Part shown: positions 1-64,000 of the stretch, in pieces
Layout: every line of letters starts with the position of its first letter
How positions within the stretch are numbered: position 1 is the first letter of the stretch
NCBI GenBank assembly: GCA_040390065.1
Contig: JAZJZE010000001.1
Span: 32,001-96,000 of the forward strand
DNA length: 64,000 nt
Reading direction: 5' to 3'
DNA from: a bacterium
GTDB taxonomy: Archaea; Thermoplasmatota; E2; JACPAO01; JAHFTW01
Notes under the pieces: generated by a model
Told to the model about the DNA's origin: nothing
Database searches by the model: none
The model's input: the letters and a program-made list of their open reading frames with translations, nothing else
Made by a program: the position numbers and the translations under genes

Positions 1-1527
1 ATCTTCGACTACGTCATCCATGACGAAGCCGGGCAGGCCACCGCGCCGTCGTCACTCTGCGCCGTGCTGCGTGGCCGCCGCCTGGTGCTGGCAGGCGACC
101 CGAAGCAGCTGCCTCCGACAGTCGTCTCCATCGACGCCAAGGAAGCGGGGTTGGACGTCACGCTGTTCGAGCGCATCGAGGAGCTCACCGGCAAGGACCG
201 GACCGTCATGCTGCAGACGCAGTTCCGCATGCGCGAGCCCATCGTGGCGTTCAGCAACAAGCGCTACTACGAGGGCCTCATCCAGACCGACCCGGCCGCA
301 GCCGCGCAGGACGGTTTGCCCGACATGCCGGCGTCGGCGTTCCAGCACGTGACCGGACGCGAGAACGAACGGCAACGCAACGGCTCCATCTCCAACGACT
401 ACGAGGTCGAGGCGGTCGCCGCCCTCGTCGAACGCTTCCGTCCCGAATGCCGCGAAAAGGGTTGGACGCTCGCGGTCCTGACGCCATACCAGGCGCAGCG
501 CGAAGCGATGCGGCGTCGCTTGCCGGACATCGAGGTCTCGACGGTCGACGGTGCGCAGGGCCGCGAGTGGGATGTCGTCCTGTATTCGACCGTGCGCTCT
601 AATCCGCAGCACCGCCTCGGCTTCCTCGAGGATGAGCGCCGCCTCAACGTCGCCGCCACGCGGGCGCGTCGCAACTTCGTTCTCGTGGGCGACGAACGCA
701 CGTTGCACGACAACCCCGCCTTCGCGGAGCTCCTCGCCGTCACGGAGAAAGTGCGTTTCCACTACCCGGACCCGCGACCGCAACCGCGCGGCTTCGAGCG
801 CCGCGACGGCCGACGCGGCGGCTGGGAGGGCGACCGTGGCCATGGCCGCAGCGACCGCGGGCGCGGACCGCCGGCGCGCGGGCCACCCTCGCAGCCACGG
901 CCGCAAGCCCCGCTGCGTCACCCTGGCGTCGTGGACCCCAACCGGCCACCGCCGCGCGAGCCCCAAGCCCCACGGCCGCCCGTCGAGCCTCGCCCCAGGA
1001 TGCCCGACATCTTCCTGAGCGGCGGCCGCCGGCGTGGGCGACGCGGCCGAGGTGATCCCGAGCAGTTCGAGGTCAAGGAAATCCCGATCATCGATCCGTT
1101 TGCGGCGCCGCGACCAGAAAGGCGCAAGTTCGTCGCCGGCCAGGATGCGCCCGTGGACGTCGCGCCGTCGGCGCAAGCGGAGTCGGCGCAATCCAAGCCC
1201 GCGCAGGGCAAGCGTGCGCCGCCGTCGCCCGAGGGTTCGGCAATGCGCGACGAGTCGCCGCGCGCGGTGCGCCCCCGGAACGCCGCAGGGAAGGCTGCCG
1301 TCCAAGTCGCCCGCCCGGCCGAGGCGTCTCCCGCGCCGGAGCCGGCGACGCCGGCCGCCGTGAAGTCGAAGGCGACGAAGGCCAAGGCCGCAACGAAGCC
1401 CAAAGTCGCAAAGGTGGCCAAGGCGAAGCCGGCGAAGGCGTCCAAGACGGCGAAGGCCGCGAGCACGGACAAGCCCGCCAAGCCCGCCAAGGCGGCCAAG
1501 CCGGCCAAGAAGTCGAAGAAGACCTGA
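1..1527 (+). CDS. SF1 Upf1/DNA2-NAM7-like helicase, 5'-truncated by the window edge, with long disordered RG-rich and Lys/Ala-rich C-terminal tail
   Basis: Frame open from base 1 (IFDYVIHDEAGQA = Walker B); GDPKQLPP, QFRM, TPYQAQ, STVDGAQGRE and RRLNVAATRAR motifs of the AAA_11/AAA_12 family. Confidence 0.9.
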   Translation: MFDYVIHDEAGQATAPSSLCAVLRGRRLVLAGDPKQLPPTVVSIDAKEAGLDVTLFERIEELTGKDRTVMLQTQFRMREPIVAFSNKRYYEGLIQTDPAAAAQDGLPDMPASAFQHVTGRENERQRNGSISNDYEVEAVAALVERFRPECREKGWTLAVLTPYQAQREAMRRRLPDIEVSTVDGAQGREWDVVLYSTVRSNPQHRLGFLEDERRLNVAATRARRNFVLVGDERTLHDNPAFAELLAVTEKVRFHYPDPRPQPRGFERRDGRRGGWEGDRGHGRSDRGRGPPARGPPSQPRPQAPLRHPGVVDPNRPPPREPQAPRPPVEPRPRMPDIFLSGGRRRGRRGRGDPEQFEVKEIPIIDPFAAPRPERRKFVAGQDAPVDVAPSAQAESAQSKPAQGKRAPPSPEGSAMRDESPRAVRPRNAAGKAAVQVARPAEASPAPEPATPAAVKSKATKAKAATKPKVAKVAKAKPAKASKTAKAASTDKPAKPAKAAKPAKKSKKT

Positions 1528-2199
1528 TTACCAGGGGACTTTCTTCAAGCCGAGCCAGAACCCAATCCGGTTGACGAGCAGGTGGAGCGCTGGCGTCAGG
1601 ATGACGATGGTGGTGAGGACGAGCCAGTCATCCGTCAGGGCGTGCCGCACCCACCCGCGCGGTAGGAGGGCCGACGCAAGCACGAAGCCGAGCAGACCGA
1701 AGATGACGAAGTCAAGCTGGTCGAAGGGGAACCAGGGTGCTCCTCCTTCACGGCCGGTGCGGCGCTTGAAGTAGGACTTGACGGCGTCGCCGACCAGGGC
1801 CATGAAGCCCACGACCGCGCCGAAAAGGAACACGCGCCAGGCCTCCGTGACGACGTAGTTGCTGCAGTCGGCTGGATCCCCCACGCACGGCGCCTGGCGG
1901 CCGACCGGTGCGCCGTACTCGTAGCCGTTGAAGCCGAAGTCCCAGCCTTCGATGAGGCCCCAGTGAGGTGCGAGCCACGCCATCGCAAGGGCCATGATGC
2001 CCCCAAGAAGCGCCCCGCCCGCCAGGCCACGCCACGTCTTGCCGGCGCCCAGGATGCGCTTGCCGTCTTTGCCAACGTGGCCCGCGTCAATCGGCGCGCT
2101 CCAGCTCGGCACAAGTTTGGCGACGAAGACCGGCGCCATGTTCGCCAGATAAGCCGGGAGAAAAATCCACAGTGCGCGCAGGATCCCCTCCCAGGCCAC
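1528..2199 (-). CDS. carS: CDP-archaeol synthase (DUF46 family)
   Basis: PAYLANMAPV, GKTWRG, GDAVKSYFKRR, DQLDF and C-terminal LGLKKVPW motifs; multiple TM helices. Confidence 0.92.
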   Translation of the reverse strand: MAWEGILRALWIFLPAYLANMAPVFVAKLVPSWSAPIDAGHVGKDGKRILGAGKTWRGLAGGALLGGIMALAMAWLAPHWGLIEGWDFGFNGYEYGAPVGRQAPCVGDPADCSNYVVTEAWRVFLFGAVVGFMALVGDAVKSYFKRRTGREGGAPWFPFDQLDFVIFGLLGFVLASALLPRGWVRHALTDDWLVLTTIVILTPALHLLVNRIGFWLGLKKVPW

Positions 2200-2232
2200 G
2201 CCGCGGCCACCCTGGCCTTGTGGATAAAGCCT

Positions 2233-2385
2233 TCAGAGTTTGGCAAGGCGGCGGACCGCGGGCTCTTGATCCTTCCACGACGCTTCGAAGGCCTTGCGCG
2301 CTTGCGGGGACATGCGGTTGGCACCGCGGGCCCGCGGCTTGGTGTCCTTCTTTGGCTTCTGCGTCACGATGGGCAATTCATTCAC
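2233..2385 (-). CDS. Small ORF (44-50 aa), putative antitoxin of the adjacent Doc toxin
   Basis: Not in the ORF track; translated by hand from GTG 2385 or 2367: ...TQKPKKDTKPRARGANRMSPQARKAFEASWKDQEPAVRRLAKL; overlaps or abuts the doc stop codon. Confidence 0.5.
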   Translation of the reverse strand: MNELPIVTQKPKKDTKPRARGANRMSPQARKAFEASWKDQEPAVRRLAKL

Positions 2386-2773
2386 CTTCCTGTTGAATGT
2401 TGCGCAGCCGGTCTTCGATCCACGCGCCGACGGCTGCTAGGTCCAAGCGGTCCTGGGCGACGTCCAGCGCAAAGCCAACGGCCTGGGCGGGAGGGACCTC
2501 CATGCGGCTGCCATTCAGGCGAAGGAACGTGTCGGTGGCAAGGAAGGATGTTCGCTTGTTGCCGTCCGCGAACGGATGGTCCTGGCACAGCCCGCGCATG
2601 AGAAAGCTGGCTCGTTCCGCCATGGAGGGGATACCGAAGAACGGCCCCCATTGGCATCGGTATAGGGCGGAGTCCACGGCGCCTAGGTTGAGGATTCCGG
2701 GGGTTCCTCCAGTCCGGGTGATGACCTCTTCGTGGAGGCCCAGCACGTCATCCATGGTGAGGAATTGCACCAA
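2378..2773 (-). CDS. Fic/Doc (death-on-curing) family toxin
   Basis: Fic motif HPFADGNKRTS; 131 aa, typical Doc N-terminus (LTMDDVLGLHEEVI..GG.PG). Confidence 0.9.
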   Translation of the reverse strand: MVQFLTMDDVLGLHEEVITRTGGTPGILNLGAVDSALYRCQWGPFFGIPSMAERASFLMRGLCQDHPFADGNKRTSFLATDTFLRLNGSRMEVPPAQAVGFALDVAQDRLDLAAVGAWIEDRLRNIQQEGE

Positions 2774-2877
2774 TCAAGGACCCGGATAGCCTCCTTGAGG
2801 GGGCGCTAGCGGTGGCAGAATTCGCCCACATGCCGGCCTGTCCGAGCACCATGAATCGCTGCAGGGACGTCCCTGAC

Positions 2878-3684
2878 TCACGCCAGGCGTTGGTCGCACG
2901 CCTCGCGCCGGGAGCAGCCCCGGCAGCGCCCCGCCTGTTCGTGGTCGCGGTCGGCCTTCCCCGCGCGCTCGGCCTGGGCGATGCGGCCCAACGTCTGCTC
3001 GAGGTCGGCGCGCAGCTTGTCGTCCCAGGCGATGCGGAACACGCCGTCCGGATAGTTGAGAAGCCCGTAGGCCGGCGCCTTGCCCGAAGTCACTTCGATG
3101 AGGCGCAGGTAGCAGCCGACTTGCAGCGCGTGGCTGGGGAACGGTTTCGGCGGCGTGCGCCCGGTCTTCACTTCCACGGGGACGGGACCGCCTTCGGTCT
3201 TCAGGATGTAATCGGGTTTTCCGCTCAGGTTCCAGGACGGATCCTCGAGGACGCGGCCGCCGCCCGCCAGGTCGGAATCCAGGACGAGCCCAGGCACAAG
3301 GTTCTCGCTGCGTTCGCCGGATTCATAGTTGCGCTGGGCGACGAGGGCGACGATGAGGAGGGCCGCGCTGATGGAGACGAGGAAGAGCGCGGTGACGAGG
3401 AACATCAAGTGGAACGGCGTCTGCGCGAGGAAGACGAGCTCGAGGCCGAGGAACGACACCGAACCAGCGAAGGCGAGGACCCGGAACGACCAGGCGAGGC
3501 CGCTCTTGTATTCGGCTTTCTGGCGTTCGATGGCGTTCTGGGCGGCGCCGAGGCGACCATGTTCCCGCACGCCGCGTTCGCTGCCGGCCCCCGCGCCGGT
3601 CTGGCCGTGCCGGGCGAGGAACCAGTTGTGCGCGCAATACGCGAATTGTTCCACCTCGCCGGCGGAGGGCACGGACCGAGCCAC
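2878..3684 (-). CDS. Solo Cas4-like PD-(D/E)XK nuclease with 4-Cys Fe-S ligands and an inserted two-helix transmembrane hairpin
   Basis: N-terminal EQFAYC, G...H, LSGKPD, PVEVKTG, QVGCY, C-terminal CRGCSRREAC; two hydrophobic segments between first Cys and nuclease core; start at GTG 3684 inferred. Confidence 0.82.
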   Translation of the reverse strand: MARSVPSAGEVEQFAYCAHNWFLARHGQTGAGAGSERGVREHGRLGAAQNAIERQKAEYKSGLAWSFRVLAFAGSVSFLGLELVFLAQTPFHLMFLVTALFLVSISAALLIVALVAQRNYESGERSENLVPGLVLDSDLAGGGRVLEDPSWNLSGKPDYILKTEGGPVPVEVKTGRTPPKPFPSHALQVGCYLRLIEVTSGKAPAYGLLNYPDGVFRIAWDDKLRADLEQTLGRIAQAERAGKADRDHEQAGRCRGCSRREACDQRLA

Positions 3685-3887
3685 GGCGCGCCGCGTTGAA
3701 AGTCTTGGCTGTGCCGGTTCCGGGCTGCCGATGCCCGTTTCGTCGTCGGCCCCCGGCGCATATGGAGGGAATTGCAGGTTGCCTGGACAAGAATGTTGAT
3801 GGATAATGCGGAACCGCAAAGCCGCGGTTAAATACCCCCCCTTGAATTGTGGCGATTGCCCCGCAAGGGGCAGGAACTGAAACACAC

Positions 3888-4337
3888 ATGAAAGCCAACC
3901 AAGCCTTCAAGGCAGAGGAAGAGGCAGTCTCGCCGGTCGTCGGTGTGATCCTGATGGTCGCCATCACGGTCGTTCTGGCAGCCGTCGTCTTCGTCCTGGT
4001 CCAGAACCTGGGCAAGAACACGACGCAGGGCCCGACGGTCAGCTTCAACAAGACGACGAACCCCAGCGGTGGCGGCTATGTCACCGTGAACCAGGCTGAC
4101 CCCAACACGGCCTGGGCCAACATCAAGATCGGCGTCAACGGCGGTGCCCCGGTGGCGGCCACCGCAAATGCGTTGGCCCCGTCGACCGCTACGGCCTGCG
4201 AGTTCTCTGGCGCTGCGCTGCCGACGAACGTCGGCGCCGGCCAAGTCGTCAAGTGCGGCACGGGTGTCACCTCGTTGTCGCTCACCTACGACAACTCCGG
4301 TCAGTCGAGCCTGCTGTACCAGACGACCTTCCCGTAG
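3888..4337 (+). CDS. Archaeal type IV pilin (DUF1628 / Pilin_N), probable major pilin
   Basis: Class III signal peptide EEEA|VSPVVGVILMVAITVVLAAVVFVLV; TATA-like TTAAATA at ~3828; pyrimidine-rich tract downstream. Confidence 0.92.
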   Translation: MKANQAFKAEEEAVSPVVGVILMVAITVVLAAVVFVLVQNLGKNTTQGPTVSFNKTTNPSGGGYVTVNQADPNTAWANIKIGVNGGAPVAATANALAPSTATACEFSGAALPTNVGAGQVVKCGTGVTSLSLTYDNSGQSSLLYQTTFP

Positions 4338-4467
4338 GGCCATCCACATCCCCCTCATCCCCTCCTTCCTTCTTCCTGCATGCCTCCCTTTTCTTTGTCC
4401 CGTTCTGGTCCTTCAAAAAGGCTCGCCGCAACCCCTTATATCGGTGTTCGAGCAATTCCACTGCTAG

Positions 4468-4911
4468 ATGTGTAGTCGGCGACACAGGACGGCACACGAT
4501 GATGCGGTGAGTCCCGTCGTCGGCGTCATCCTGATGGTTGCGATTACCGTCGTCTTGGCCGCCGTCGTCTTCGTGCTGGTGCAGGGCCTGAACAAGAATA
4601 CGACGGAGGTCCCCAACCTCGTGTTTTTCAAGAAGACCGGAAGCACCGGAGGAGGGACCCTCACCGTGACCCAAGCCGATTCCGACATCGTTTGGGATCA
4701 CGTCCTAGTCGGGGTCAACGACGCCGACCCGGTCGCAGTGACGGCCGGCACGCCGGGCGCCGGGGAATGCACGTTGCCCGCGGGCACGAACCTGGCAGGG
4801 GCCGTGACGTCCGGCCAAGTCATCACGTGCGGTTCGAGCGTTCGCGCCGTCAACGTCAGCTACGGCGACCCGTCACAGACGGAACTTGTGGCCAACTACA
4901 AGTTCCCGTAG
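4468..4911 (+). CDS. Archaeal type IV pilin, paralog of upstream pilin
   Basis: DDA|VSPVVGVILMVAITVVLAAVVFVLVQ, identical H-domain to the upstream pilin; related head domain; TTATA at ~4436. Confidence 0.9.
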   Translation: MCSRRHRTAHDDAVSPVVGVILMVAITVVLAAVVFVLVQGLNKNTTEVPNLVFFKKTGSTGGGTLTVTQADSDIVWDHVLVGVNDADPVAVTAGTPGAGECTLPAGTNLAGAVTSGQVITCGSSVRAVNVSYGDPSQTELVANYKFP

Positions 4912-4968
4912 TCCGCGCCGCGCGTCGCCACTGCCCACCCTTATGTGGGCGAACCCCTTGGCAAACAC

Positions 4969-6720
4969 ATGCATGTCAGCCGTCCCGGCCTAGTGGTCGC
5001 CTTGGCCGCACTCGTCCTCGTCATTCCTGCCGCAAGCGCCGATTGGGCATCGTTCCACGCCGATGCCTTGAACACCGGCTACCTGCCCGGCGTCGCCTAT
5101 CCCGTCTACCAGGACGTGTGGTGGAGCAACTCGACCGTCGGCGGCGCGCAGGTCTCCGCCAGTCCGGTCGAGAAGGACAACATCCTCGTCATCGCCGACT
5201 TGAAGGGCCTGGTGCGCGGCCTCGACGCCGAGTCGGGCCACGAGTTCTGGCGGTTCCTCATGCCTGCACCAGTCGCCGGGACGCCTGCGATTGCAGGCGA
5301 ACGCGTCTACGTCGTCGACTCCGCAGGCAACCTCAAGGCGCTCAACCTCAAGACCGGCCTCGAGGAGAAACCGCAGGTCATCCCCGCCGCACTTGGTGCC
5401 ACACAAAGCGATGTCCGCGAATCGGAAGGCAAGCTCTTCATCGGCACCGAGAACGGTCAGATGCGCGCATTCCTGGCGAGCACGTTGACGCCGCTGTGGA
5501 CGTTCGACGTGACGAAGTACACGACAACCAAGACGGTCACGGGGACAAGCCCGAACCTCACGACCACCTGCACGGATCCCATGTCAGGCCAGCCCATCCG
5601 CGGCGCGCCCTCGATCTTCAACGGCATGGTGTTCTTCGGCTCGTTCAACCACTACGTCTACGCCGTCAACGAGAACGGCAACGGCGACCAGACCACCAAC
5701 CTGATCTGGTGGCACAAGACCGGCGACGTCGTCGTGGGCGCCCCGGCGCTGGACATCATCGACGCAAGCACGAACCGGGTCGTCGTGGGATCCTACGACG
5801 GCAAGGTGTACGCATATTCGCCCAACGGGAATTCCGGCGCCGGCAAGTGCTCCGCAACGAACCCCGTCCTCTATGCCGGATCGACGGTCACTCCGGCCTG
5901 GTCCTACTCGGTGCCAAGCGTCGTGGACTCGGTGACGGGTGAGACCCAGATCAGCAAAGTCCATTCCAGTCCGGCCGTGGCCGGCACCAAGGTGTATGTT
6001 GGGGCCAACAATGGCCACGTCTACTCGCTCGACGCCCGCACCGGCGCCTACCTCTGGAACCAGACGGCCGGCGACAGCATCCGGGGCGTGAGTTCGAGCC
6101 CCGCGGTCGCTGGTGGCCACGTCGTCGTCGGGTCGCAGAACAAGAACGTCTACTGGCTCGCCGCGGACACCGGTGCCATCGAGAAGTCCTTCTCGACGCA
6201 AAGCGCCATCGAGACGTCCCCCGCGCTGGACGGGGACAAGGCGTTCGTCGCGGCCAAGGACGGAACGCTCTACATGTTCGGCCCCAAAGTGCCGCCGCGT
6301 CCCGACCTCGTCGTCACGGCCGTTGCCCCAACGCTCTCATCCGTATCCGTCACCGTGGCCAACCAAGGCACGGCGTCGGCTCCGGCCAGCAAGGTCCGCA
6401 TCCTCGTCGACGACATCTTCCTGGCCGACGTGAACGTCACGGCCCTCGGTCCCGGCAACTCGACGACGGTGACGGCCATCGGTGCCATCACGCCGGCGCT
6501 GCACCGCTTCACGGCCAAGGCTGACTTCGGGACGCCCGATGCGGTGAAGGAATCCAACGAGAGCAACAACGACAAGACGGATTCGCTCACGTTGTCGCCG
6601 CCCGCCCCGCCCGTTGCTCCCCCGGCTGCCGCCACCAAGAAGAAGAGCCCCGGCGCAGGCGTGGCCCTCCTGTCCGTGCTCGTCGTCGGTGCGGCCTTGG
6701 GCCGTCGCCGTTACTGGTAG
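4969..6720 (+). CDS. Secreted PQQ-like beta-propeller protein with CARDB domain and C-terminal membrane-sorting signal
   Basis: Signal peptide (PAASA|DW), repeated SSPAV..G.VY.G...G.VY.L propeller units, PDLVV...ESNESNN CARDB, KKKSPG-TM-RRR tail. Confidence 0.88.
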   Translation: MHVSRPGLVVALAALVLVIPAASADWASFHADALNTGYLPGVAYPVYQDVWWSNSTVGGAQVSASPVEKDNILVIADLKGLVRGLDAESGHEFWRFLMPAPVAGTPAIAGERVYVVDSAGNLKALNLKTGLEEKPQVIPAALGATQSDVRESEGKLFIGTENGQMRAFLASTLTPLWTFDVTKYTTTKTVTGTSPNLTTTCTDPMSGQPIRGAPSIFNGMVFFGSFNHYVYAVNENGNGDQTTNLIWWHKTGDVVVGAPALDIIDASTNRVVVGSYDGKVYAYSPNGNSGAGKCSATNPVLYAGSTVTPAWSYSVPSVVDSVTGETQISKVHSSPAVAGTKVYVGANNGHVYSLDARTGAYLWNQTAGDSIRGVSSSPAVAGGHVVVGSQNKNVYWLAADTGAIEKSFSTQSAIETSPALDGDKAFVAAKDGTLYMFGPKVPPRPDLVVTAVAPTLSSVSVTVANQGTASAPASKVRILVDDIFLADVNVTALGPGNSTTVTAIGAITPALHRFTAKADFGTPDAVKESNESNNDKTDSLTLSPPAPPVAPPAAATKKKSPGAGVALLSVLVVGAALGRRRYW

Positions 6721-7439
6721 ACGAGCCGCAGCCCGCGGCGTTTCCAGTCTGCCTTGACCCACGCGCCGTAGCCGAGGCCGATGGCCATGCCAGAGAGGTG
6801 CGCGAAGTGGCCGATGTTGCCACCCGCGGGCGGGGACACGACGCCCAGGAGGTCCAGGGCCGCGTAGCCGATGCCCGCCGCCCACAGTGGTACGGGCAGC
6901 ACGAAGAACAGCGACACCTTCTGCATGGGGGTCACGACCATGAGGACGCCAAACAGGGCCATGAGGGCGCCCGATGCGCCGAGTGCGCCGCCGTTCGGGA
7001 TGAACAGGAGCGGATCATGCGATGCGTCGAAGGCGACGGCGTGGACTTGGACGACGCCGGAGGCGGCGCCCGCCACGAAGAACAGGACGACGTACCGCAG
7101 CCGACCGAGGATGTGCTCCACCGCGGGGCCGAAGAAGAAGAGGAACAGACCGTTGAACAGGAGGTGGTTGGCGTCGGCAAAATCATGCGACAACGTGCTC
7201 GTCGCCAGCGTCCATGGGCGCCACATCCAGTCCGTGTTGATGATGAAGAGAAAGTCGGGCACGTGGTGCGGCAAGCCGTGCCAGAGAAACGCGCGGCCGA
7301 GGCCCCACGTGTTGGAGCCCGCTGCATCCACGGTGAGCAGCTGCAGGACGTAGACGCCGGCCATGGTTCCCAGCAGCGTGTAGGTCGCGACGGGCCGCCA
7401 GGCCTTCGCCGGCTCGAGCCATGGGCGCCGGCTTTCCAC
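6711..7439 (-). CDS. Rhomboid intramembrane serine protease
   Basis: HLLFN, GASG catalytic Ser, AHLSG catalytic His, multiple TMs. Confidence 0.9.
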   Translation of the reverse strand: MESRRPWLEPAKAWRPVATYTLLGTMAGVYVLQLLTVDAAGSNTWGLGRAFLWHGLPHHVPDFLFIINTDWMWRPWTLATSTLSHDFADANHLLFNGLFLFFFGPAVEHILGRLRYVVLFFVAGAASGVVQVHAVAFDASHDPLLFIPNGGALGASGALMALFGVLMVVTPMQKVSLFFVLPVPLWAAGIGYAALDLLGVVSPPAGGNIGHFAHLSGMAIGLGYGAWVKADWKRRGLRLVYQ

Positions 7440-7519
7440 GGATACGCAAGCAGCGCGTCCGCCGTAAGCATGCCGGCCTGCTGCGGCAAGGCCAAATCAC
7501 GCGGCAGGCTTGCACTCGT

Positions 7520-7909
7520 GTGTTGAGGCTCGGCCGGGACGACGTCGGCGCCTCGCCATTGACGGTGATCCTGGTCGCCGTGCTCGTGGCGGGCGGAATC
7601 ACGGCCCTCGTCGTCATGTCGCTTGTCGGCGGGGTCCACGATGCGCTCGCCCTGCAGCAGGTCGACGACCACGGTGTGCCGGCCTTCCAGGTGACGAGTG
7701 TGGCGGGCGGCGTGGATTGGGACCACCTGAGCGTCCAGTTGGTGGATCCGGCAGGGGTCGACCAGGCCGGAATCTACCTCCAGGCCCCGAATGGGACCGT
7801 GACGCTCGGCGACGTCATCCACCTGCGCACGTTGCCGCCCGGAGGTACCTACCTGTTGCGCATCCTGCAGGACGGCACCGAGTTGACGCGCCTGGCCGTG
7901 GCATTCTAG
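7520..7909 (+). CDS. Divergent pilin-like protein (class III signal peptide)
   Basis: RDDVG|ASPLTVILVAVLVAGGITALVV; beta-rich head with W at a position similar to the other pilins; start at GTG 7520 inferred. Confidence 0.65.
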   Translation: MLRLGRDDVGASPLTVILVAVLVAGGITALVVMSLVGGVHDALALQQVDDHGVPAFQVTSVAGGVDWDHLSVQLVDPAGVDQAGIYLQAPNGTVTLGDVIHLRTLPPGGTYLLRILQDGTELTRLAVAF

Positions 7910-8012
7910 CGGCGGCCGTTGCGGTAGGGGCCGTCTTGCCCCATATCAAGCCTGAACCGGTTCGGGTTCCAGGGGCAAAGGCGTATGTAGGGTCGAACCT
8001 CAATGTCAGGTT

Positions 8013-8450
8013 GTGCTCGCCATTGAACCTGTGAGGGCCGGCGACGTCGACCCCGTTGCCCGGTTGGCCTTGCGCGCCTTGCAGGAACAATACGACCCCG
8101 AATGGCTGGCATCCCAGGCCCAATCGAGTGGCACGTTCCTCGTGGCCCGCGACGTCCCGACGAACCACATCGTGGGATTCGCCGTCGCGAATCGGGACGC
8201 ATGCGAGGCACATCTGCTGGCCATCGCAGTCGAGCGTCAACGCCGCGGTGAGGGGATTGGCTCGGCGCTCCTGTCCAACGTGCGCGACGAACTGGCCCGG
8301 GCCGGCGCGTTCCGTTTGAGTCTCGAGGTGCGCGCCGACGATCCGGGTGCCCAGGCCTTCTACCAGCGGCACGGGTTCTGGCCGGATGGCCTGCAAAGCC
8401 GCGTCTACTCCGACGGCGGCGACGCGGTCAAGATGACACGGCCTCTGTAA
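8013..8450 (+). CDS. GNAT acetyltransferase, RimI/Ard1-like
   Basis: IAV...RRGEGIGSALL acetyl-CoA motif, LEVR, AQAFYQRHGF, YSDGGDAVKM. Confidence 0.88.
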   Translation: MLAIEPVRAGDVDPVARLALRALQEQYDPEWLASQAQSSGTFLVARDVPTNHIVGFAVANRDACEAHLLAIAVERQRRGEGIGSALLSNVRDELARAGAFRLSLEVRADDPGAQAFYQRHGFWPDGLQSRVYSDGGDAVKMTRPL

Positions 8451-8507
8451 GGCACGTTTTCTGTCTGGATGGCCCAGCCCGGGCGTCGCGGTCAACCCTC
8501 ACGGCGG

Positions 8508-8867
8508 CTAGATGCCGTTGTGGAGGGCGGCGAGGGCGAAGGCCGGGAGGTTCCGGTCGCGCGGGGCCAGGTTCTCCTTGTCTTCGTCGTCCTCGTCGCT
8601 TGTCGCCGCGGTCGCCAGCCGGAGGAAGCGTTCCCGCAAGCGCGCTTGGTGATCCGGGTTCCCCTGCATGACGACCTCGGAGAGGCCTTTGCCGAGCAGG
8701 AACACGGCGCGCTTGTGGTCGGTCTTGGACTTGTGGATGTGCTGGGGGGAGACGGCCAGGGAATCGTATTCCCGGAACTCGCCAACCATCGGCAACCCGC
8801 AGTCTTCGAAGTACCGCTTCATCTGGCAGAGCAAGCTGTGAAGCTGCAGCAGCTCGTCTTTGTGCAT
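8508..8867 (-). CDS. UPF0058 family protein
   Basis: MHKDELLQLH...Y..L.VSPQHIHKSKTDHKRAVFLLG signature. Confidence 0.85.
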   Translation of the reverse strand: MHKDELLQLHSLLCQMKRYFEDCGLPMVGEFREYDSLAVSPQHIHKSKTDHKRAVFLLGKGLSEVVMQGNPDHQARLRERFLRLATAATSDEDDEDKENLAPRDRNLPAFALAALHNGI

Positions 8868-8879
8868 CCCATTCCTTCC

Positions 8880-9125
8880 AACGAATCCGTTGGATATATA
8901 TCTTGACCCAACGAAACCCAGGAAAGGCCGTCAATTTCGGGTGATTACTCACGAATTGGTTGGATAAACCGGGTCAAGCCCATAAGGGGAAGCACTTGGA
9001 AAAATTTGAGGAAAAACCGGCTCCGTCGGACGCCCAAATCGGCGGTTCCACAGGAAACGAAGGTCATGTTTTTGCTGCGCGGATGACCTAGTCTGATAAC
9101 AAACAAAGGGCCCGGCTTGGGGGGG
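8880..9125. promoter_or_regulatory. AT-rich intergenic region with ORB-like element (candidate replication origin / Cdc6-binding site)
   Basis: GTTCCACAGGAAACGAAGG at 9045-9063 resembles the archaeal ORB consensus; weaker partial matches at 8993-9011 and 9101-9110; visibly lower GC than flanks. Confidence 0.45.
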
Positions 9126-9272
9126 TTTTGCCCACTGCGACGGCGTGCGCCAGACCTTGTCGCCCCTGCCCGGCGTCCGGGCACCCTGCGGGGCTCGCGC
9201 TAGGCGGGAAAGGCACGGTGGCGTCGCTGCCGCTAACCAGCCGGGGCGGTTCTTGACGAAGCTCGAGGATTC

Positions 9273-9400
9273 CTGGAGGTCGTCGCGCGTCAGGATCTCG
9301 ACCTCACTGGCCTGCAGGCAGGCCAGCGGGAAGGAGTTCCTGACGGGCCGAGCCTGCGTGACTTCGTCACTGCAGGTCGTCGCGCGTCAGGATCTCCACC
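9273..9400. repeat. Direct repeat of the dnaG 3' end (23-bp exact core, 31 bp with 2 mismatches)
   Basis: AGGTCGTCGCGCGTCAGGATCTC at 9277-9299 and 9374-9396. Confidence 0.9.
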
Positions 9401-10806
9401 GTGTCCGGGACCTTCGTGACGTTGCCCATCTTGACGCCGACGACGGTCGCGATCTTCTTCTCGGCCGCGATGTCCAGAAGGCGCTGCGTGATGACGCCGT
9501 CGAAGACGACCGCGTGCACGTTGTCCTTGGCACTCTTCAACGTGTCCGCGAGTTCGCGAACCGCCAGGTCGCCCTGGACGGGCTTGCCCGTGTCGTCGAG
9601 AAGGACGGCCTTGAGGGAGCCCGACAACGTGCCGAGGATCTCCTTGAACTGGGCGCGCGGGTCGCCCTCGCGCACGGCCACGGGGGCCGCGGCCGGGGCA
9701 GCCTCGCCGCCCTCGACCTCGAACGTCTCGCCCTCGCGGCGTCCGCCACCGCGGCCACGGCGGTCGCGGCCGCGTCCACCGTCGCGGCGGTCATCGCGGC
9801 CACCCTCACGGCGGCCATCGTCGCGGCGCTCGCCACGGGGTTCTCCGCCCTCGCGGCGGCCATCCTCGCGGCGCTCCATCGGGCGCTCGGTGCGACCCTC
9901 GGGGCGGGTTTCGCCGCCCTCGCGGCGCTCGCTGCGCGGCGCGTCGCCCTCGGAACCGTCCGGCTTGCGCAGGACGATGCCCATCTGGGAGGTGAACTGC
10001 TCGGCGGTGAGCTTGTTCTTGAGGCACTTCATGACCAACTTGTGCGGCAGTTCCTCGACCTCGCGGGTCGGGGGCGCGCGGGCCACGAAGTCGACTTCGC
10101 ACGTCTGCAGGATCTCCTTCGCGATGAGCTCGCCGCCGCGGTCGCCATCGACGAAAATGATGGTGGTCTTCTCCTTGGAGAGGTCCTTGATCTCCTGCGG
10201 GATGTTCGTGCCCTCGACGGCGACGGCGTTCTTGATGCCGCACTTGAGGAGGTTGATGACGTCGTTGCGGCCCTCGACCAGGATGACCGAGTCGCTAGAG
10301 TCGACGTTGGGGCCGGCGGGAAGGCGCGTGTTGCGGAACTTCGTCACTTCGGCGACCTGGACGGCGCTGCGCACCTCGTCGGCGATTTTGGACGAGTCTT
10401 GGCCGGAGCCCTCGTTGATGGTGGACAGGAGTTCCTTGGCGCGGTCGACGACGGACTTGCGGCGGGCCTCGCGGGTGTCCTCGATGGACGTGACACGGAT
10501 GGTCGCCTTGCATGGGCCGATGCGGTCGATGGTCTCGATGCCGGCGGCGAGGATGGCCGACTCGACCTTGTCGAGGGCCGACGGCAGCATGATCGTGCCG
10601 TTGGTCTTGCCGCCGCGGGTCTCGATCTCGACTTCGACGCGGCCGATGCGGGCCGACTTCTGCAGGTCCCGCAGGTCCAACTCGTTGCCGAGCAGGCCTT
10701 CGGTCTGGCCGAAGACGGCGCCGATGATGTCTGGCTTTTCGACGACCCCGTCGGCTTGGACGGAGGCGCGGATCAGGTACTTGGTAGTGCTAGGGTCAAC
10801 GACCAT
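9367..10806 (-). CDS. dnaG: Archaeal DnaG-type primase / exosome-associated DnaG
   Basis: KYLIRA...GVVEKPDIIGAVFGQTEGLLG N-terminus, TOPRIM VEGRNDV and FVDGDRGG, C-terminal AVVFDGVITQRLLDIA. Confidence 0.95.
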   Translation of the reverse strand: MVVDPSTTKYLIRASVQADGVVEKPDIIGAVFGQTEGLLGNELDLRDLQKSARIGRVEVEIETRGGKTNGTIMLPSALDKVESAILAAGIETIDRIGPCKATIRVTSIEDTREARRKSVVDRAKELLSTINEGSGQDSSKIADEVRSAVQVAEVTKFRNTRLPAGPNVDSSDSVILVEGRNDVINLLKCGIKNAVAVEGTNIPQEIKDLSKEKTTIIFVDGDRGGELIAKEILQTCEVDFVARAPPTREVEELPHKLVMKCLKNKLTAEQFTSQMGIVLRKPDGSEGDAPRSERREGGETRPEGRTERPMERREDGRREGGEPRGERRDDGRREGGRDDRRDGGRGRDRRGRGGGRREGETFEVEGGEAAPAAAPVAVREGDPRAQFKEILGTLSGSLKAVLLDDTGKPVQGDLAVRELADTLKSAKDNVHAVVFDGVITQRLLDIAAEKKIATVVGVKMGNVTKVPDTVEILTRDDLQ

Positions 10807-11068
10807 GGAGTTCAGTCTCTTGGGACCGACTTGTCCTGGGTGTCACGCCGACGTCCATCGGCTGGTGCCCGGCGGCGCCCAAGTGGGGGCGTGGCGGGGC
10901 GAACCGTACGGGCAAAGCCCGTGAGGAATGTGATGAGTGGCTTGTAAGGCCAAGAGACACCCAGGGGGTCTGTCTCCGGGTTCCACGTGAACCCTAGGTT
11001 GGCTTAAGGTTTGGGAAGTCCGGGGCGCCAGGAGGCGGACAGGGGGCGCTCGTCCACCCCTCGCCCGG

Positions 11069-11383
11069 TTACCCCTCGTCAGCCAGCCGGCGGACGTAGC
11101 GGTCGGCGTAGTCCCAGAGGCGCCCGGCGTCGAGGTCGTCGTACGCGTGGGCCAGCCGGACGCGAAGGCCGCGCAGGTTGCGCCAGTCGATGTCCACATC
11201 GGGGTGGTCGTCGCCCAAACGGGTGGCCACCTCGCCAAGAAGCTCCAACGTCCGTTCCAGGACGCGTTGCTTGGTCTTGTCCCGAAGGACGTCCTGCTTG
11301 CTCCACTTCGTGATGTAGCCGACAATTTCGGCGGCCAGCTCCCGCAGTTCGCGCAGATCCTCTTCATGGGTCTGGGCCGACAA
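11069..11383 (-). CDS. HepT-like (DUF86/HEPN) ribonuclease toxin
   Basis: ERTLELLGEVA, IDWRNLRGLRVRLAHAY (R-x4-H-x-Y); TTG start overlapping the MNT gene inferred. Confidence 0.85.
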   Translation of the reverse strand: MSAQTHEEDLRELRELAAEIVGYITKWSKQDVLRDKTKQRVLERTLELLGEVATRLGDDHPDVDIDWRNLRGLRVRLAHAYDDLDAGRLWDYADRYVRRLADEG

Positions 11384-11786
11384 GCGCCACCCCGTCCTCC
11401 CTGATGTGCTTCCAAAGGCGACTCTCCGGGCGAGGCAGGTCGCCCAGGTCAACCTTGACTCCGAACAGGTCGGAGAACTCGTCCTGGAGTTGGAAGAGCT
11501 CGGTGATGTCGCCGGTCTTGGGCATCTCCACGACGAGGTCGAGGTCGCTTGCCGGATGCCGGTCGTCGCGGACTCGGCTGCCGAACGCGATGAGGCGCGT
11601 CACCTTGTGTGCCTTGCAGATTTCCTCGGCCTTCTTGCGGTGGGCCCTCCACAGGTCCTGGGCCATGGGCGTCGCATCGCGCAGGACGCGCCGGATGTAA
11701 GCGTCAAGGCTGGGGGAAGTGAAACGGTCGCGACCCTGCGCCAGGATGTCCCGCGTGGCGTCGGAGACGAGGATCGTCGTGTTCAT
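11364..11786 (-). CDS. MNT (minimal nucleotidyltransferase) antitoxin with N-terminal DNA-binding-like extension
   Basis: FGSRVRDDRHPASDLDL (GS-x10-DxD) and KVDL; upstream of HEPN gene. Confidence 0.88.
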   Translation of the reverse strand: MNTTILVSDATRDILAQGRDRFTSPSLDAYIRRVLRDATPMAQDLWRAHRKKAEEICKAHKVTRLIAFGSRVRDDRHPASDLDLVVEMPKTGDITELFQLQDEFSDLFGVKVDLGDLPRPESRLWKHIREDGVALVGPDP

Positions 11787-11824
11787 GGCTTGTATATGGA
11801 ATATGGAACATATGTGCTTTGACT

Positions 11825-12040
11825 TTAGGGGCCATCTCTGAGGCGCTCCTGGGCGGCCTGCAGGGCGCGCGGGTAGTCGGCTTGGAACGGGGCCAACTCC
11901 CTCTCAAGCACGCTGCACAGATTCCAGAGCGCGCGCTTCTCGGCTTGGTCTCGAAAGGCGACGCTCCCAGTGTCGCTGAAGTTCTGGAGCCAGTCGAACA
12001 GTACGAATGCCTCGTCGTCGGTAAGAGGAATGGACGGCAC
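11825..12040 (-). CDS. Small acidic helical hypothetical protein
   Basis: 71-aa ORF LTDDEAFVLFDWL...DQAEKRALWNL..LERELAPF..DY; protein-like composition. Confidence 0.65.
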   Translation of the reverse strand: MPSIPLTDDEAFVLFDWLQNFSDTGSVAFRDQAEKRALWNLCSVLERELAPFQADYPRALQAAQERLRDGP

Positions 12041-12086
12041 AGCCGAGTGACCGTCGCGCGGCGAATACGGGTCCCGGCCTCGGGGG

Positions 12087-12293
12087 CTGCTCGCGAGCGT
12101 AGCGAGCAGACGGCGCTGAGCGGAGCGTAGCGAACGCGAGGCTCGAGAGGAGCCGAGTGCCCTCAGCGAGCGAAGCGATGCTGTGGCACGATGGCGAGCG
12201 GCCCCCGTCTCCTCCGAGGGGTCTGGGGCCCGGAGGGCCCCAGAGTCGGGCCGCCCTTGCGGACGACGAAATGGGTTCCGAGCGAAGCGAAGG
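12087..12293. repeat. REP/MITE-like palindromic element with GAGCG(A/T)AGCGA units
   Basis: Hairpin CTGCTCGC-GAGCGTA-GCGAGCAG at 12087-12109; further GAGCG(T/A)AGCGA copies at ~12123, ~12168, ~12280; CTGGGGCCC-GGA-GGGCCCCAG hairpin at ~12223-12243. Confidence 0.6.
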
Positions 12294-12310
12294 ACTCCCG
12301 TTTCGTCGCG

Positions 12311-13288
12311 TTAGAACCCGAGCGTGATCTTTCCGCCCTTCTTCAGCTCGTCCAGCGCCTTCTCCTTGTAGCGGTCGATGGCGTTCGGGTCGGAGACGTT
12401 GCGGCGGGCCGTCGTGTTGACCTGCTGGATCTCCTTGCGTTCCGCGTCGAACTGCGCCTTGCGCTCGTTGCGGATGGACATGACCTTCTCGCGCATTTCC
12501 ATGCCCTTGTTGTGGCAGTCGTCGGCCTTCTCCTTGCACGCGACGAATTCGGCGTGCTTCTTGTTGGCTTCCTGGACGAGGACGCGGATCTCTTTCACGC
12601 CGGCGATGAACTTCTCGTGGTGCGCGCTGGCTTCCTTGAGGGCGGCAACGACGTGGCCGTGCTCTTCGTCGGCCTTGGCAAAGAGCGCGTCGATGGAGCC
12701 GTCCGTGTCGGCCATCTCGACCTCGACGGACTTCTGCTTCTTCAGCTCGGATTCCTTCTCCTTGAGTTCGAGCCACAGGTCGCGGATCTTCTCGACCAGG
12801 ACCTTCTCCTTCGACGGGGACATGATGGTGGTCTGCTGCTGCTCGACCATCGCCTGGATGTCATTGCGCAGTTTGCGGACCGTCAGGGGAAGCGAGCGCT
12901 CGACGGCGGCGGCGCCGGCCTTGCCCTTCTTGGCGGCGATGAGCGCCTTGGCCTGGTCCTGGTACGCGTTCCGGAGCTCCTTGTGCTGTCGCATGACCTC
13001 GTTGGCGGCGTCGCGGGCGACTTTGTGCTGCTCGATCTCCTCCGACTTGACGCGGCGGGACTCGTTCAGGAGGTCGCGGTCTGTCCGCGCCTTCTTGGCG
13101 AGTTCGTTCATCTCGTTGCGCGTGTCCAAGAGGGAGTTGAACTTGGCTTGCAGGTTGCGCACGTCGGCCTCGCCCAGCGGCGCGGCAGGTGCGGCGTCCG
13201 CGGGGGCTGTTGCGGCGGCGGGGGCGGCAGGGGCGGCCTTCTTCTCGGGGGCGGTCGTGGTCTGGCCTGGGGCCTCTGCAGCGGTCAT
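12311..13288 (-). CDS. Archaeal coiled-coil protein (COG1340-like)
   Basis: Long heptad-rich K/E sequence, QTT.MS..KE..LV..I, A...HE motifs, C-terminal KKGGKITL. Confidence 0.8.
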   Translation of the reverse strand: MTAAEAPGQTTTAPEKKAAPAAPAAATAPADAAPAAPLGEADVRNLQAKFNSLLDTRNEMNELAKKARTDRDLLNESRRVKSEEIEQHKVARDAANEVMRQHKELRNAYQDQAKALIAAKKGKAGAAAVERSLPLTVRKLRNDIQAMVEQQQTTIMSPSKEKVLVEKIRDLWLELKEKESELKKQKSVEVEMADTDGSIDALFAKADEEHGHVVAALKEASAHHEKFIAGVKEIRVLVQEANKKHAEFVACKEKADDCHNKGMEMREKVMSIRNERKAQFDAERKEIQQVNTTARRNVSDPNAIDRYKEKALDELKKGGKITLGF

Positions 13289-13393
13289 CGTGCGTCAATC
13301 CTGCCCAGGGGTTTCCCACTGGGCAATCCTGGCCCAGGAAAAGCCCCGTTTAAAGGCTGCGTTCGAGGTACCCCGAGCGGCGCGGCGCCGTGC

Positions 13394-15229
13394 TCACGCG
13401 AGAAACACTTGCACTTTGACCTGGTTCTTGCCGGCGCCCGCCGTCCACGGCAGCAGGGCGCTCTTCTGCCCCTTGGCGGGGACGTCGATGCGTTGTTCGA
13501 GGGTCGGCTTGCCGTCGAGGAGGAGGACGACGCGTAGCGTGGCCGGGATGCCGCCCGCGTTGTGGATTGTCGCCGTCGTCGTGACCGTCGCCCCCGGCCG
13601 AGGCGCGGCGGGGTCGTGGCGGACCTCCGCAAGTTGGATGTCGCGCGCGCTTGCGTAGCCCGTGTGGGCTGCGGCCTCGACGGTGACCTTGACGTGTGCG
13701 CGGTGGGCCGGATGCTCGGCGCCCTGGCTGTCGAGGGGCACCACGTCGAACTCAACGGTCTCGCGCTCCTTGCTGGCGGCGTCCGCCGGGACCTGGATGC
13801 GCAGTGTCCCCGACACCGGGCCCGGCGTGTCGCCGCCGAGAGCCATGTCGACGGGCGTCCCGGGGTCGACGCGTTCGCTGCGACCCATCTGCAGGCCGGC
13901 GCGCCAAGACCGGCCTTCGCCGCGCAGGGTGCCGCGGGCCATGAATGTCCGCTTGCGGCGAGGTGTGAGTTCGACCTTGAACTCGGCGGTGCCGCCCGGC
14001 GCCATGACGACGCGCTTGGGCGTCACTTGGAGCCGGACCCAGGGGTTTCGCGTCAGGAACATGATGAGGTAGACGGCGACGATGGCGACGAGGAGGAATG
14101 CCGCGAGAAGTGCAAGTTCGGCGAAGTCGCCCAGCGGCTTGTCGAGGCCCATCCCCTTGGCAAGCGGTGTCAGGAACCCGAGTTGTTCGGGCACGGGCGT
14201 GCGCGTCGTGGGCGGTGGCGGCGTCGGATGCGACAAGTCGACGATCGTGCGCGCTTCCACGGTGGCGGCCCCGCCGCGCGTGCTCGTGGCCTGCACTTGG
14301 ACGTCGAGGTTGCCGCCCGGATGGTTATGCAATGTGAGCGTGAGGGTGAGCGTGCCTTTCGCGCCGTGCCCCAGGCTCAAGGTGGTGCGGTCGAGGACGG
14401 GTTGGCCGAAGGACGGTTGGTTGGCGATGCCGAAGTTGACGGTGTCGGCGTCCGTGCCGCTGTTCGTGGCTTCGATGTGGAAGACGATGCTGGCGTTGCC
14501 GTCATGGACGGTCACCTGGCGGCCCGAGAATGCGTCGTCCTCGAACGTGTTGGGGCACGAACCCGTGGGCGGGCACGTCGTGTGCTGGTGCACGGAGCCG
14601 CCCGTGATCGTCACCTGCAGGCCGGCCTGGATGGCGGTGCGCGGGATGGTAAACGGCCCGGCCACGCCGGAATCCGGTGCCAAGTCCGTGCCAGTCGTGT
14701 CGTCCTGCGTGACCGCGCCAGGCGCGCTGCCTGGATCTGTGTCCTGCGTCGAGACCGTGAAGTTGCCGAGCTGGTCCCCACCGACGGCCCCGACGGCCAC
14801 AAGCGGCATGGTGACGGCGAGGTTGGTGCCTTGCGCCTGGGAACGTGCGCCCGTGACGCCGCTCACAACGCCGTTCAGGACCGAAAGTGTGTACGCCGCC
14901 CCTTGCGCCGTGCTGGACTCGAGACTCGTCGGGCCGTGCGAGACGGTGAAGTGGAGGGTGACGGTCTCGCTGGCCGTGACCGCGGCCGTCGTCGCCACCG
15001 TCAACGTGAGGTTGCCGAGCGCCACGTCGCCCGTCAAGCGCAGGATGTCCGTCTGCGCCATCGACGGCGGCTGGACGGCAAGCGGTCCCGGCGTCACGGC
15101 TTGGTCGCCGGGGGGATCCGTCACGATGGGCGGGCAGCCGCCGGGGCACGCCGTCTGGGCGCTTGCCGGGGCAAGGGTGGCCAGTAGCACTCCCAGGCCC
15201 AACCCAAGCGCAAGCAGGCTCCTCCGCAT
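13394..15229 (-). CDS. Secreted/membrane protein: Ig-like extracellular domains, one TM, C-terminal Ig/CARDB-like domains
   Basis: Signal peptide PASA|Q, TDPPGD...TDIL motif, TM LALLAAFLLVAIVAVYLIMFL, C-terminal TTTATIHNAGG...WTAGAG. Confidence 0.75.
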   Translation of the reverse strand: MRRSLLALGLGLGVLLATLAPASAQTACPGGCPPIVTDPPGDQAVTPGPLAVQPPSMAQTDILRLTGDVALGNLTLTVATTAAVTASETVTLHFTVSHGPTSLESSTAQGAAYTLSVLNGVVSGVTGARSQAQGTNLAVTMPLVAVGAVGGDQLGNFTVSTQDTDPGSAPGAVTQDDTTGTDLAPDSGVAGPFTIPRTAIQAGLQVTITGGSVHQHTTCPPTGSCPNTFEDDAFSGRQVTVHDGNASIVFHIEATNSGTDADTVNFGIANQPSFGQPVLDRTTLSLGHGAKGTLTLTLTLHNHPGGNLDVQVQATSTRGGAATVEARTIVDLSHPTPPPPTTRTPVPEQLGFLTPLAKGMGLDKPLGDFAELALLAAFLLVAIVAVYLIMFLTRNPWVRLQVTPKRVVMAPGGTAEFKVELTPRRKRTFMARGTLRGEGRSWRAGLQMGRSERVDPGTPVDMALGGDTPGPVSGTLRIQVPADAASKERETVEFDVVPLDSQGAEHPAHRAHVKVTVEAAAHTGYASARDIQLAEVRHDPAAPRPGATVTTTATIHNAGGIPATLRVVLLLDGKPTLEQRIDVPAKGQKSALLPWTAGAGKNQVKVQVFLA

Positions 15230-15249
15230 CCAATCCCAGGGTGGCCGAC

Positions 15250-15270
15250 TGCCATATAAATATTAAAAGC
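15250..15270. promoter_or_regulatory. Divergent TATA boxes
   Basis: ATATAAATATTAAAA located about 25 nt from the starts of the divergent genes at 15229 and 15293. Confidence 0.65.
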
Positions 15271-15292
15271 CGACCGCCTTGCGCCAACCAGC

Positions 15293-15571
15293 ATGGCCGA
15301 CGCGGAACTCACCAAACGCCTCGTCAAGATCCTGACCGAGCTCGAGGAGCGCTTCGCCCAGGGCACGATGAGCCTGCGCGAGATGACGGCCCTCGTCGAG
15401 AAAGAGAAGATCCCGCACCTCGATGGATACCTGCGCCGCGCCGGCGCCCTCGACTACCAATCCCCGAAGCGTTTCTTCCAGGCCGGCCCCGACCTGAAGA
15501 GCGTGCGCGACGCCCTCAAGAAGGGCAAAGTCCCGCGCGGCCTCGAAGGCCTTCTCGGCAGTGCCACGTAG
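15293..15571 (+). CDS. Small hypothetical protein
   Basis: 92 aa, strong GC3 codon bias, TATA upstream. Confidence 0.75.
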   Translation: MADAELTKRLVKILTELEERFAQGTMSLREMTALVEKEKIPHLDGYLRRAGALDYQSPKRFFQAGPDLKSVRDALKKGKVPRGLEGLLGSAT

Positions 15572-15635
15572 AGCAGCACCGTCGCTTCAACGACACCGCT
15601 AGGTTCCTTATCCAACCCTGCCCGGGTGCCCCAAC

Positions 15636-16166
15636 GTGCAGAGGGTCGTCCTTCTCCTCGCCGCGGCCATCCTTGCCGGCTGCGCTGCGCCGCAACCCTC
15701 AGTCCCAACGCCCGAACTCCAGCGCCACTCCGAGCCCGTCGACGCCACCGTGACCGTTCGCCACTTCAACGGCACGTTCGACCTCGCCCTGTGGCAGGTT
15801 GCGGCCGATCGCATGGCGGTCGCCCGCAGCGGACCAAACTGCGTGGGCCTCGACGCGGCAGACATCCTCGTAGGCCGGGCCACCGTCCGGTGGACGCCGA
15901 CCGTGCCGGCCACGCCGATGGAACTCGTCCTGGCCGACGAAGGGACCCTGCATGGTCTGGCGACGGGAACGGGCACCATCACGCTCAACATCCGCGCCTT
16001 CAACGAGACCGGGGCGCGTTTCGAGCCGCTTCTGGCTTGGCAGATCAGCGCCGACCGGCCGGCTGGGGTCGTCGACGAGCATGGCGTGCTCGAGCTGGAT
16101 TTCGATTATCGGGCCTCCCGCGACGCGCATCCCGCCACGGGCGGCGGCTGCGCGGTCTATCACTAG
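15636..16166 (+). CDS. Lipoprotein of unknown function
   Basis: Lipobox ILAGC after hydrophobic N-terminus. Confidence 0.7.
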   Translation: MQRVVLLLAAAILAGCAAPQPSVPTPELQRHSEPVDATVTVRHFNGTFDLALWQVAADRMAVARSGPNCVGLDAADILVGRATVRWTPTVPATPMELVLADEGTLHGLATGTGTITLNIRAFNETGARFEPLLAWQISADRPAGVVDEHGVLELDFDYRASRDAHPATGGGCAVYH

Positions 16167-16169
16167 GTG

Positions 16170-16541
16170 TTATGCGCAGCAGACCGACTGCTCTCCATGC
16201 GCGCTGGCCCACTCCATCAATGGAGCAACTGCGGCAAGCAGTCGCCGGCCCTTCGCCGTGAGCGAGTACTCGACGCGGGGCGGGACTTCGGCGAAGGCGT
16301 GGCGGGTGACGATGCCGTGCGTTTGCAGGGCCGCAAGCGTGTCCGAGAGGGTCTTCGGGCTGACGCCTTCGAGCTCCTGCTGCAGGCGGTTGAAGCGGAC
16401 GGGTTCGCGGTTGCCGATCGTGGCGACGAGGCAGAGCGTCCACTTCTTGCCGATGAGTTCGATGACGCCGTCCGTCGGGCAGGCGCAGGTCGGGAGTTTC
16501 GTGAGTTGGCGTGCCACTTCAGGGTGGGGAAGTTCCTTCAT
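16170..16541 (-). CDS. HxlR-family winged-helix regulator
   Basis: CP...IGKKW, RFNRLQ..L.GVSPKTLS..L, EVPPRVEYSLTAKG. Confidence 0.9.
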   Translation of the reverse strand: MKELPHPEVARQLTKLPTCACPTDGVIELIGKKWTLCLVATIGNREPVRFNRLQQELEGVSPKTLSDTLAALQTHGIVTRHAFAEVPPRVEYSLTAKGRRLLAAVAPLMEWASAHGEQSVCCA

Positions 16542-16686
16542 CACTTCAAACTTTGTAGTATAAGGCTCCGACCGACATGCATGCCTTCGGAGGTGACCCA
16601 TGATCGGACCCGGTGACTGCTGCGGCGGCTTGTGCTGCTGATCGTTGAATACGGTCCTTTTCCTTTCTTCCCCGCCTGCCGCCGCG

Positions 16687-16763
16687 GGTCAACAGATAGA
16701 ACAGATGAAACCGATGCCCGATCACGCTGCCCATATCGGTTCAATCTGTTTCATCTGTTGACC
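16687..16763. repeat. Imperfect 77-bp inverted repeat built from 9-bp AAC(A/C)GAT units
   Basis: GGTC-AACAGATAG-AACAGATGA-AACCGAT ... ATCGGTTCA-ATCTGTTTC-ATCTGTT-GACC. Confidence 0.85.
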
Positions 16764-16969
16764 GTCCGGCCATGGCAAGGCAAACCGCTAAGCGTCCACG
16801 CACCATCCCAAGCTTGCCGGTCTGACCCCCGGCCCCGGCGGCGCCACGTTTTCCCGGTCCGCTGGCTGCCCCCCAGAGCGCCTTGCGGCGTGCGGGGGGC
16901 TTCAATCCCTTTCACCCGATTTTTCGCACCGGACGCAACGGCTATGCCGGCCGCCCGGTCTCGACGCGC

Positions 16970-17461
16970 GTGCTTCGCGGCGTTCCCATCGCGTTCCTGC
17001 TCGCCGTCGTCCTCGCCGGCTGCGCGTCGTCTAGTCCGCCGACGTCCAACCCGCCTGCAACCGCATGTGACGAATCGCTATGGGACCACGTCTACCACCC
17101 CGATCGCCTGAAAGACCCCGACCCCGCCGTCCACCACAAGTGCCTGACCGTGACCGGGACGGTGCGCAACGTCCTGCACGAGGCCGACGGCGACGACCAC
17201 ATCCGTCTGCACGTCGACGCCGGCTTCGAGGGCCTTCTCAACGACAAGAACCGCTCGGAACAACAGGGTGACCTCGTGGTCGAACCCATGTGCGTCGGCA
17301 CCGTCACGCAAGACGACGCGAAGGACGCATGCAGCACCTTCCACAACCAGGTCACGATCCCCAGGATCGGCGACCACGTCACCGTCGTCGGCGTGCACGT
17401 CCTCGACAACCAGCACGGCTGGATGGAACTCCACCCAGTGACCAGCATCACGGTCGGCTAG
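16970..17461 (+). CDS. Lipoprotein with His/Asp-rich conserved-looking beta domain
   Basis: Lipobox VLAGC; HVYHPDRL, EADGDDHI, LVVE, HGWMELHPV motifs. Confidence 0.75.
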   Translation: MLRGVPIAFLLAVVLAGCASSSPPTSNPPATACDESLWDHVYHPDRLKDPDPAVHHKCLTVTGTVRNVLHEADGDDHIRLHVDAGFEGLLNDKNRSEQQGDLVVEPMCVGTVTQDDAKDACSTFHNQVTIPRIGDHVTVVGVHVLDNQHGWMELHPVTSITVG

Positions 17462-18039
17462 ACCGCCTGCTGCGCCTTCTCGCCATGGCCCGTCGAAAGC
17501 CCCTGCAGGCCGGCCGCAAAGCCCCCAAGCCAGGCCAGGTCGTTGCGCTGCGGCACCGACATGCCGTCACCGATCACGAATTCCGTCGCCTCGATTGCGC
17601 CGCGCTGCAAGAACTCGCGCCGCGACATCGCATCCGCCTGCGGGTAGGCCGAGACGATGAGCTGCGCCTCGATCCAACCGGCGTCGCTCAGGTGCTTGAG
17701 AAGGCGCGTGTCGGCGTCGTGCACCTGCGGGTCCAGCGTCTCCATCCACGCCGCGTAGATGCTCGCAAGCGCCCGCGCCCCAGCCAGCCCATCGCCAAAC
17801 GCGTCGACGGCGTCGCGGCCGAGTTCCAGGAACGCACCCCGCAGCGACTTGACCATCGTCGGCGCCGCAAGCTTGGCACCGCCGCCGAGGCTGGTGCGCA
17901 ACTGCTCGTGGAACAACCGGGACGCCCGCGGCCGGACGTCGGAGACGTGGCGGTCGATGGCCGACGGTGTCCGCCGGCCCCGGTCGGAGAGCCGCTTTGC
18001 CGTAGCCGACCGTTGCCCCGGTGCGTGTGTCTGGGTCAC
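17458..18039 (-). CDS. Hypothetical protein
   Basis: Helical-looking ORF; TTAAG TATA-like box about 24 nt upstream of GTG 18039. Confidence 0.55.
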
Positions 18040-18340
18040 GGCCCGACTGTGCGCTGGACGGACCTTAACGGCACATGACCGCGGCAAAGCCGCCCCGTCC
18101 CCGCGGATTCCTCGGCCCGTGATTCCCCTCCACGCCTGGGAAAGGCTCATGTCCCGCCCAACCCTGCCTTCGCCTGAGCAGATTCCGGGCAGCCGGAATG
18201 GCGGATGCGTCCCCTGGATGGTCCGCGGCGACTCCGTTTTCTTAGCAAGCCTGCGCTTCCCTCGGTGGGAACAGTTTATATCCGTCCCTTCCTGCGCGAC
18301 CTTGCGGCCGCCGGCATCAGCCTGTGGCCTAGGTGAAAGC

Positions 18341-18532
18341 GTGGACTACACCCGTTTCGAGAAAGCCCGCATCGTCGGCGCCCGCGCCCTGCAACTCTCC
18401 ATGGGGGCCCCGCCCCTCATCGAGACCCCGGCGGACGTGCGCAACCCGGTGCGCGTCGCCATGCTCGAATACGAGGCCAGTGCCATCCCGCTCACCGTCA
18501 AGCGCAGTGCAACACACCAGGTGAAACAGTGA
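18341..18532 (+). CDS. rpo6: RNA polymerase subunit Rpo6 (K)
   Basis: [22 protein letters not shown]...IPLTVKR; AGGTGA RBS upstream; TTTATA at ~18275. Confidence 0.95.
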
Positions 18533-19179
18533 GCGACGAGACTTTCCTAGACCCCCAGCAGACCGCCTCCAGCGCGCCGCCGGGAACCGAACTCCTGGTC
18601 CCCGAAGAGGAATACCTCACCTCGGGCGTCCACATCGGCACGCAGCACAAGACGGCCGACATGAAGCCGTACATCTTCCGCGTCCGCAACGACGGCCTCT
18701 TCGTCCTCGACGTCGCCAAGACGGACTCCGCCCTGCGCGCCGCCGCCCAGATGATCTCCAAGTACGACCCGAAGCGCGTCCTCTTCGTGAGCCAGCGCCA
18801 GTACGGCCAGAAGCCCGTGAAGGAGTGCGCAAAGGCCGTCGGGGCCACCGCCATCGCCGGCCGCTTCATGCCGGGCAGCCTCACCAACCCCATCACGCCC
18901 AACTTCATGGAACCCGAGATCCTCATCCTGACGGACCCCCTCGGCGACGCGCAAGCCATGCGCGAATCCATGAACATCAAGATCCCCATCCTGGGCCTCG
19001 TCGACTCCAACAACGAGACGAAGAACCTCGACATCGTCATCCCGGCCAACAACAAGGGCCGCCGCAGCCTCGCCATCATCTACTGGCTGCTCGCACGCGA
19101 GATCCTCCTCGTGCGCGGCGACATCAAGGACCGCTCGGAATTCACGAAGAGCGTCGACGACTTCGAAGCGTCGCTCTAG
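18529..19179 (+). CDS. rps2: 30S ribosomal protein uS2
   Basis: [33 protein letters not shown]. Confidence 0.97.
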
Positions 19180-19491
19180 TCGCTCGCGCCGTGCCACGGG
19201 CCACCTGCGGCGGCGTTGCTTGCCCGCAGGCGTCGTCAGGCTCCGTTGCCGTGGCCTCCAGCCACGCCTCCGTCGCCTTCCTAGCCTGCGGCCAAGCATC
19301 GGCCGCCTCGGTTCCGGCCCGCGCCTGACGCGAGCTCCCAGAGCGCCGCCGCCCGATTGCTCCCGGGTGACGCCGGGCGACCCGTTCGGTTCTTGCCCCC
19401 GTGCAAGGCGGCCGACTCGCGCCCGCCCTGTTCGATTGGCCGTCGCGCCTCCCATCCCCTTAAAAAACGGCCTTGCCTCGCGCAGCCTGAG

Positions 19492-21666
<2,175 letters not shown>

Positions 21667-21705
21667 CGAAGCAAGGCCTATCCGCGGCGCTGGCTTGCCG
21701 CGCCC

Positions 21706-22878
21706 GTGCCCACCTTTGCGCCGCGTCTGGACCGCATCGCAGCCTCGGCAACGCTTGCCATGAACGAACTAGTGGCAAAGAAGCGCAAGCTCGGCGCCGA
21801 TGTCGTGTCCTTCTCCGTCGGCGAGCCGGACTTCGTGACGCCCGAGCACGTGCGCGACGCCGCATCGAAGGCCCTGCGCGATGGTAAGACACATTACACG
21901 CCCGGCGCCGGCATCCCTGAACTGCGCGCCGCCATCGCCGCCGCCGAGGTCCGCGACGCGAAGATTCAGTGCGACGCAAGCAACGTCCTCGTCACACCCG
22001 CCAAGCACGGCATTTTCCTCGCCGTCATGGCCGTCGCGGACAAGGGGGCCGAGGTCATCATTCCCGACCCGGCGTGGGTGAGCTACGAGCCCATCATCGA
22101 ATGGGCGCACGCCAAGGCCAAGGGCGTGCCGCTCTCCGGCGACAACGGGTTCCGCATGACGCCGGAAGCCGTCGCAGCGGCCATCACCAAGAAGACCAAG
22201 GCCATCATCCTCAACTCGCCATCGAACCCGACGGGCGGCGTCAACACGAAGGCGGACGTCAAGGGCATCCTGGAGCTCGCCGTCGACCACGACTTGTGGG
22301 TCATCTCCGACGAGATCTACCAGAAGCTGCAGTACGAGGGAACGCCCGTCTCCCCAGCGAGCCTGCCGGGTGGCTTCGAGCGCACGCTCACGATCGACGG
22401 CTTGTCCAAGTCTTTTGCCATGACGGGCTGGCGCATGGGCTGGGTCGTAGCGCCGCCGAAGGCATTCGAGGCCGTGAGCCGCCTGCAGTCGCAGAGCATC
22501 ACGCACGTCACGAGCTTCGCCCAGTACGGAGCGCTCGCCGCCGTTGCGGGCCCACAGGACTCGGTTGCGTCGATGAAGAAGGAGTTCCAGGCGCGCCGCG
22601 ACATCATGGTGAAGGGCTTGCAGGCCTTGCCCGGCGTCACCTGCCCCGAGCCGAAGGGCGCGTTCTACTGCTTCCCGCATTTCGACCCCAAGAAGTGGGG
22701 CGGCATGCATGACGAGGCGCTCGCCCTCGCGATGCTGGACAAGGCCGACGTCGCCGTGACGGGGGGCTCCGCCTTCGGCTCGCGCGGCAAGGACCACTTG
22801 CGGTTCTCGTATGCGTGCAGCCGGGACAAGATCGCGGAAGGGATGAAGCGCTTGGCGACGTGGCAGCGGGCCCTGTAG
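21706..22878 (+). CDS. Class I PLP aminotransferase (aspartate aminotransferase-like)
   Basis: GEPDF, NSPSNPTG, SDEIY, SKSFAMTGWRMG. Confidence 0.93.
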   Translation: MPTFAPRLDRIAASATLAMNELVAKKRKLGADVVSFSVGEPDFVTPEHVRDAASKALRDGKTHYTPGAGIPELRAAIAAAEVRDAKIQCDASNVLVTPAKHGIFLAVMAVADKGAEVIIPDPAWVSYEPIIEWAHAKAKGVPLSGDNGFRMTPEAVAAAITKKTKAIILNSPSNPTGGVNTKADVKGILELAVDHDLWVISDEIYQKLQYEGTPVSPASLPGGFERTLTIDGLSKSFAMTGWRMGWVVAPPKAFEAVSRLQSQSITHVTSFAQYGALAAVAGPQDSVASMKKEFQARRDIMVKGLQALPGVTCPEPKGAFYCFPHFDPKKWGGMHDEALALAMLDKADVAVTGGSAFGSRGKDHLRFSYACSRDKIAEGMKRLATWQRAL

Positions 22879-22946
22879 AGGCGAGCGGCCGGACCTGTCC
22901 GGGACGGCGCCCCGTTATGCAGATGGCGTGCCGATGGTCATGCGTC

Positions 22947-23216
22947 ATGCCACTGCAATGGGACGAAGGCGACGGGGAGGAAGAGGCCACCCGGTCGAAC
23001 CCGCGTTTTGTCCCCAATCTTGCAAAGCGTTGGGGAGTGAGCCTTCACGACGCCACGTTGCATCTGGGCGTCCGTTGCTACACCTGCCAGGCGACCGGAC
23101 TCCTGTCGGCGCCCGTCGACGAGGGCGCAGTGCCCGATTGCGCGGCCTGGCCGACGGTCGCATGCATGATGACGGACGGCTGCGACGGCGTCGTGGTCCC
23201 AGAGGCGCTGAACTAG
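22947..23216 (+). CDS. Small Cys-rich hypothetical protein (possible Zn ribbon)
   Basis: CYTC ... CMMTDGC; fills the gap between two convergent genes. Confidence 0.5.
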   Translation: MPLQWDEGDGEEEATRSNPRFVPNLAKRWGVSLHDATLHLGVRCYTCQATGLLSAPVDEGAVPDCAAWPTVACMMTDGCDGVVVPEALN

Positions 23217-23223
23217 GTCGCGA

Positions 23224-25428
23224 CTACGGCTCCGGCTTGCCGAACTGCCCGTACAGCCGGGAGCCCTTCGTCCAACCGGCGCTCGTCGCTTTGTCCTCGA
23301 TGCCAGGCCGGATGGCTCCCGTCGGGCAGGCATCGAAGCAGGCGCCGTCGGCGATGCACAAGTCGCGGTCCACGCGGGCGGTGTCCGTCACGATGGCCGC
23401 GTTCGTCGGACAGGCGGCTTCGCAGCCATTGCAGACGATGCAGTCGGCCATGAGGACCCAGGCCTTCTTGGCTTCCGGCGTCTCCGCCGCTTGCTTCTTC
23501 ACGGCGGCGACGTCGATGACCTTGGCCCCGGACTTGGCGACGTCGTGGCTTGCGGCCCCCGCCTTCGCGGTCACGACTTCCTTCTTGACCTCCACGGCCT
23601 TGACGGAGAGTTCGACGCCTTCCTTCTGCACCTGCACGCGGAACGCGTTGAGGACCTTCTGGATCTGCGGGTATTCGGGGCAGACCTTCGCCTCCTCGGG
23701 GGTCGGGTCCGCGACGTCGAGCGCCGGCTTGAGGCTCCACGGGTCGGCGATCTTGCTGCGCGAGTAGGCGAGGGCGAGGACCATCTTGCCGCGCACGGTC
23801 TGCGTCATGGCGAGGTTGCCGGGATTGGGGATGGCCTGCGCCGTTGCGAGGTCGCAGCCCCAGAGGTCCTCGGCGTACAGCGACAATTCGTCGCCGCCGC
23901 GGGGCGTGATGGCCGCGACTTCGGCCGCCTTGACGCCGAGCGACTTGTGGCGCCGGTACTTCATCGAGCGGCCCATCATCTTGAGCATCGGGTTGCCAGC
24001 CGCGAGTTGCCAGCCAAGAGACGGCGCCGGGGTCGGTCCCTTGATCTTCATCTTGTAGACGAACTCGGGAATCGGCGCCGGCAGCGGGAAGACCATTCCC
24101 GGGTTCATCAGGTTCCGGTAGTCGGTGCTTTTCTTGTACAGCTTGAGCTTCTTGTATCGCGCGGCGCCGAAGACGGACTTGGCCTCCCATTGCAGCCACG
24201 TGCCGCAGTGGTACGCGCGGCCGCCAAGCGCCTTTGCCTGCGACACGATGTGCGCCGACGTCGCCCAGCCCAACGGGTACGTGGGGCGCCGTTCGTCGTC
24301 CGGCGTGAAGATGAAGAAGTAGACGCGGCCGTCATCCGTGACGTGGCCTTCGACCGAGAGTTCCGACGTGGGGACCTTGTTGCCGAGCCGGCGCAGGTAC
24401 TCCTGCACGTTGGCGACGGGCACGAAGGTCTCGCCAGCCACGAGGCTTGGACCGAGCCGCTTGGCGCGAATCGGGTAGAAGCGCTGCGCCCACTCCTCGC
24501 CCGCGACCTTCTCGTCGACCATCTCGGCGCCGTGCCGGGCGGCCATGCGCTCGACGTCCGCCTTCGCCGCGGTGAAGTCCTTCTCGGCGAAGCACAGCGT
24601 GATCACGTGCTTGCCCGCAAACGGGTTCTTCTTGGCGCCGATGGCCTCGCTGCGCAGGTCGTAGAAGTCGGCGTTGCGGAACATCAGGTGCTTGAGCGGC
24701 CAGCGCGCCTTGGCTTCGGCGACGACGTCCTGGAGGCTGCGGTAGTCCTTGACCGTGAGCATGACCGGCTTGTCCGGCGTCGCCTCGAGGACTTTCAGGC
24801 GTACTCCCGTGATGATGCCGGTCGAGCCCCCGAGCCCGCAGTAGAACTGGATCTGCTCGATGTCGCGGATGCGGAAGCGGTTGCCGTCGGGGCCGACGCC
24901 TTCGAGTTCGGTGACCCACTTGCCGATGTTTCCGGAACGCGTCGAGTGGATGCCGTGGCCGTCCATGGCGACGAAGCCGCCGATGGTCGCCGCGAGCGCA
25001 GAGGTGGGGTACGTCGGCAGTTCGAGCCCGACGTCGTTGAGGCGCTTCTGCAAGTCGGCGACGACGACGCCGGCGTCCACCATGACTTCCATGCGCGCCT
25101 CGTCGACCTCGATGCGCTTGTTCATGGGTGTGAGGTCGATGACGAGGCCCTTGCGCTTGGGCACGGCGCCGCCGAGCGCGTTGGTCGCTGCGGCCCGCGG
25201 CGTCATGGGGATGCGACGGCTGACGCAGAACTGCACGGCGGTCTCGACATCCTCGATGGTGTGGCAGCGCGCGACGGCGTCGGCCCGCCGCTTGACGAGA
25301 AGGTCGACGATGTTCGGCGGCGATCCGATGTCCGTCGAGTAGACCAGGCGGTCGGCCTCCGACGTCAGAAGGTTCTCGCGGCCGAGGCGGGCTGCAAGCT
25401 GCTCGAGGTCGGACCGCTTGATGGTCAC
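23224..25428 (-). CDS. GlcD/D-lactate dehydrogenase-like FAD oxidoreductase fused to C-terminal ferredoxin
   Basis: FAD_binding_4 motifs (PRAAATNALGG, ATIGG, G.TGIIT), D..NLMNPG, C-terminal CIVCNGCEAACP and CIADGACFDACP. Confidence 0.87.
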   Translation of the reverse strand: MTIKRSDLEQLAARLGRENLLTSEADRLVYSTDIGSPPNIVDLLVKRRADAVARCHTIEDVETAVQFCVSRRIPMTPRAAATNALGGAVPKRKGLVIDLTPMNKRIEVDEARMEVMVDAGVVVADLQKRLNDVGLELPTYPTSALAATIGGFVAMDGHGIHSTRSGNIGKWVTELEGVGPDGNRFRIRDIEQIQFYCGLGGSTGIITGVRLKVLEATPDKPVMLTVKDYRSLQDVVAEAKARWPLKHLMFRNADFYDLRSEAIGAKKNPFAGKHVITLCFAEKDFTAAKADVERMAARHGAEMVDEKVAGEEWAQRFYPIRAKRLGPSLVAGETFVPVANVQEYLRRLGNKVPTSELSVEGHVTDDGRVYFFIFTPDDERRPTYPLGWATSAHIVSQAKALGGRAYHCGTWLQWEAKSVFGAARYKKLKLYKKSTDYRNLMNPGMVFPLPAPIPEFVYKMKIKGPTPAPSLGWQLAAGNPMLKMMGRSMKYRRHKSLGVKAAEVAAITPRGGDELSLYAEDLWGCDLATAQAIPNPGNLAMTQTVRGKMVLALAYSRSKIADPWSLKPALDVADPTPEEAKVCPEYPQIQKVLNAFRVQVQKEGVELSVKAVEVKKEVVTAKAGAASHDVAKSGAKVIDVAAVKKQAAETPEAKKAWVLMADCIVCNGCEAACPTNAAIVTDTARVDRDLCIADGACFDACPTGAIRPGIEDKATSAGWTKGSRLYGQFGKPEP

Positions 25429-25501
25429 GGGTTGGCGACGGGAGAAGTTCTCTTAAGGGGTTCGGGGCGGCAACAGGAGGGAGGCCACCGAAAGGCCTAT
25501 C

Positions 25502-25978
25502 GTGAGGCAAGTCCACTGTGCCGTCGTGTCGCATGTCGGTTCCGTCCTGCGTTCGCGGCGCTTCGTCCGCATCGCCCACGCCGTGACGGCCGGTCTGTGC
25601 CTGCTTGCCGGACTGGCCTTCGCCGCCGGCGGATGGCAGATGCTCGGTGACAATTCGGGCTGGTCCGTCGTCGGTGGCATGATGGCGGTGCCGGTCGGCT
25701 TGGTCGGCGCCGTGCTGTCCGCCTTGGCTGTCCAGGCCGCCGTGGAGTACGATGGGCGCATCCTGCCCCGCCTCGGGCTCGCACTGTTCGACGGTGCTCT
25801 CCTTCTCCTCCTGACCGGCAGCGTCCTCGACGGGCTCAAGGCAATGGGAAAGAACCAAGCGCCCCCCAGCTGGTTGGTATGGCCGCTGATCATTGTCCTC
25901 TTTGCCTGGTCCAGCCTGCTGCTCGCAACCGTCGTCCTCCCGCCGGCGACGCGCCGCGCCCCGTCGCCGTCGCCTTGA
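25502..25978 (+). CDS. Four-TM membrane protein
   Basis: Four hydrophobic segments; start uncertain. Confidence 0.6.
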   Translation: MRQVHCAVVSHVGSVLRSRRFVRIAHAVTAGLCLLAGLAFAAGGWQMLGDNSGWSVVGGMMAVPVGLVGAVLSALAVQAAVEYDGRILPRLGLALFDGALLLLLTGSVLDGLKAMGKNQAPPSWLVWPLIIVLFAWSSLLLATVVLPPATRRAPSPSP

Positions 25979-25979
25979 A

Positions 25980-26342
25980 GTGAAGGCCGTCCCCTTCGGG
26001 GCCGTGGCCTTGACCTGCCGGGAATGTGGCCGGCCGATTGCGGACGGCTTGCTCGCGGTGTGCGAGTCGTGTACGAGAGAGCTGGAGGCGTTGTCGCCAG
26101 CACGGAAGGCCACCGTGCGCACATCGGCGTTGACGCCTGCCCTGTTTGGCGTGCTCGGCATCGTCGCAGCGGTCGTCCTGGTGGCGTTCTCCGTCGGTGA
26201 GAAATGCCCGGACGGCGCCCTTGGCGAACTCGTCTGCATCGCCACGCGCGTGCTCCTGTTCCTCGCCGGGTTGGGGGCGCTGGCGTTCAGCGCATGGATG
26301 TTCTGGAGCGCCCGCGACGCCGCCGGCCCGTACGACAACTGA
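25980..26342 (+). CDS. Zn-ribbon plus two-TM membrane protein
   Basis: CREC...CESC followed by two hydrophobic helices; GTG start directly after upstream stop. Confidence 0.6.
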   Translation: MKAVPFGAVALTCRECGRPIADGLLAVCESCTRELEALSPARKATVRTSALTPALFGVLGIVAAVVLVAFSVGEKCPDGALGELVCIATRVLLFLAGLGALAFSAWMFWSARDAAGPYDN

Positions 26343-26344
26343 TG

Positions 26345-27466
26345 CTAGCCGAAGAAGCCCTTGCGTTTGCGCGGTTTGACTTCGGTTCCGAGCTCCTTGG
26401 CCAACTCTTCGAGGAGTTCGCGGGCGCGGGCACTCGGCTTGTCGGGGACGTCGATGCGCAGCCTGACGTGGAGGTCGCCTCGACCATGCCCCCGTAGCGA
26501 TGGCATGCCCTTGCCCTTGACGCGGACGGCGGCTCCGGTCTCGGACCCCGCGGGGATGGGTACCTTGAGTGGGCCGTCGAACGTGTCGAGGTCGAGTTCT
26601 GCGCCGAGGACCGCCTGCGGGATCGAGATGGACATCTCCGTCAAGAGTTCGGTGCCTTCGCGGTGGAACCGGTCATGCTCGCGCACCTCGATCTGCACGT
26701 ACAAGTCGCCGTAGGGGCCGCCGCGCGGGCCCACCTCGCCTTGGCCGTTGACGCGCAGGCTCTGGCCGGTCTCGATGCCGGGCGGAATCGTGACCGTGAC
26801 GGCGCGACGATGCCTCTCGTGGCCAGTACCGCGGCACGTGTGGCAGGGCTTCTCGATGGTGCGACCCTCGCCGTTGCACGTCGGGCACGTCGTCACTTGG
26901 CTCATGGTGCCAAAGGGAGTGCGCACCATGCGTTGCACACGGCCTTCGCCGCCGCAGGACGTGCAGGCGGACACCTTGCTGCCTGGTTCGGCGCCGTTGC
27001 CTTCGCACGTCTCGCAGCCTTCCAGCCGCCAGTACTCGATGCGCGCCTCGGTCCCGTGCAGGGCCTGCTCGAGGGAGATGGCATGTGCGACTTGCAGGTC
27101 GCGGCCGCGGCCCGGCCCGCCACCGCGGCGCCCACCGCCGAAGCCGAACATCTGGGAGAACAGGTCCTCGAATCCCATGCCGCCGAAGAGGTCCTCGACA
27201 TTGATGTTGCGGTACAGGTCGTCGGCGGAGTACTGCGAATCGATGCCGGCGTGCCCGAGCTGGTCGTAGCGCGCCCTCTTGTCCGTGTCCGACAGCACGG
27301 CATACGCTTCGGAGAGCTCCTTGAACTTGTCCTCGGCGTCGGCAGCCTTGTTGCGGTCCGGGTGCAGTTGGATGGCGAGCTTGCGGTAGGCCTTCTTGAT
27401 GGCGTCGGCATCCGCGTCGCGCCCCACGCCAAGCACGTCGTAGTAGTCCCGCTTGCCCGTGGCCAC
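26345..27466 (-). CDS. dnaJ: Chaperone DnaJ (type I)
   Basis: DYYDVLGV, HPD, G/F region, four CxxCxGxG repeats. Confidence 0.97.
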   Translation of the reverse strand: MATGKRDYYDVLGVGRDADADAIKKAYRKLAIQLHPDRNKAADAEDKFKELSEAYAVLSDTDKRARYDQLGHAGIDSQYSADDLYRNINVEDLFGGMGFEDLFSQMFGFGGGRRGGGPGRGRDLQVAHAISLEQALHGTEARIEYWRLEGCETCEGNGAEPGSKVSACTSCGGEGRVQRMVRTPFGTMSQVTTCPTCNGEGRTIEKPCHTCRGTGHERHRRAVTVTIPPGIETGQSLRVNGQGEVGPRGGPYGDLYVQIEVREHDRFHREGTELLTEMSISIPQAVLGAELDLDTFDGPLKVPIPAGSETGAAVRVKGKGMPSLRGHGRGDLHVRLRIDVPDKPSARARELLEELAKELGTEVKPRKRKGFFG

Positions 27467-27512
27467 GGCGCGGCCACAGTGCGCCGCTTCTAATCGCTTG
27501 CTCCCGGTGCGG

Positions 27513-28007
27513 CTACGGGTTCGTGAACTTGCCCACGGTTGCGAGCAGGAGGCCGGCGACGACGAGGGTCACGAGGTAGTAGCCGACGTTGACGAAGTAG
27601 ACGGGCCACTTCTGCCGCTCGAAGGCGACGCGGTTCAGGTTGACGGGCACCATGAATCCCAGCCAGGTGAAGACGCCGCCCATGACGCCGTCCATCGGGG
27701 AAAGGCTGTAGTCGGCCTTGCCGTGCGTCGCGGTGTTCCTGTACGCATCCTGGTACACCCAGTAGTCGTGGGCGAGGACGAACATGAGAAGGAACGCGCC
27801 GACGAGCATCAGGATCATCGACGTGGCCATCTCTTTCGCGGGCGGCTTCGGCATCGTGGCGGGGTCGAGCCCCTGGTCGCGCATCCAGATCTTCCCCGTC
27901 GGCGACCACTTCGAGTACCAAAGGAAGCCGATGACGACGTTTGCAACGAGCGCGGCGGCGAGGCCGAGCCAGTTGAAGCCTGCAAAACTCCAAGCAGTGG
28001 GGTCCAT
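27513..28007 (-). CDS. DUF1761 family membrane protein
   Basis: NWLGLAAALVANVVIGFLWYS...GKIW, WLGF, FE.QKW...NVGY. Confidence 0.8.
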   Translation of the reverse strand: MDPTAWSFAGFNWLGLAAALVANVVIGFLWYSKWSPTGKIWMRDQGLDPATMPKPPAKEMATSMILMLVGAFLLMFVLAHDYWVYQDAYRNTATHGKADYSLSPMDGVMGGVFTWLGFMVPVNLNRVAFERQKWPVYFVNVGYYLVTLVVAGLLLATVGKFTNP

Positions 28008-28069
28008 GGTTTGCGCCTACCGTACGTTGCCTTGGAAAAGGGAGGAGGGGAGGAAGGTGAACGCGGGTC

Positions 28070-28516
28070 TCAGAGCGTCGCGAAGATGAGCCCGGCCACG
28101 AGGATGTTCACCAGCTGGTACCCGCCGTTGATGGCGACCAGGCCCATGGGGCGCTTCTCCCAGGCCAGAGAGCCGAGAAGCTGCGGGACCATGAAGCCCA
28201 TCCAAAAGAGGAGGGCCCAGCCCATCAGCTCGCCGACGTCGTTCTGGTGGACCGTGATTCCGCCACCGCTGACCTTCTTGCCGACCGTCAAGCCGAGCGC
28301 AAGCATCATGAGGAACGACCCGACGAGCATCATGACGAGGCCTTTCATCATCTCCCCGGAGTCCGGCTTGGCCTTCGGGTCCATGCCCATGTAGCCCATC
28401 CACATCTTTCCGGTGGGGAACCAGCCGGCGTACCAGACGAAGCCGATCACGAAGTTTGCAACGATGGCGACGGCGAGAGCGACCCAATTCATGTATTCGA
28501 AGTCGAAGGCATTCAT
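28070..28516 (-). CDS. DUF1761 family membrane protein, tandem paralog
   Basis: NWVALAVAIVANFVIGFVWY...GKMW, WMGF, WEKRP...INGGY. Confidence 0.8.
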   Translation of the reverse strand: MNAFDFEYMNWVALAVAIVANFVIGFVWYAGWFPTGKMWMGYMGMDPKAKPDSGEMMKGLVMMLVGSFLMMLALGLTVGKKVSGGGITVHQNDVGELMGWALLFWMGFMVPQLLGSLAWEKRPMGLVAINGGYQLVNILVAGLIFATL

Positions 28517-28663
28517 GGTGTTCACAGCCCAGGAGGGCAAACGGAACTCCGCCAGGTGCTATACAAGGGTGCCAGACTCCATCGCGTCGCCAACCTGCAG
28601 GCGATGCACCGGAAGCGCCAGGGCGGCCCAGAGGCATAGTTGTAAATGGCCCGCGAACCAATA

Positions 28664-28950
28664 GGAGAGGGCTCTGCGGGGTCAAACCCACAGGGAAGGA
28701 CAATCATTTCGGTGATTGGCCCTCCAACACCCAGGAGAGGGGCGCGGCTTACTCGCCCCCAACCGACGTGGCCTGGCGGCTACGACCCGGTCAAGTGAAC
28801 CAGAGGGTTGCTAAGAGGCGAAAGCCGACTTGGCGACTAGACGGGAAAAACCTGGATGGCCTCGGTCTTCGGACCAAGGAAGCCGAAAGGCGTGGAGCCG
28901 TGGAATCGCTCGGTGCCGCACCGACCTTTCCACGTTCGAGGGGATTTTTT
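28664..28950 (+). ncRNA. Unassigned highly structured non-coding RNA (~270-285 nt)
   Basis: Nested helices with UUCG and GAAA tetraloops on the + strand, G-U pairs, upstream TTGTAAAT box (28640-28647) and downstream T-tract. Confidence 0.72.
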
Positions 28951-29007
28951 CCGGTCGACGTCCCGTGCGTCGGCGCCGCCGCCTTTTTGAACCAGTCGAG
29001 GCGTGCC

Positions 29008-30147
29008 GTGCGCGGTGCTCGCTTGAAGCCCGCCCTTTCCGTTGGCGTCCTGCTCGTTCTCGTTGCAAACGTCGTGCCCGCCGGCGCCCAGATGCCGCCC
29101 GCCGACCCGAGCTTGACCTGGTACGTCCATAACGTCACAAGCACGAGCGGCGGGTCGGGGCCAACACTGAGCTTTACGGCCCCGGGCTCCGATGAAGTGG
29201 CCGTCGCTGCCTCCTGCACGACGGCATGCGCCGGCGCCGCCGCCCTCGTCCATCACGCGGATGCCGAGACGGGCTTGCCGGTGGCCCTGGTGGCGACGGG
29301 TACCGGCGGGGAGGCGCACGTCTGGGTCAAGAGCTACCAGGGCGGCGCTGCACCGGGGACGAAGGCGACCGTGACGGTCTTCGCCGACGGCGTCTCCATC
29401 GCGACCGGCACGGCGACGATGGACGTCGTCGCCGCCACGGTCGAGTACGTCATCACCCTCGACTTCAAGGCGGCCTCGATTGCAATGGGCGCGAAGATCT
29501 CCATGGAGCTGGCGGTGCAGGATTCGCACTGCACATGCTACCTGCCCGTTGCGTACGCAAAGGGCGTCGACGCCACGTACGCCTGGCGCTTCACGTTGCC
29601 CGTCACGGTGAGTGGCGCGACGACATCGGGGGCCAACCACTATGCCAGCGAGAGTGGCCCGAGCCTGCATGCGACTCTCGCGTTGCCGACCGCAACGACG
29701 GCGAATTACTTCTACAACTGGACCACCGGCTTCTCCGCCGTGGAGATTTCCTACAGCGCCCAGCCCACAGCCGGGTCGGTCCACTTCCTCGTCCTCGATG
29801 CAGACAACAAGACGCTTCTGGACAAGGCCCTGTCCGCCGCCGAGGACCGGTCCGTCCAGGTGCCGGCGGCCACAGCCGGCGTCTGGCACGTCAGCATCCA
29901 ACTGACCGGGTTCCAAGGCAATGCCACCCTCGTCATCGTCTCGTCCCAATTGACACCGCCATCGTCGTCGCCGCCGGGCGGCTCGTCCGGGCCAGGCCCG
30001 ACCGACGGGGGAAATCCAGGCACGCCCTCCGGCGGCTCAAACCCGTCCCCGTCTCAGACCAGCAAGGGCTCGCCCGGAATCGATGCCGTCCTGTTTGCCG
30101 CCGTGCTTGCGGGCTCGGTGCTGGTGGCCCGACGCCGCCAGGCGTAG
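29008..30147 (+). CDS. Secreted surface protein with Ser/Pro/Gly linker and C-terminal sorting signal
   Basis: Signal peptide PAGA|Q, beta-rich domains, KGSPG-TM-RRR tail; TTTTTGAA box about 20 nt upstream of GTG 29008. Confidence 0.8.
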   Translation: MRGARLKPALSVGVLLVLVANVVPAGAQMPPADPSLTWYVHNVTSTSGGSGPTLSFTAPGSDEVAVAASCTTACAGAAALVHHADAETGLPVALVATGTGGEAHVWVKSYQGGAAPGTKATVTVFADGVSIATGTATMDVVAATVEYVITLDFKAASIAMGAKISMELAVQDSHCTCYLPVAYAKGVDATYAWRFTLPVTVSGATTSGANHYASESGPSLHATLALPTATTANYFYNWTTGFSAVEISYSAQPTAGSVHFLVLDADNKTLLDKALSAAEDRSVQVPAATAGVWHVSIQLTGFQGNATLVIVSSQLTPPSSSPPGGSSGPGPTDGGNPGTPSGGSNPSPSQTSKGSPGIDAVLFAAVLAGSVLVARRRQA

Positions 30148-30187
30148 CCAGCACAGGCTTTTTGCCCCGGCCGGCTTGGGCCGCGCA

Positions 30188-30556
30188 ATGGTCACCATCG
30201 GCAAGGGCCTGCTGGACTCCGCGGTGCACGAATTCTTCGACGCCGTGCGCAGCTACGACGCCAAACGCGCCGCCGCCGTTCTCGCCGAGGATGCCGACTT
30301 CGACAGCCCGTGGAGCGGCCACCTCACGGGCAAGGCCAACGTCGAGGCGTTCCTCAAGACGTGGCTCTCGGATCCGGTGAAGCGCCCGACGTTCACCATC
30401 ATCGACGTCGCCGGCGACGGCGCCATCGCACGCCTTCGCGTCTCGATCTCCGGCCGCTTCGGCAAGGCCCCCGAGCACTGGAACCTGACCGTGCTCTGCC
30501 TTAAGCACGTCGTGCACCAAGTCAAGTTCGCGGGCGATGCGAAGGCTGGTCACTGA
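30188..30556 (+). CDS. SnoaL/NTF2-like protein
   Basis: VHEFFDAV..YD......LAEDA.F..P....GKANVEAF pattern. Confidence 0.8.
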   Translation: MVTIGKGLLDSAVHEFFDAVRSYDAKRAAAVLAEDADFDSPWSGHLTGKANVEAFLKTWLSDPVKRPTFTIIDVAGDGAIARLRVSISGRFGKAPEHWNLTVLCLKHVVHQVKFAGDAKAGH

Positions 30557-30602
30557 GGAACCGCTTCGCCAAGGCTAAACGCGAGGCCCGGTGCGACGCG
30601 CA

Positions 30603-30788
30603 ATGCGCAACTTCATCGTCTGCGGAATCTGCGGGGCCGTGGTCGTGAGCCATCCCGTCACCGTGACGCAGCATCGGCTCTGGCACAACAAACACATCGA
30701 CGGCAAGACGGAGGCCTTCGCCGCGTTCAGCCTCCTCGAAGCCGCCGATTTCCCGGCCGCGAAGTTCCGCGTCACCGAAGAAGAGTAA
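30603..30788 (+). CDS. Small C2H2-type zinc-finger protein
   Basis: CGIC-x12-HRLWH in a 61-aa ORF with good codon bias. Confidence 0.6.
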   Translation: MRNFIVCGICGAVVVSHPVTVTQHRLWHNKHIDGKTEAFAAFSLLEAADFPAAKFRVTEEE

Positions 30789-30911
30789 GGCCCCCACCGG
30801 CGGGTTGGGTGGGCAAGAGTACGCCGGTGGAGGTTGGAGAAACACCCTCGGAAGAGGAATAAGAACTTCGTGGGGGCAACGTGGTAGGCGCTGGGCCGAA
30901 GCGAGACGGCG

Positions 30912-31325
30912 TCAGGGGAACCTGAACGTGGCAAGCAGCGTGCTCTGGCCGTTGTTCATGTAGGCGACGCTCACCGACGTCACCGACGTGCCGCACGTGA
31001 TGACCTGGCCCGCGGCGACGTTGCCCGTCACCGTGGACGCGCTGCACCGGGCCGCCCCCGCCGTCGTCGAGATTGGCGCCGGGTTGCCTCCATTCACGCC
31101 GACTTGGATCGTGCTCCACGGCACGTTTGGGTCTGCCTGGTTGACGGTCAACGTGCCGCCCCCGCTCGGGTCCGATGCCTTGTTGAAACTGATTGTCGGC
31201 GCTTCGTCGAACGTCCGGTCGCCCGGATTCGTCGTGCCCTGGCCGTTGGGGTCGTAGGGTTTCGTGCTCGCGCATCCGGCCGAGAGGGCGGCGACGACGA
31301 CCAAGGCCACGAGGAATCCGCGCAT
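30912..31325 (-). CDS. Lipoprotein carrying a pilin head domain
   Basis: Lipobox LSAGC; body aligns by eye with the head of the pilin at 3888-4337 (SFNK...PSGGG..TVNQADPN..W..I..GVNGG...GQV..CGT.VTS.S..Y.N.GQS.LL....FP). Confidence 0.85.
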   Translation of the reverse strand: MRGFLVALVVVAALSAGCASTKPYDPNGQGTTNPGDRTFDEAPTISFNKASDPSGGGTLTVNQADPNVPWSTIQVGVNGGNPAPISTTAGAARCSASTVTGNVAAGQVITCGTSVTSVSVAYMNNGQSTLLATFRFP

Positions 31326-31363
31326 GGGGCGCAAGATGGCCCCGCGATGATTACGCTTTGGGA

Positions 31364-31609
31364 CTACGCATGGGGCCGGAGCCGGTGCAGGGCGGCCAGC
31401 AAGCCGTCATGCATCCTGTGTTCGACCTTCACGACGCGGGGCTTGAGGCGATGCCAGCCCTTGGCGATGCCGGCGGCGGCCTTGTGTTCGGCCTTCATGG
31501 CTTTGCGGCGCACGATCTCCGCATCGCGATGCCACATCTTCGACAGGTTGAGGGTGGCGCGGCGCCAGGCGCGGCGCACGGGGTCAGCAAGGACGACAGT
31601 CTTGGGCAT
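31364..31609 (-). CDS. Small basic hypothetical protein
   Basis: 81-aa Arg/Lys/His-rich ORF downstream of dnaK; TTTAT box upstream on the minus strand. Confidence 0.5.
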   Translation of the reverse strand: MPKTVVLADPVRRAWRRATLNLSKMWHRDAEIVRRKAMKAEHKAAAGIAKGWHRLKPRVVKVEHRMHDGLLAALHRLRPHA

Positions 31610-31687
31610 GGTCTACCAAGACTGACTGTCGGCGCCCGGTCCCCATAAAGGGTCCCCCCAAAGGACTTTCAAGGGCCCGGCGCGGCG

Positions 31688-33661
<1,974 letters not shown>

Positions 33662-33792
33662 GCGAATTCACCTGTTGCGGGCCGTGGATTGGCCCGTCTG
33701 CAGCACCAGGTGAGTTAGGACTTCTATAAAGACATAGTTGCGGTCGAAACGCGTCCCGGCGCGGCCTTAAGCGACGCCAGGAATGGACCCGC

Positions 33793-35238
33793 GTGGCGGA
33801 TCCCGTCGCACAATGGGTCGGATTCTCCAGTTCGTTCCTGGCGGCGGCCCTGATGCTGGCCCTTGCCATAGGCATCCTTCTTCTCAACCACCGCAGCGTC
33901 GTGACGCGGGCCTTTGCCTTCATGCTGTTCTTGGGCGCCTCCATCGTGATTGTGCATCGGTTGGAGAACGCGAGCCGGCCAGGCGGCGTCCTCGAGGCCT
34001 CGGGTTTGAATTCGGCCATGCTGGAACTCCTCTGGTACCTGCGGGTCGCGTACGTTCCTGCGATGGTCCTCTTCTTGCTGGTGTACGTCCGCCCTGTCCC
34101 CGTCGGCACCTTTCGGTGGCTGCGGTGGGCCATTGCCGGCGTCGCCCTCGTCGCCCTGGAAACCGTGCTGGCCGTCCACTTCCTGGCCGGCGACCGGTGC
34201 ATCGCGTTCTGCGAAGCTGGAGGCGTAAGGACCGCCGGTCCCCTGTATATCCTCACGGAACAATCCGGCCTCGGGACGGCCCTTGCGGGTCTCGCGGGTC
34301 TCGGCTTTGCCATTTCGGCGTCGCGTCGGCCCGTGGGGGCGCTGCATTCCGCCGTTTTCCTGCTTTCCTTGGGCTTCACCCTCAATGCCCTCGTGGATGG
34401 CGCCGACAACGTCCTGCTGCTTGCGCACGGACCCCTTCCTGCCGCAGCGGGGGCCGGCGGATCGGCGTTCTGGGCCTGGGCGTCGTGGGGGCTTGCCGCC
34501 CTCGGCTTCGCGGCCGCCGCGGTGAGTCTGGTCGTCTACGCGATAGACGCACGAAACCATGCGGAGCTCCGGCGCCGCGCGGTGACCTCATTCGTGATGT
34601 CTGCGGGAGCCCTTGCCACTGCCTGCTACATCGCGCTTTCTCCACCCACCCTCGCCGCCCCCGGCGCAGCCCTCGACTACCTCTCCCTCTGGGCCATCTT
34701 TCTCGTTGGCATCGTCCGACTCGCCTTGCCAGCCCTCGCCGCCCTCGCCCTCGTCAAGCACCGCCTCTTCGGCATCGAGGTCAAGATCAACCATGGCGTC
34801 AGCCGCAGCCTCGTCGTCGGCGCGTTTCTTGCCGTGTTCTTCGTCGTGACGCAGATCATCCAGAACCTCTTCGCGAGTCCCGGTTGGGGCATCCTAGGCG
34901 GCGGCGCGGCAGCCGGCATCCTGCTGTTTGCCTTGCATCCCCTGCAGAACCTGGGTCACCGCATCGCCGACGCCGTCATCCCGACTCCGCATCGCAAGAC
35001 GACGCGCGTCTCCAAGCATGAGGCCCTCGACATCTACCGCGACCAGGCCCTCCTCGTCTGGGCGGACGGTGTCATGGGGCGAAAAGAGCGCGCCCTGCTG
35101 GACCAGTTGCGCGACCGCCTCGCCGTCCCCCTGGCCGATGCGGCGCGCATCGAGCGCGAGGCCGCCGACGCCGCGCCCGCGGGGAAGTTCCCCCGTCGCA
35201 AGCCGCGCAGCCGCTCCGCGCAACTCAGCCCGGATTAA
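33793..35238 (+). CDS. Polytopic membrane protein with C-terminal TerB-like helical domain
   Basis: About 10 hydrophobic segments, then YRDQALLVWADGVMGRKERALLDQLRDRLAV...AARIERE. Confidence 0.75.
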   Translation: MADPVAQWVGFSSSFLAAALMLALAIGILLLNHRSVVTRAFAFMLFLGASIVIVHRLENASRPGGVLEASGLNSAMLELLWYLRVAYVPAMVLFLLVYVRPVPVGTFRWLRWAIAGVALVALETVLAVHFLAGDRCIAFCEAGGVRTAGPLYILTEQSGLGTALAGLAGLGFAISASRRPVGALHSAVFLLSLGFTLNALVDGADNVLLLAHGPLPAAAGAGGSAFWAWASWGLAALGFAAAAVSLVVYAIDARNHAELRRRAVTSFVMSAGALATACYIALSPPTLAAPGAALDYLSLWAIFLVGIVRLALPALAALALVKHRLFGIEVKINHGVSRSLVVGAFLAVFFVVTQIIQNLFASPGWGILGGGAAAGILLFALHPLQNLGHRIADAVIPTPHRKTTRVSKHEALDIYRDQALLVWADGVMGRKERALLDQLRDRLAVPLADAARIEREAADAAPAGKFPRRKPRSRSAQLSPD

Positions 35239-35270
35239 ATAGGGGCAAGTCAAGTCCTCCGGCGGTGGCT

Positions 35271-36083
35271 ATGCGTCCTGGATTGCGAAATGCCGTTGTA
35301 TTGCTGTTTGCCTGTACGTTCCTTCCCATTGTCTCCATGCCGGCGGGTGCCCTGTGCCACGAAGACATGGGCTGCAAGGCCTACCTGCCCAATGGCACGT
35401 GTGTCACCCAGACGGACTGGGTCTTCGACTGCAAGAAGGACGCGCCGAAGAGTTCCCCGGACGGCGTCGCCGTCACGAACCTGAACCTGCAAGTCGGCGG
35501 CGTCGTTGCATCCGGGAGCGCCAGCATCGCCGGCAGCACGAGTGCCGTCTCGGCCGCATCGGACACGTACGCTTCGGGGTCGCTCATGACCGTCACGTTC
35601 CAGACGCACTGGGCCGGCAACGCTTCGCACCCGGCCGCGCTCGACCTCGTCTTCGAGTTCGGCACCGGTGGCGTCGAGTGGCTGACCCCGCCGGGCGCCG
35701 ACCTGCCCAAGGCGAGTGGCGGTACGGCCGACCCGCAGGCCGATTCGGTGAAGGCGTCGCAGACGACGTCTGAGGACGGGACGCACGTCATCTACACCGT
35801 CCAGATGGCGAACTTCGCGGCCCCGTCGACGTATGCATGGAGCTTCCGCATCCCGGCCGAACGCACCCAGGGAACGGTCTCCCTTCCGGTCACCCTGTAC
35901 GTGCTCCAGGGCCATGAGGCCAGTGCGCAGCGTGGCGACATGGCTTTCCCTCTGGCGCCCGCCAGTTCGGGGGTCGTCGTCGGGCAGCCGATCTGGCAGT
36001 CGCCGGCGTTCCTCCTCCTCGGCGGCGCGGTCGTCGGCCTCGCTGTCGGCTTCGTGCTGTTCCGCAAGGGCCCGCGAACGTAG
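35271..36083 (+). CDS. Secreted, C-terminally anchored protein (paralog of 39088-39846)
   Basis: Signal peptide, Cys-rich N-terminus, WSFRIP...GT..LPV, WQSPAF-TM-RK tail; ATTAAATA upstream. Confidence 0.75.
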   Translation: MRPGLRNAVVLLFACTFLPIVSMPAGALCHEDMGCKAYLPNGTCVTQTDWVFDCKKDAPKSSPDGVAVTNLNLQVGGVVASGSASIAGSTSAVSAASDTYASGSLMTVTFQTHWAGNASHPAALDLVFEFGTGGVEWLTPPGADLPKASGGTADPQADSVKASQTTSEDGTHVIYTVQMANFAAPSTYAWSFRIPAERTQGTVSLPVTLYVLQGHEASAQRGDMAFPLAPASSGVVVGQPIWQSPAFLLLGGAVVGLAVGFVLFRKGPRT

Positions 36084-36095
36084 GACGGCCGCGTC

Positions 36096-38321
36096 TCAGT
36101 GTTGCATTGCGGGCGGCGCCTGCGGTGCGTGCGGTTGCACGACCGGGTAGGCGGCCAGCGGCTTGTCCTCGAGGCGAACGAGGCCGGCCTCCGCCATCCG
36201 GCGCATGTGGTACGCCGCGGCGCCGTACGTCACACCGAGGGTACGCGAGGCCTCGGCGGCCGTCGTTCCCGGGTGGTCACGCACGATGGACTCGAGGCGG
36301 CGTGCAACTTCGGACTTGCGCATGCCCGCGCCGGGCTCCGTGGGGACGTCCGCGAGGTACAGGCAACTGTAGCGGCCCGAGCGCACCGTGCGCACCAAGC
36401 CCGCGGTCTCGAGGACCTGCAGGTGGTGGCGCACCGAGCCACGCGCCTGGGCGGCCAAGCGCGACAACTCGTTGAAGTGGATGCCCGGCTGCGCTTCGAT
36501 GGCGGCAAGCAGGCGAGCGCGGGCCGGGTGCGCGGACACGTCGCGGTTGATGAAGCGCGTGAAGAGCGGCGCCAGGAACGGCAGCCACTTCTTGTTGGCG
36601 GCCCACAATCCCGCCACCACGCCCACCGCGACGACACCGAGGCCGGCCGTCGAAAGGGGTGTCCAGAAGGTGCCCGTCTGCGGCGCGCTGAAGGTCTGCA
36701 GGGTGCCTGGGTTGCTGGGTGGCAGCGGCCCGGTGCCGTGGCCGTAGGGGAGGGCGACGACCGAGCAGGCATCGCCGACGCCATTCTGGTCGACGTCCGT
36801 CTGGTCCGCGTTGGGAGTGTCGGGGCAGTTGTCCAGGTAGGCTCCCTTGATGGAGACCTGCACCACGCCGTCGCCGTCGCGGTCGGCGTCGCAGACGTCG
36901 CCCATGCCGTCGCGGTCCAGGTCCTCTTGCTTCGGGTTCTGGATGGCCGGGCAGTTGTCGGATGTGTCCGCGATGCCGTCGAGGTCATGGTCGATGGCGT
37001 CGTTCGTGCCCGTGCCCGCGCGCGGGTCCGTCGGCGTCGTCGCGATATGGGGTTCGCATGCATCGCCCACGAGGTTGGCATCCGCGTCTTCCTGAGCCGG
37101 GTTGCTGGCCAGCGGGCAGTTATCGGCGAGGTTCTCGATGCCGTCGCCGTCCATGTCGGAGTCGCATGCGTCGCCGAAGCTGTCCTGGTCGCGGTCGCCC
37201 TGTTCGCGGTTGGCGTAGTTCGGGCAGTTGTCGGCGCTGTCCGGGATGCCATCGCTGTCGCCGTCAGGTTCGCCTGGCCGGGCGTTGTTCTCCGGCGGCG
37301 TCGTGGGAGTGCGAGGATCGGGATCCGTGATGATGATGGGCTGCTTGTCCACGGGCTTCTCCGTGGGCGGATCCGTCGGGCAGGCCACGACGCGCGTCTC
37401 GCACGTCACCGCACCGGAGCCATCGAAGCCCCAGGCGACGTCGGCCGCCCAGAGGGCGGGTCCCGCGTGCAGTCCGGTCATGATGCCGGGCTCGACCGTC
37501 CAACCACCGGTGGCGAGGTCGAAGCGCGTCATGCGGATGGACAAGCTGCCCGCCCACGTGGCGATGACGCCGCCCGCGGGACCCGATTGAAGCAGAGGGC
37601 CAGCCACGGACCCGATGTCCGCGACGGCGCCGGCGACGACGGCGTCGTTGGCCGGAGTGTAGTCGTAGAAGCGCGTCACATGGCTCTGCGCGTCGTACGT
37701 GAGGATATGCGCAACGTTGCCGTCCCAGAGCACGCCGAGCTTGGACAACTGGCCGGGTTCACCCGGGAGTTTCGCCTGCAAGGTCGTCCACGTGTCCATC
37801 GCCGCATCGTAGCGGATGAACTGGCAAGACCAGACGCAATTGGAGGTCCACGTCACGGTCTCGCCGACAGTGAAGCTCGGGGCGTCGACCTGGCAGCCGG
37901 GGAAGTAGCTCCCCATGGCCTGCAGGATTCCCGAGGATGGATCGTACCGTTGCACGGGGAACGGCGCGATGCCCGGGTGCTGCGGCGTGAAGATGTAGAT
38001 GTGCGAGCCGATGAGTTGCGGGCCTGCCTCGGCCGCAGATCCCGGAAGATGGGCGATCACGAAGCTGGCGCCCGTCGCCGGCACGTAGCGTTCGAACGTG
38101 ACGTCCTGTCCGGCGGCGAGTGAACACGAGGGCGTGCGCACCGCGTACACGACGCCGCCGGCCCACGTCGTCTTGACGCAGCCGTTGCCGGCCATGGCGG
38201 GATACGGGTGGGCCGCCCACGCGTCGGGCGCGGGGGTCGTCGCCGCGGCGGGGAGGGCGAGACAGGCCAATGAAATCCAGCCCAGGACGCGCAGGCATCG
38301 GGCAGGGGCAGTTCGCGCCAT
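36096..38321 (-). CDS. Membrane-spanning regulator: propeller-like domain, thrombospondin type-3 repeats, TM, tandem winged HTH
   Basis: Signal peptide; four DxDxDG..DNCP..N..Q.D.D..GDAC units; TM; PGIHFNELSR...HHLQVLE..GLV and PGTTAAEASR...YHMRRM..AGLV. Confidence 0.85.
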   Translation of the reverse strand: MARTAPARCLRVLGWISLACLALPAAATTPAPDAWAAHPYPAMAGNGCVKTTWAGGVVYAVRTPSCSLAAGQDVTFERYVPATGASFVIAHLPGSAAEAGPQLIGSHIYIFTPQHPGIAPFPVQRYDPSSGILQAMGSYFPGCQVDAPSFTVGETVTWTSNCVWSCQFIRYDAAMDTWTTLQAKLPGEPGQLSKLGVLWDGNVAHILTYDAQSHVTRFYDYTPANDAVVAGAVADIGSVAGPLLQSGPAGGVIATWAGSLSIRMTRFDLATGGWTVEPGIMTGLHAGPALWAADVAWGFDGSGAVTCETRVVACPTDPPTEKPVDKQPIIITDPDPRTPTTPPENNARPGEPDGDSDGIPDSADNCPNYANREQGDRDQDSFGDACDSDMDGDGIENLADNCPLASNPAQEDADANLVGDACEPHIATTPTDPRAGTGTNDAIDHDLDGIADTSDNCPAIQNPKQEDLDRDGMGDVCDADRDGDGVVQVSIKGAYLDNCPDTPNADQTDVDQNGVGDACSVVALPYGHGTGPLPPSNPGTLQTFSAPQTGTFWTPLSTAGLGVVAVGVVAGLWAANKKWLPFLAPLFTRFINRDVSAHPARARLLAAIEAQPGIHFNELSRLAAQARGSVRHHLQVLETAGLVRTVRSGRYSCLYLADVPTEPGAGMRKSEVARRLESIVRDHPGTTAAEASRTLGVTYGAAAYHMRRMAEAGLVRLEDKPLAAYPVVQPHAPQAPPAMQH

Positions 38322-38390
38322 CGGTGGGCCATCCCCTGGTCTACTTATGAATCGAGTGGGCCAGTCGTTGAGCGGTCCAGGTCAAATCCC

Positions 38391-39008
38391 TTAGGGTCCG
38401 GGCCGTGCCGCGCAGACCTTGGCAAAGCGCAAGACCTTGTCCCCCAGCAGGTAGCCAGGCTGGACGACGCGGGTGATGACGCCGGGGGCCACTCCTGGCG
38501 CGTCCTCGGTGGCCACGATGTCGTGACGGGCGGGGTCGACGCGTTCGCCTATCGCCCCGGTCCGGACCAGCCCCTCCCGTTGCACGAGCCGGTCGAACTC
38601 GCGCGCCAACAGGATGACCCCTTCCGAGACCGGGCCTGGATGGGCTTCGGCTTGGTGGGCGGCCATGTGGGCGAGTTCCAGAATCGGGAGGAAGGATTCG
38701 AGGACGCGGGCTTTCTGGCGTTCGCGTTCCATGGCCGCTTCGCGTTCGACGCGCTTCTGCAGGTTGTCGTAGTCGGCGCGGGCGCGGGCCAGGCGGCCCT
38801 TCAGGTCCTCGGATTCGGCGTTGCGCGGGTCAACTGGCGGCCCACCAGGTGTGCCTTCCGGCGGCGGGCGGGACGGAGCGCCGGGCCCAGGGGGATTGGT
38901 GCGAGGAGCGGCGCCGCCCTTGGCATTCTTGTCCGCCTTGCGGCCTGCCTTGGCCGGCGCCCCGGTTGGCGAGGGGGTTCCGGTGTTGCCCATCGCGTTT
39001 CGCGACAC
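38391..39008 (-). CDS. grpE: Nucleotide exchange factor GrpE with Pro-rich N-terminus
   Basis: RARADYDNLQKR, FLPILE, DPARH, VVQPGYLLGDKVLRFAKV. Confidence 0.92.
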   Translation of the reverse strand: MSRNAMGNTGTPSPTGAPAKAGRKADKNAKGGAAPRTNPPGPGAPSRPPPEGTPGGPPVDPRNAESEDLKGRLARARADYDNLQKRVEREAAMERERQKARVLESFLPILELAHMAAHQAEAHPGPVSEGVILLAREFDRLVQREGLVRTGAIGERVDPARHDIVATEDAPGVAPGVITRVVQPGYLLGDKVLRFAKVCAARPGP

Positions 39009-39087
39009 GGCCGGGCCTTAAAAGTGAGATTCCGCGGGCGCGGGCGTCCCTTGCCGATTTAAGAGGGGCGCACTGGATGGTACGCGC

Positions 39088-39846
39088 GTGAAGGTCGTCC
39101 TCGTGCTCATCGTGCTCTGCGGCGGGCTTCTAGTGATTCCTCCCGCGGCGCTTGCTGATTGCCACCTTCCGGCGCCCAGCCGCTGCGCTCCGGCCCCGGG
39201 CGTTCCAGAGCGGGGTTGCCCAACGACCTTTGGCGGCCTCGTGGCAGAGTGCCCAGACCAGGCGCTGGGCCAGCAGGATGCCGTGGTGCTGACAGTCGAC
39301 GGCCTACGTGTCGAGGGGCTGGCGTCGCCGACCGTGCTCGTCAGCGACACAGACGGGCCGCACGACTATCCGATTGGAAGCATCGTGACACTCACGTTCT
39401 CTGCCCGGTGGTTGGGCAACGCCACGCATCCCGACGCCGTCGCGGCCGTCTACCACTTCGATGCGCATGCCATCAACTGGACGAGCGCACCGGCCGGTCC
39501 CGCAGACGTGCAGGGCTACCCGCGCTACCCGTCCTACGGCTTCACCTTCGACGATTGGAGCGGCGGCAACACGACGTTCCAGTGGACGTTCCGCATCCCC
39601 GAGGGCACACCGCTCGGAACGCTGCACGTTCCCGTGGCCTTCGCCGTCACGGCTGGCGGACGCGAGCGCTCGTCGCAAAGCGACCTCGTGTTGCACGTCG
39701 TGTCCAAGGAGGTGAGCGTGATCCCACCACCGCCGTTCTGGCGCGACCCCGCCTTCATCTTGCTGGTCGGGTGCGTGATTGGGCTTACCTTGGGCTTCAT
39801 CCTCTTTGGCAAGCCCCGCGCATCCGCCTCCTGGAGGCTCGCATGA
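39088..39846 (+). CDS. Secreted, C-terminally anchored protein (paralog of 35271-36083)
   Basis: Signal peptide, Cys-rich N-terminus, W.GNATHP, WTFRIP..GT..VPV, WRDPAF-TM-GK tail. Confidence 0.75.
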
Positions 39847-40322
39847 AAGTCCTGGCCGAGTTCCGCGAGTTCGCCGTCAAGGGCAACGCCATGGACCTCG
39901 CGGTCGGCATCATCATCGGCGCAGCGTTTGGCAAAATCGTCACGTCGCTTGTCAACGACGTCATCATGCCGCCCATCTCCATCCTACTCGGCCGGGCGGA
40001 CTTCACCAACCAGTTCTTCGTCCTGCGCGGGAATGCAGTGGGAAACGGTACGTTGGCGGAGGCGAAGCAGGCCGGCGCAACGACCGTCAACTACGGCGTC
40101 TTCGTCAATGCGCTCATCGAATTCGTCATCGTCGCCTTTGCCGTCTTCCTGCTCGTGCGGCAGATCAACCGCCTGAAACGGAAGCAGCAGGCAAAGCCCG
40201 CCCCGAGCCCCCTCATGCGCGCCTGCCCCGAGTGCCTGTCGGAGATTCCGCGCGCCGCGACGCGTTGCAGCCAGTGCACGGCGCAAGTCCCTCCGGCCGA
40301 GCCGGCCAGGGCCCAAGCGTAG
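39843..40322 (+). CDS. mscL: Large-conductance mechanosensitive channel with C-terminal Zn ribbon
   Basis: [36 protein letters not shown]...CSQC. Confidence 0.95.
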
Positions 40323-40330
40323 GGCAAGGA

Positions 40331-41677
40331 CTAGCCAAGTGGAGGTAGCCGGAACTCGGGACGCCCGCCGTCGCCGGCCAATTCCTTCCAGCCTCGGGGA
40401 ATCGGCTCGTCGAGGAGGGACAACACGAGTCCGCTGCGCAGCTTGGGCACGAAGTACGTGGCCTTCTGCGGCATCAGTTGGCCGGCTTCGGCAACATCCA
40501 GCACGGCGTCCACGGGTTCGGGAGGCAGCAGCACCGCGTACTGGCACAGGCCGGCTTCGATGTCATGCAACGCGGCGGCTGCGTCGCGCGCGTAGCGCAG
40601 GTGCTGCTCGGGTCGTTCCGGTGCGACGCCCCACGGGGCCAGCAGGAACTCGTGCACGCGCGTCACGGCCAACGTGGCAAGCCGACCGGGCGCCGCCGAC
40701 TTGGCAGACGGCTTGAGGGTCAACAGCTGCGCGCCGAGCCCGCCGTTTGCGCGCCCGACAACGATAGCCTTGCGCCCGTCGTCGAGGAGGCCCGTCAGGC
40801 GTTTCGCCTCGTACACCAAGTCCTTTCCAAGCGGCACCGTGACGGCGTCCCAGTTGCGGTCCAGGGCGGCTTGACGGGCCGCGTCGGCGTCACGGGGAAG
40901 TCCGTGCACCAAGCGGTGCGTCGCCTCGATGCGCAGCCCCGGGTCATTGTCGCGAACCAGGCAGACGAGGATCGACCCGTGCTCGGGCCGGCCCGTCGCG
41001 GCAAACTGCTCGAGGGCCGTTCGATAGCGGTGATGGCCGTCCGCGATGACCAATTCGCGGTCGTCGAACTGCGCTGTGATCTCGGTGACTGCCTCGTACC
41101 GGTCGACGCGCCACAACCGGTGCTCGGACCCAGCCTCGTCAGTGAACCGTGCCACCTCGTCGAAGGCGTTGGACTCCAGGAGTTCGTGCACCCAGCCGCG
41201 CGGGTCGCGGTACAGGAGCCAGATGGCTTCCACGTCGGTGCCCGTGGCCTCGCGCAGGTGCAGGCGGTCGCGTTTCGGGCGCTGCAGGGTGTGCTCGTGC
41301 GGGCGGACTTGTGTGCCCGTCGCGTCGAGTGCAAGCCGCGCGAAGAAGCCGGACATGGTGCGGCGATCATCCAGCGGGCCCGTCGTGACTTGGTAGAGAT
41401 AGAGCCCCGGTCGGGCGTCGCGAACCAGCACACCATTGTGCATCCACTCCCGCAGGTGCATGCCCGCGCGGGAGTACTTGCTCGGCGCCGCCGTGGTGTC
41501 GCCGTCGCCAGGTTCGGCGGGTGGTAGTGCGATGTGCAGGATGTTGTGCTCGTCGCCGCGGCGCAATCCATCTGCCTCGTCTGCGGTCACGCAATCATGC
41601 GGGGGGGACGTGGAGGTCGCGAGGTTGATGCGCGTCGGGGAATAACGCAAGGCCCGAAACGGCGCGATCGCGACCAC
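40331..41677 (-). CDS. DUF1015 family protein
   Basis: IAPFRALRY, PHEHTL..PK.DR, IADGHHRY.TA, MPQKATYFVPKL.SGL. Confidence 0.88.
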   Translation of the reverse strand: MVAIAPFRALRYSPTRINLATSTSPPHDCVTADEADGLRRGDEHNILHIALPPAEPGDGDTTAAPSKYSRAGMHLREWMHNGVLVRDARPGLYLYQVTTGPLDDRRTMSGFFARLALDATGTQVRPHEHTLQRPKRDRLHLREATGTDVEAIWLLYRDPRGWVHELLESNAFDEVARFTDEAGSEHRLWRVDRYEAVTEITAQFDDRELVIADGHHRYRTALEQFAATGRPEHGSILVCLVRDNDPGLRIEATHRLVHGLPRDADAARQAALDRNWDAVTVPLGKDLVYEAKRLTGLLDDGRKAIVVGRANGGLGAQLLTLKPSAKSAAPGRLATLAVTRVHEFLLAPWGVAPERPEQHLRYARDAAAALHDIEAGLCQYAVLLPPEPVDAVLDVAEAGQLMPQKATYFVPKLRSGLVLSLLDEPIPRGWKELAGDGGRPEFRLPPLG

Positions 41678-41719
41678 GCGTGGTCCACTGGCCCCGCCGT
41701 GATGAAGCCTCGCGTTCCG

Positions 41720-42262
41720 CTAACGAGTGAAGCTGCCGGCGTCGTTGGCCGGACCGACCACCGTCGTCCAGGCTCCTGCCAGGTGTTCGAGGCGGTAGCG
41801 GTGGTAGCGCTCCGTGTTCTGGAACGCCATGTCGGCGACGGCTGCGTCGTCGGTCTTGCGCACGGTGCACGGCACGCCGACGGCGAGGCTGCGGGGCGGG
41901 ACCTTGAAGTTCTGCGGCACGAGAGTCAGAGCGCCCACCACGGCACGCTCGCCGACGACGGCGCCGTTGAGCACCACTGCATTCATGCCGACCAGTGCGC
42001 GTTCGCCGATGGTGGCCCCGTGCACGACGGCGCCGTGGCCGATGGAGGCGTCGGGGCCAATGGTGACGGGGCTGCCGCGCTCCGTGTGCACGGTGCAGTT
42101 GTCCTGGATGTTGGAGCCGCGCCGCACCAGGATGGGTTCGATGTCACCGCGCAGCACGGCGTTGGGGCCGATGAAGCACTCCGCCTCGATCGTGACCTGG
42201 CCAATGACGACGGCGCCGGGGGCCAGGACGGAGGACGGATGGATCTTCGGTGCAACGGCCAC
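41720..42262 (-). CDS. Gamma carbonic anhydrase family (hexapeptide repeat) protein
   Basis: AVLRGD, NIQDNCTVH, IGHGAVVHG Zn-ligand pattern. Confidence 0.92.
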   Translation of the reverse strand: MAVAPKIHPSSVLAPGAVVIGQVTIEAECFIGPNAVLRGDIEPILVRRGSNIQDNCTVHTERGSPVTIGPDASIGHGAVVHGATIGERALVGMNAVVLNGAVVGERAVVGALTLVPQNFKVPPRSLAVGVPCTVRKTDDAAVADMAFQNTERYHRYRLEHLAGAWTTVVGPANDAGSFTR

Positions 42263-42299
42263 GGCGCGGGGACCGCCGGGCGTGTGAAAGTGCTTGCGC

Positions 42300-43265
42300 C
42301 TACGTGGGCTTCGCCGTCGTCATGCGCACGTCGAACTTGTGGCCTTGCGTGCAGACGACTTGGCCGAGACGGCCGGGCAGGACCTTGTGCGTGCACGTCG
42401 GGCACGTCGCCGTGCGGAAGAATCGGTCGAGCCACGCTTGGAACACCTCGGGCTCGTCGTGGTTGCTCTGCATGTGCTCCAGCACGCGCCGCGTCGCATC
42501 GTCGCGGGCAAAGGGCGCAAGCTTGGGCAGGTCCACCACGACGCGTCCTTCGCTGCGCCCGCCGGATGACACCCTGCGCAGCAGCAGGAATGAAAGCAGC
42601 ACGCCGAAGGCGAGTCCGCCGATGTGCGCCGCGTAGCCGACGCCGATATGCGCAAGCCCGCCCGGAAGCGCCGCCACGTTGACGATCTGCAGAAGCAGGA
42701 ACAGGCCGACGCCGAGCAGGACGGGGACTGGGATCATCATCATGATGACGAAGATGGGGACCGGAAGAGGCACCACCAGGCGCGGGTACTTGGCGGCAAA
42801 CGCTCCCATGATGGCTGCGATGGCGCCCGACGCGCCAAGGCCGATCCCCGTCGGCGTGAAGACGAACTGCACGAGGGTGGCTGCGATGCCGCCGAGGACG
42901 TAGATGGCGACGAAACGCCGGGCCCCGATGCGCTCCTCGAACGGCATGCCGAAGGCGTACAGGAAGATGCTGTTGCCCAGGATATGCAGCAGGTTTCCCG
43001 GGTCGTGCAGGAACATCGCCGTGAACGTCTGCAAGTACCCGATGGGTTGGTGGGTCGCCAGGTTGACGCCGTCGAAGGACAACTGCGTCGTCACGGCCGA
43101 CGCGGCGGCGTACGGGTCGGCCTTCGGCGCCGCGAGCTGCAGCACGAAGATGACGAGGTTCGCGATGAGAAGCGTCCCTGTGGCTACGAATTTCTTCGAC
43201 CATGCAATGCCGAGGGCGAGGACCATCACGGCGATGGCGGCCCAGGACCACGGCGAGAGGACCAT
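42300..43265 (-). CDS. Rhomboid protease with C-terminal soluble Zn-ribbon domain
   Basis: MFLH, HILGN, GASG, AHIGG; C-terminal CPTC...CTQGH. Confidence 0.88.
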   Translation of the reverse strand: MVLSPWSWAAIAVMVLALGIAWSKKFVATGTLLIANLVIFVLQLAAPKADPYAAASAVTTQLSFDGVNLATHQPIGYLQTFTAMFLHDPGNLLHILGNSIFLYAFGMPFEERIGARRFVAIYVLGGIAATLVQFVFTPTGIGLGASGAIAAIMGAFAAKYPRLVVPLPVPIFVIMMMIPVPVLLGVGLFLLLQIVNVAALPGGLAHIGVGYAAHIGGLAFGVLLSFLLLRRVSSGGRSEGRVVVDLPKLAPFARDDATRRVLEHMQSNHDEPEVFQAWLDRFFRTATCPTCTHKVLPGRLGQVVCTQGHKFDVRMTTAKPT

Positions 43266-44983
43266 TGACGCGCAGCCAGAGCCGTCGCCGCCAAAAGCAT
43301 TGGCCAAGAGGCGGACGGAATTGCGCCGACGTCACGGCCAATCACGGACGCATCGGGGCCCGGCACCTTGCCCTGCCAGTCCGTCTCGAAGAGGACACGG
43401 TACGCGTCGGCCACGCCCGGGCCGCGCAGGATGACGTCCACCTCTCTGTTGGCGGCGCGGCTGTGGTGGTTCCCGTTCATGCTCCCGACGACGACGGCGT
43501 CGTCGACGATGAGGCCCTTGTTGTGCAGAATGGCGATGCCGCGGCGGTCGAAGATGCGCGCCTCGGCACCAGGTACGCGCAGGGCGGCGAGGGCCGGCTC
43601 GTTTCCTGGGTCGGATGCAAACGGCGCGGCAGCTAGGACGCGGACGTGCACACCGCGCTGCGCTGCCTCGGAGAGGGCCGAGACAAGGGCGTCGTCCGCG
43701 TGCCATCCAAGCCTGTTGGCTGAGCCGGTTGCGAGTTCCAGCTCTTCCAGGTCAATTTCCTGGCGGGCTCCGCGCATGAGCGCAGCCACGGGGTCCGTGC
43801 GCGGGTCGGCCGTGTGGTCGGGCGACACGAGGGGCTGTACGCCGAAGTCGCCGCGAAGTTCCACAGGCGGCATGACGGGGCCGTACCCGCCCGAGCGCGG
43901 CGCCACTCGTGGGGGCGCCACAAACAGTGCGTCGTAAGAGTGCAGGTCGAAAGCGTCGACATCCCAAGAGCTCCGGTCTTGCGCCATCCACGTCGCGAAC
44001 CAGTCGGCTGCCGCCGTGTCATGCAGGACGACGCCCCAGCCGCGATTTCCCCAGGTGGGGTCCTCGGGCACGCCCGACTCGACCCAGTTCTCCGATTGAA
44101 CGGAGACGGCGTCGTCGGCGACGAGGACCTTGAGGTGATGGTCGTCGTACCGGCCGCGCCCAGCCAGCACGACCGTTCCGCCGGCGCCTTGGATGCGGCG
44201 CAGCGCGTCGGCAGTGGCGTGGCGTTCGGGCGCCGTCATGCCCACGGGGGCGGCCTCGACGAGGACTTGCAAGTCGAGCGCGGGGTGGGCCTGCTTGGCG
44301 GCGACCAGGGCGTCCACGAGCGCTGCCGAGCGCAGTTCGTACACGTGCAAGTGCAACCGCCTCTCGGCGCTTTGGACGAGGTGCGTGAGGACACTAAAGC
44401 TGCTGTCCGGCGAAGCGTAGAGAGTCAGCGTGTGCACCGTGAATGTGGGGGGGTCAATGGTCGATTCGCCGATGCGGTGCACCCTTGGCGTCACCCAATC
44501 GCCATCGCTGCCGGTGTCAATCCACTGGCCAGCCAGGCGGTCGCGCTCGAAGACGAGTCCGGGCGACGACACGTTGAGCCCGCTTCCCGGGCCCCACGCG
44601 ACCGAGTCGACCACGGTGCCGCGGAGGTCGACCAAGCGCAAGGCGTCGCCGCCGTTGGCCAGCTGAAGGCGAGAATCGGTCCAGACGAACTGTGCTGGCG
44701 GACCGTCAAAGGCCGACCAGGCCGTGCGATTTGCGACGACCCAAACCATTTCGCCACTCCCAACAACGCTCCCTGCGGGGAACGCGAACAAGCCCTTCCC
44801 GTCCGTGACCGACCAACCCGAAAGATCGCCCCCATCGTTGCTTCCGACCGCGAAGCCCTCATCCCCAGGCCCCGTGCCGGGCAAGTCCGGCACGACGGCG
44901 ACCAGCATCGGGTGTGCCGAAGCGCCGGGCACGACGAGCAGGAACGCGACAAGCCAACGCATTGGTCGAGGCAGCGCCTCCAT
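43226..44983 (-). CDS. Secreted phospholipase D superfamily protein with lamin-tail-like N-domain
   Basis: Two HKD motifs (HLKVLVADD, HNKGLIVDD), SEN/GSMN motifs, DLSGWSVTD...L.NGGD.LRL lamin-tail pattern, signal peptide. Confidence 0.87.
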   Translation of the reverse strand: MEALPRPMRWLVAFLLVVPGASAHPMLVAVVPDLPGTGPGDEGFAVGSNDGGDLSGWSVTDGKGLFAFPAGSVVGSGEMVWVVANRTAWSAFDGPPAQFVWTDSRLQLANGGDALRLVDLRGTVVDSVAWGPGSGLNVSSPGLVFERDRLAGQWIDTGSDGDWVTPRVHRIGESTIDPPTFTVHTLTLYASPDSSFSVLTHLVQSAERRLHLHVYELRSAALVDALVAAKQAHPALDLQVLVEAAPVGMTAPERHATADALRRIQGAGGTVVLAGRGRYDDHHLKVLVADDAVSVQSENWVESGVPEDPTWGNRGWGVVLHDTAAADWFATWMAQDRSSWDVDAFDLHSYDALFVAPPRVAPRSGGYGPVMPPVELRGDFGVQPLVSPDHTADPRTDPVAALMRGARQEIDLEELELATGSANRLGWHADDALVSALSEAAQRGVHVRVLAAAPFASDPGNEPALAALRVPGAEARIFDRRGIAILHNKGLIVDDAVVVGSMNGNHHSRAANREVDVILRGPGVADAYRVLFETDWQGKVPGPDASVIGRDVGAIPSASWPMLLAATALAARQWSSRRGPGPPSP

Positions 44984-45079
44984 GCCTTAGCCTGCGTCGG
45001 CCAGAGGTTGGTGAAGCCACGGCAGTCGTACATCCGGACGACGAAGCGTTGAAACCTTGGCGCGTGTGGGGAATCTGCT

Positions 45080-45155
45080 GCGCTCGTAGTCTAGCTTGGA
45101 TTCAGGCACCGGCCTCCTAAGCCGGACCACGTGGGTTCGAATCCCACCGGGCGCG
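45080..45155 (+). tRNA. tRNA-Arg(CCT)
   Basis: Acceptor GCGCTCG/CGGGCGC, anticodon arm CCGGC-CTCCTAA-GCCGG, T arm GTGGG-TTCGAAT-CCCAC; no encoded CCA. Confidence 0.93.
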
Positions 45156-45309
45156 TACAGGCCGCGCGAAGCGCCGGCCGGGTCGCGGCGTGGTGGATTC
45201 GAGCCCACAGCCCGCCGAGCGGCGAGCATGGCGATGCCGCAGGTCGGCGGACCGGGCGGCCCGACTCGTTCGGGCCGCGCGGGGTGGGTTCGAATCCCAC
45301 CGGGCGCGT
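45131..45309 (+). repeat. Duplicated tRNA 3' end (att-like)
   Basis: GTGGGTTCGAATCCCACCGGGCGCGT at 45131-45156 and 45284-45309; degenerate GTGGATTCGAGCCCAC at 45193-45208. Confidence 0.9.
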
Positions 45310-45366
45310 CGCCGATTCGAACCTGGAACTCCGCCGTCGGGTTTGACCCAATCGAAGGCTTGGTTG

Positions 45367-45777
45367 CTACGAGCTGGTGGCCAGCGCGGCGGCCCTCGCC
45401 ACCTCGCGCCGCACGTTGCGTGGCACGACCAAGGGGGAGATGAGGCCGAGGACGCCGCGTGGCGTGAACTCGACTTCCTTCCGATACCGCGTGCCGTCGC
45501 CTTGGGTCGCAAAGGTCGTGGTCACTCGGGCGTCGCCGAAGGCATTGTGGACGGCCACGATGAAGCGCGCAGGCAAACCGTTCTCCAGCACTTTCTCGTC
45601 GAAGCGGAACGGCCCCATGCGGAATGTCAGGATTCCATCCACATGCGGGTAGCCCTCGGACGGCGCTACGCCCTTGGCACCGGCGAACCAGCGCGGCAGA
45701 TTGGTCGGATCGAGGATGACGTTGGCGCAGTGACGTGGGTCACGGGGAATGAACGCTTCCGCCTCGTACTTCTTCAC
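45367..45777 (-). CDS. SRPBCC/START-like protein
   Basis: LDPTNLPRWF, beta-rich core, GDGTRY, C-terminal helix; GTG start inferred. Confidence 0.72.
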   Translation of the reverse strand: MKKYEAEAFIPRDPRHCANVILDPTNLPRWFAGAKGVAPSEGYPHVDGILTFRMGPFRFDEKVLENGLPARFIVAVHNAFGDARVTTTFATQGDGTRYRKEVEFTPRGVLGLISPLVVPRNVRREVARAAALATSS

Positions 45778-45895
45778 GGACCGTGCAGTAGAGGCATCTG
45801 GTTGTAGCCTTCGGCAGGCCGCGCATCGCCTTCGCAGGGCGGCGCCTCCCACGGCCCCATGTCTGTCGCAGTGCGAGGAATCGATTCTGGAGCGG

Positions 45896-46744
45896 TCAGC
45901 CGTACAGGCGCCGGGGGAGTTCGTCGTGCATCTGCCACGCCTGCTTCTCGCTCATCTCTCCGCTTGCGAGGAGCCCCTTCGTCCGCTTCGGGACCGTGTC
46001 GCAGGGCATGACGACGTTGGGGCGCGTGGGCTCGTCGATGTAGTCGGTCTCGAGCATGAAGCGGGCCGGGCCGCCTGCAACCTTCGCAAGGGCGGCATGG
46101 ATGTTGCTGCGGCCGGCGATGATGGAAGGCACCAACCCGTGGACTTCGTCGTCGAGAACGAGGGGGCCGCAGTAATGCTTGATGACGCGGTCCCGTGCCA
46201 GGCCAGCCTTGTCGGCCATGGCGGCGAACTCCGCCATCGTTTCCGGTTCGGCGTGTTCCGTGTGCAGCATGACGGGGACGCCGGCCTCCTTCGCCGTCGT
46301 CATGCCGTAGAGGAGAAGCTCGTTGTTGTGGGCTTGCACGTCGGGCGCCACGGCGAAGTGGGCGCGGCCGATCTCGCCCATGCAGACTGCTTGCCCGTCG
46401 GCGCACAGCCGCGCAGCGACGTCGAAGCAGGCCCTGCCAAACTCTGCCGCTGCCGGCCAGCCTTGTGCCTCCGCAATCCGCATCGGCTCTAGCGGGTACG
46501 GCCCAAGGACGGTGTACACGGTGCAGCCGGTCTCGTCGCGGATGCGGCGTCCGAATACGACGTGGTCCAGGCACGAGCGCTCGAACTCGGCCACCGTCGC
46601 AGGATAGGTTGGGAGACGCACGTGAGCGATGCTCGTCCCCCCGGCGGCCATGAATTCCCGGACGGCCCCCAGACCCTTCCAGCCATCGGGCCGACAGTGG
46701 AAGTGGTTGTCGTGGATGGGGATGGTCGCCGTGAGCCCCTGCAC
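45896..46744 (-). CDS. TatD-like metal-dependent hydrolase
   Basis: DNHFH, GEIGRAHF, MLHTE, IKHY, FMLETDYID. Confidence 0.88.
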   Translation of the reverse strand: MQGLTATIPIHDNHFHCRPDGWKGLGAVREFMAAGGTSIAHVRLPTYPATVAEFERSCLDHVVFGRRIRDETGCTVYTVLGPYPLEPMRIAEAQGWPAAAEFGRACFDVAARLCADGQAVCMGEIGRAHFAVAPDVQAHNNELLLYGMTTAKEAGVPVMLHTEHAEPETMAEFAAMADKAGLARDRVIKHYCGPLVLDDEVHGLVPSIIAGRSNIHAALAKVAGGPARFMLETDYIDEPTRPNVVMPCDTVPKRTKGLLASGEMSEKQAWQMHDELPRRLYG

Positions 46745-46796
46745 ATCTAGCCGACGCGCGGGAGCCAGAAGAAGCAGTCGGCCGACCGATCGTTTC

Positions 46797-46860
46797 GGGA
46801 GGTCCGGGGGCGGAAACGCCCCCGGCGGGGGGAAGGGGGCGAGGGCGGCGCCCCCCGCAG
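46797..46860. repeat. GC-rich REP-like hairpin
   Basis: CCGGGGGCG-GAAA-CGCCCCCGG at 46804-46825 followed by a second G/C-run hairpin. Confidence 0.55.
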
Positions 46861-46933
46861 GCCGGCCAAAGCGCCAGCCGATTTTGCGGCTGAAGGATAA
46901 ACCCTAAACCATCGCCTTTCCTGGGACACGGCG

Positions 46934-48064
46934 ATGAAGACCCTCGCGGCGACGGCAATCCTCCTGTGTGGCGCCCTGATGTCGGCGCTGCCGGCGCAGG
47001 CCCACAACGGCCATCAGTCCATCGACCTCCTGAGCCCGGATCCGCTTGCTGGGGACTACACCATGACGGTGCACGTCGACGGCGTGACCCTGACGGACGA
47101 TTTCGCCGACCCCGACGATGACTCCGGCCATCTCTTGTACGGCCTCAACCAGGCGCCCTGCAACGGCTCCTGCTCCAATGGCCAACCCTACGAGACGGCA
47201 AACGAGACATTCACCTTCTACGACCTCAAGGTCGGGGACATCATCGTCGCCGTCGTCGTCCACGGCAACGGCACGGACTTCGAGCCGCCCGTCTTCATCG
47301 TCCGCGCGGTGCGCAACGTCAACCAGCAGGGTGATGCGGTGCGCTTGGCCATCAATGGGACGGCGCCGCACCCCGGCGTGCCCAATCCTGGTCAGTACAC
47401 GATGGACGTCGTCCCCATCGGCGTCGAGTTGGTGCAGCCCGGCATCGCCGAGGACACCCGCGGCGAAGGGCACCTCCTGTACACCCTCAACGGCCAGGCT
47501 TGCGTCGACCCCTGCTCGACGGAGCCGGCGGAAACGACGAGCACGACGTTCACCTTCCATGACCTCCAGGTCGGCGACGTCGTGGGCGTCGAACTCCTCA
47601 ACAACCACGGCTCCCCCTTCTACCCGGCTGTCAAGAGGTTGCAAGCCGTGGCCGCCCCGAGCCTGCAAGTCGTGACCTCCGGCCCACACGAGGGGGCCTC
47701 CTACAAGATGACGGTGCACGTCTCGGCGTTTACGCTCGTCGCCGCCGCCAAGGCCGGGCCCAACAACGCTGGGGCCGGCCACATCCACTATCTCGTCAAG
47801 CCGAAGGACGCCGCCGACTTCAAGCCGGCTTCCGGCGATTCGGATACGGTCGACACGAGTTTCACCTTCCGGGACCTGCACGAAGGCGATACGGTAGCCG
47901 CTGAACTCGTCGCCAACGACCACGGCCACCTCGCAACCCAAGTCCTGCGCTCGCAGATCGTCGGGCCCGCCGAGGAAAAGGACCCCCTCGCTCCCGGCGT
48001 CGGCCCCATCCTCGTCTTGGTCCTGCTCGGCGCGGCCTTCGTCGCCCGGTCCCGGCGCGCGTAG
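46934..48064 (+). CDS. Secreted protein with three tandem GH(L/I)(L/H)Y beta-sandwich repeats and sorting signal
   Basis: AQA|HNGH start; three repeats Y.M.V...GH..Y...TFTF.DL..GD; APG-TM-RSRR tail. Confidence 0.8.
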   Translation: MKTLAATAILLCGALMSALPAQAHNGHQSIDLLSPDPLAGDYTMTVHVDGVTLTDDFADPDDDSGHLLYGLNQAPCNGSCSNGQPYETANETFTFYDLKVGDIIVAVVVHGNGTDFEPPVFIVRAVRNVNQQGDAVRLAINGTAPHPGVPNPGQYTMDVVPIGVELVQPGIAEDTRGEGHLLYTLNGQACVDPCSTEPAETTSTTFTFHDLQVGDVVGVELLNNHGSPFYPAVKRLQAVAAPSLQVVTSGPHEGASYKMTVHVSAFTLVAAAKAGPNNAGAGHIHYLVKPKDAADFKPASGDSDTVDTSFTFRDLHEGDTVAAELVANDHGHLATQVLRSQIVGPAEEKDPLAPGVGPILVLVLLGAAFVARSRRA

Positions 48065-48065
48065 C

Positions 48066-48545
48066 ATGTCTCGCGTCCTCGTCGTGGCGATGCTTGCCTG
48101 CCTTGCCGCCGTGCCCGTCACGCAGGCTGAGTCGAGTGTGACGTTGCGCGTCACCGCCCATGACGGCGGGAGCGAGTCATGGTTCGAGGTGGAAGGCTAT
48201 TCTGGCCGCAACCCCGAGCTGCACGTTGACCCCGGGGCGTCCGTCACAATCATCCTCGACAACAACGGCAGCAACCCGCACGGCTTCACGGTCGGCGTCT
48301 TGGGAGGCGTGAAGTGTTGCGTCGCCCCGGGAGCCACGGGAACCGGACAATTCATCGCCCCCGTCTCCGACACGGCGCTCACGTACAACTGTCCAATCCA
48401 CGACCTCATGCGTGGGACGATTGTCGTCGGCGCCGGTTCCGACAAGGGCACTCCGCTTCCCGTCTGGATTCTGCCCGTCGCGTTGGCGTTGGCCCTCACC
48501 ATCCGCAAACCCTTTGGCGCACGCCTGCGTCGCCAGGGACAATGA
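48066..48545 (+). CDS. Cupredoxin with C-terminal membrane anchor
   Basis: NPHGF ... YNCPIHDLMRGTI type-1 Cu ligands; TP-TM-RK tail. Confidence 0.85.
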   Translation: MSRVLVVAMLACLAAVPVTQAESSVTLRVTAHDGGSESWFEVEGYSGRNPELHVDPGASVTIILDNNGSNPHGFTVGVLGGVKCCVAPGATGTGQFIAPVSDTALTYNCPIHDLMRGTIVVGAGSDKGTPLPVWILPVALALALTIRKPFGARLRRQGQ

Positions 48546-48922
48546 AGGCCCTTTTCGCCCTCGGTCTCGTCTGCGCCGCCGTCGCCGGTTGCAGTGGCGC
48601 GTCGTCCGGTCCGGTCACACCGCCCATGGAGATGGGCGCCTATGCCATCCACATGCTGGCCGGGAACCACTTCTCGCCGGCGGACGCCAAGGTGCCCGCG
48701 AACTCGACGGTCATGTGGGTCGCGCAGGAAGGCATCAACCACGACGTCACGGATTCGGACCACAGCTCGAGCGACTCCGCCTACTGGAGCTCCGACAAGA
48801 CGCTCGGCCACAAGATGAGCGGCTCGATGATGTACGAGAAACTGTTCCTGACGCCAGGTGTGTACCACTACTACTGCACCATCCACGGCCAGGCCATGTC
48901 GGGCACGATCACCGTCGAGTGA
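48542..48922 (+). CDS. Plastocyanin/halocyanin-like cupredoxin lipoprotein
   Basis: Lipobox VAGC; NHDV ... YYCTIHGQAMSGTI. Confidence 0.88.
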   Translation: MKALFALGLVCAAVAGCSGASSGPVTPPMEMGAYAIHMLAGNHFSPADAKVPANSTVMWVAQEGINHDVTDSDHSSSDSAYWSSDKTLGHKMSGSMMYEKLFLTPGVYHYYCTIHGQAMSGTITVE

Positions 48923-48927
48923 CATCG

Positions 48928-49302
48928 ATGCGCGTGGCAACCGCCCTGATTCCACTGCTTCTGCTCGCGCTCGCAGGCTGCGGCGCCCCCGACAGCGGGA
49001 CCGACCTCGTGAAGCTCACCAACGGGCACTACCGCATCGCCATCAACCCGACGAACACCTTCGATCCACCGCACGCCCACGTCCCCGTCGGCGCCACCGT
49101 CGAATGGTTGGACAACGGCGGCCAGCATGACGTCACGGAGGACTCGACGCCGCCGCTTTGGTCGTCGTCGCAGTACGGCAACGGCACCGCCCTGGAATTT
49201 GGCGAGACCTACCTGCACACGTTCAACGAGGCCGGGACATGGCACTATCGCTGCACGATCCACGGCGGCATGGGCATGGTCGGTGCCATCACCGTGGGAT
49301 AG
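48928..49302 (+). CDS. Plastocyanin/halocyanin-like cupredoxin lipoprotein
   Basis: Lipobox LAGC; QHDV ... YRCTIHGGMGMVGAI. Confidence 0.88.
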   Translation: MRVATALIPLLLLALAGCGAPDSGTDLVKLTNGHYRIAINPTNTFDPPHAHVPVGATVEWLDNGGQHDVTEDSTPPLWSSSQYGNGTALEFGETYLHTFNEAGTWHYRCTIHGGMGMVGAITVG

Positions 49303-49352
49303 GGCTGGCTCCAAAGTCCCCTTTTTGAACCCCCTGCCCTTGGGAAAGAGCG

Positions 49353-52300
49353 ATGACGGCGGCGTCGGGCCCGCACTCGGACATTCCTGTCCCGAAGAAG
49401 TATTCGCCCGATGAGATGGAGCGCCGCGTGCTGGCGAAGTGGGAACGGGAGGGCACGTTCCGGGCCCAACTCGACGCGGGGCGCAAGAACCATGCCAAGG
49501 ACCCGGCGGCGAAGTTCGTCTTCCTCGAAGGCCCGCCGACGGCCAACGGGTTGCCGCATCCCGGCCACGTCCTCACGCGGACGCTGAAGGATACGGTGTG
49601 CCGCTATCATGCGATGCAAGGCAAGTGGGTTCCCCGTAAAGCCGGCTGGGACTGCCACGGCCTTCCCGTCGAAATCGAGGTGCAGAAGGAACTCGGCCTG
49701 ACGCGTGTCGAGGACATCGGGACGAAGATCTCGATGGCGGACTTCAACCGCAAGTGCCGCGAATCTGTGTTCAAGTACAAGAAAAACTGGGAGGACATGT
49801 CGGCCCGCGTCGGCTTCTGGCTCGACTACGACGACCCCTACGTCACGATGGACGACAAGTACATCGAGTCGGTGTGGTGGAGCCTCAAGGTCCTTTTCGA
49901 CGCGGGCTTCCTGTTCAAGTCGCACAAGGTCGTCCCGTACTGCCCCCAGACTGGAACGAGCTACTCGAGCCATGAGGTCGCCCTCGGCTACAAGGACGTC
50001 GTCGACACGTCCGTCTACGTCAAGTTCAAGCTGGAAGGCGACGCCGACGGCGCATCCATCCTGTCGTGGACGACGACGCCGTGGACCTTGCCGGGCAACG
50101 TGGCGCTCGCCGTCGGCGCCGACATCGACTACGTGAAAGTGCGCGTCAAGAAAGCCAGCGACAAGGCAATGGCAAACGAGGGCGAGGTCCTCATCGTCGC
50201 GAAGTCGCTCGTCAAGGCCGCGCTGCGCAACGAAGTCGAAGTCGTCGCCGAGATGAAGGGTCGCGCCCTCGTCGGAAAATCGTACCGGCCACTCTTCCCC
50301 GGCGCCGTCGACCCCGCCGGCTCGAAGAAATCCTGGGTCGTCGTCCCGGCCGAGTTCGTCACCACGGAGGACGGCACCGGCGTCGTGCACACGGCCGTCA
50401 TGTACGGTGAGGACGACTACCAACTCGGCATGAAGGAAGGCCTGCCGGCCAAGCACAGCGTCGGCCTCGACGGGAATTTCCTGGCCCACGTCCCCGGCGG
50501 TGTTGCCGGCAAGTACGTGAAGGCCCCGGAGACCGAGGCCGCGCTCTTGGACCATCTGCGCAAGGGCGACGCATTGTACCGCGAGGCGAAGTACGAGCAC
50601 AGCTATCCGCACTGCTGGCGCACGGGGCATCCGCTTCTCTACTACGCCATGGATTCGTGGTACGTCCGCATGAGCAGCCTGCGCGACGAACTGCTGGCCA
50701 ACAACGCGGCCATCAACTGGGTGCCCGAGACCATCCAGGAGGGCCGCATGGGCGACTGGCTGCGCAACGTCAAGGACTGGGCCTTCAGCCGCAGCCGCTT
50801 CTGGGGCACGCCGCTGCCCGTCTGGGTCTGCACGGCCTGCAAGCACCAGACGTGCATCGGTTCGAAGGCAGAACTCGCGGCCGCCGGCATCACGGCTCCC
50901 GAACTGCACCGGCCCTTCGTCGACAAGCCAATCGACTGCCCCAAATGCAAGGGCAAGAAGACGGCGCAACGCGAGCCGTACGTCATCGACGTCTGGTACG
51001 ACTCCGGCGCGGCGCAGTTTGCACAATGGAACACGACGAGCACGTCGAACGCCGACCTGCGCGCGCAGTGGCCCATCGACTTCATCGCCGAGGGCTTGGA
51101 CCAGACCCGCGGCTGGTTCTACTCGCTGCTTGCCTCCGCAACGGCGCTCGGCAAGGCGATGCCCGATGCGGCCAAGAGTGGCCTGTTTGCGGGGCCGGCC
51201 TACCGCAACTGCGTCGTCAACGGACTGATCCTTGCCGCCGACGGCCGCAAGATGTCCAAGTCGCTCAAGAACTACATTCCGCCCGACCAAGTCTTCGCCA
51301 GCCAAGGCGCCGACGCGACGCGCTGGTACCTGCTGTCGACGACGGCGCCGTGGCAGGACAAGCGCTTCTACGAGGACGCCGTGCGCGAGACCTTCGGGAA
51401 ATTCTTCTCCACGCTTTGGAACACGTTCCTCTTCCAGCACCAGTACGCCAAACTCGACCACTGGACGCCCGAGAAGGCCCTGCCCGAAGCGAAATGGACG
51501 GACCTCGACAAGTGGCTGCTGTCGCGCCTCAACGCCACGATTGCCGAAGCCCGGTTCGAGGCCGATCGATACCACTTGCACAAGGCCACGCGTGCCATCG
51601 AGGCCTTCGTCGTCGGCGACTTGTCGAACTGGTGGGTGCGCCGTAGCCGCGACAGGTTCTGGGCCGACGCCACGAGCGCCGACAAGCAATCCGCCCATGC
51701 GGCTCTGTGGACGGCGCTGCACTCCATCACACGCATCACGGCGCCGTTTGCCCCCTTCATGGTCGAAGCCATCTGGTCCCACATTCGCCGCGCCGCGGAC
51801 CCAGATTCCGTGCATCTCGCCTTGCTGCCCGTAGCAGGCGCCCGCAACGAGGAACTGGAACGCGAAATGGCACAGGTGCGCGCACTTGCCGAAGCGGGGC
51901 GGGCCCTGCGCAGCAAGGTCAACATCCCGACACGCCACCCGCTTGGCCGCGCCGTCCTCGTCGGTACCTCCATCGGCCGCTTCTCCTCCATCCTTCAAGA
52001 CGAGATCAACGTCAAGAGCCTCGAGTCCGCGCACGATACGCGTGCCCTGAAGCACTTCGCGGCGAGGCCCAACCGCGGCGCTCTTGGGAAGGCCTTCAAG
52101 CGGCTCGGCGGCCCCATCGCGGACGCAATCGAGGCGCTCGACGGCGACCACGTGCAGCAGCAGACCGCGAAGGGCAAGATCGTCGGCGTCAACGTCGAAG
52201 GCCAGGAGCATCAACTCGGCGCCGAGTTCTTCGTGCTCGAGGAGAAGGACCGCGAGGGTTGGGCGTCCACACAGGTGGAAGGCGTCACACTGGCCTTGCA

Positions 52301-52610
52301 CATCCAACGCGACGGCAAACTCATCGCCGAAGCCCTCGCTCGCGAGGTCATCCGCCGCATCCAGGAAGTGCGCAAGGAGATGGACCTCCCCATCGACGAG
52401 GAGATCGACGTGACCCTTGCCTGCGGCCCCGAAGAGGAAGCCAAACTCACGCAGTTCCTGCACGTGGTGAAGTCCGACGTGCGCGGCCGCCGCGTCGTCT
52501 TCGGTGCCGTCGGCACGCACGCCAAGGCCTGGGACATCGACGGCGCCACGGTGAAGGCGGATGTCCTGCCCACGAAGACCGTGCGGCCCGGGGCCATCGA
52601 GGCGGCCTGA
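49353..52610 (+). CDS. ileS: Isoleucine-tRNA ligase
   Basis: EGPPTANGLPHPGH, GWDCHGLP, WTTTPWTLP, EGLDQTRGWF, KMSKS. Confidence 0.96.
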   Translation: MTAASGPHSDIPVPKKYSPDEMERRVLAKWEREGTFRAQLDAGRKNHAKDPAAKFVFLEGPPTANGLPHPGHVLTRTLKDTVCRYHAMQGKWVPRKAGWDCHGLPVEIEVQKELGLTRVEDIGTKISMADFNRKCRESVFKYKKNWEDMSARVGFWLDYDDPYVTMDDKYIESVWWSLKVLFDAGFLFKSHKVVPYCPQTGTSYSSHEVALGYKDVVDTSVYVKFKLEGDADGASILSWTTTPWTLPGNVALAVGADIDYVKVRVKKASDKAMANEGEVLIVAKSLVKAALRNEVEVVAEMKGRALVGKSYRPLFPGAVDPAGSKKSWVVVPAEFVTTEDGTGVVHTAVMYGEDDYQLGMKEGLPAKHSVGLDGNFLAHVPGGVAGKYVKAPETEAALLDHLRKGDALYREAKYEHSYPHCWRTGHPLLYYAMDSWYVRMSSLRDELLANNAAINWVPETIQEGRMGDWLRNVKDWAFSRSRFWGTPLPVWVCTACKHQTCIGSKAELAAAGITAPELHRPFVDKPIDCPKCKGKKTAQREPYVIDVWYDSGAAQFAQWNTTSTSNADLRAQWPIDFIAEGLDQTRGWFYSLLASATALGKAMPDAAKSGLFAGPAYRNCVVNGLILAADGRKMSKSLKNYIPPDQVFASQGADATRWYLLSTTAPWQDKRFYEDAVRETFGKFFSTLWNTFLFQHQYAKLDHWTPEKALPEAKWTDLDKWLLSRLNATIAEARFEADRYHLHKATRAIEAFVVGDLSNWWVRRSRDRFWADATSADKQSAHAALWTALHSITRITAPFAPFMVEAIWSHIRRAADPDSVHLALLPVAGARNEELEREMAQVRALAEAGRALRSKVNIPTRHPLGRAVLVGTSIGRFSSILQDEINVKSLESAHDTRALKHFAARPNRGALGKAFKRLGGPIADAIEALDGDHVQQQTAKGKIVGVNVEGQEHQLGAEFFVLEEKDREGWASTQVEGVTLALHIQRDGKLIAEALAREVIRRIQEVRKEMDLPIDEEIDVTLACGPEEEAKLTQFLHVVKSDVRGRRVVFGAVGTHAKAWDIDGATVKADVLPTKTVRPGAIEAA

Positions 52611-52612
52611 AC

Positions 52613-53914
52613 GTGTCCTCCCTCCTCATCCGCCACGCCACCATCCTGACGCAGGATGATTCCCGCAAAGTCCTGCAAGGCGACGTGTTCGTCGAGGGCG
52701 ACCGCATCACGCACGTGGGCGAAGTGAAAGGCCGCAAGGAGGCCGACCGCACGATCGACGGGACGGGCCAGGTCCTTCTCCCGGGGCTCATCAATCTGCA
52801 TACGCATTTGCCCATGACGCTGTTTCGTGGCTTCGGCGACGACATGCTGCTCGAGGCATGGCTGAAGGACAGGATTTGGCCGGCGGAGGACAAGTTCACG
52901 CCTGAGACGATGCGGGTCGGAGCCGACCTCGGGCTTCTCGAGATGATGATGTCGGGCACGACGTCGTTTCTTGACATGTACATGATGCAGGAGCAGGCCA
53001 TCATGCCGGCGGTCCGGGCGTCCGGGATGCGAGCGTGGCTCGGCGAGGGGATGGTCGATATCGGCAAGACAGAGCCCTCGGAGTTCAACCGCAAGCTGCC
53101 GGCCATCGAGCGCTTGGTGAAGGCCACGGCGAAGGACGCGTTGGTCAGGGCCTGTCCTGCGCCCCATGGGACGTACACGTGCCATGACGTCACGTACGCG
53201 GAGGCCGCGCGCATCGCCAACGAGTACGGGGTGCCGATGCACACGCATTGCTCGGAGACGCGCACGGAGGTCTACGACGTCGTGGCCAAACACGGCAAGA
53301 GGCCGGTGGCTCGCCTGTCGGACGCAGGCGCCCTTGGGAAGCGCTCGGTGCTGGCGCATTGCGGCTGGATCACGAAGGAGGAGGTGCGCACGATTGCCAC
53401 CGCGGGTGCAAGTGTCGCCCATTGCCCGGTCTCCAACCTGAAGCTTGCTACGGGCGGCGTGGCCCCGATTCCGGAGCTGCACGAAGCCGGCGTCAAGGTC
53501 GGCCTCGGCACGGATGGCGCCGCGTCGAACAACACGTTGGACATGCTGCAGACGATGAAGTTCGCGGCCCTCGTGCAGAAGAACCACCGCTGGGATGCAA
53601 CGGCGCTTCCCGCGCAACGCGTCCTCGACATGGCGACACGGGACGCCGCCGACGCCCTGCATCGCCCCGACTTGGGCCGAATCGTCGCGGGGGCGACGGC
53701 GGACATGTGCCTCGTCGACTTCCGGCGCCCACACCTCGTGCCGCGACACAACGCGGTGTCAAATCTCGTCTACGCGGCATCGGGCGGGGACGTTTCCGCC
53801 ACGATCGTTGGCGGCCGGGTGCTCATGTCGGAAGGCAAGGTCGACGCGCTGGATGTGCAGAAAGTGGTCGCGGCGGCTGAGCGAGCGTCCGTGGAGCTGA
53901 CGGGGGAAACTTAG
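52613..53914 (+). CDS. Amidohydrolase, MTA/SAH deaminase-like
   Basis: PGLINLHTH, HTHCSET, HCPVSNLKLA, LGTDGAASNN. Confidence 0.9.
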   Translation: MSSLLIRHATILTQDDSRKVLQGDVFVEGDRITHVGEVKGRKEADRTIDGTGQVLLPGLINLHTHLPMTLFRGFGDDMLLEAWLKDRIWPAEDKFTPETMRVGADLGLLEMMMSGTTSFLDMYMMQEQAIMPAVRASGMRAWLGEGMVDIGKTEPSEFNRKLPAIERLVKATAKDALVRACPAPHGTYTCHDVTYAEAARIANEYGVPMHTHCSETRTEVYDVVAKHGKRPVARLSDAGALGKRSVLAHCGWITKEEVRTIATAGASVAHCPVSNLKLATGGVAPIPELHEAGVKVGLGTDGAASNNTLDMLQTMKFAALVQKNHRWDATALPAQRVLDMATRDAADALHRPDLGRIVAGATADMCLVDFRRPHLVPRHNAVSNLVYAASGGDVSATIVGGRVLMSEGKVDALDVQKVVAAAERASVELTGET

Positions 53915-54095
53915 CGGCTCGTATTCCGCGTTGGACGCAGAATTACTTGGATGTGCCAGGGGCCGACTTGGAGATGGCCGGCCCGCTGGTGAAAGCAGCT
54001 TGGCCAAACTACCCCAACCTTCATGTTCTAGGGCAGGTGGTCAAACAGCGGTGCGGTCGGTGCGGTTCGGTTATTCACGTCGGTTTTCTCTTGTC

Positions 54096-57000
54096 ATGGC
54101 GGCCGGCACATCCCTCCTGGTGCTCCTTTTGGTCCGGCCAGCTGCGGCGTCCTGGGACTCGGGAGTCGTCACGCCATCAGACACATCCGCAGAAATCGGC
54201 CTATACTGGCAATCAACAAACGATCCCGGTTCCACGGCCATCGATGTTTGGATTTGGGATTCCCCGCCCGCCATGGTTGCCTGCACCTTCGATATCCTAG
54301 TCTTCCCGAACTCTTCGGGCGGCTCCTGCACCGCGTCCGGTCTTATGCCGTGCCATGCGTACCACTATGTGTTCAGGGGCGCCGAGAGTGGCGCACTCAT
54401 CGGGGACGGCGGAAACTTCGACACCACAGGATGCCAGGCCGCCGTGGAACCTGCTGTTATCGTGGAAGGAGTTGAGGTTTCAAGTCCAAACACGATTGAC
54501 ATCCTCTGCATCGGTCCGACCACTCCTAGCTTCAGTCCGGTCGACCAATGGGGATTCGAAATCACTGGCGGAATCATCGATTGGGGTGATGAAACGTCGT
54601 CCGAGTTTGGCTGGCCAACGGACCCATTGAGCCACTACTGGGCGACCGGCACGTACACCATGACAGTGACGGCTCACTTCGCCAATGAGGCTAGCGACGC
54701 GGAGACACCTTATGCAGTGACGGTCGGTCCAAGCTGCCCGCCGCCAACCCCATCCGGTTACACCAACCCTTCCATCACGGGGGCCGGCTGGCGATGCGGC
54801 CAAGCGCCCGGCGAGGTCATCGTCTACTGGGACCTCGCGCCAGGCTACGGAGCCAGCGGCTGGTATTACCCATACGGAGCCTACGTCCGCACCGCCTACG
54901 AGACTCCAGCGCCAGCCTTCGTGACATCGGCGCACAACTCCAAGCGTTACACCGGACTGGCGGCCGGTACGCCAATCCAGTTCTGGATTGCCCCCTACAT
55001 GGAAGGGATCGGAAGTTACGTCTACGTCACGGCCACCCCCTGTGGACCGCCAAATGCTCCGTCGGACCTTGTTGGATGGCCGCGCGCTGGCTACAACCTC
55101 CTAAGCTGGAAACCCGCCAATCCACAAGGCCCGTGGCCTGCAACGGGCTACAAGATTTGGCGCGACTCCCTCGACAGCGAACCCATCCGCGTCGGCGCCG
55201 TCTCCGGCTTCCAGGACGCGGTCAACTCCGTCGGCCAAACGAACTCATACTGGATTGCTGCATTCAACCCCTACGGAGAAAGCGCGATTCAGGGTCCGGT
55301 AGACGTCGGCCTGACCTATCGCGTACCGTACGCCCCGCCCTTCTGGGCAACGGCGGGGTCATCGCGCGGTACGATCTCGTTGTCCTGGAACACTCCGCTG
55401 GATGGCGGCCGCCCAATCACGGAGTACGTCATCCTCCACGCGCTGGCAGTCGGTAGCGGCCCCTTCCTCTATTCGGAGATTCACCGTGTCCCGGCATCCA
55501 CGACGAGTTGGCATGCAACCGGTCTCCCCGACGGCGACTTGCAGTTGTACAAGCTCTTCGCCGTCAGCAGTGCCGGCGACGGCGACAAGGCCGATGCGTC
55601 GGCCCACCCATGGGCCGCGGTCGAAGCCGCCGGGCCAACGATTCGGTCTCCTCCCGCCTGCTGGCCCACCGGCTGCGCCAACACAATGCCGGGCTTGACC
55701 GGCGTCCCAGCCGCCGTCGGCCTTCCCCTTGAAACCGTTCACCTCCCAAACGGCGAGCCGCTGCACACGACGTTCACCATCGATTGGGGCGACTTCAATT
55801 ACCACGGCAATGTCAAGAAAAAGTCGACTGGCACCGAATACGACACCTACTGGATCTCGTACGAGTTCTCGTTCGGCACCAACCCGTTGCCCTGTTCACC
55901 CTTCGACGGTTGCCTGGCTGGCCAGGAATACGATTTCATACTTGGCAGACTTTACTACTCGGATGCCGCCTTCGAATGGCAACCGGTGCCATATGGAAAC
56001 ATCCACGGCAACTCCGCTATGACGGGGACCGGCGGCCATTACTCATGGTCCTTCACGCCTGGTTCCATGGACGCGTCGGCCACCGAGTTCGGGTTATCGC
56101 AGCGGCGGGACCATACGGACTTCAAGATTGTCTGGGAACCGCTCCCAGGTGATCCCGCCAAGAATTGGCGGGTCAACCTCTCGGCGGCGCAGTTCCAACT
56201 CGTTGCCCAACCCCTCCTCGAAGTTCACGGCATTGATCCCATCTGGAATCGCGACCACAACGGCGACGCGCGAGAGCCAATAGACGGAAACCACTATTTC
56301 CAGAAAGCGGGGTGGGGAATCGACCAACCCTGGGACGGTCCCAACAAGGCACCTGCGGTGCCACCGGCGGCCGAACCGCCCAGTTCCGCAGGGGCAAGCG
56401 ACAACGTCCACTTCGATGCGAACTTGCGGAGCCAAGCCGTTCTTGAATACGGCCAGGACCCTTGGGCATGGTCCAAGGTCAACGTCTTCCGCAACTTCTG
56501 GTACGACGGCAAACAGGACATCCGGGCCTCGGCACGCGAACTCTTGCACGCACTCGGAGACGAAACCGGGATTCTGGAGCAGACGGCAGAATGGAAGGAC
56601 CTCAAGACGCCAAGCAACGTGGCCGTCAAGTTCGACGGCCCAGTCGCCATCGCAGCCCACAGCATGGGCGGCTTAGTTTCCCGTTACGCGCTCGAGGTCG
56701 CGGCCCCCGGTCGTGGGTACGTCAATCGACTCATCACCATGGAAACCCCGCACATGGGGACCGGCATCGCCAAGGACCTACGAGGTCTCAGCCTGGACCT
56801 CTCTTCGGACCCGTACTACGTGAACGGCCAAGGCGAACCCATCTTTGCATACCGGATGGACGACTGGAGCTGGGGCCACCACTGGGTTCAGGTTCGAGAC
56901 TGGCAAGAATCAAATCCTACCGAATGGAAATGCCCAAGTACTGGGGGAGGAGCGTATCGTCCTTGGGGTAATTCGCAATGTTCGGCGCCAGGAGGAAGCT

Positions 57001-58670
57001 TCCCTGGGCCTGATGTTCGTGCGGACTTTGAAATCGGTGAACCGGATGCAGGCAACTTCGTGCTGAAGCAGATGAATGATCACTTCGTGGAGAACCACGC
57101 GAAGAACCCGGGCATGGACTACTTCTTCCTGGCCGGCGAGGCATGGGACGACAACGGCGACTATGCCGTCAGCAGGTGGAGCGCAACGTTTGCCGATAGC
57201 CCCGACTTCTGCAGGGCCACCATCTACGGCCCCCAACCGGATGGCGGCAACTGGTATCCCGGCCTTACTGGCGACTACAGCCGGGGGGGCCCCATGGGGC
57301 AAGGATTCCACACGTTCGTCACGGTATCGAGCTTTGCAGGGCAACGCTCACTGCACTTCCTCGAAGGACGCCGCGACGCTTCCGTCGGCACCTGCCCGTC
57401 ATCCACCATGATGTCGAGCGTGTCCATGGCCACTGCCCCTACCATTGCGGAGCCCATCAAAGCAGCCGCGCGGCTTCGACACAATTCAACAACCGCCGGT
57501 GAGGAGTACACATTTAGTTGGCGCCTGAGCGGAGCTAACAACGCCACGGCCTTCGTGGCAGCCAATCCGGATGTCCTGGCCTCAAGCGCCATCGCGCTGA
57601 CGGCCCCAAACGGCACGACCAGCAGCTTCCCGACGAATTCGACTTGGGCCAAGTGGAGTCCGCTCTTCGAAAGCGAGGCGGGCGGTCGCCTCCTCATCCA
57701 GGTAACCCCAAATCCGGGCAACGGAACCTGGAAACTGAAGTTCACGGCGCCAATCTCTAGCCCGGCGCCCTTCGTTAGCGTCACGTACAGGAGCCGCATG
57801 ACAACCACGGATGAGACCGTCAAGCTGGTGAGAATCGGCACCCCGGCAGTCTTCAAGGTACGCATGCTCCATGACGGAATGCCCGAGGGGTCGCCTGTCG
57901 TGCATTTCACAGACCCGACGACGAACATGTCCATCGAGAGGCCCCTGCATGACGATGGCCTGGGAGGCGACGAAAGCGCGGGCGACGGCGCGTACAGCGC
58001 CGGGTACTTGTTTGCAATCCCTGGCGTCGTTCCCTACCAGATCCACGCTACTTCCAGCCACGCGGACCGCGTCTTCATGGATTCGCTTACGATGTTCGTG
58101 GCGGAACAGCAGTGGATGGCCTACTGTCCCGGTCAATTTGTTTCCCCCACGTCAGGGACGCCAGGCGGCGCGGCGGCAATTCTTCAAGCGGACCCGCACG
58201 ATACAGCAGCGTGCGTCGCCGAGGCGTCGCCGGTGCCCATCAAGATTCCAGCCTTGCCGAAGAACCCGGCACGGTGCCAACCGACGCACCTCCTGACGGA
58301 TTCAGCCTTCCCTGCCAATACAACCATCTGCGTCATCACTGACGGCGTGAACATTTGCGTGCTTGCCGGTCCAGCGTCCGCCAATCTCACGGTCTGCGGA
58401 AGCGCCGCCTTCGGGGGCACTATCAGGAGCTGCGCAACCGCGCATGCCAGCGATCTCTTTGCCGGGGCGCAGGGCTGCATCCACGTAAGCCAGTTCGACC
58501 CCCTCCTGTGCGCCGCCATCGCCAGCCAAGGAAACGTGATTGCCAACCTGGCCGCCTCAACATGCCCAGTGCAAGCGGTTGTAGAGAAGTGTGCCAATCC
58601 TGAAGGGGCACGGCCTCCGGCGATACCGCCGCTACCAAACCCAGAAAATTGCAAACCCCGCGTTCGCTAG
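54096..58670 (+). CDS. Giant secreted multidomain protein: PKD-like, Fn3 repeats, alpha/beta-hydrolase (lipase-like), DDG-type anchor motif, Cys-rich C-terminus
   Basis: Signal peptide PAAA|S; IDWGD; LSW..P..GG.PIT.Y Fn3 units; VHGI, AHSMGG nucleophile elbow, ETPHMGT, GDYAV; LHDDGLGGDESAGDGAYSA; start uncertain. Confidence 0.8.
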   Translation: MAAGTSLLVLLLVRPAAASWDSGVVTPSDTSAEIGLYWQSTNDPGSTAIDVWIWDSPPAMVACTFDILVFPNSSGGSCTASGLMPCHAYHYVFRGAESGALIGDGGNFDTTGCQAAVEPAVIVEGVEVSSPNTIDILCIGPTTPSFSPVDQWGFEITGGIIDWGDETSSEFGWPTDPLSHYWATGTYTMTVTAHFANEASDAETPYAVTVGPSCPPPTPSGYTNPSITGAGWRCGQAPGEVIVYWDLAPGYGASGWYYPYGAYVRTAYETPAPAFVTSAHNSKRYTGLAAGTPIQFWIAPYMEGIGSYVYVTATPCGPPNAPSDLVGWPRAGYNLLSWKPANPQGPWPATGYKIWRDSLDSEPIRVGAVSGFQDAVNSVGQTNSYWIAAFNPYGESAIQGPVDVGLTYRVPYAPPFWATAGSSRGTISLSWNTPLDGGRPITEYVILHALAVGSGPFLYSEIHRVPASTTSWHATGLPDGDLQLYKLFAVSSAGDGDKADASAHPWAAVEAAGPTIRSPPACWPTGCANTMPGLTGVPAAVGLPLETVHLPNGEPLHTTFTIDWGDFNYHGNVKKKSTGTEYDTYWISYEFSFGTNPLPCSPFDGCLAGQEYDFILGRLYYSDAAFEWQPVPYGNIHGNSAMTGTGGHYSWSFTPGSMDASATEFGLSQRRDHTDFKIVWEPLPGDPAKNWRVNLSAAQFQLVAQPLLEVHGIDPIWNRDHNGDAREPIDGNHYFQKAGWGIDQPWDGPNKAPAVPPAAEPPSSAGASDNVHFDANLRSQAVLEYGQDPWAWSKVNVFRNFWYDGKQDIRASARELLHALGDETGILEQTAEWKDLKTPSNVAVKFDGPVAIAAHSMGGLVSRYALEVAAPGRGYVNRLITMETPHMGTGIAKDLRGLSLDLSSDPYYVNGQGEPIFAYRMDDWSWGHHWVQVRDWQESNPTEWKCPSTGGGAYRPWGNSQCSAPGGSFPGPDVRADFEIGEPDAGNFVLKQMNDHFVENHAKNPGMDYFFLAGEAWDDNGDYAVSRWSATFADSPDFCRATIYGPQPDGGNWYPGLTGDYSRGGPMGQGFHTFVTVSSFAGQRSLHFLEGRRDASVGTCPSSTMMSSVSMATAPTIAEPIKAAARLRHNSTTAGEEYTFSWRLSGANNATAFVAANPDVLASSAIALTAPNGTTSSFPTNSTWAKWSPLFESEAGGRLLIQVTPNPGNGTWKLKFTAPISSPAPFVSVTYRSRMTTTDETVKLVRIGTPAVFKVRMLHDGMPEGSPVVHFTDPTTNMSIERPLHDDGLGGDESAGDGAYSAGYLFAIPGVVPYQIHATSSHADRVFMDSLTMFVAEQQWMAYCPGQFVSPTSGTPGGAAAILQADPHDTAACVAEASPVPIKIPALPKNPARCQPTHLLTDSAFPANTTICVITDGVNICVLAGPASANLTVCGSAAFGGTIRSCATAHASDLFAGAQGCIHVSQFDPLLCAAIASQGNVIANLAASTCPVQAVVEKCANPEGARPPAIPPLPNPENCKPRVR

Positions 58671-58679
58671 GAGACTCCA

Positions 58680-59531
58680 ATGCACCCACGACCATCAAGA
58701 TCACAGCACAACGCATGGCTGCTGGCAGCGGCGGCGATCGTCCTTCTTGTTACTCCTGGCTGCGTCACCAACTGTCAGAAAGGGCCTCTGCTCGGTCAAT
58801 GGTACGACGACGGCACCTACAGCGAGGCGCGCGTCAAATTCCAAGGCGCAATTCCCACAGGATCTCCCGTCACGTGGTGGTCGGGTTGGCGCGACATCCC
58901 CGAAGGTCTCCCCTTTGTCGACGAGACGGCCGACGCCGCGTTCCACGGAGATTATCGCCTCATGACGATGGGGCACCAAGTAGGAACCAGTGCGGTGGGA
59001 ATCGGTTTTGGTTGTGGATCGAACTGCCTGAATTACACGGCATCGCTGGCGGGCAAGTACACGCTTGCAGGATACTTCGAGGCCAACGTATCGCGCCTGG
59101 CCATTGCTGAGGACTTCCTGGCCGAAATCACTACACTTTCGCCGACGGAGCGCCGAGCCCTCGCGGAAGCATGGGTGGCTGGTCCGGGGATTTACGGTCA
59201 CCACGAATGGTATGGCGACGTTCCCCTTCGGCTAGAGCCGCTCTTCGTTTCCCTGCATCCCTCGTTCGCGCCGCACTCATGGAAGGCTCACGTCGACGAA
59301 GGCTGGAGTTTCTCCTTCACCTGGGGCACGGCTCAGGCAACCCTCCCTTGGGGTGAGGCGGAAGCGGATGTTGCAATCGACGCTCTCGACAGGGTGTCTG
59401 TTGGATTCCAGCACGGGGGCCCAGAGACGGAAGCCGATTATGAAGCCGCGAGTCGTGCAATCCTTCGTACGCTGGGCTTGCCGCCTCCCAGCTTCAACGG
59501 GCTCCACACCGAGCGACCATGCACAGTCTAG
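58680..59531 (+). CDS. Lipoprotein of unknown function
   Basis: Hydrophobic stretch with TPGC lipobox-like site; 9 nt after upstream stop with AGGAG RBS. Confidence 0.7.
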   Translation: MHPRPSRSQHNAWLLAAAAIVLLVTPGCVTNCQKGPLLGQWYDDGTYSEARVKFQGAIPTGSPVTWWSGWRDIPEGLPFVDETADAAFHGDYRLMTMGHQVGTSAVGIGFGCGSNCLNYTASLAGKYTLAGYFEANVSRLAIAEDFLAEITTLSPTERRALAEAWVAGPGIYGHHEWYGDVPLRLEPLFVSLHPSFAPHSWKAHVDEGWSFSFTWGTAQATLPWGEAEADVAIDALDRVSVGFQHGGPETEADYEAASRAILRTLGLPPPSFNGLHTERPCTV

Positions 59532-59635
59532 GCGACGCGTCCACGAGGGAGAGCCGGTATAGGCGGCGTAGACTCCCCCCCATCCCGCCAGACGGACCCC
59601 ATAGTCGTTAAATCGCCGCCGTCCTCAAGGCGAGC

Positions 59636-60442
59636 GTGGCCGCCGCCCCGCCCGTCGTCACCCAGAGCCCGAAGCCGCGCCCGGTGAGCCACGCCGCCGC
59701 GACGACGGCGCCGCGGGCCGACGTCATCATCGCCGCCCGCGGACTTGGCAAGACGTACGAGTCCGGCCGGCTGCGCGTCGAGGCCCTCATCGACGTCAAC
59801 CTCGAGGTGCGCCGCGGCGAGATGGTGGCCATCATGGGCCCGAGCGGCTGCGGCAAGACGACGCTTCTGAACTGCCTGTCCGGCCTCGACGACGTGACGC
59901 GCGGCCAGGTCATCCTCGAAGGCAAGGACGTCGCCGCCATGGGGGACAAGGAGCGCACCAAGCTGCGCAGCCGCCGCATGGGCTTCGTCTTCCAGTCGTT
60001 CAACCTGCTACCCGTGTTGACGGCCCTCGAAAACGTCGAGTTGCCCTTGCTCGTCTCCGGCGCCGAGCCGAAGGAGGCCGAGACCCGCGCCCGGGCGGCC
60101 CTTGCCCAAGTGGGCCTCGCTCCGTACGTCGACCACAAGCCGCGCGAACTCTCCGGTGGCCAGCAGCAACGCGTCACGGTGGCGCGCAGCCTGGTCAACA
60201 GCCCCGCCATCGTCTGGGCCGACGAGCCGACGGGCAACCTCGACACCAAGAACAGCCAGGAGATCCTCGACCTCCTGCACCGCCTCAACCAGCAACTCGG
60301 CCAGACGTACCTCATCGTGACGCACGAACCCGACATCGCGCGCAGCTGCCACCGCGTCGTGCACATGGAGTCCGGCCGCATCCGAAAAGTCGAGGCCGGC
60401 GAGGGGCGCAGCCTGCAGCTTGCCCAATACCGGCGGACCTAG
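59636..60442 (+). CDS. ABC transporter ATPase, LolD/MacB-like
   Basis: [35 protein letters not shown]. Confidence 0.95.
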
Positions 60443-63400
60443 ATGGACCTCGTCGCGACCCTGTTCTTCCTGACCGCACTCGTCGCAGCGGCCGCCGTCG
60501 GCATCGCCGCCATCCGCCGCCCCATCCTGTTTCGGATGGCAATGCGCAACGCCATGCGACGGCCCCGCCAGACCCTGACCGTCGTTGCTGGACTCATGAT
60601 CGGCACCGCCATCATCAGTTCCGCCCTGGTCGCCGGCGACTCGGCGCGGGGCGCCATCCGAAGCTACGTCTACCAATCGCTGGGCGACGTCGACGAGTCG
60701 GTCGCGGTGCAGGCCTACCCGTACTTTCCCCAGGCGGTCTTCGATGCCTTCGCCGCGGACCCCACGGCGCGAGCCACGTTCGATGCGATGGCGCCGCACG
60801 TCATGTGGCAAGGTGCTGCCCAGTTGCAAAGGACGGCGCAGTTCGAACCGGAGGTGTCCATCATCGGGTACGACGCGCAGCGGGACGCTGGCTTCGGTGT
60901 GTTCACGACGCCGGACGGCGGGCAGACCGATGGTCGCGGCTTGCAGCACGGCGAGGGGATTGCCACGACGCGCCTTGCCGATGCGCTCGGATTGCAAGTC
61001 GGCGATTCCATCGACCTGTCGTACGTCGAGCCGACGGACCCCATCCTGCCCCGCGTGTTCTGGACGAATGGGACGACGACTTCCGTCGACCCGGGAGTTC
61101 TTGGCCTTCCCGTTCCCACCGTTCCGCCCGTGGCCCAGCAGCCCAGTCTGCACGCCATTCCCGTTGAACGGACGGCGACGTTCCTGGCGGTGGGGATCTT
61201 CATGACACCCGGGGCGCCGCCGGCCCAGCCGCCCACCGGCCTGCATGCGCGCCTCACGGACCCGCGCGGCGCCACGCGCGACGCATACATCCCGTTCCCC
61301 GGCAACGCGACGCGGCCATTGCTGCTCAACGTCACGGCAGCGCCCGACGCAACGCTAGCGGTCGGCAACTGGACTCTGGAGGTTACGACCGGCGCGGGCA
61401 CGGTGCAGTACGTCGGCGCAGCCATCGTCGGCTACCCGGTCTACGACTTGACGCTGCTACAGGAGCGGGCCAAGGCCCTTCGTCAGGACATCGACCGCTT
61501 CAAGGACCTCCTGCCCGGCCTCGACCCGTTTGCCAAACGGCACACGTCGAGTATCCACATTGCGGCCATCACGGACGGCGGCCGCGGCCACCTCTTCGAC
61601 CGGCCCAACGCGTTGTTCATCCGCCTCGACGACGCGCAGGCCATGTTCCACCGCGAAGGCCAAGTCAACCTCATCAAGTTCTCGAACCACGGCGACCGCG
61701 AGGAAGGAGAGGCCGGCACGGCGGATGCCATGGCCGTCCTGAACTCCACGCTCTCGGCCATCAAGCACCGCTACCCGGACCTGGCATCGGTGCAGAGCCT
61801 GGAGGCGAGGCCGCTCAAGCAACAGTTCCTCTCCGCGGCCGACGCAAAGGGCCAGACACTCACCGGGCTGCTGCTCTTTGCCGGGGCGCTGTCCATCATC
61901 ACGGGGATGCTCCTCATCCTCAACATCTTCACCATGCTGGCAGAGGAACGCCGCAGTGAACTCGGCATGTCTCGCGCCGTCGGCATGTCACGCGGCGACC
62001 TCGTGCGACTCTTCCTCTTCGAGGGCTCGTTGTACGCCGTCGCGGCTGCATTCGTCGGAGCGCTCATCGGCCTCGGCCTGGCGCTCGGCATGATTGCCGT
62101 CATGAACTCCATCATCTCGCGGCTCAGCACCGGCCTCAGCTTCCCACCCATCGAGTACCGGCCGTCCGTCGGCGCCGTCCTGCTGGCGTTCTCCGGCGGG
62201 TCACTGCTGACATTTGCAACCATCCTCGTCGCAAGCCGCCGCCTGTCCATGCTCAACGTGGTCCGCGCGATCCGCCGCATCGAAGAGCCAGAGGGCCATG
62301 GCAGCCGGCGCCTCGCCGCCTGGGTCGGCTTGCCGATGGCGGTGTTGGGCATCGTCGTCGCCGTGCTCGGCTGGATCGCCAACCCCCTCACGGACGCCGT
62401 CGTGCCGCAGTACCGCTTCTCCCTCGAGGTGGGAGGTCCGTTCATTGCCGCCCTTGGCCTGCTCCTGTTCCTCGCACCGCGTTGGCCCCGCCGACGCAGC
62501 GCCCCCCTTCTGGCAGCGACGCTGGGTACGTACTACGCAGCGACGTACTTCGCGATCGGACGTTACCACAATCCGACGGAGGCGAACCTCGTCGGCCCCA
62601 TCCGCGGCGTCCTGCTCACCCTTTGCGTCGTCGTGCTCGTCGTGCACTGGGACGCGGGAACGCGGGCCTTGGGGCGCGTCCTCGCACGCCTTCGCCCGTT
62701 GCGCGCCGTCGCGCTGCCTGCGGTAAGCTATCCCATTCACCGCAAGTTCCGCACCGGCATGACGCTCGCCATGTTCTCGGTCGTGCTCCTGTCCATCGGG
62801 TTCTTCAGCATCTTCGGCGCCTTGTTCCAGGTCGACCCCGTGCGGCAGACCGGCGGCTTCGACATCGAGGCTCGCCCGACACTCGTCGTGCCCGACCTCG
62901 CACCCTACGACCAGCACCTCATCCCCGCTGGAGCCATCACGGCGATGGTCAAGTTGCCCGAGTACCGCACGGAGGAGCGCGAATTCCTCACCGTCGACAA
63001 CCAGAAGGTCGGGACGTTCAAGGACTACCGGCACGTCGTGTACGGCTTCGACGACGCCTTCGTGCGCGTGCAGCACTTCCGGCTCCTCGAACGCCTGCCG
63101 CAGTACGCCGACGACGAGGCAGCCTACCGGGGGGTCCTCGCGCATCCCGACGAGGTCATCGTGAGCTACATCTACAGCACGAACGAGGACGGGCAGGCGC
63201 TCACGCACAAGGTCGGGGACAAATTGCAGATGCACTTCGGCGACCACGTCGTGCAATACACGATTGCGGGCATCCAGGAACAATACCATTACCCCGGAAT
63301 CTACCTGCCCGCCGCAACCGTCGAAAGCCTGTTCCCCGGCTCCGCGTCGCTGTACCTCATCAAGGTCGCCCCCGGCACGGACGTCGGTGCTACGACCAAG

Positions 63401-63886
63401 CTCCTGGAGAAGAACTACCGCGCCGTCGGCCTCGACGCGAAGGATTCCCTCTCGGAAGTCCTCGACGAGCAAGCCTCCTTCCGGCAACTCCTCGGCGCCA
63501 TGAAGCTCTTCCTCGGCCTCGGCCTCGTGGTCGGCGTCTTGAGCCTCGGCATCATCACGAGCCGCAACGTGTTGGAGCGCCGCCAGGAAATCGGCATGCT
63601 ACGCGCCCTCGGCTACACGAAAGGCAAGATCCGCCTGACCTTCTTCATCGAGGTGACATTCACGATCCTCCTCGGCGCCGTCGTCGGCATCGCTTGCGCC
63701 ATCCTCGTCACGTACGGCTTGTGGTTCGCGATTGTCCGGCAGCTGAATTATCCGTACGTGATTCCGTGGGCGGAAGTCGGCGTGTTGGTCCTCGTCAGCT
63801 ACGTCGTGGCATTGCTTGCGACGGCGGCACCGATTGGGCGCAGCGCGAAGGTGGCGCCGGCGGAAGCGTTACGGTATCTGGAGTAG
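60443..63886 (+). CDS. ABC transporter permease, double FtsX/MacB-type, with large extracellular insertion
   Basis: AMRNAMRRPRQT, EERRSELGMSRAVGM and ERRQEIGMLRALG FtsX motifs, C-terminal PAEALRYLE. Confidence 0.92.
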   Translation: MDLVATLFFLTALVAAAAVGIAAIRRPILFRMAMRNAMRRPRQTLTVVAGLMIGTAIISSALVAGDSARGAIRSYVYQSLGDVDESVAVQAYPYFPQAVFDAFAADPTARATFDAMAPHVMWQGAAQLQRTAQFEPEVSIIGYDAQRDAGFGVFTTPDGGQTDGRGLQHGEGIATTRLADALGLQVGDSIDLSYVEPTDPILPRVFWTNGTTTSVDPGVLGLPVPTVPPVAQQPSLHAIPVERTATFLAVGIFMTPGAPPAQPPTGLHARLTDPRGATRDAYIPFPGNATRPLLLNVTAAPDATLAVGNWTLEVTTGAGTVQYVGAAIVGYPVYDLTLLQERAKALRQDIDRFKDLLPGLDPFAKRHTSSIHIAAITDGGRGHLFDRPNALFIRLDDAQAMFHREGQVNLIKFSNHGDREEGEAGTADAMAVLNSTLSAIKHRYPDLASVQSLEARPLKQQFLSAADAKGQTLTGLLLFAGALSIITGMLLILNIFTMLAEERRSELGMSRAVGMSRGDLVRLFLFEGSLYAVAAAFVGALIGLGLALGMIAVMNSIISRLSTGLSFPPIEYRPSVGAVLLAFSGGSLLTFATILVASRRLSMLNVVRAIRRIEEPEGHGSRRLAAWVGLPMAVLGIVVAVLGWIANPLTDAVVPQYRFSLEVGGPFIAALGLLLFLAPRWPRRRSAPLLAATLGTYYAATYFAIGRYHNPTEANLVGPIRGVLLTLCVVVLVVHWDAGTRALGRVLARLRPLRAVALPAVSYPIHRKFRTGMTLAMFSVVLLSIGFFSIFGALFQVDPVRQTGGFDIEARPTLVVPDLAPYDQHLIPAGAITAMVKLPEYRTEEREFLTVDNQKVGTFKDYRHVVYGFDDAFVRVQHFRLLERLPQYADDEAAYRGVLAHPDEVIVSYIYSTNEDGQALTHKVGDKLQMHFGDHVVQYTIAGIQEQYHYPGIYLPAATVESLFPGSASLYLIKVAPGTDVGATTKLLEKNYRAVGLDAKDSLSEVLDEQASFRQLLGAMKLFLGLGLVVGVLSLGIITSRNVLERRQEIGMLRALGYTKGKIRLTFFIEVTFTILLGAVVGIACAILVTYGLWFAIVRQLNYPYVIPWAEVGVLVLVSYVVALLATAAPIGRSAKVAPAEALRYLE

Positions 63887-64000
63887 GCGACCCACGAGGG
63901 ATTCAGGCGACAACCACTCGACGGCAGGTATCGCGGCGGGGCGCCCGCGCATGACTTCACTCTTTGAAGCACTAGCACACTCGTTGGTGTTCGAGAATCA

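Follow-up and report, generated by a model that had tools for sequence, protein, structure and literature searches.

A candidate family of highly structured noncoding RNAs in uncultured Thermoplasmatota

Positions 28671 to 28944 on the plus strand of the window (the whole stretch of 64,000 nucleotides [nt] of archaeal DNA that was analyzed) probably contain the gene of an undescribed family of stable, highly structured noncoding RNAs that would act in trans. The RNA is about 275 nt long here, and its core measures approximately 200 to 290 nt in homologs. With a conserved fold that fits no described family, it may well represent a new functional RNA class, and the presence of a promoter-like box, the occurrence of several copies in some genomes, and the detection of related sequences in RNA libraries add to the case made by the fold.

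The RNA gene and the search for described families

The ends of the RNA are both approximate and were placed using contigs from RNA libraries and a covariance model, R2, which matched positions 28696 to 28938 with a score of 158.4 bits. Direct reading of the plus strand revealed a TATA-like box (TTGTAAAT, positions 28640 to 28647) some 24 to 31 nt 5' of the inferred start, and the homolog alignment shows A/T-rich boxes at the equivalent place. The RNA is followed by a T6 tract (positions 28945 to 28950, plus strand), which is likely an archaeal termination signal; oligo-T tracts are established terminators in archaea. Heuristics based on the A/T-richest 8-mer and on pyrimidine runs were too noisy to count promoters or terminators, and no counts were taken from them. 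The plus strand of this region folds at -135.5 kcal/mol (z = -3.53), and none of 100 shuffled sequences folded equally well. This result, along with strong covariation in homologs, bears out the initial reading, made from the sequence alone, of a structured RNA on this strand. The strand assignment is based on (i) the prevalence of G·U over A·C cells in the pairs of homologs (65 versus 31), (ii) the GAAA loop of hairpin H7, found in 35 of 45 sequences, (iii) the TATA-like box on the 5' side, and (iv) the T tract on the 3' side.

Sequences of relatives were present in four metatranscriptome runs from four studies, which covered groundwater, freshwater, and soil samples. They are assembled contigs of 44 to 254 nt that are 85 to 99% alike and lie on positions 28671 to 28944; being contigs of relatives without strand or ends, they give no proof of transcription, strand, ends, or level. 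One contig of run X2 starts at position 28671, adjoining adapter-like letters. Run X1 may correspond to the source sample and would then not be independent. Contig cover is nil on positions 28400 to 28647 and 28958 to 29205, which does not constitute evidence, as the flanks of relatives would not align.

A scan of the whole window with the 4,227 models of Rfam 15 at gathering thresholds, a set that covers riboswitches, ribozymes, raiA, OLE, HEARO, and introns, returned a tRNA at positions 45080 to 45155 as the sole match. Over positions 28400 to 29200, the same models at an E value of ≤10 returned two unstructured lncRNA noise matches and nothing else, and in 10 further homolog loci no match overlapped the RNA, even at this permissive threshold. 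The archaeal RNase P (RNaseP_arch, RF00373) and signal recognition particle (SRP) RNA (Archaea_SRP, RF01857) models were equally without a match at an E value of ≤10 over positions 28400 to 29200, and the genome carries its own copies of both on other contigs, namely, RNaseP_arch on G000:C9 (124.5 bits; cutoff, 84) and Archaea_SRP on G000:C2 (141.3 bits; cutoff, 96.5). These data agree with the claim of the sequence-only reading that the RNA is undescribed and distinct from the RNase P and SRP RNAs. A full-text search of the literature, which could not see motif lists in supplementary files, retrieved no earlier description.

Covariation and the predicted fold

Homologs were compared in two alignments. 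In the MAFFT alignment A6 (31 sequences), 94.5% of the cells were paired, compared to 35 to 43% with slid partners; 28 of the 38 pairs showed compensatory changes, and none of 500 shuffles reached this result. In alignment A7 (45 sequences), 96.2% of the cells in 38 pairs were paired versus 35 to 42% in slid controls, with compensatory changes in 31 of the 38 pairs; since A7 was fitted to the covariance model, its pairing is somewhat inflated. Eight helical elements, including a loop-loop contact, were tested by covariation, and 36 columns were conserved in at least 43 of the 45 sequences, with a concentration in the junctions. The well-supported fold derived from these alignments is that of two nested multihelix junctions clamped by a loop-loop contact. 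Helix PA closes a four-way junction of PB, H6, and H7, and PB closes a second junction (H3, H4, and PC/H5) lined by invariant purine-rich strands; the loop of H3 kisses that of the 3' hairpin H8, so that the whole is clamped into one compact body. All of the strings quoted in the sequence-only reading are present in the sequence. Its three domains in series gave way to this nested arrangement, because the proposed closure GAGGGC/GCCCTC fails, PA is long-range, and the CGGC of the H3 loop pairs with the loop of H8.

All positions given below are on the plus strand, and pairing percentages and pair counts refer to A7. The 5' part of the RNA contains two hairpins. H1 (positions 28672 to 28695; 9 bp with one C·A mismatch), proposed initially as CTGCGGG/CCCACAG, is a real hairpin in the window, but it is peripheral and optional across lineages: in the alignment, most congeners have it with a different sequence, and several genera, as well as families f34 and f16, lack it. 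H2 (positions 28698 to 28721; initially CAATCAT/GTGATTG) is flanked by conserved GGACA and UGGCC in the homolog alignment; its four foot base pairs are 89.8% paired with compensatory changes, and its top folds with at least 4 bp in 32 of the 45 sequences. The long-range helix PA is formed by CUCCAA (positions 28722 to 28727) and GUGGAG (positions 28892 to 28897), with 96.6% of the cells paired and compensatory changes in all six pairs; the last of these is GC in 20, UA in 9, CG in 7, and AU in 4 sequences. PA was also predicted independently by RNAalifold on the MAFFT alignment A1. The GCCCTC strand, thought at first to close a 5' domain with GAGGGC, is paired instead in the 13- and 31-sequence alignments with TGGAG at positions 28892 to 28897, in a long-range helix, one position of which is occupied by four different Watson-Crick pairs.

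PB is formed by CACCCAGG (positions 28728 to 28735) and CCUGGAUG (positions 28851 to 28858) and extends the CCAGG/CCTGG helix seen initially by three pairs; 92.8% of its cells are paired, and seven of the eight pairs show compensatory changes. Within PB lies H3 (positions 28739 to 28759; GGGGCG/CGCCCC), the stem of which is 100% paired, with compensatory changes in five of six pairs, and the nearly invariant loop of which, CGGCnnACU, has positions invariant in 45/45 sequences. The three hairpins H4, H5, and H6 are variable. H4 (positions 28763 to 28791) has at least 4 bp in 44 of the 45 homologs and 44 distinct sequences; H5 (positions 28806 to 28838) folds in all 45, accepts large insertions, and ranges in length from 19 to 178 nt; and H6 (positions 28860 to 28879), which has a UUCG loop in the window, forms at least 4 bp in 44 of the 45. 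H4 and H5 are separated by the junction AAGUGAACCAGAG (positions 28793 to 28805), in which at least 43 of the 45 sequences share A, AA, CC, A, and G. Its CC would pair with the GG at positions 28844 and 28845 to form helix PC, which is beyond the reach of covariation, since its pairs never vary. This GG belongs to a second conserved junction, GGGAAAAA (positions 28843 to 28850), where GG, A, and AA are present in at least 43 of the 45 sequences. H7 (positions 28882 to 28891; GCC-GAAA-GGC) is short and capped by a GAAA tetraloop, with compensatory changes in three of three pairs. In H8 (positions 28900 to 28933), GUGGA/UCCAC encloses an inner hairpin with the loop UGCCGCA; all five outer pairs show compensatory changes (98.2% of cells paired), and the inner part forms at least 4 bp in 39 of the 45 sequences. 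Among the helices paired initially by eye, covariation in homologs retained H2, PB, H3, the variable hairpins H4, H5, and H6, H7, and H8 (CGTGGAA/TTCCACG) with its inner hairpin.

The loop-loop contact joins CGGC in the loop of H3 (positions 28745 to 28748) with GCCG in the inner loop of H8 (positions 28915 to 28918). At this contact, 99.4% of the cells are paired; GC is replaced by AU in six sequences and CG by UA in two. Diverged paralogs carry CGACC/GGUCG and GCGACC/GGUCGC at this place, and two near-identical tandem copies at locus L305 differ there, with GGC/GCC in one and GAC/GUC in the other. On the basis of covariation, we consider the tertiary contact between H3 and H8 proven, whether it is made within or between molecules, two arrangements that give the same covariation. 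The sequence-only reading had offered a pseudoknot between CGGCTT and AAGCCG. This pairing and the GAGGGC/GCCCTC closure were both rejected, because homologs drop them and the same strands covary better elsewhere. Two other structural proposals were discarded. A terminal helix joining the 5' and 3' ends (CCCGCGAAC/GUUCGAGGGG), obtained by folding the single sequence, is found in only a few congeners, and its 5' strand is upstream of the inferred start. Readings of the junctions as a K-turn, an 11-nt tetraloop receptor, or a G-quadruplex were judged by eye, and none fits consistently.

Distribution, genomic context, and alternative readings

A covariance model, R1, detected homologs in 31 of the 32 genomes of the family to which the window's genome belongs (f1), representing 10 of its 11 genera. 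With R2, which was built without H1 and the leader, homologs were detected in four of six genomes of family f34 and one of nine of family f16, both of which are Thermoplasmatota families outside the class of the window's genome. The RNA was not found in two f34 genomes, G191 (95% complete) and G230, and is therefore not universally required. In a pattern search of genome contigs, 23 of 76 loci were confirmed, 22 of which are titled Thermoplasmatota, Thermoplasmata, or Thermoplasmatales; a scan of metagenomes gave at least 119 stretches, and its proportion of 3 of 80 among the loci listed provides no measure of abundance. Two further matches were attributed to chance, one of 27.6 bits in G208, which is inside a long coding-like open reading frame (ORF), and a partial bacterial one of 21.1 bits (L069). 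As far as searched, the family is confined to a few uncultured Thermoplasmatota lineages. The window's genome contains one copy, and some genomes contain two or three, including tandem arrays. Three tandem copies, ~200 nt apart, are located beside a tRNA gene in G206; each has its own GAAAA-TATA(T/A)A box and, at the 3' side, a hairpin trailed by T-rich sequence, and no ORF was found between them; locus L305 has two tandem copies, and in genus g11 two copies are fused head to tail with no promoter between them.

The best reading of these data is that of a stable RNA acting in trans rather than a leader of the next gene. We infer that it would act as an abundant cellular RNA. It could form a ribonucleoprotein core, or it could be an RNA-only machine whose invariant junctions bind a conserved partner. 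It is unlikely that the RNA is a cis-acting leader, such as a large riboswitch or an element that senses a protein or a tRNA, of downstream genes on the same strand. Its targets would then be signal-peptide and SnoaL-like proteins, or an oxidoreductase in the case of a paralog, and the kiss between H3 and H8 would be the switch, as is the L5-L13 loop contact of cobalamin riboswitches. Much of family f1 agrees with a position in the 5' untranslated region: the RNA is closely followed on the same strand by a SnoaL-like gene (19 of 36 loci), a gene for a signal-peptide protein (14 of 36), or both, and spacers with T-rich tracts can be short, with ~44 nt, including a T6 run, between H8 and the SnoaL-like start codon in G013. 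Within the class, the SnoaL-like protein has nearly the phyletic range of the RNA (28/31 genomes in f1 and 0/89 in other families). Furthermore, a diverged paralog in genus g4 is followed, after ~45 to 90 nt, by a gene for a luciferase-like oxidoreductase (weak Pfam match, 19.4 bits; cutoff, 27.9), a signal-peptide ORF follows the G196 copy on C34, and the topology, in which one helix closes the core and the loop of a 3' hairpin kisses a loop in the core, is like that of cobalamin riboswitches. A leader position does not describe, however, the tandem arrays, with a box and a terminator-like hairpin for each copy and ORF-free gaps, nor the G196 copies and third copies in g11 that have no same-strand gene after them, nor G007, in which the RNA and the SnoaL-like gene are on different contigs. 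The downstream genes vary by lineage, Rfam riboswitch models gave no match, and the SnoaL-like protein was found in none of the five distant RNA-positive genomes, which together with G007 rules out this protein as a generally obligate partner. An A/T box separate from that of the RNA, as initially claimed, lies ~24 nt ahead of the GTG start of the next gene in the window, and the tandem copies with their own boxes, the copies without a gene after them, and the TATA-like box and T tract of the window support the further claim of independent transcription.

A still less probable and disfavored explanation is a highly diverged form of RNase P RNA, SRP RNA, or an rRNA fragment or a mobile-element RNA of the guide or bridge type. 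The size is near that of archaeal RNase P and SRP RNAs, and some genomes have several copies, yet the genome encodes its canonical RNase P and SRP RNAs elsewhere, no clan-level match was obtained at an E value of ≤10, and the RNA is single copy in the window's genome, where no IscB, TnpB, or IS110-type gene adjoins it, as would be expected for an omega or bridge RNA. In addition, dnaJ is a divergent neighbor in stable synteny in 19 of 36 f1 loci, transposase or nuclease genes were not seen adjoining the copies examined, and none of 58 viral-contig pattern loci was confirmed. Within the stand-alone reading, we regard as somewhat unlikely the special case of a ribozyme or of a dimer or cage that self-assembles through complementary loops, like OLE, ROOL, and GOLLD. 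The concentration of the 36 near-invariant nucleotides in junctions, the mutual complementarity of two loops, which permits pairing within or between molecules, the different, mutually compatible loop pairs of paralogs in the same genome, and the fusion of two copies in g11 all speak for it. Kissing loops are reported to hold such assemblies together (10.1101/2024.12.08.627333). On the other hand, intra- and intermolecular pairing cannot be told apart by covariation, and a length of ~275 nt is far below that of ROOL or GOLLD. Cleavage or ligation junctions were not seen in the RNA-library contigs, in which joints correspond to length variants from relatives.

Possible role and comparison with known RNAs

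To our knowledge, RNAs that are large, intricately folded, and invariant at dozens of positions have so far nearly always proved to be ribozymes, riboswitches, or cores of essential ribonucleoproteins, and apart from rRNA, tRNA, RNase P RNA, and SRP RNA, we know of very few such classes in archaea. We tentatively propose that the family may be the first archaea-specific class of ornate orphan RNA, an abundant machine whose invariant purine-rich junctions might form a catalytic or a ligand- or protein-binding core and whose complementary loops might clamp the fold or link copies into dimers or larger assemblies. The neighboring genes are DnaJ, DUF1761, and SnoaL-like genes in the window's genome and genes for a radical SAM enzyme, FKBP26, a PLP enzyme, and an ABC ATPase in other lineages. 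The adjacency of dnaJ in one lineage and of an FKBP26-type isomerase in another gives a hint of a chaperone link and of a role in stress or protein folding. The FKBP26 gene is beside one G196 copy; a 265-amino-acid ORF next to the RNA in G250 appears FKBP-like by eye, and the neighbors in G254 and G262 are of other kinds. A size of ~230 to 280 nt suits cryo-electron microscopy, chemical probing, and activity screens, which puts a possibly new RNA function within practical reach in a phylum of which few members have been cultured.

Archaeal RNase P and SRP RNAs share with the candidate a similar size, a stable structure, and promoters of their own but are both present elsewhere in the genome above the cutoffs, and the candidate fits neither model. 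Cobalamin riboswitches have a multihelix core closed by one helix, and the loop of a 3' hairpin kisses a core loop. The candidate shares this arrangement, and, by eye, its CCGGAGG shows a short resemblance to a portion of the B12 box. It differs in having no Rfam match at an E value of ≤10, in being inconsistently located in 5' untranslated regions, and in having its own terminators and tandem gene arrays. The raiA RNA is included among the Rfam families, and the candidate matched neither it nor any other Rfam family in sequence or structure. The raiA motif RNA is named after its usual neighbor gene (PMC12968392); it and the candidate are both stand-alone orphan RNAs of a few hundred nucleotides with a compact conserved core, pseudoknots, variable peripheral stems, and a conserved closing helix. 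The raiA RNA is bacterial (Bacillota and Actinomycetota) and has another helix order and other motifs, whereas the tertiary contact of the candidate is a kiss of a core hairpin loop with a 3' hairpin loop. OLE, ROOL, and GOLLD RNAs, ~600 to 800 nt in length, are bacterial or phage RNAs, whereas the candidate is archaeal, is ~275 nt long, and is only putatively self-assembling. The candidate shares with them the features of an orphan ornate RNA recognized by covariation, namely, conserved junctions and kissing loops (10.1101/2024.12.08.627333).

Structure of the RNA and its genomic location

The candidate RNA (window positions ~28671 to 28944, plus strand) is located in an intergenic stretch (28517 to 29007) flanked by a gene for a DUF1761 membrane protein (28070 to 28516, minus strand, start at 28516; Pfam PF08570) and a gene for a signal-peptide protein (plus strand, likely GTG start at 29008). 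A second DUF1761 membrane-protein gene (27513 to 28007, minus strand) lies between the first and dnaJ (26345 to 27466, minus strand). Downstream of the RNA are the gene of a SnoaL_2 protein (30083 to 30553, plus strand), an Hsp70/DnaK-like ORF named by eye from its translation (31688 to 33661, minus strand), and a tRNA gene (45080 to 45155, plus strand; Rfam, 53.1 bits). The dnaJ and Hsp70/DnaK-like genes share a strand and are separated by ~4 kb, in which the RNA and the signal-peptide and SnoaL-like genes occupy the opposite strand. The tandem DUF1761 cluster recurs at 11 of 36 loci, which are probably those of genus g1.

The candidate region folds better than shuffled sequences on both strands (z of -3.53 for the plus strand versus -2.82 for the minus strand). 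Given 13 sequences in a plain MAFFT alignment, RNAalifold predicted a structure of 36 pairs, with compensatory change in 16, that included a long-range helix missed in the fold paired by eye in the sequence-only reading. Our model comprises eight hairpins (H1 to H8) and three further helices (PA, PB, and PC). From 5' to 3', an optional hairpin, H1, is followed by H2 with its flanks GGACA...UGGCC, the 5' strands of PA and PB, H3 with the nearly invariant loop CGGCnnACU, H4, the junction AAGUGAACC, the 5' strand of PC (CC), the junction GAGG, H5, the junction UGAGG, the 3' strand of PC (GG), AAAAA, the 3' strand of PB, H6, H7 with a GAAA loop, the 3' strand of PA, and H8, the inner hairpin loop of which is UGCCGCA.

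This model was checked on two alignments, namely, A6 (MAFFT, 31 sequences) and A7 (45 sequences from three families and metagenome contigs), the latter being fitted to the model and hence leaning towards it, unlike A6. A number of observations were made. (i) In A6, 94.5% of 1166 cells were standard pairs, versus 35 to 43% when partners were slid by 1 to 3 columns, and none of 500 column shuffles matched any of five measures; the corresponding values for A7 were 96.2% and 35 to 42%. (ii) Both sides had changed in 28 of 38 pairs in A6, and 31 of 38 pairs were compensatory in A7, including 6/6 in PA, 7/8 in PB, 5/6 in H3, 3/3 in H7, and 5/5 in H8; the covariation expected from the earlier reading is thus present. 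(iii) The variable hairpins H4, H5, and H6 form in 44, 45, and 44 of the 45 sequences, respectively, almost all of which are distinct, and H5 tolerates insertions of up to ~150 nt. (iv) The 36 columns kept in at least 43 of the 45 sequences are found nearly all in loops and junctions. (v) The H3 loop (28745 to 28748) pairs with the H8 inner loop (28915 to 28918) in a kissing loop of four pairs (99.4% paired in A7), with double changes from GC to AU in six sequences and from CG to UA in two. The kissing loop is further supported by diverged paralogs, which contain the loop pairs CGACC/GGUCG and GCGACC/GGUCGC, and by the nearly identical tandem copies of contig L305, which differ by exactly one such double change. 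Taken together, the alignments show a compact fold in which two junctions have near-invariant strands and a loop-loop contact serves as the clamp.

The assignment to the plus strand made in the sequence-only reading agrees with an excess of G.U over A.C cells (65 versus 31 in A7 and 51 versus 22 in A6), with the GAAA tetraloop that caps H7 in 35 of 45 sequences, and with the flanking signals, an A/T-rich box on the 5' side and a T6 tract (28945 to 28950) on the 3' side. Four metatranscriptome runs from four studies (labeled as groundwater, soil, and, in two cases, freshwater) contained contigs of 44 to 254 nt that were 85 to 99% alike and lay between 28671 and 28944. These contigs, which are assembled and derive from relatives, place such sequences in RNA libraries but are no evidence of transcription, of the strand, or of the expression level. 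One contig from run X2 begins at 28671, right after adapter-like letters that we take to be the Illumina adapter plus C5. Position 28671 is 24 to 31 nt downstream of TTGTAAAT, which is the spacing expected between an archaeal promoter and the transcription start.

Family identity and phylogenetic range

At gathering thresholds, the only Rfam 15 match in the whole window was the tRNA at 45080 to 45155. At an E value of up to 10, the segment from 28400 to 29200 matched two unstructured vertebrate lncRNA models (E values of 1.5 and 8.9), which we consider noise, and a permissive scan of 10 homolog loci from other genera or families returned no match over the RNA. The archaeal RNase P and SRP RNAs of the same genome are encoded on other contigs, C9 (124.5 bits) and C2 (141.3 bits), respectively; the sequence-only reading had already noted that motifs of both are lacking in the candidate. 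These results rule out the obvious known candidates, and no Rfam 15 match counts against the proposed novelty. Searches of the openly available full-text literature on structured or large noncoding RNAs of Thermoplasmata and archaea yielded no description of such an RNA. We conclude that the candidate is a genuine, conserved gene for a structured RNA, the family of which is absent from Rfam 15 and was not encountered in the literature searched.

BLASTN retrieved the RNA in 13 of 61 relatives, including the genome under study (2.68 Mb, 50 contigs, 89% complete), 11 of the remaining 12 congeners, and one further genus. A covariance model of the 5' core (R1; 152 positions, from 11 sequences) detected it in 31 of 32 family genomes, again including this one, and in 10 of 11 genera; no match was obtained in 6 genomes from the order's two other families or in 119 genomes from other families of the class. 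A second model with wider reach (R2; GGACA to H8, 225 positions, from 31 family sequences), applied to 151 genomes sampled from the phylum, produced matches in two families outside the class, f34 (4/6 genomes) and f16 (1/9). A match in family f27 (27.6 bits) was dropped, as it was inside a coding-like ORF. Four of six genomes in the order of G196 contain the RNA, whereas no match was obtained in G191, which belongs to that order and is 95% complete. A degenerate pattern scan of the genomes of 185,579 species gave 76 loci, of which R1 confirmed 23; 22 of these are titled Thermoplasmatota, Thermoplasmata, or Thermoplasmatales archaeon. The remaining one is titled "uncultured Halobacteriales archaeon"; its score equals that of congener G004 (119.2 bits), and its label is probably wrong. 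The other 53 loci were chance matches (bacterial, haloarchaeal, or other archaeal), one with a 21-bit partial match. None of 58 pattern loci in viral contigs and, among the matches listed, 3 of 80 in metagenome contigs were confirmed.

Copy number and relation to neighboring genes

The genome under study contains a single copy, and several others contain more than one. Genus g4 has a second, diverged copy with an additional 3' hairpin (L124 to L126). In genus g11 (L041, L043, and L044), two copies are fused head to tail, H8 of the first directly abutting H2 of the second with no promoter box between them, and a third copy is located elsewhere. Three copies are present in G196, including two that are separated by 1.5 kb, and L305 has two at a distance of ~530 nt. 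In G206 (L172, contig C8), three tandem copies are found at 1501 to 2578, 420 to 430 nt apart and with no ORF between them; every copy has a GAAAA-TATA(T/A)A box ~25 to 30 nt before the conserved start and, on its 3' side, a hairpin with a T-rich tail. A tRNA gene (1078 to 1162) lies ~340 nt upstream of the array. Judged by sequence, the tRNA gene and the three copies form a small cluster of stable-RNA genes, the 3' hairpins being putative terminators.

The same-strand genes downstream raise the question of whether the RNA is a cis-acting leader. In the family of the genome under study, a signal-peptide gene (14/36 loci) and/or a SnoaL-like gene (19/36 loci) follows on the strand of the RNA, and dnaJ lies upstream in divergent orientation in 19 of 36. 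The SnoaL-like (SnoaL_2) protein is lineage restricted (found in 28 of the 31 remaining genomes of the family and in none of 89 from the class's other families), and its gene usually shares the contig and strand of the RNA. Moreover, the g4 paralog immediately precedes a gene that starts with VEFDVFFSISQTPVDGHTP and weakly matches luciferase-like monooxygenases (19.4 bits, below the cutoff). However, a leader function is unlikely in view of the tandem arrays of G206 and L305 and of copies that have no same-strand gene downstream. In addition, the RNA and the SnoaL-like gene are on different contigs in G007, with no RNA near the latter, and the 1.5 kb preceding that gene in G014 yielded no match to the RNA. 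The SnoaL-like protein was found in none of the five RNA-positive genomes of f34 and f16, in which the neighbors are unrelated (radical SAM enzyme, FKBP26, Cys/Met PLP enzyme, and an ABC ATPase named by eye). For these reasons, the arrangement in the family probably reflects inherited synteny, and the RNA a trans-acting gene product.

The divergent neighbors include chaperone genes in two families, dnaJ in the family of the genome under study and an FKBP26-type peptidyl-prolyl isomerase gene in f34. The latter was confirmed by Pfam at L175 (G196, contig C13, 6973 to 7929, plus strand) and read by eye at L178 (G250, 4354 to 5148, minus strand).

Possible partner and role

As a trans-acting product, the RNA would present a preorganized core to a conserved partner, which may be a protein or a metabolite, a different RNA, or a further copy of itself. 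For the last case, pairing between RNA copies through their complementary loops is allowed by our analysis, since the complementarity itself, the divergence of loop pairs among paralogs within a genome, and the copies fused head to tail in g11 permit an intermolecular reading. Read in this way, the RNA would resemble the assemblies reported for OLE, ROOL, and GOLLD (10.1101/2024.12.08.627333).
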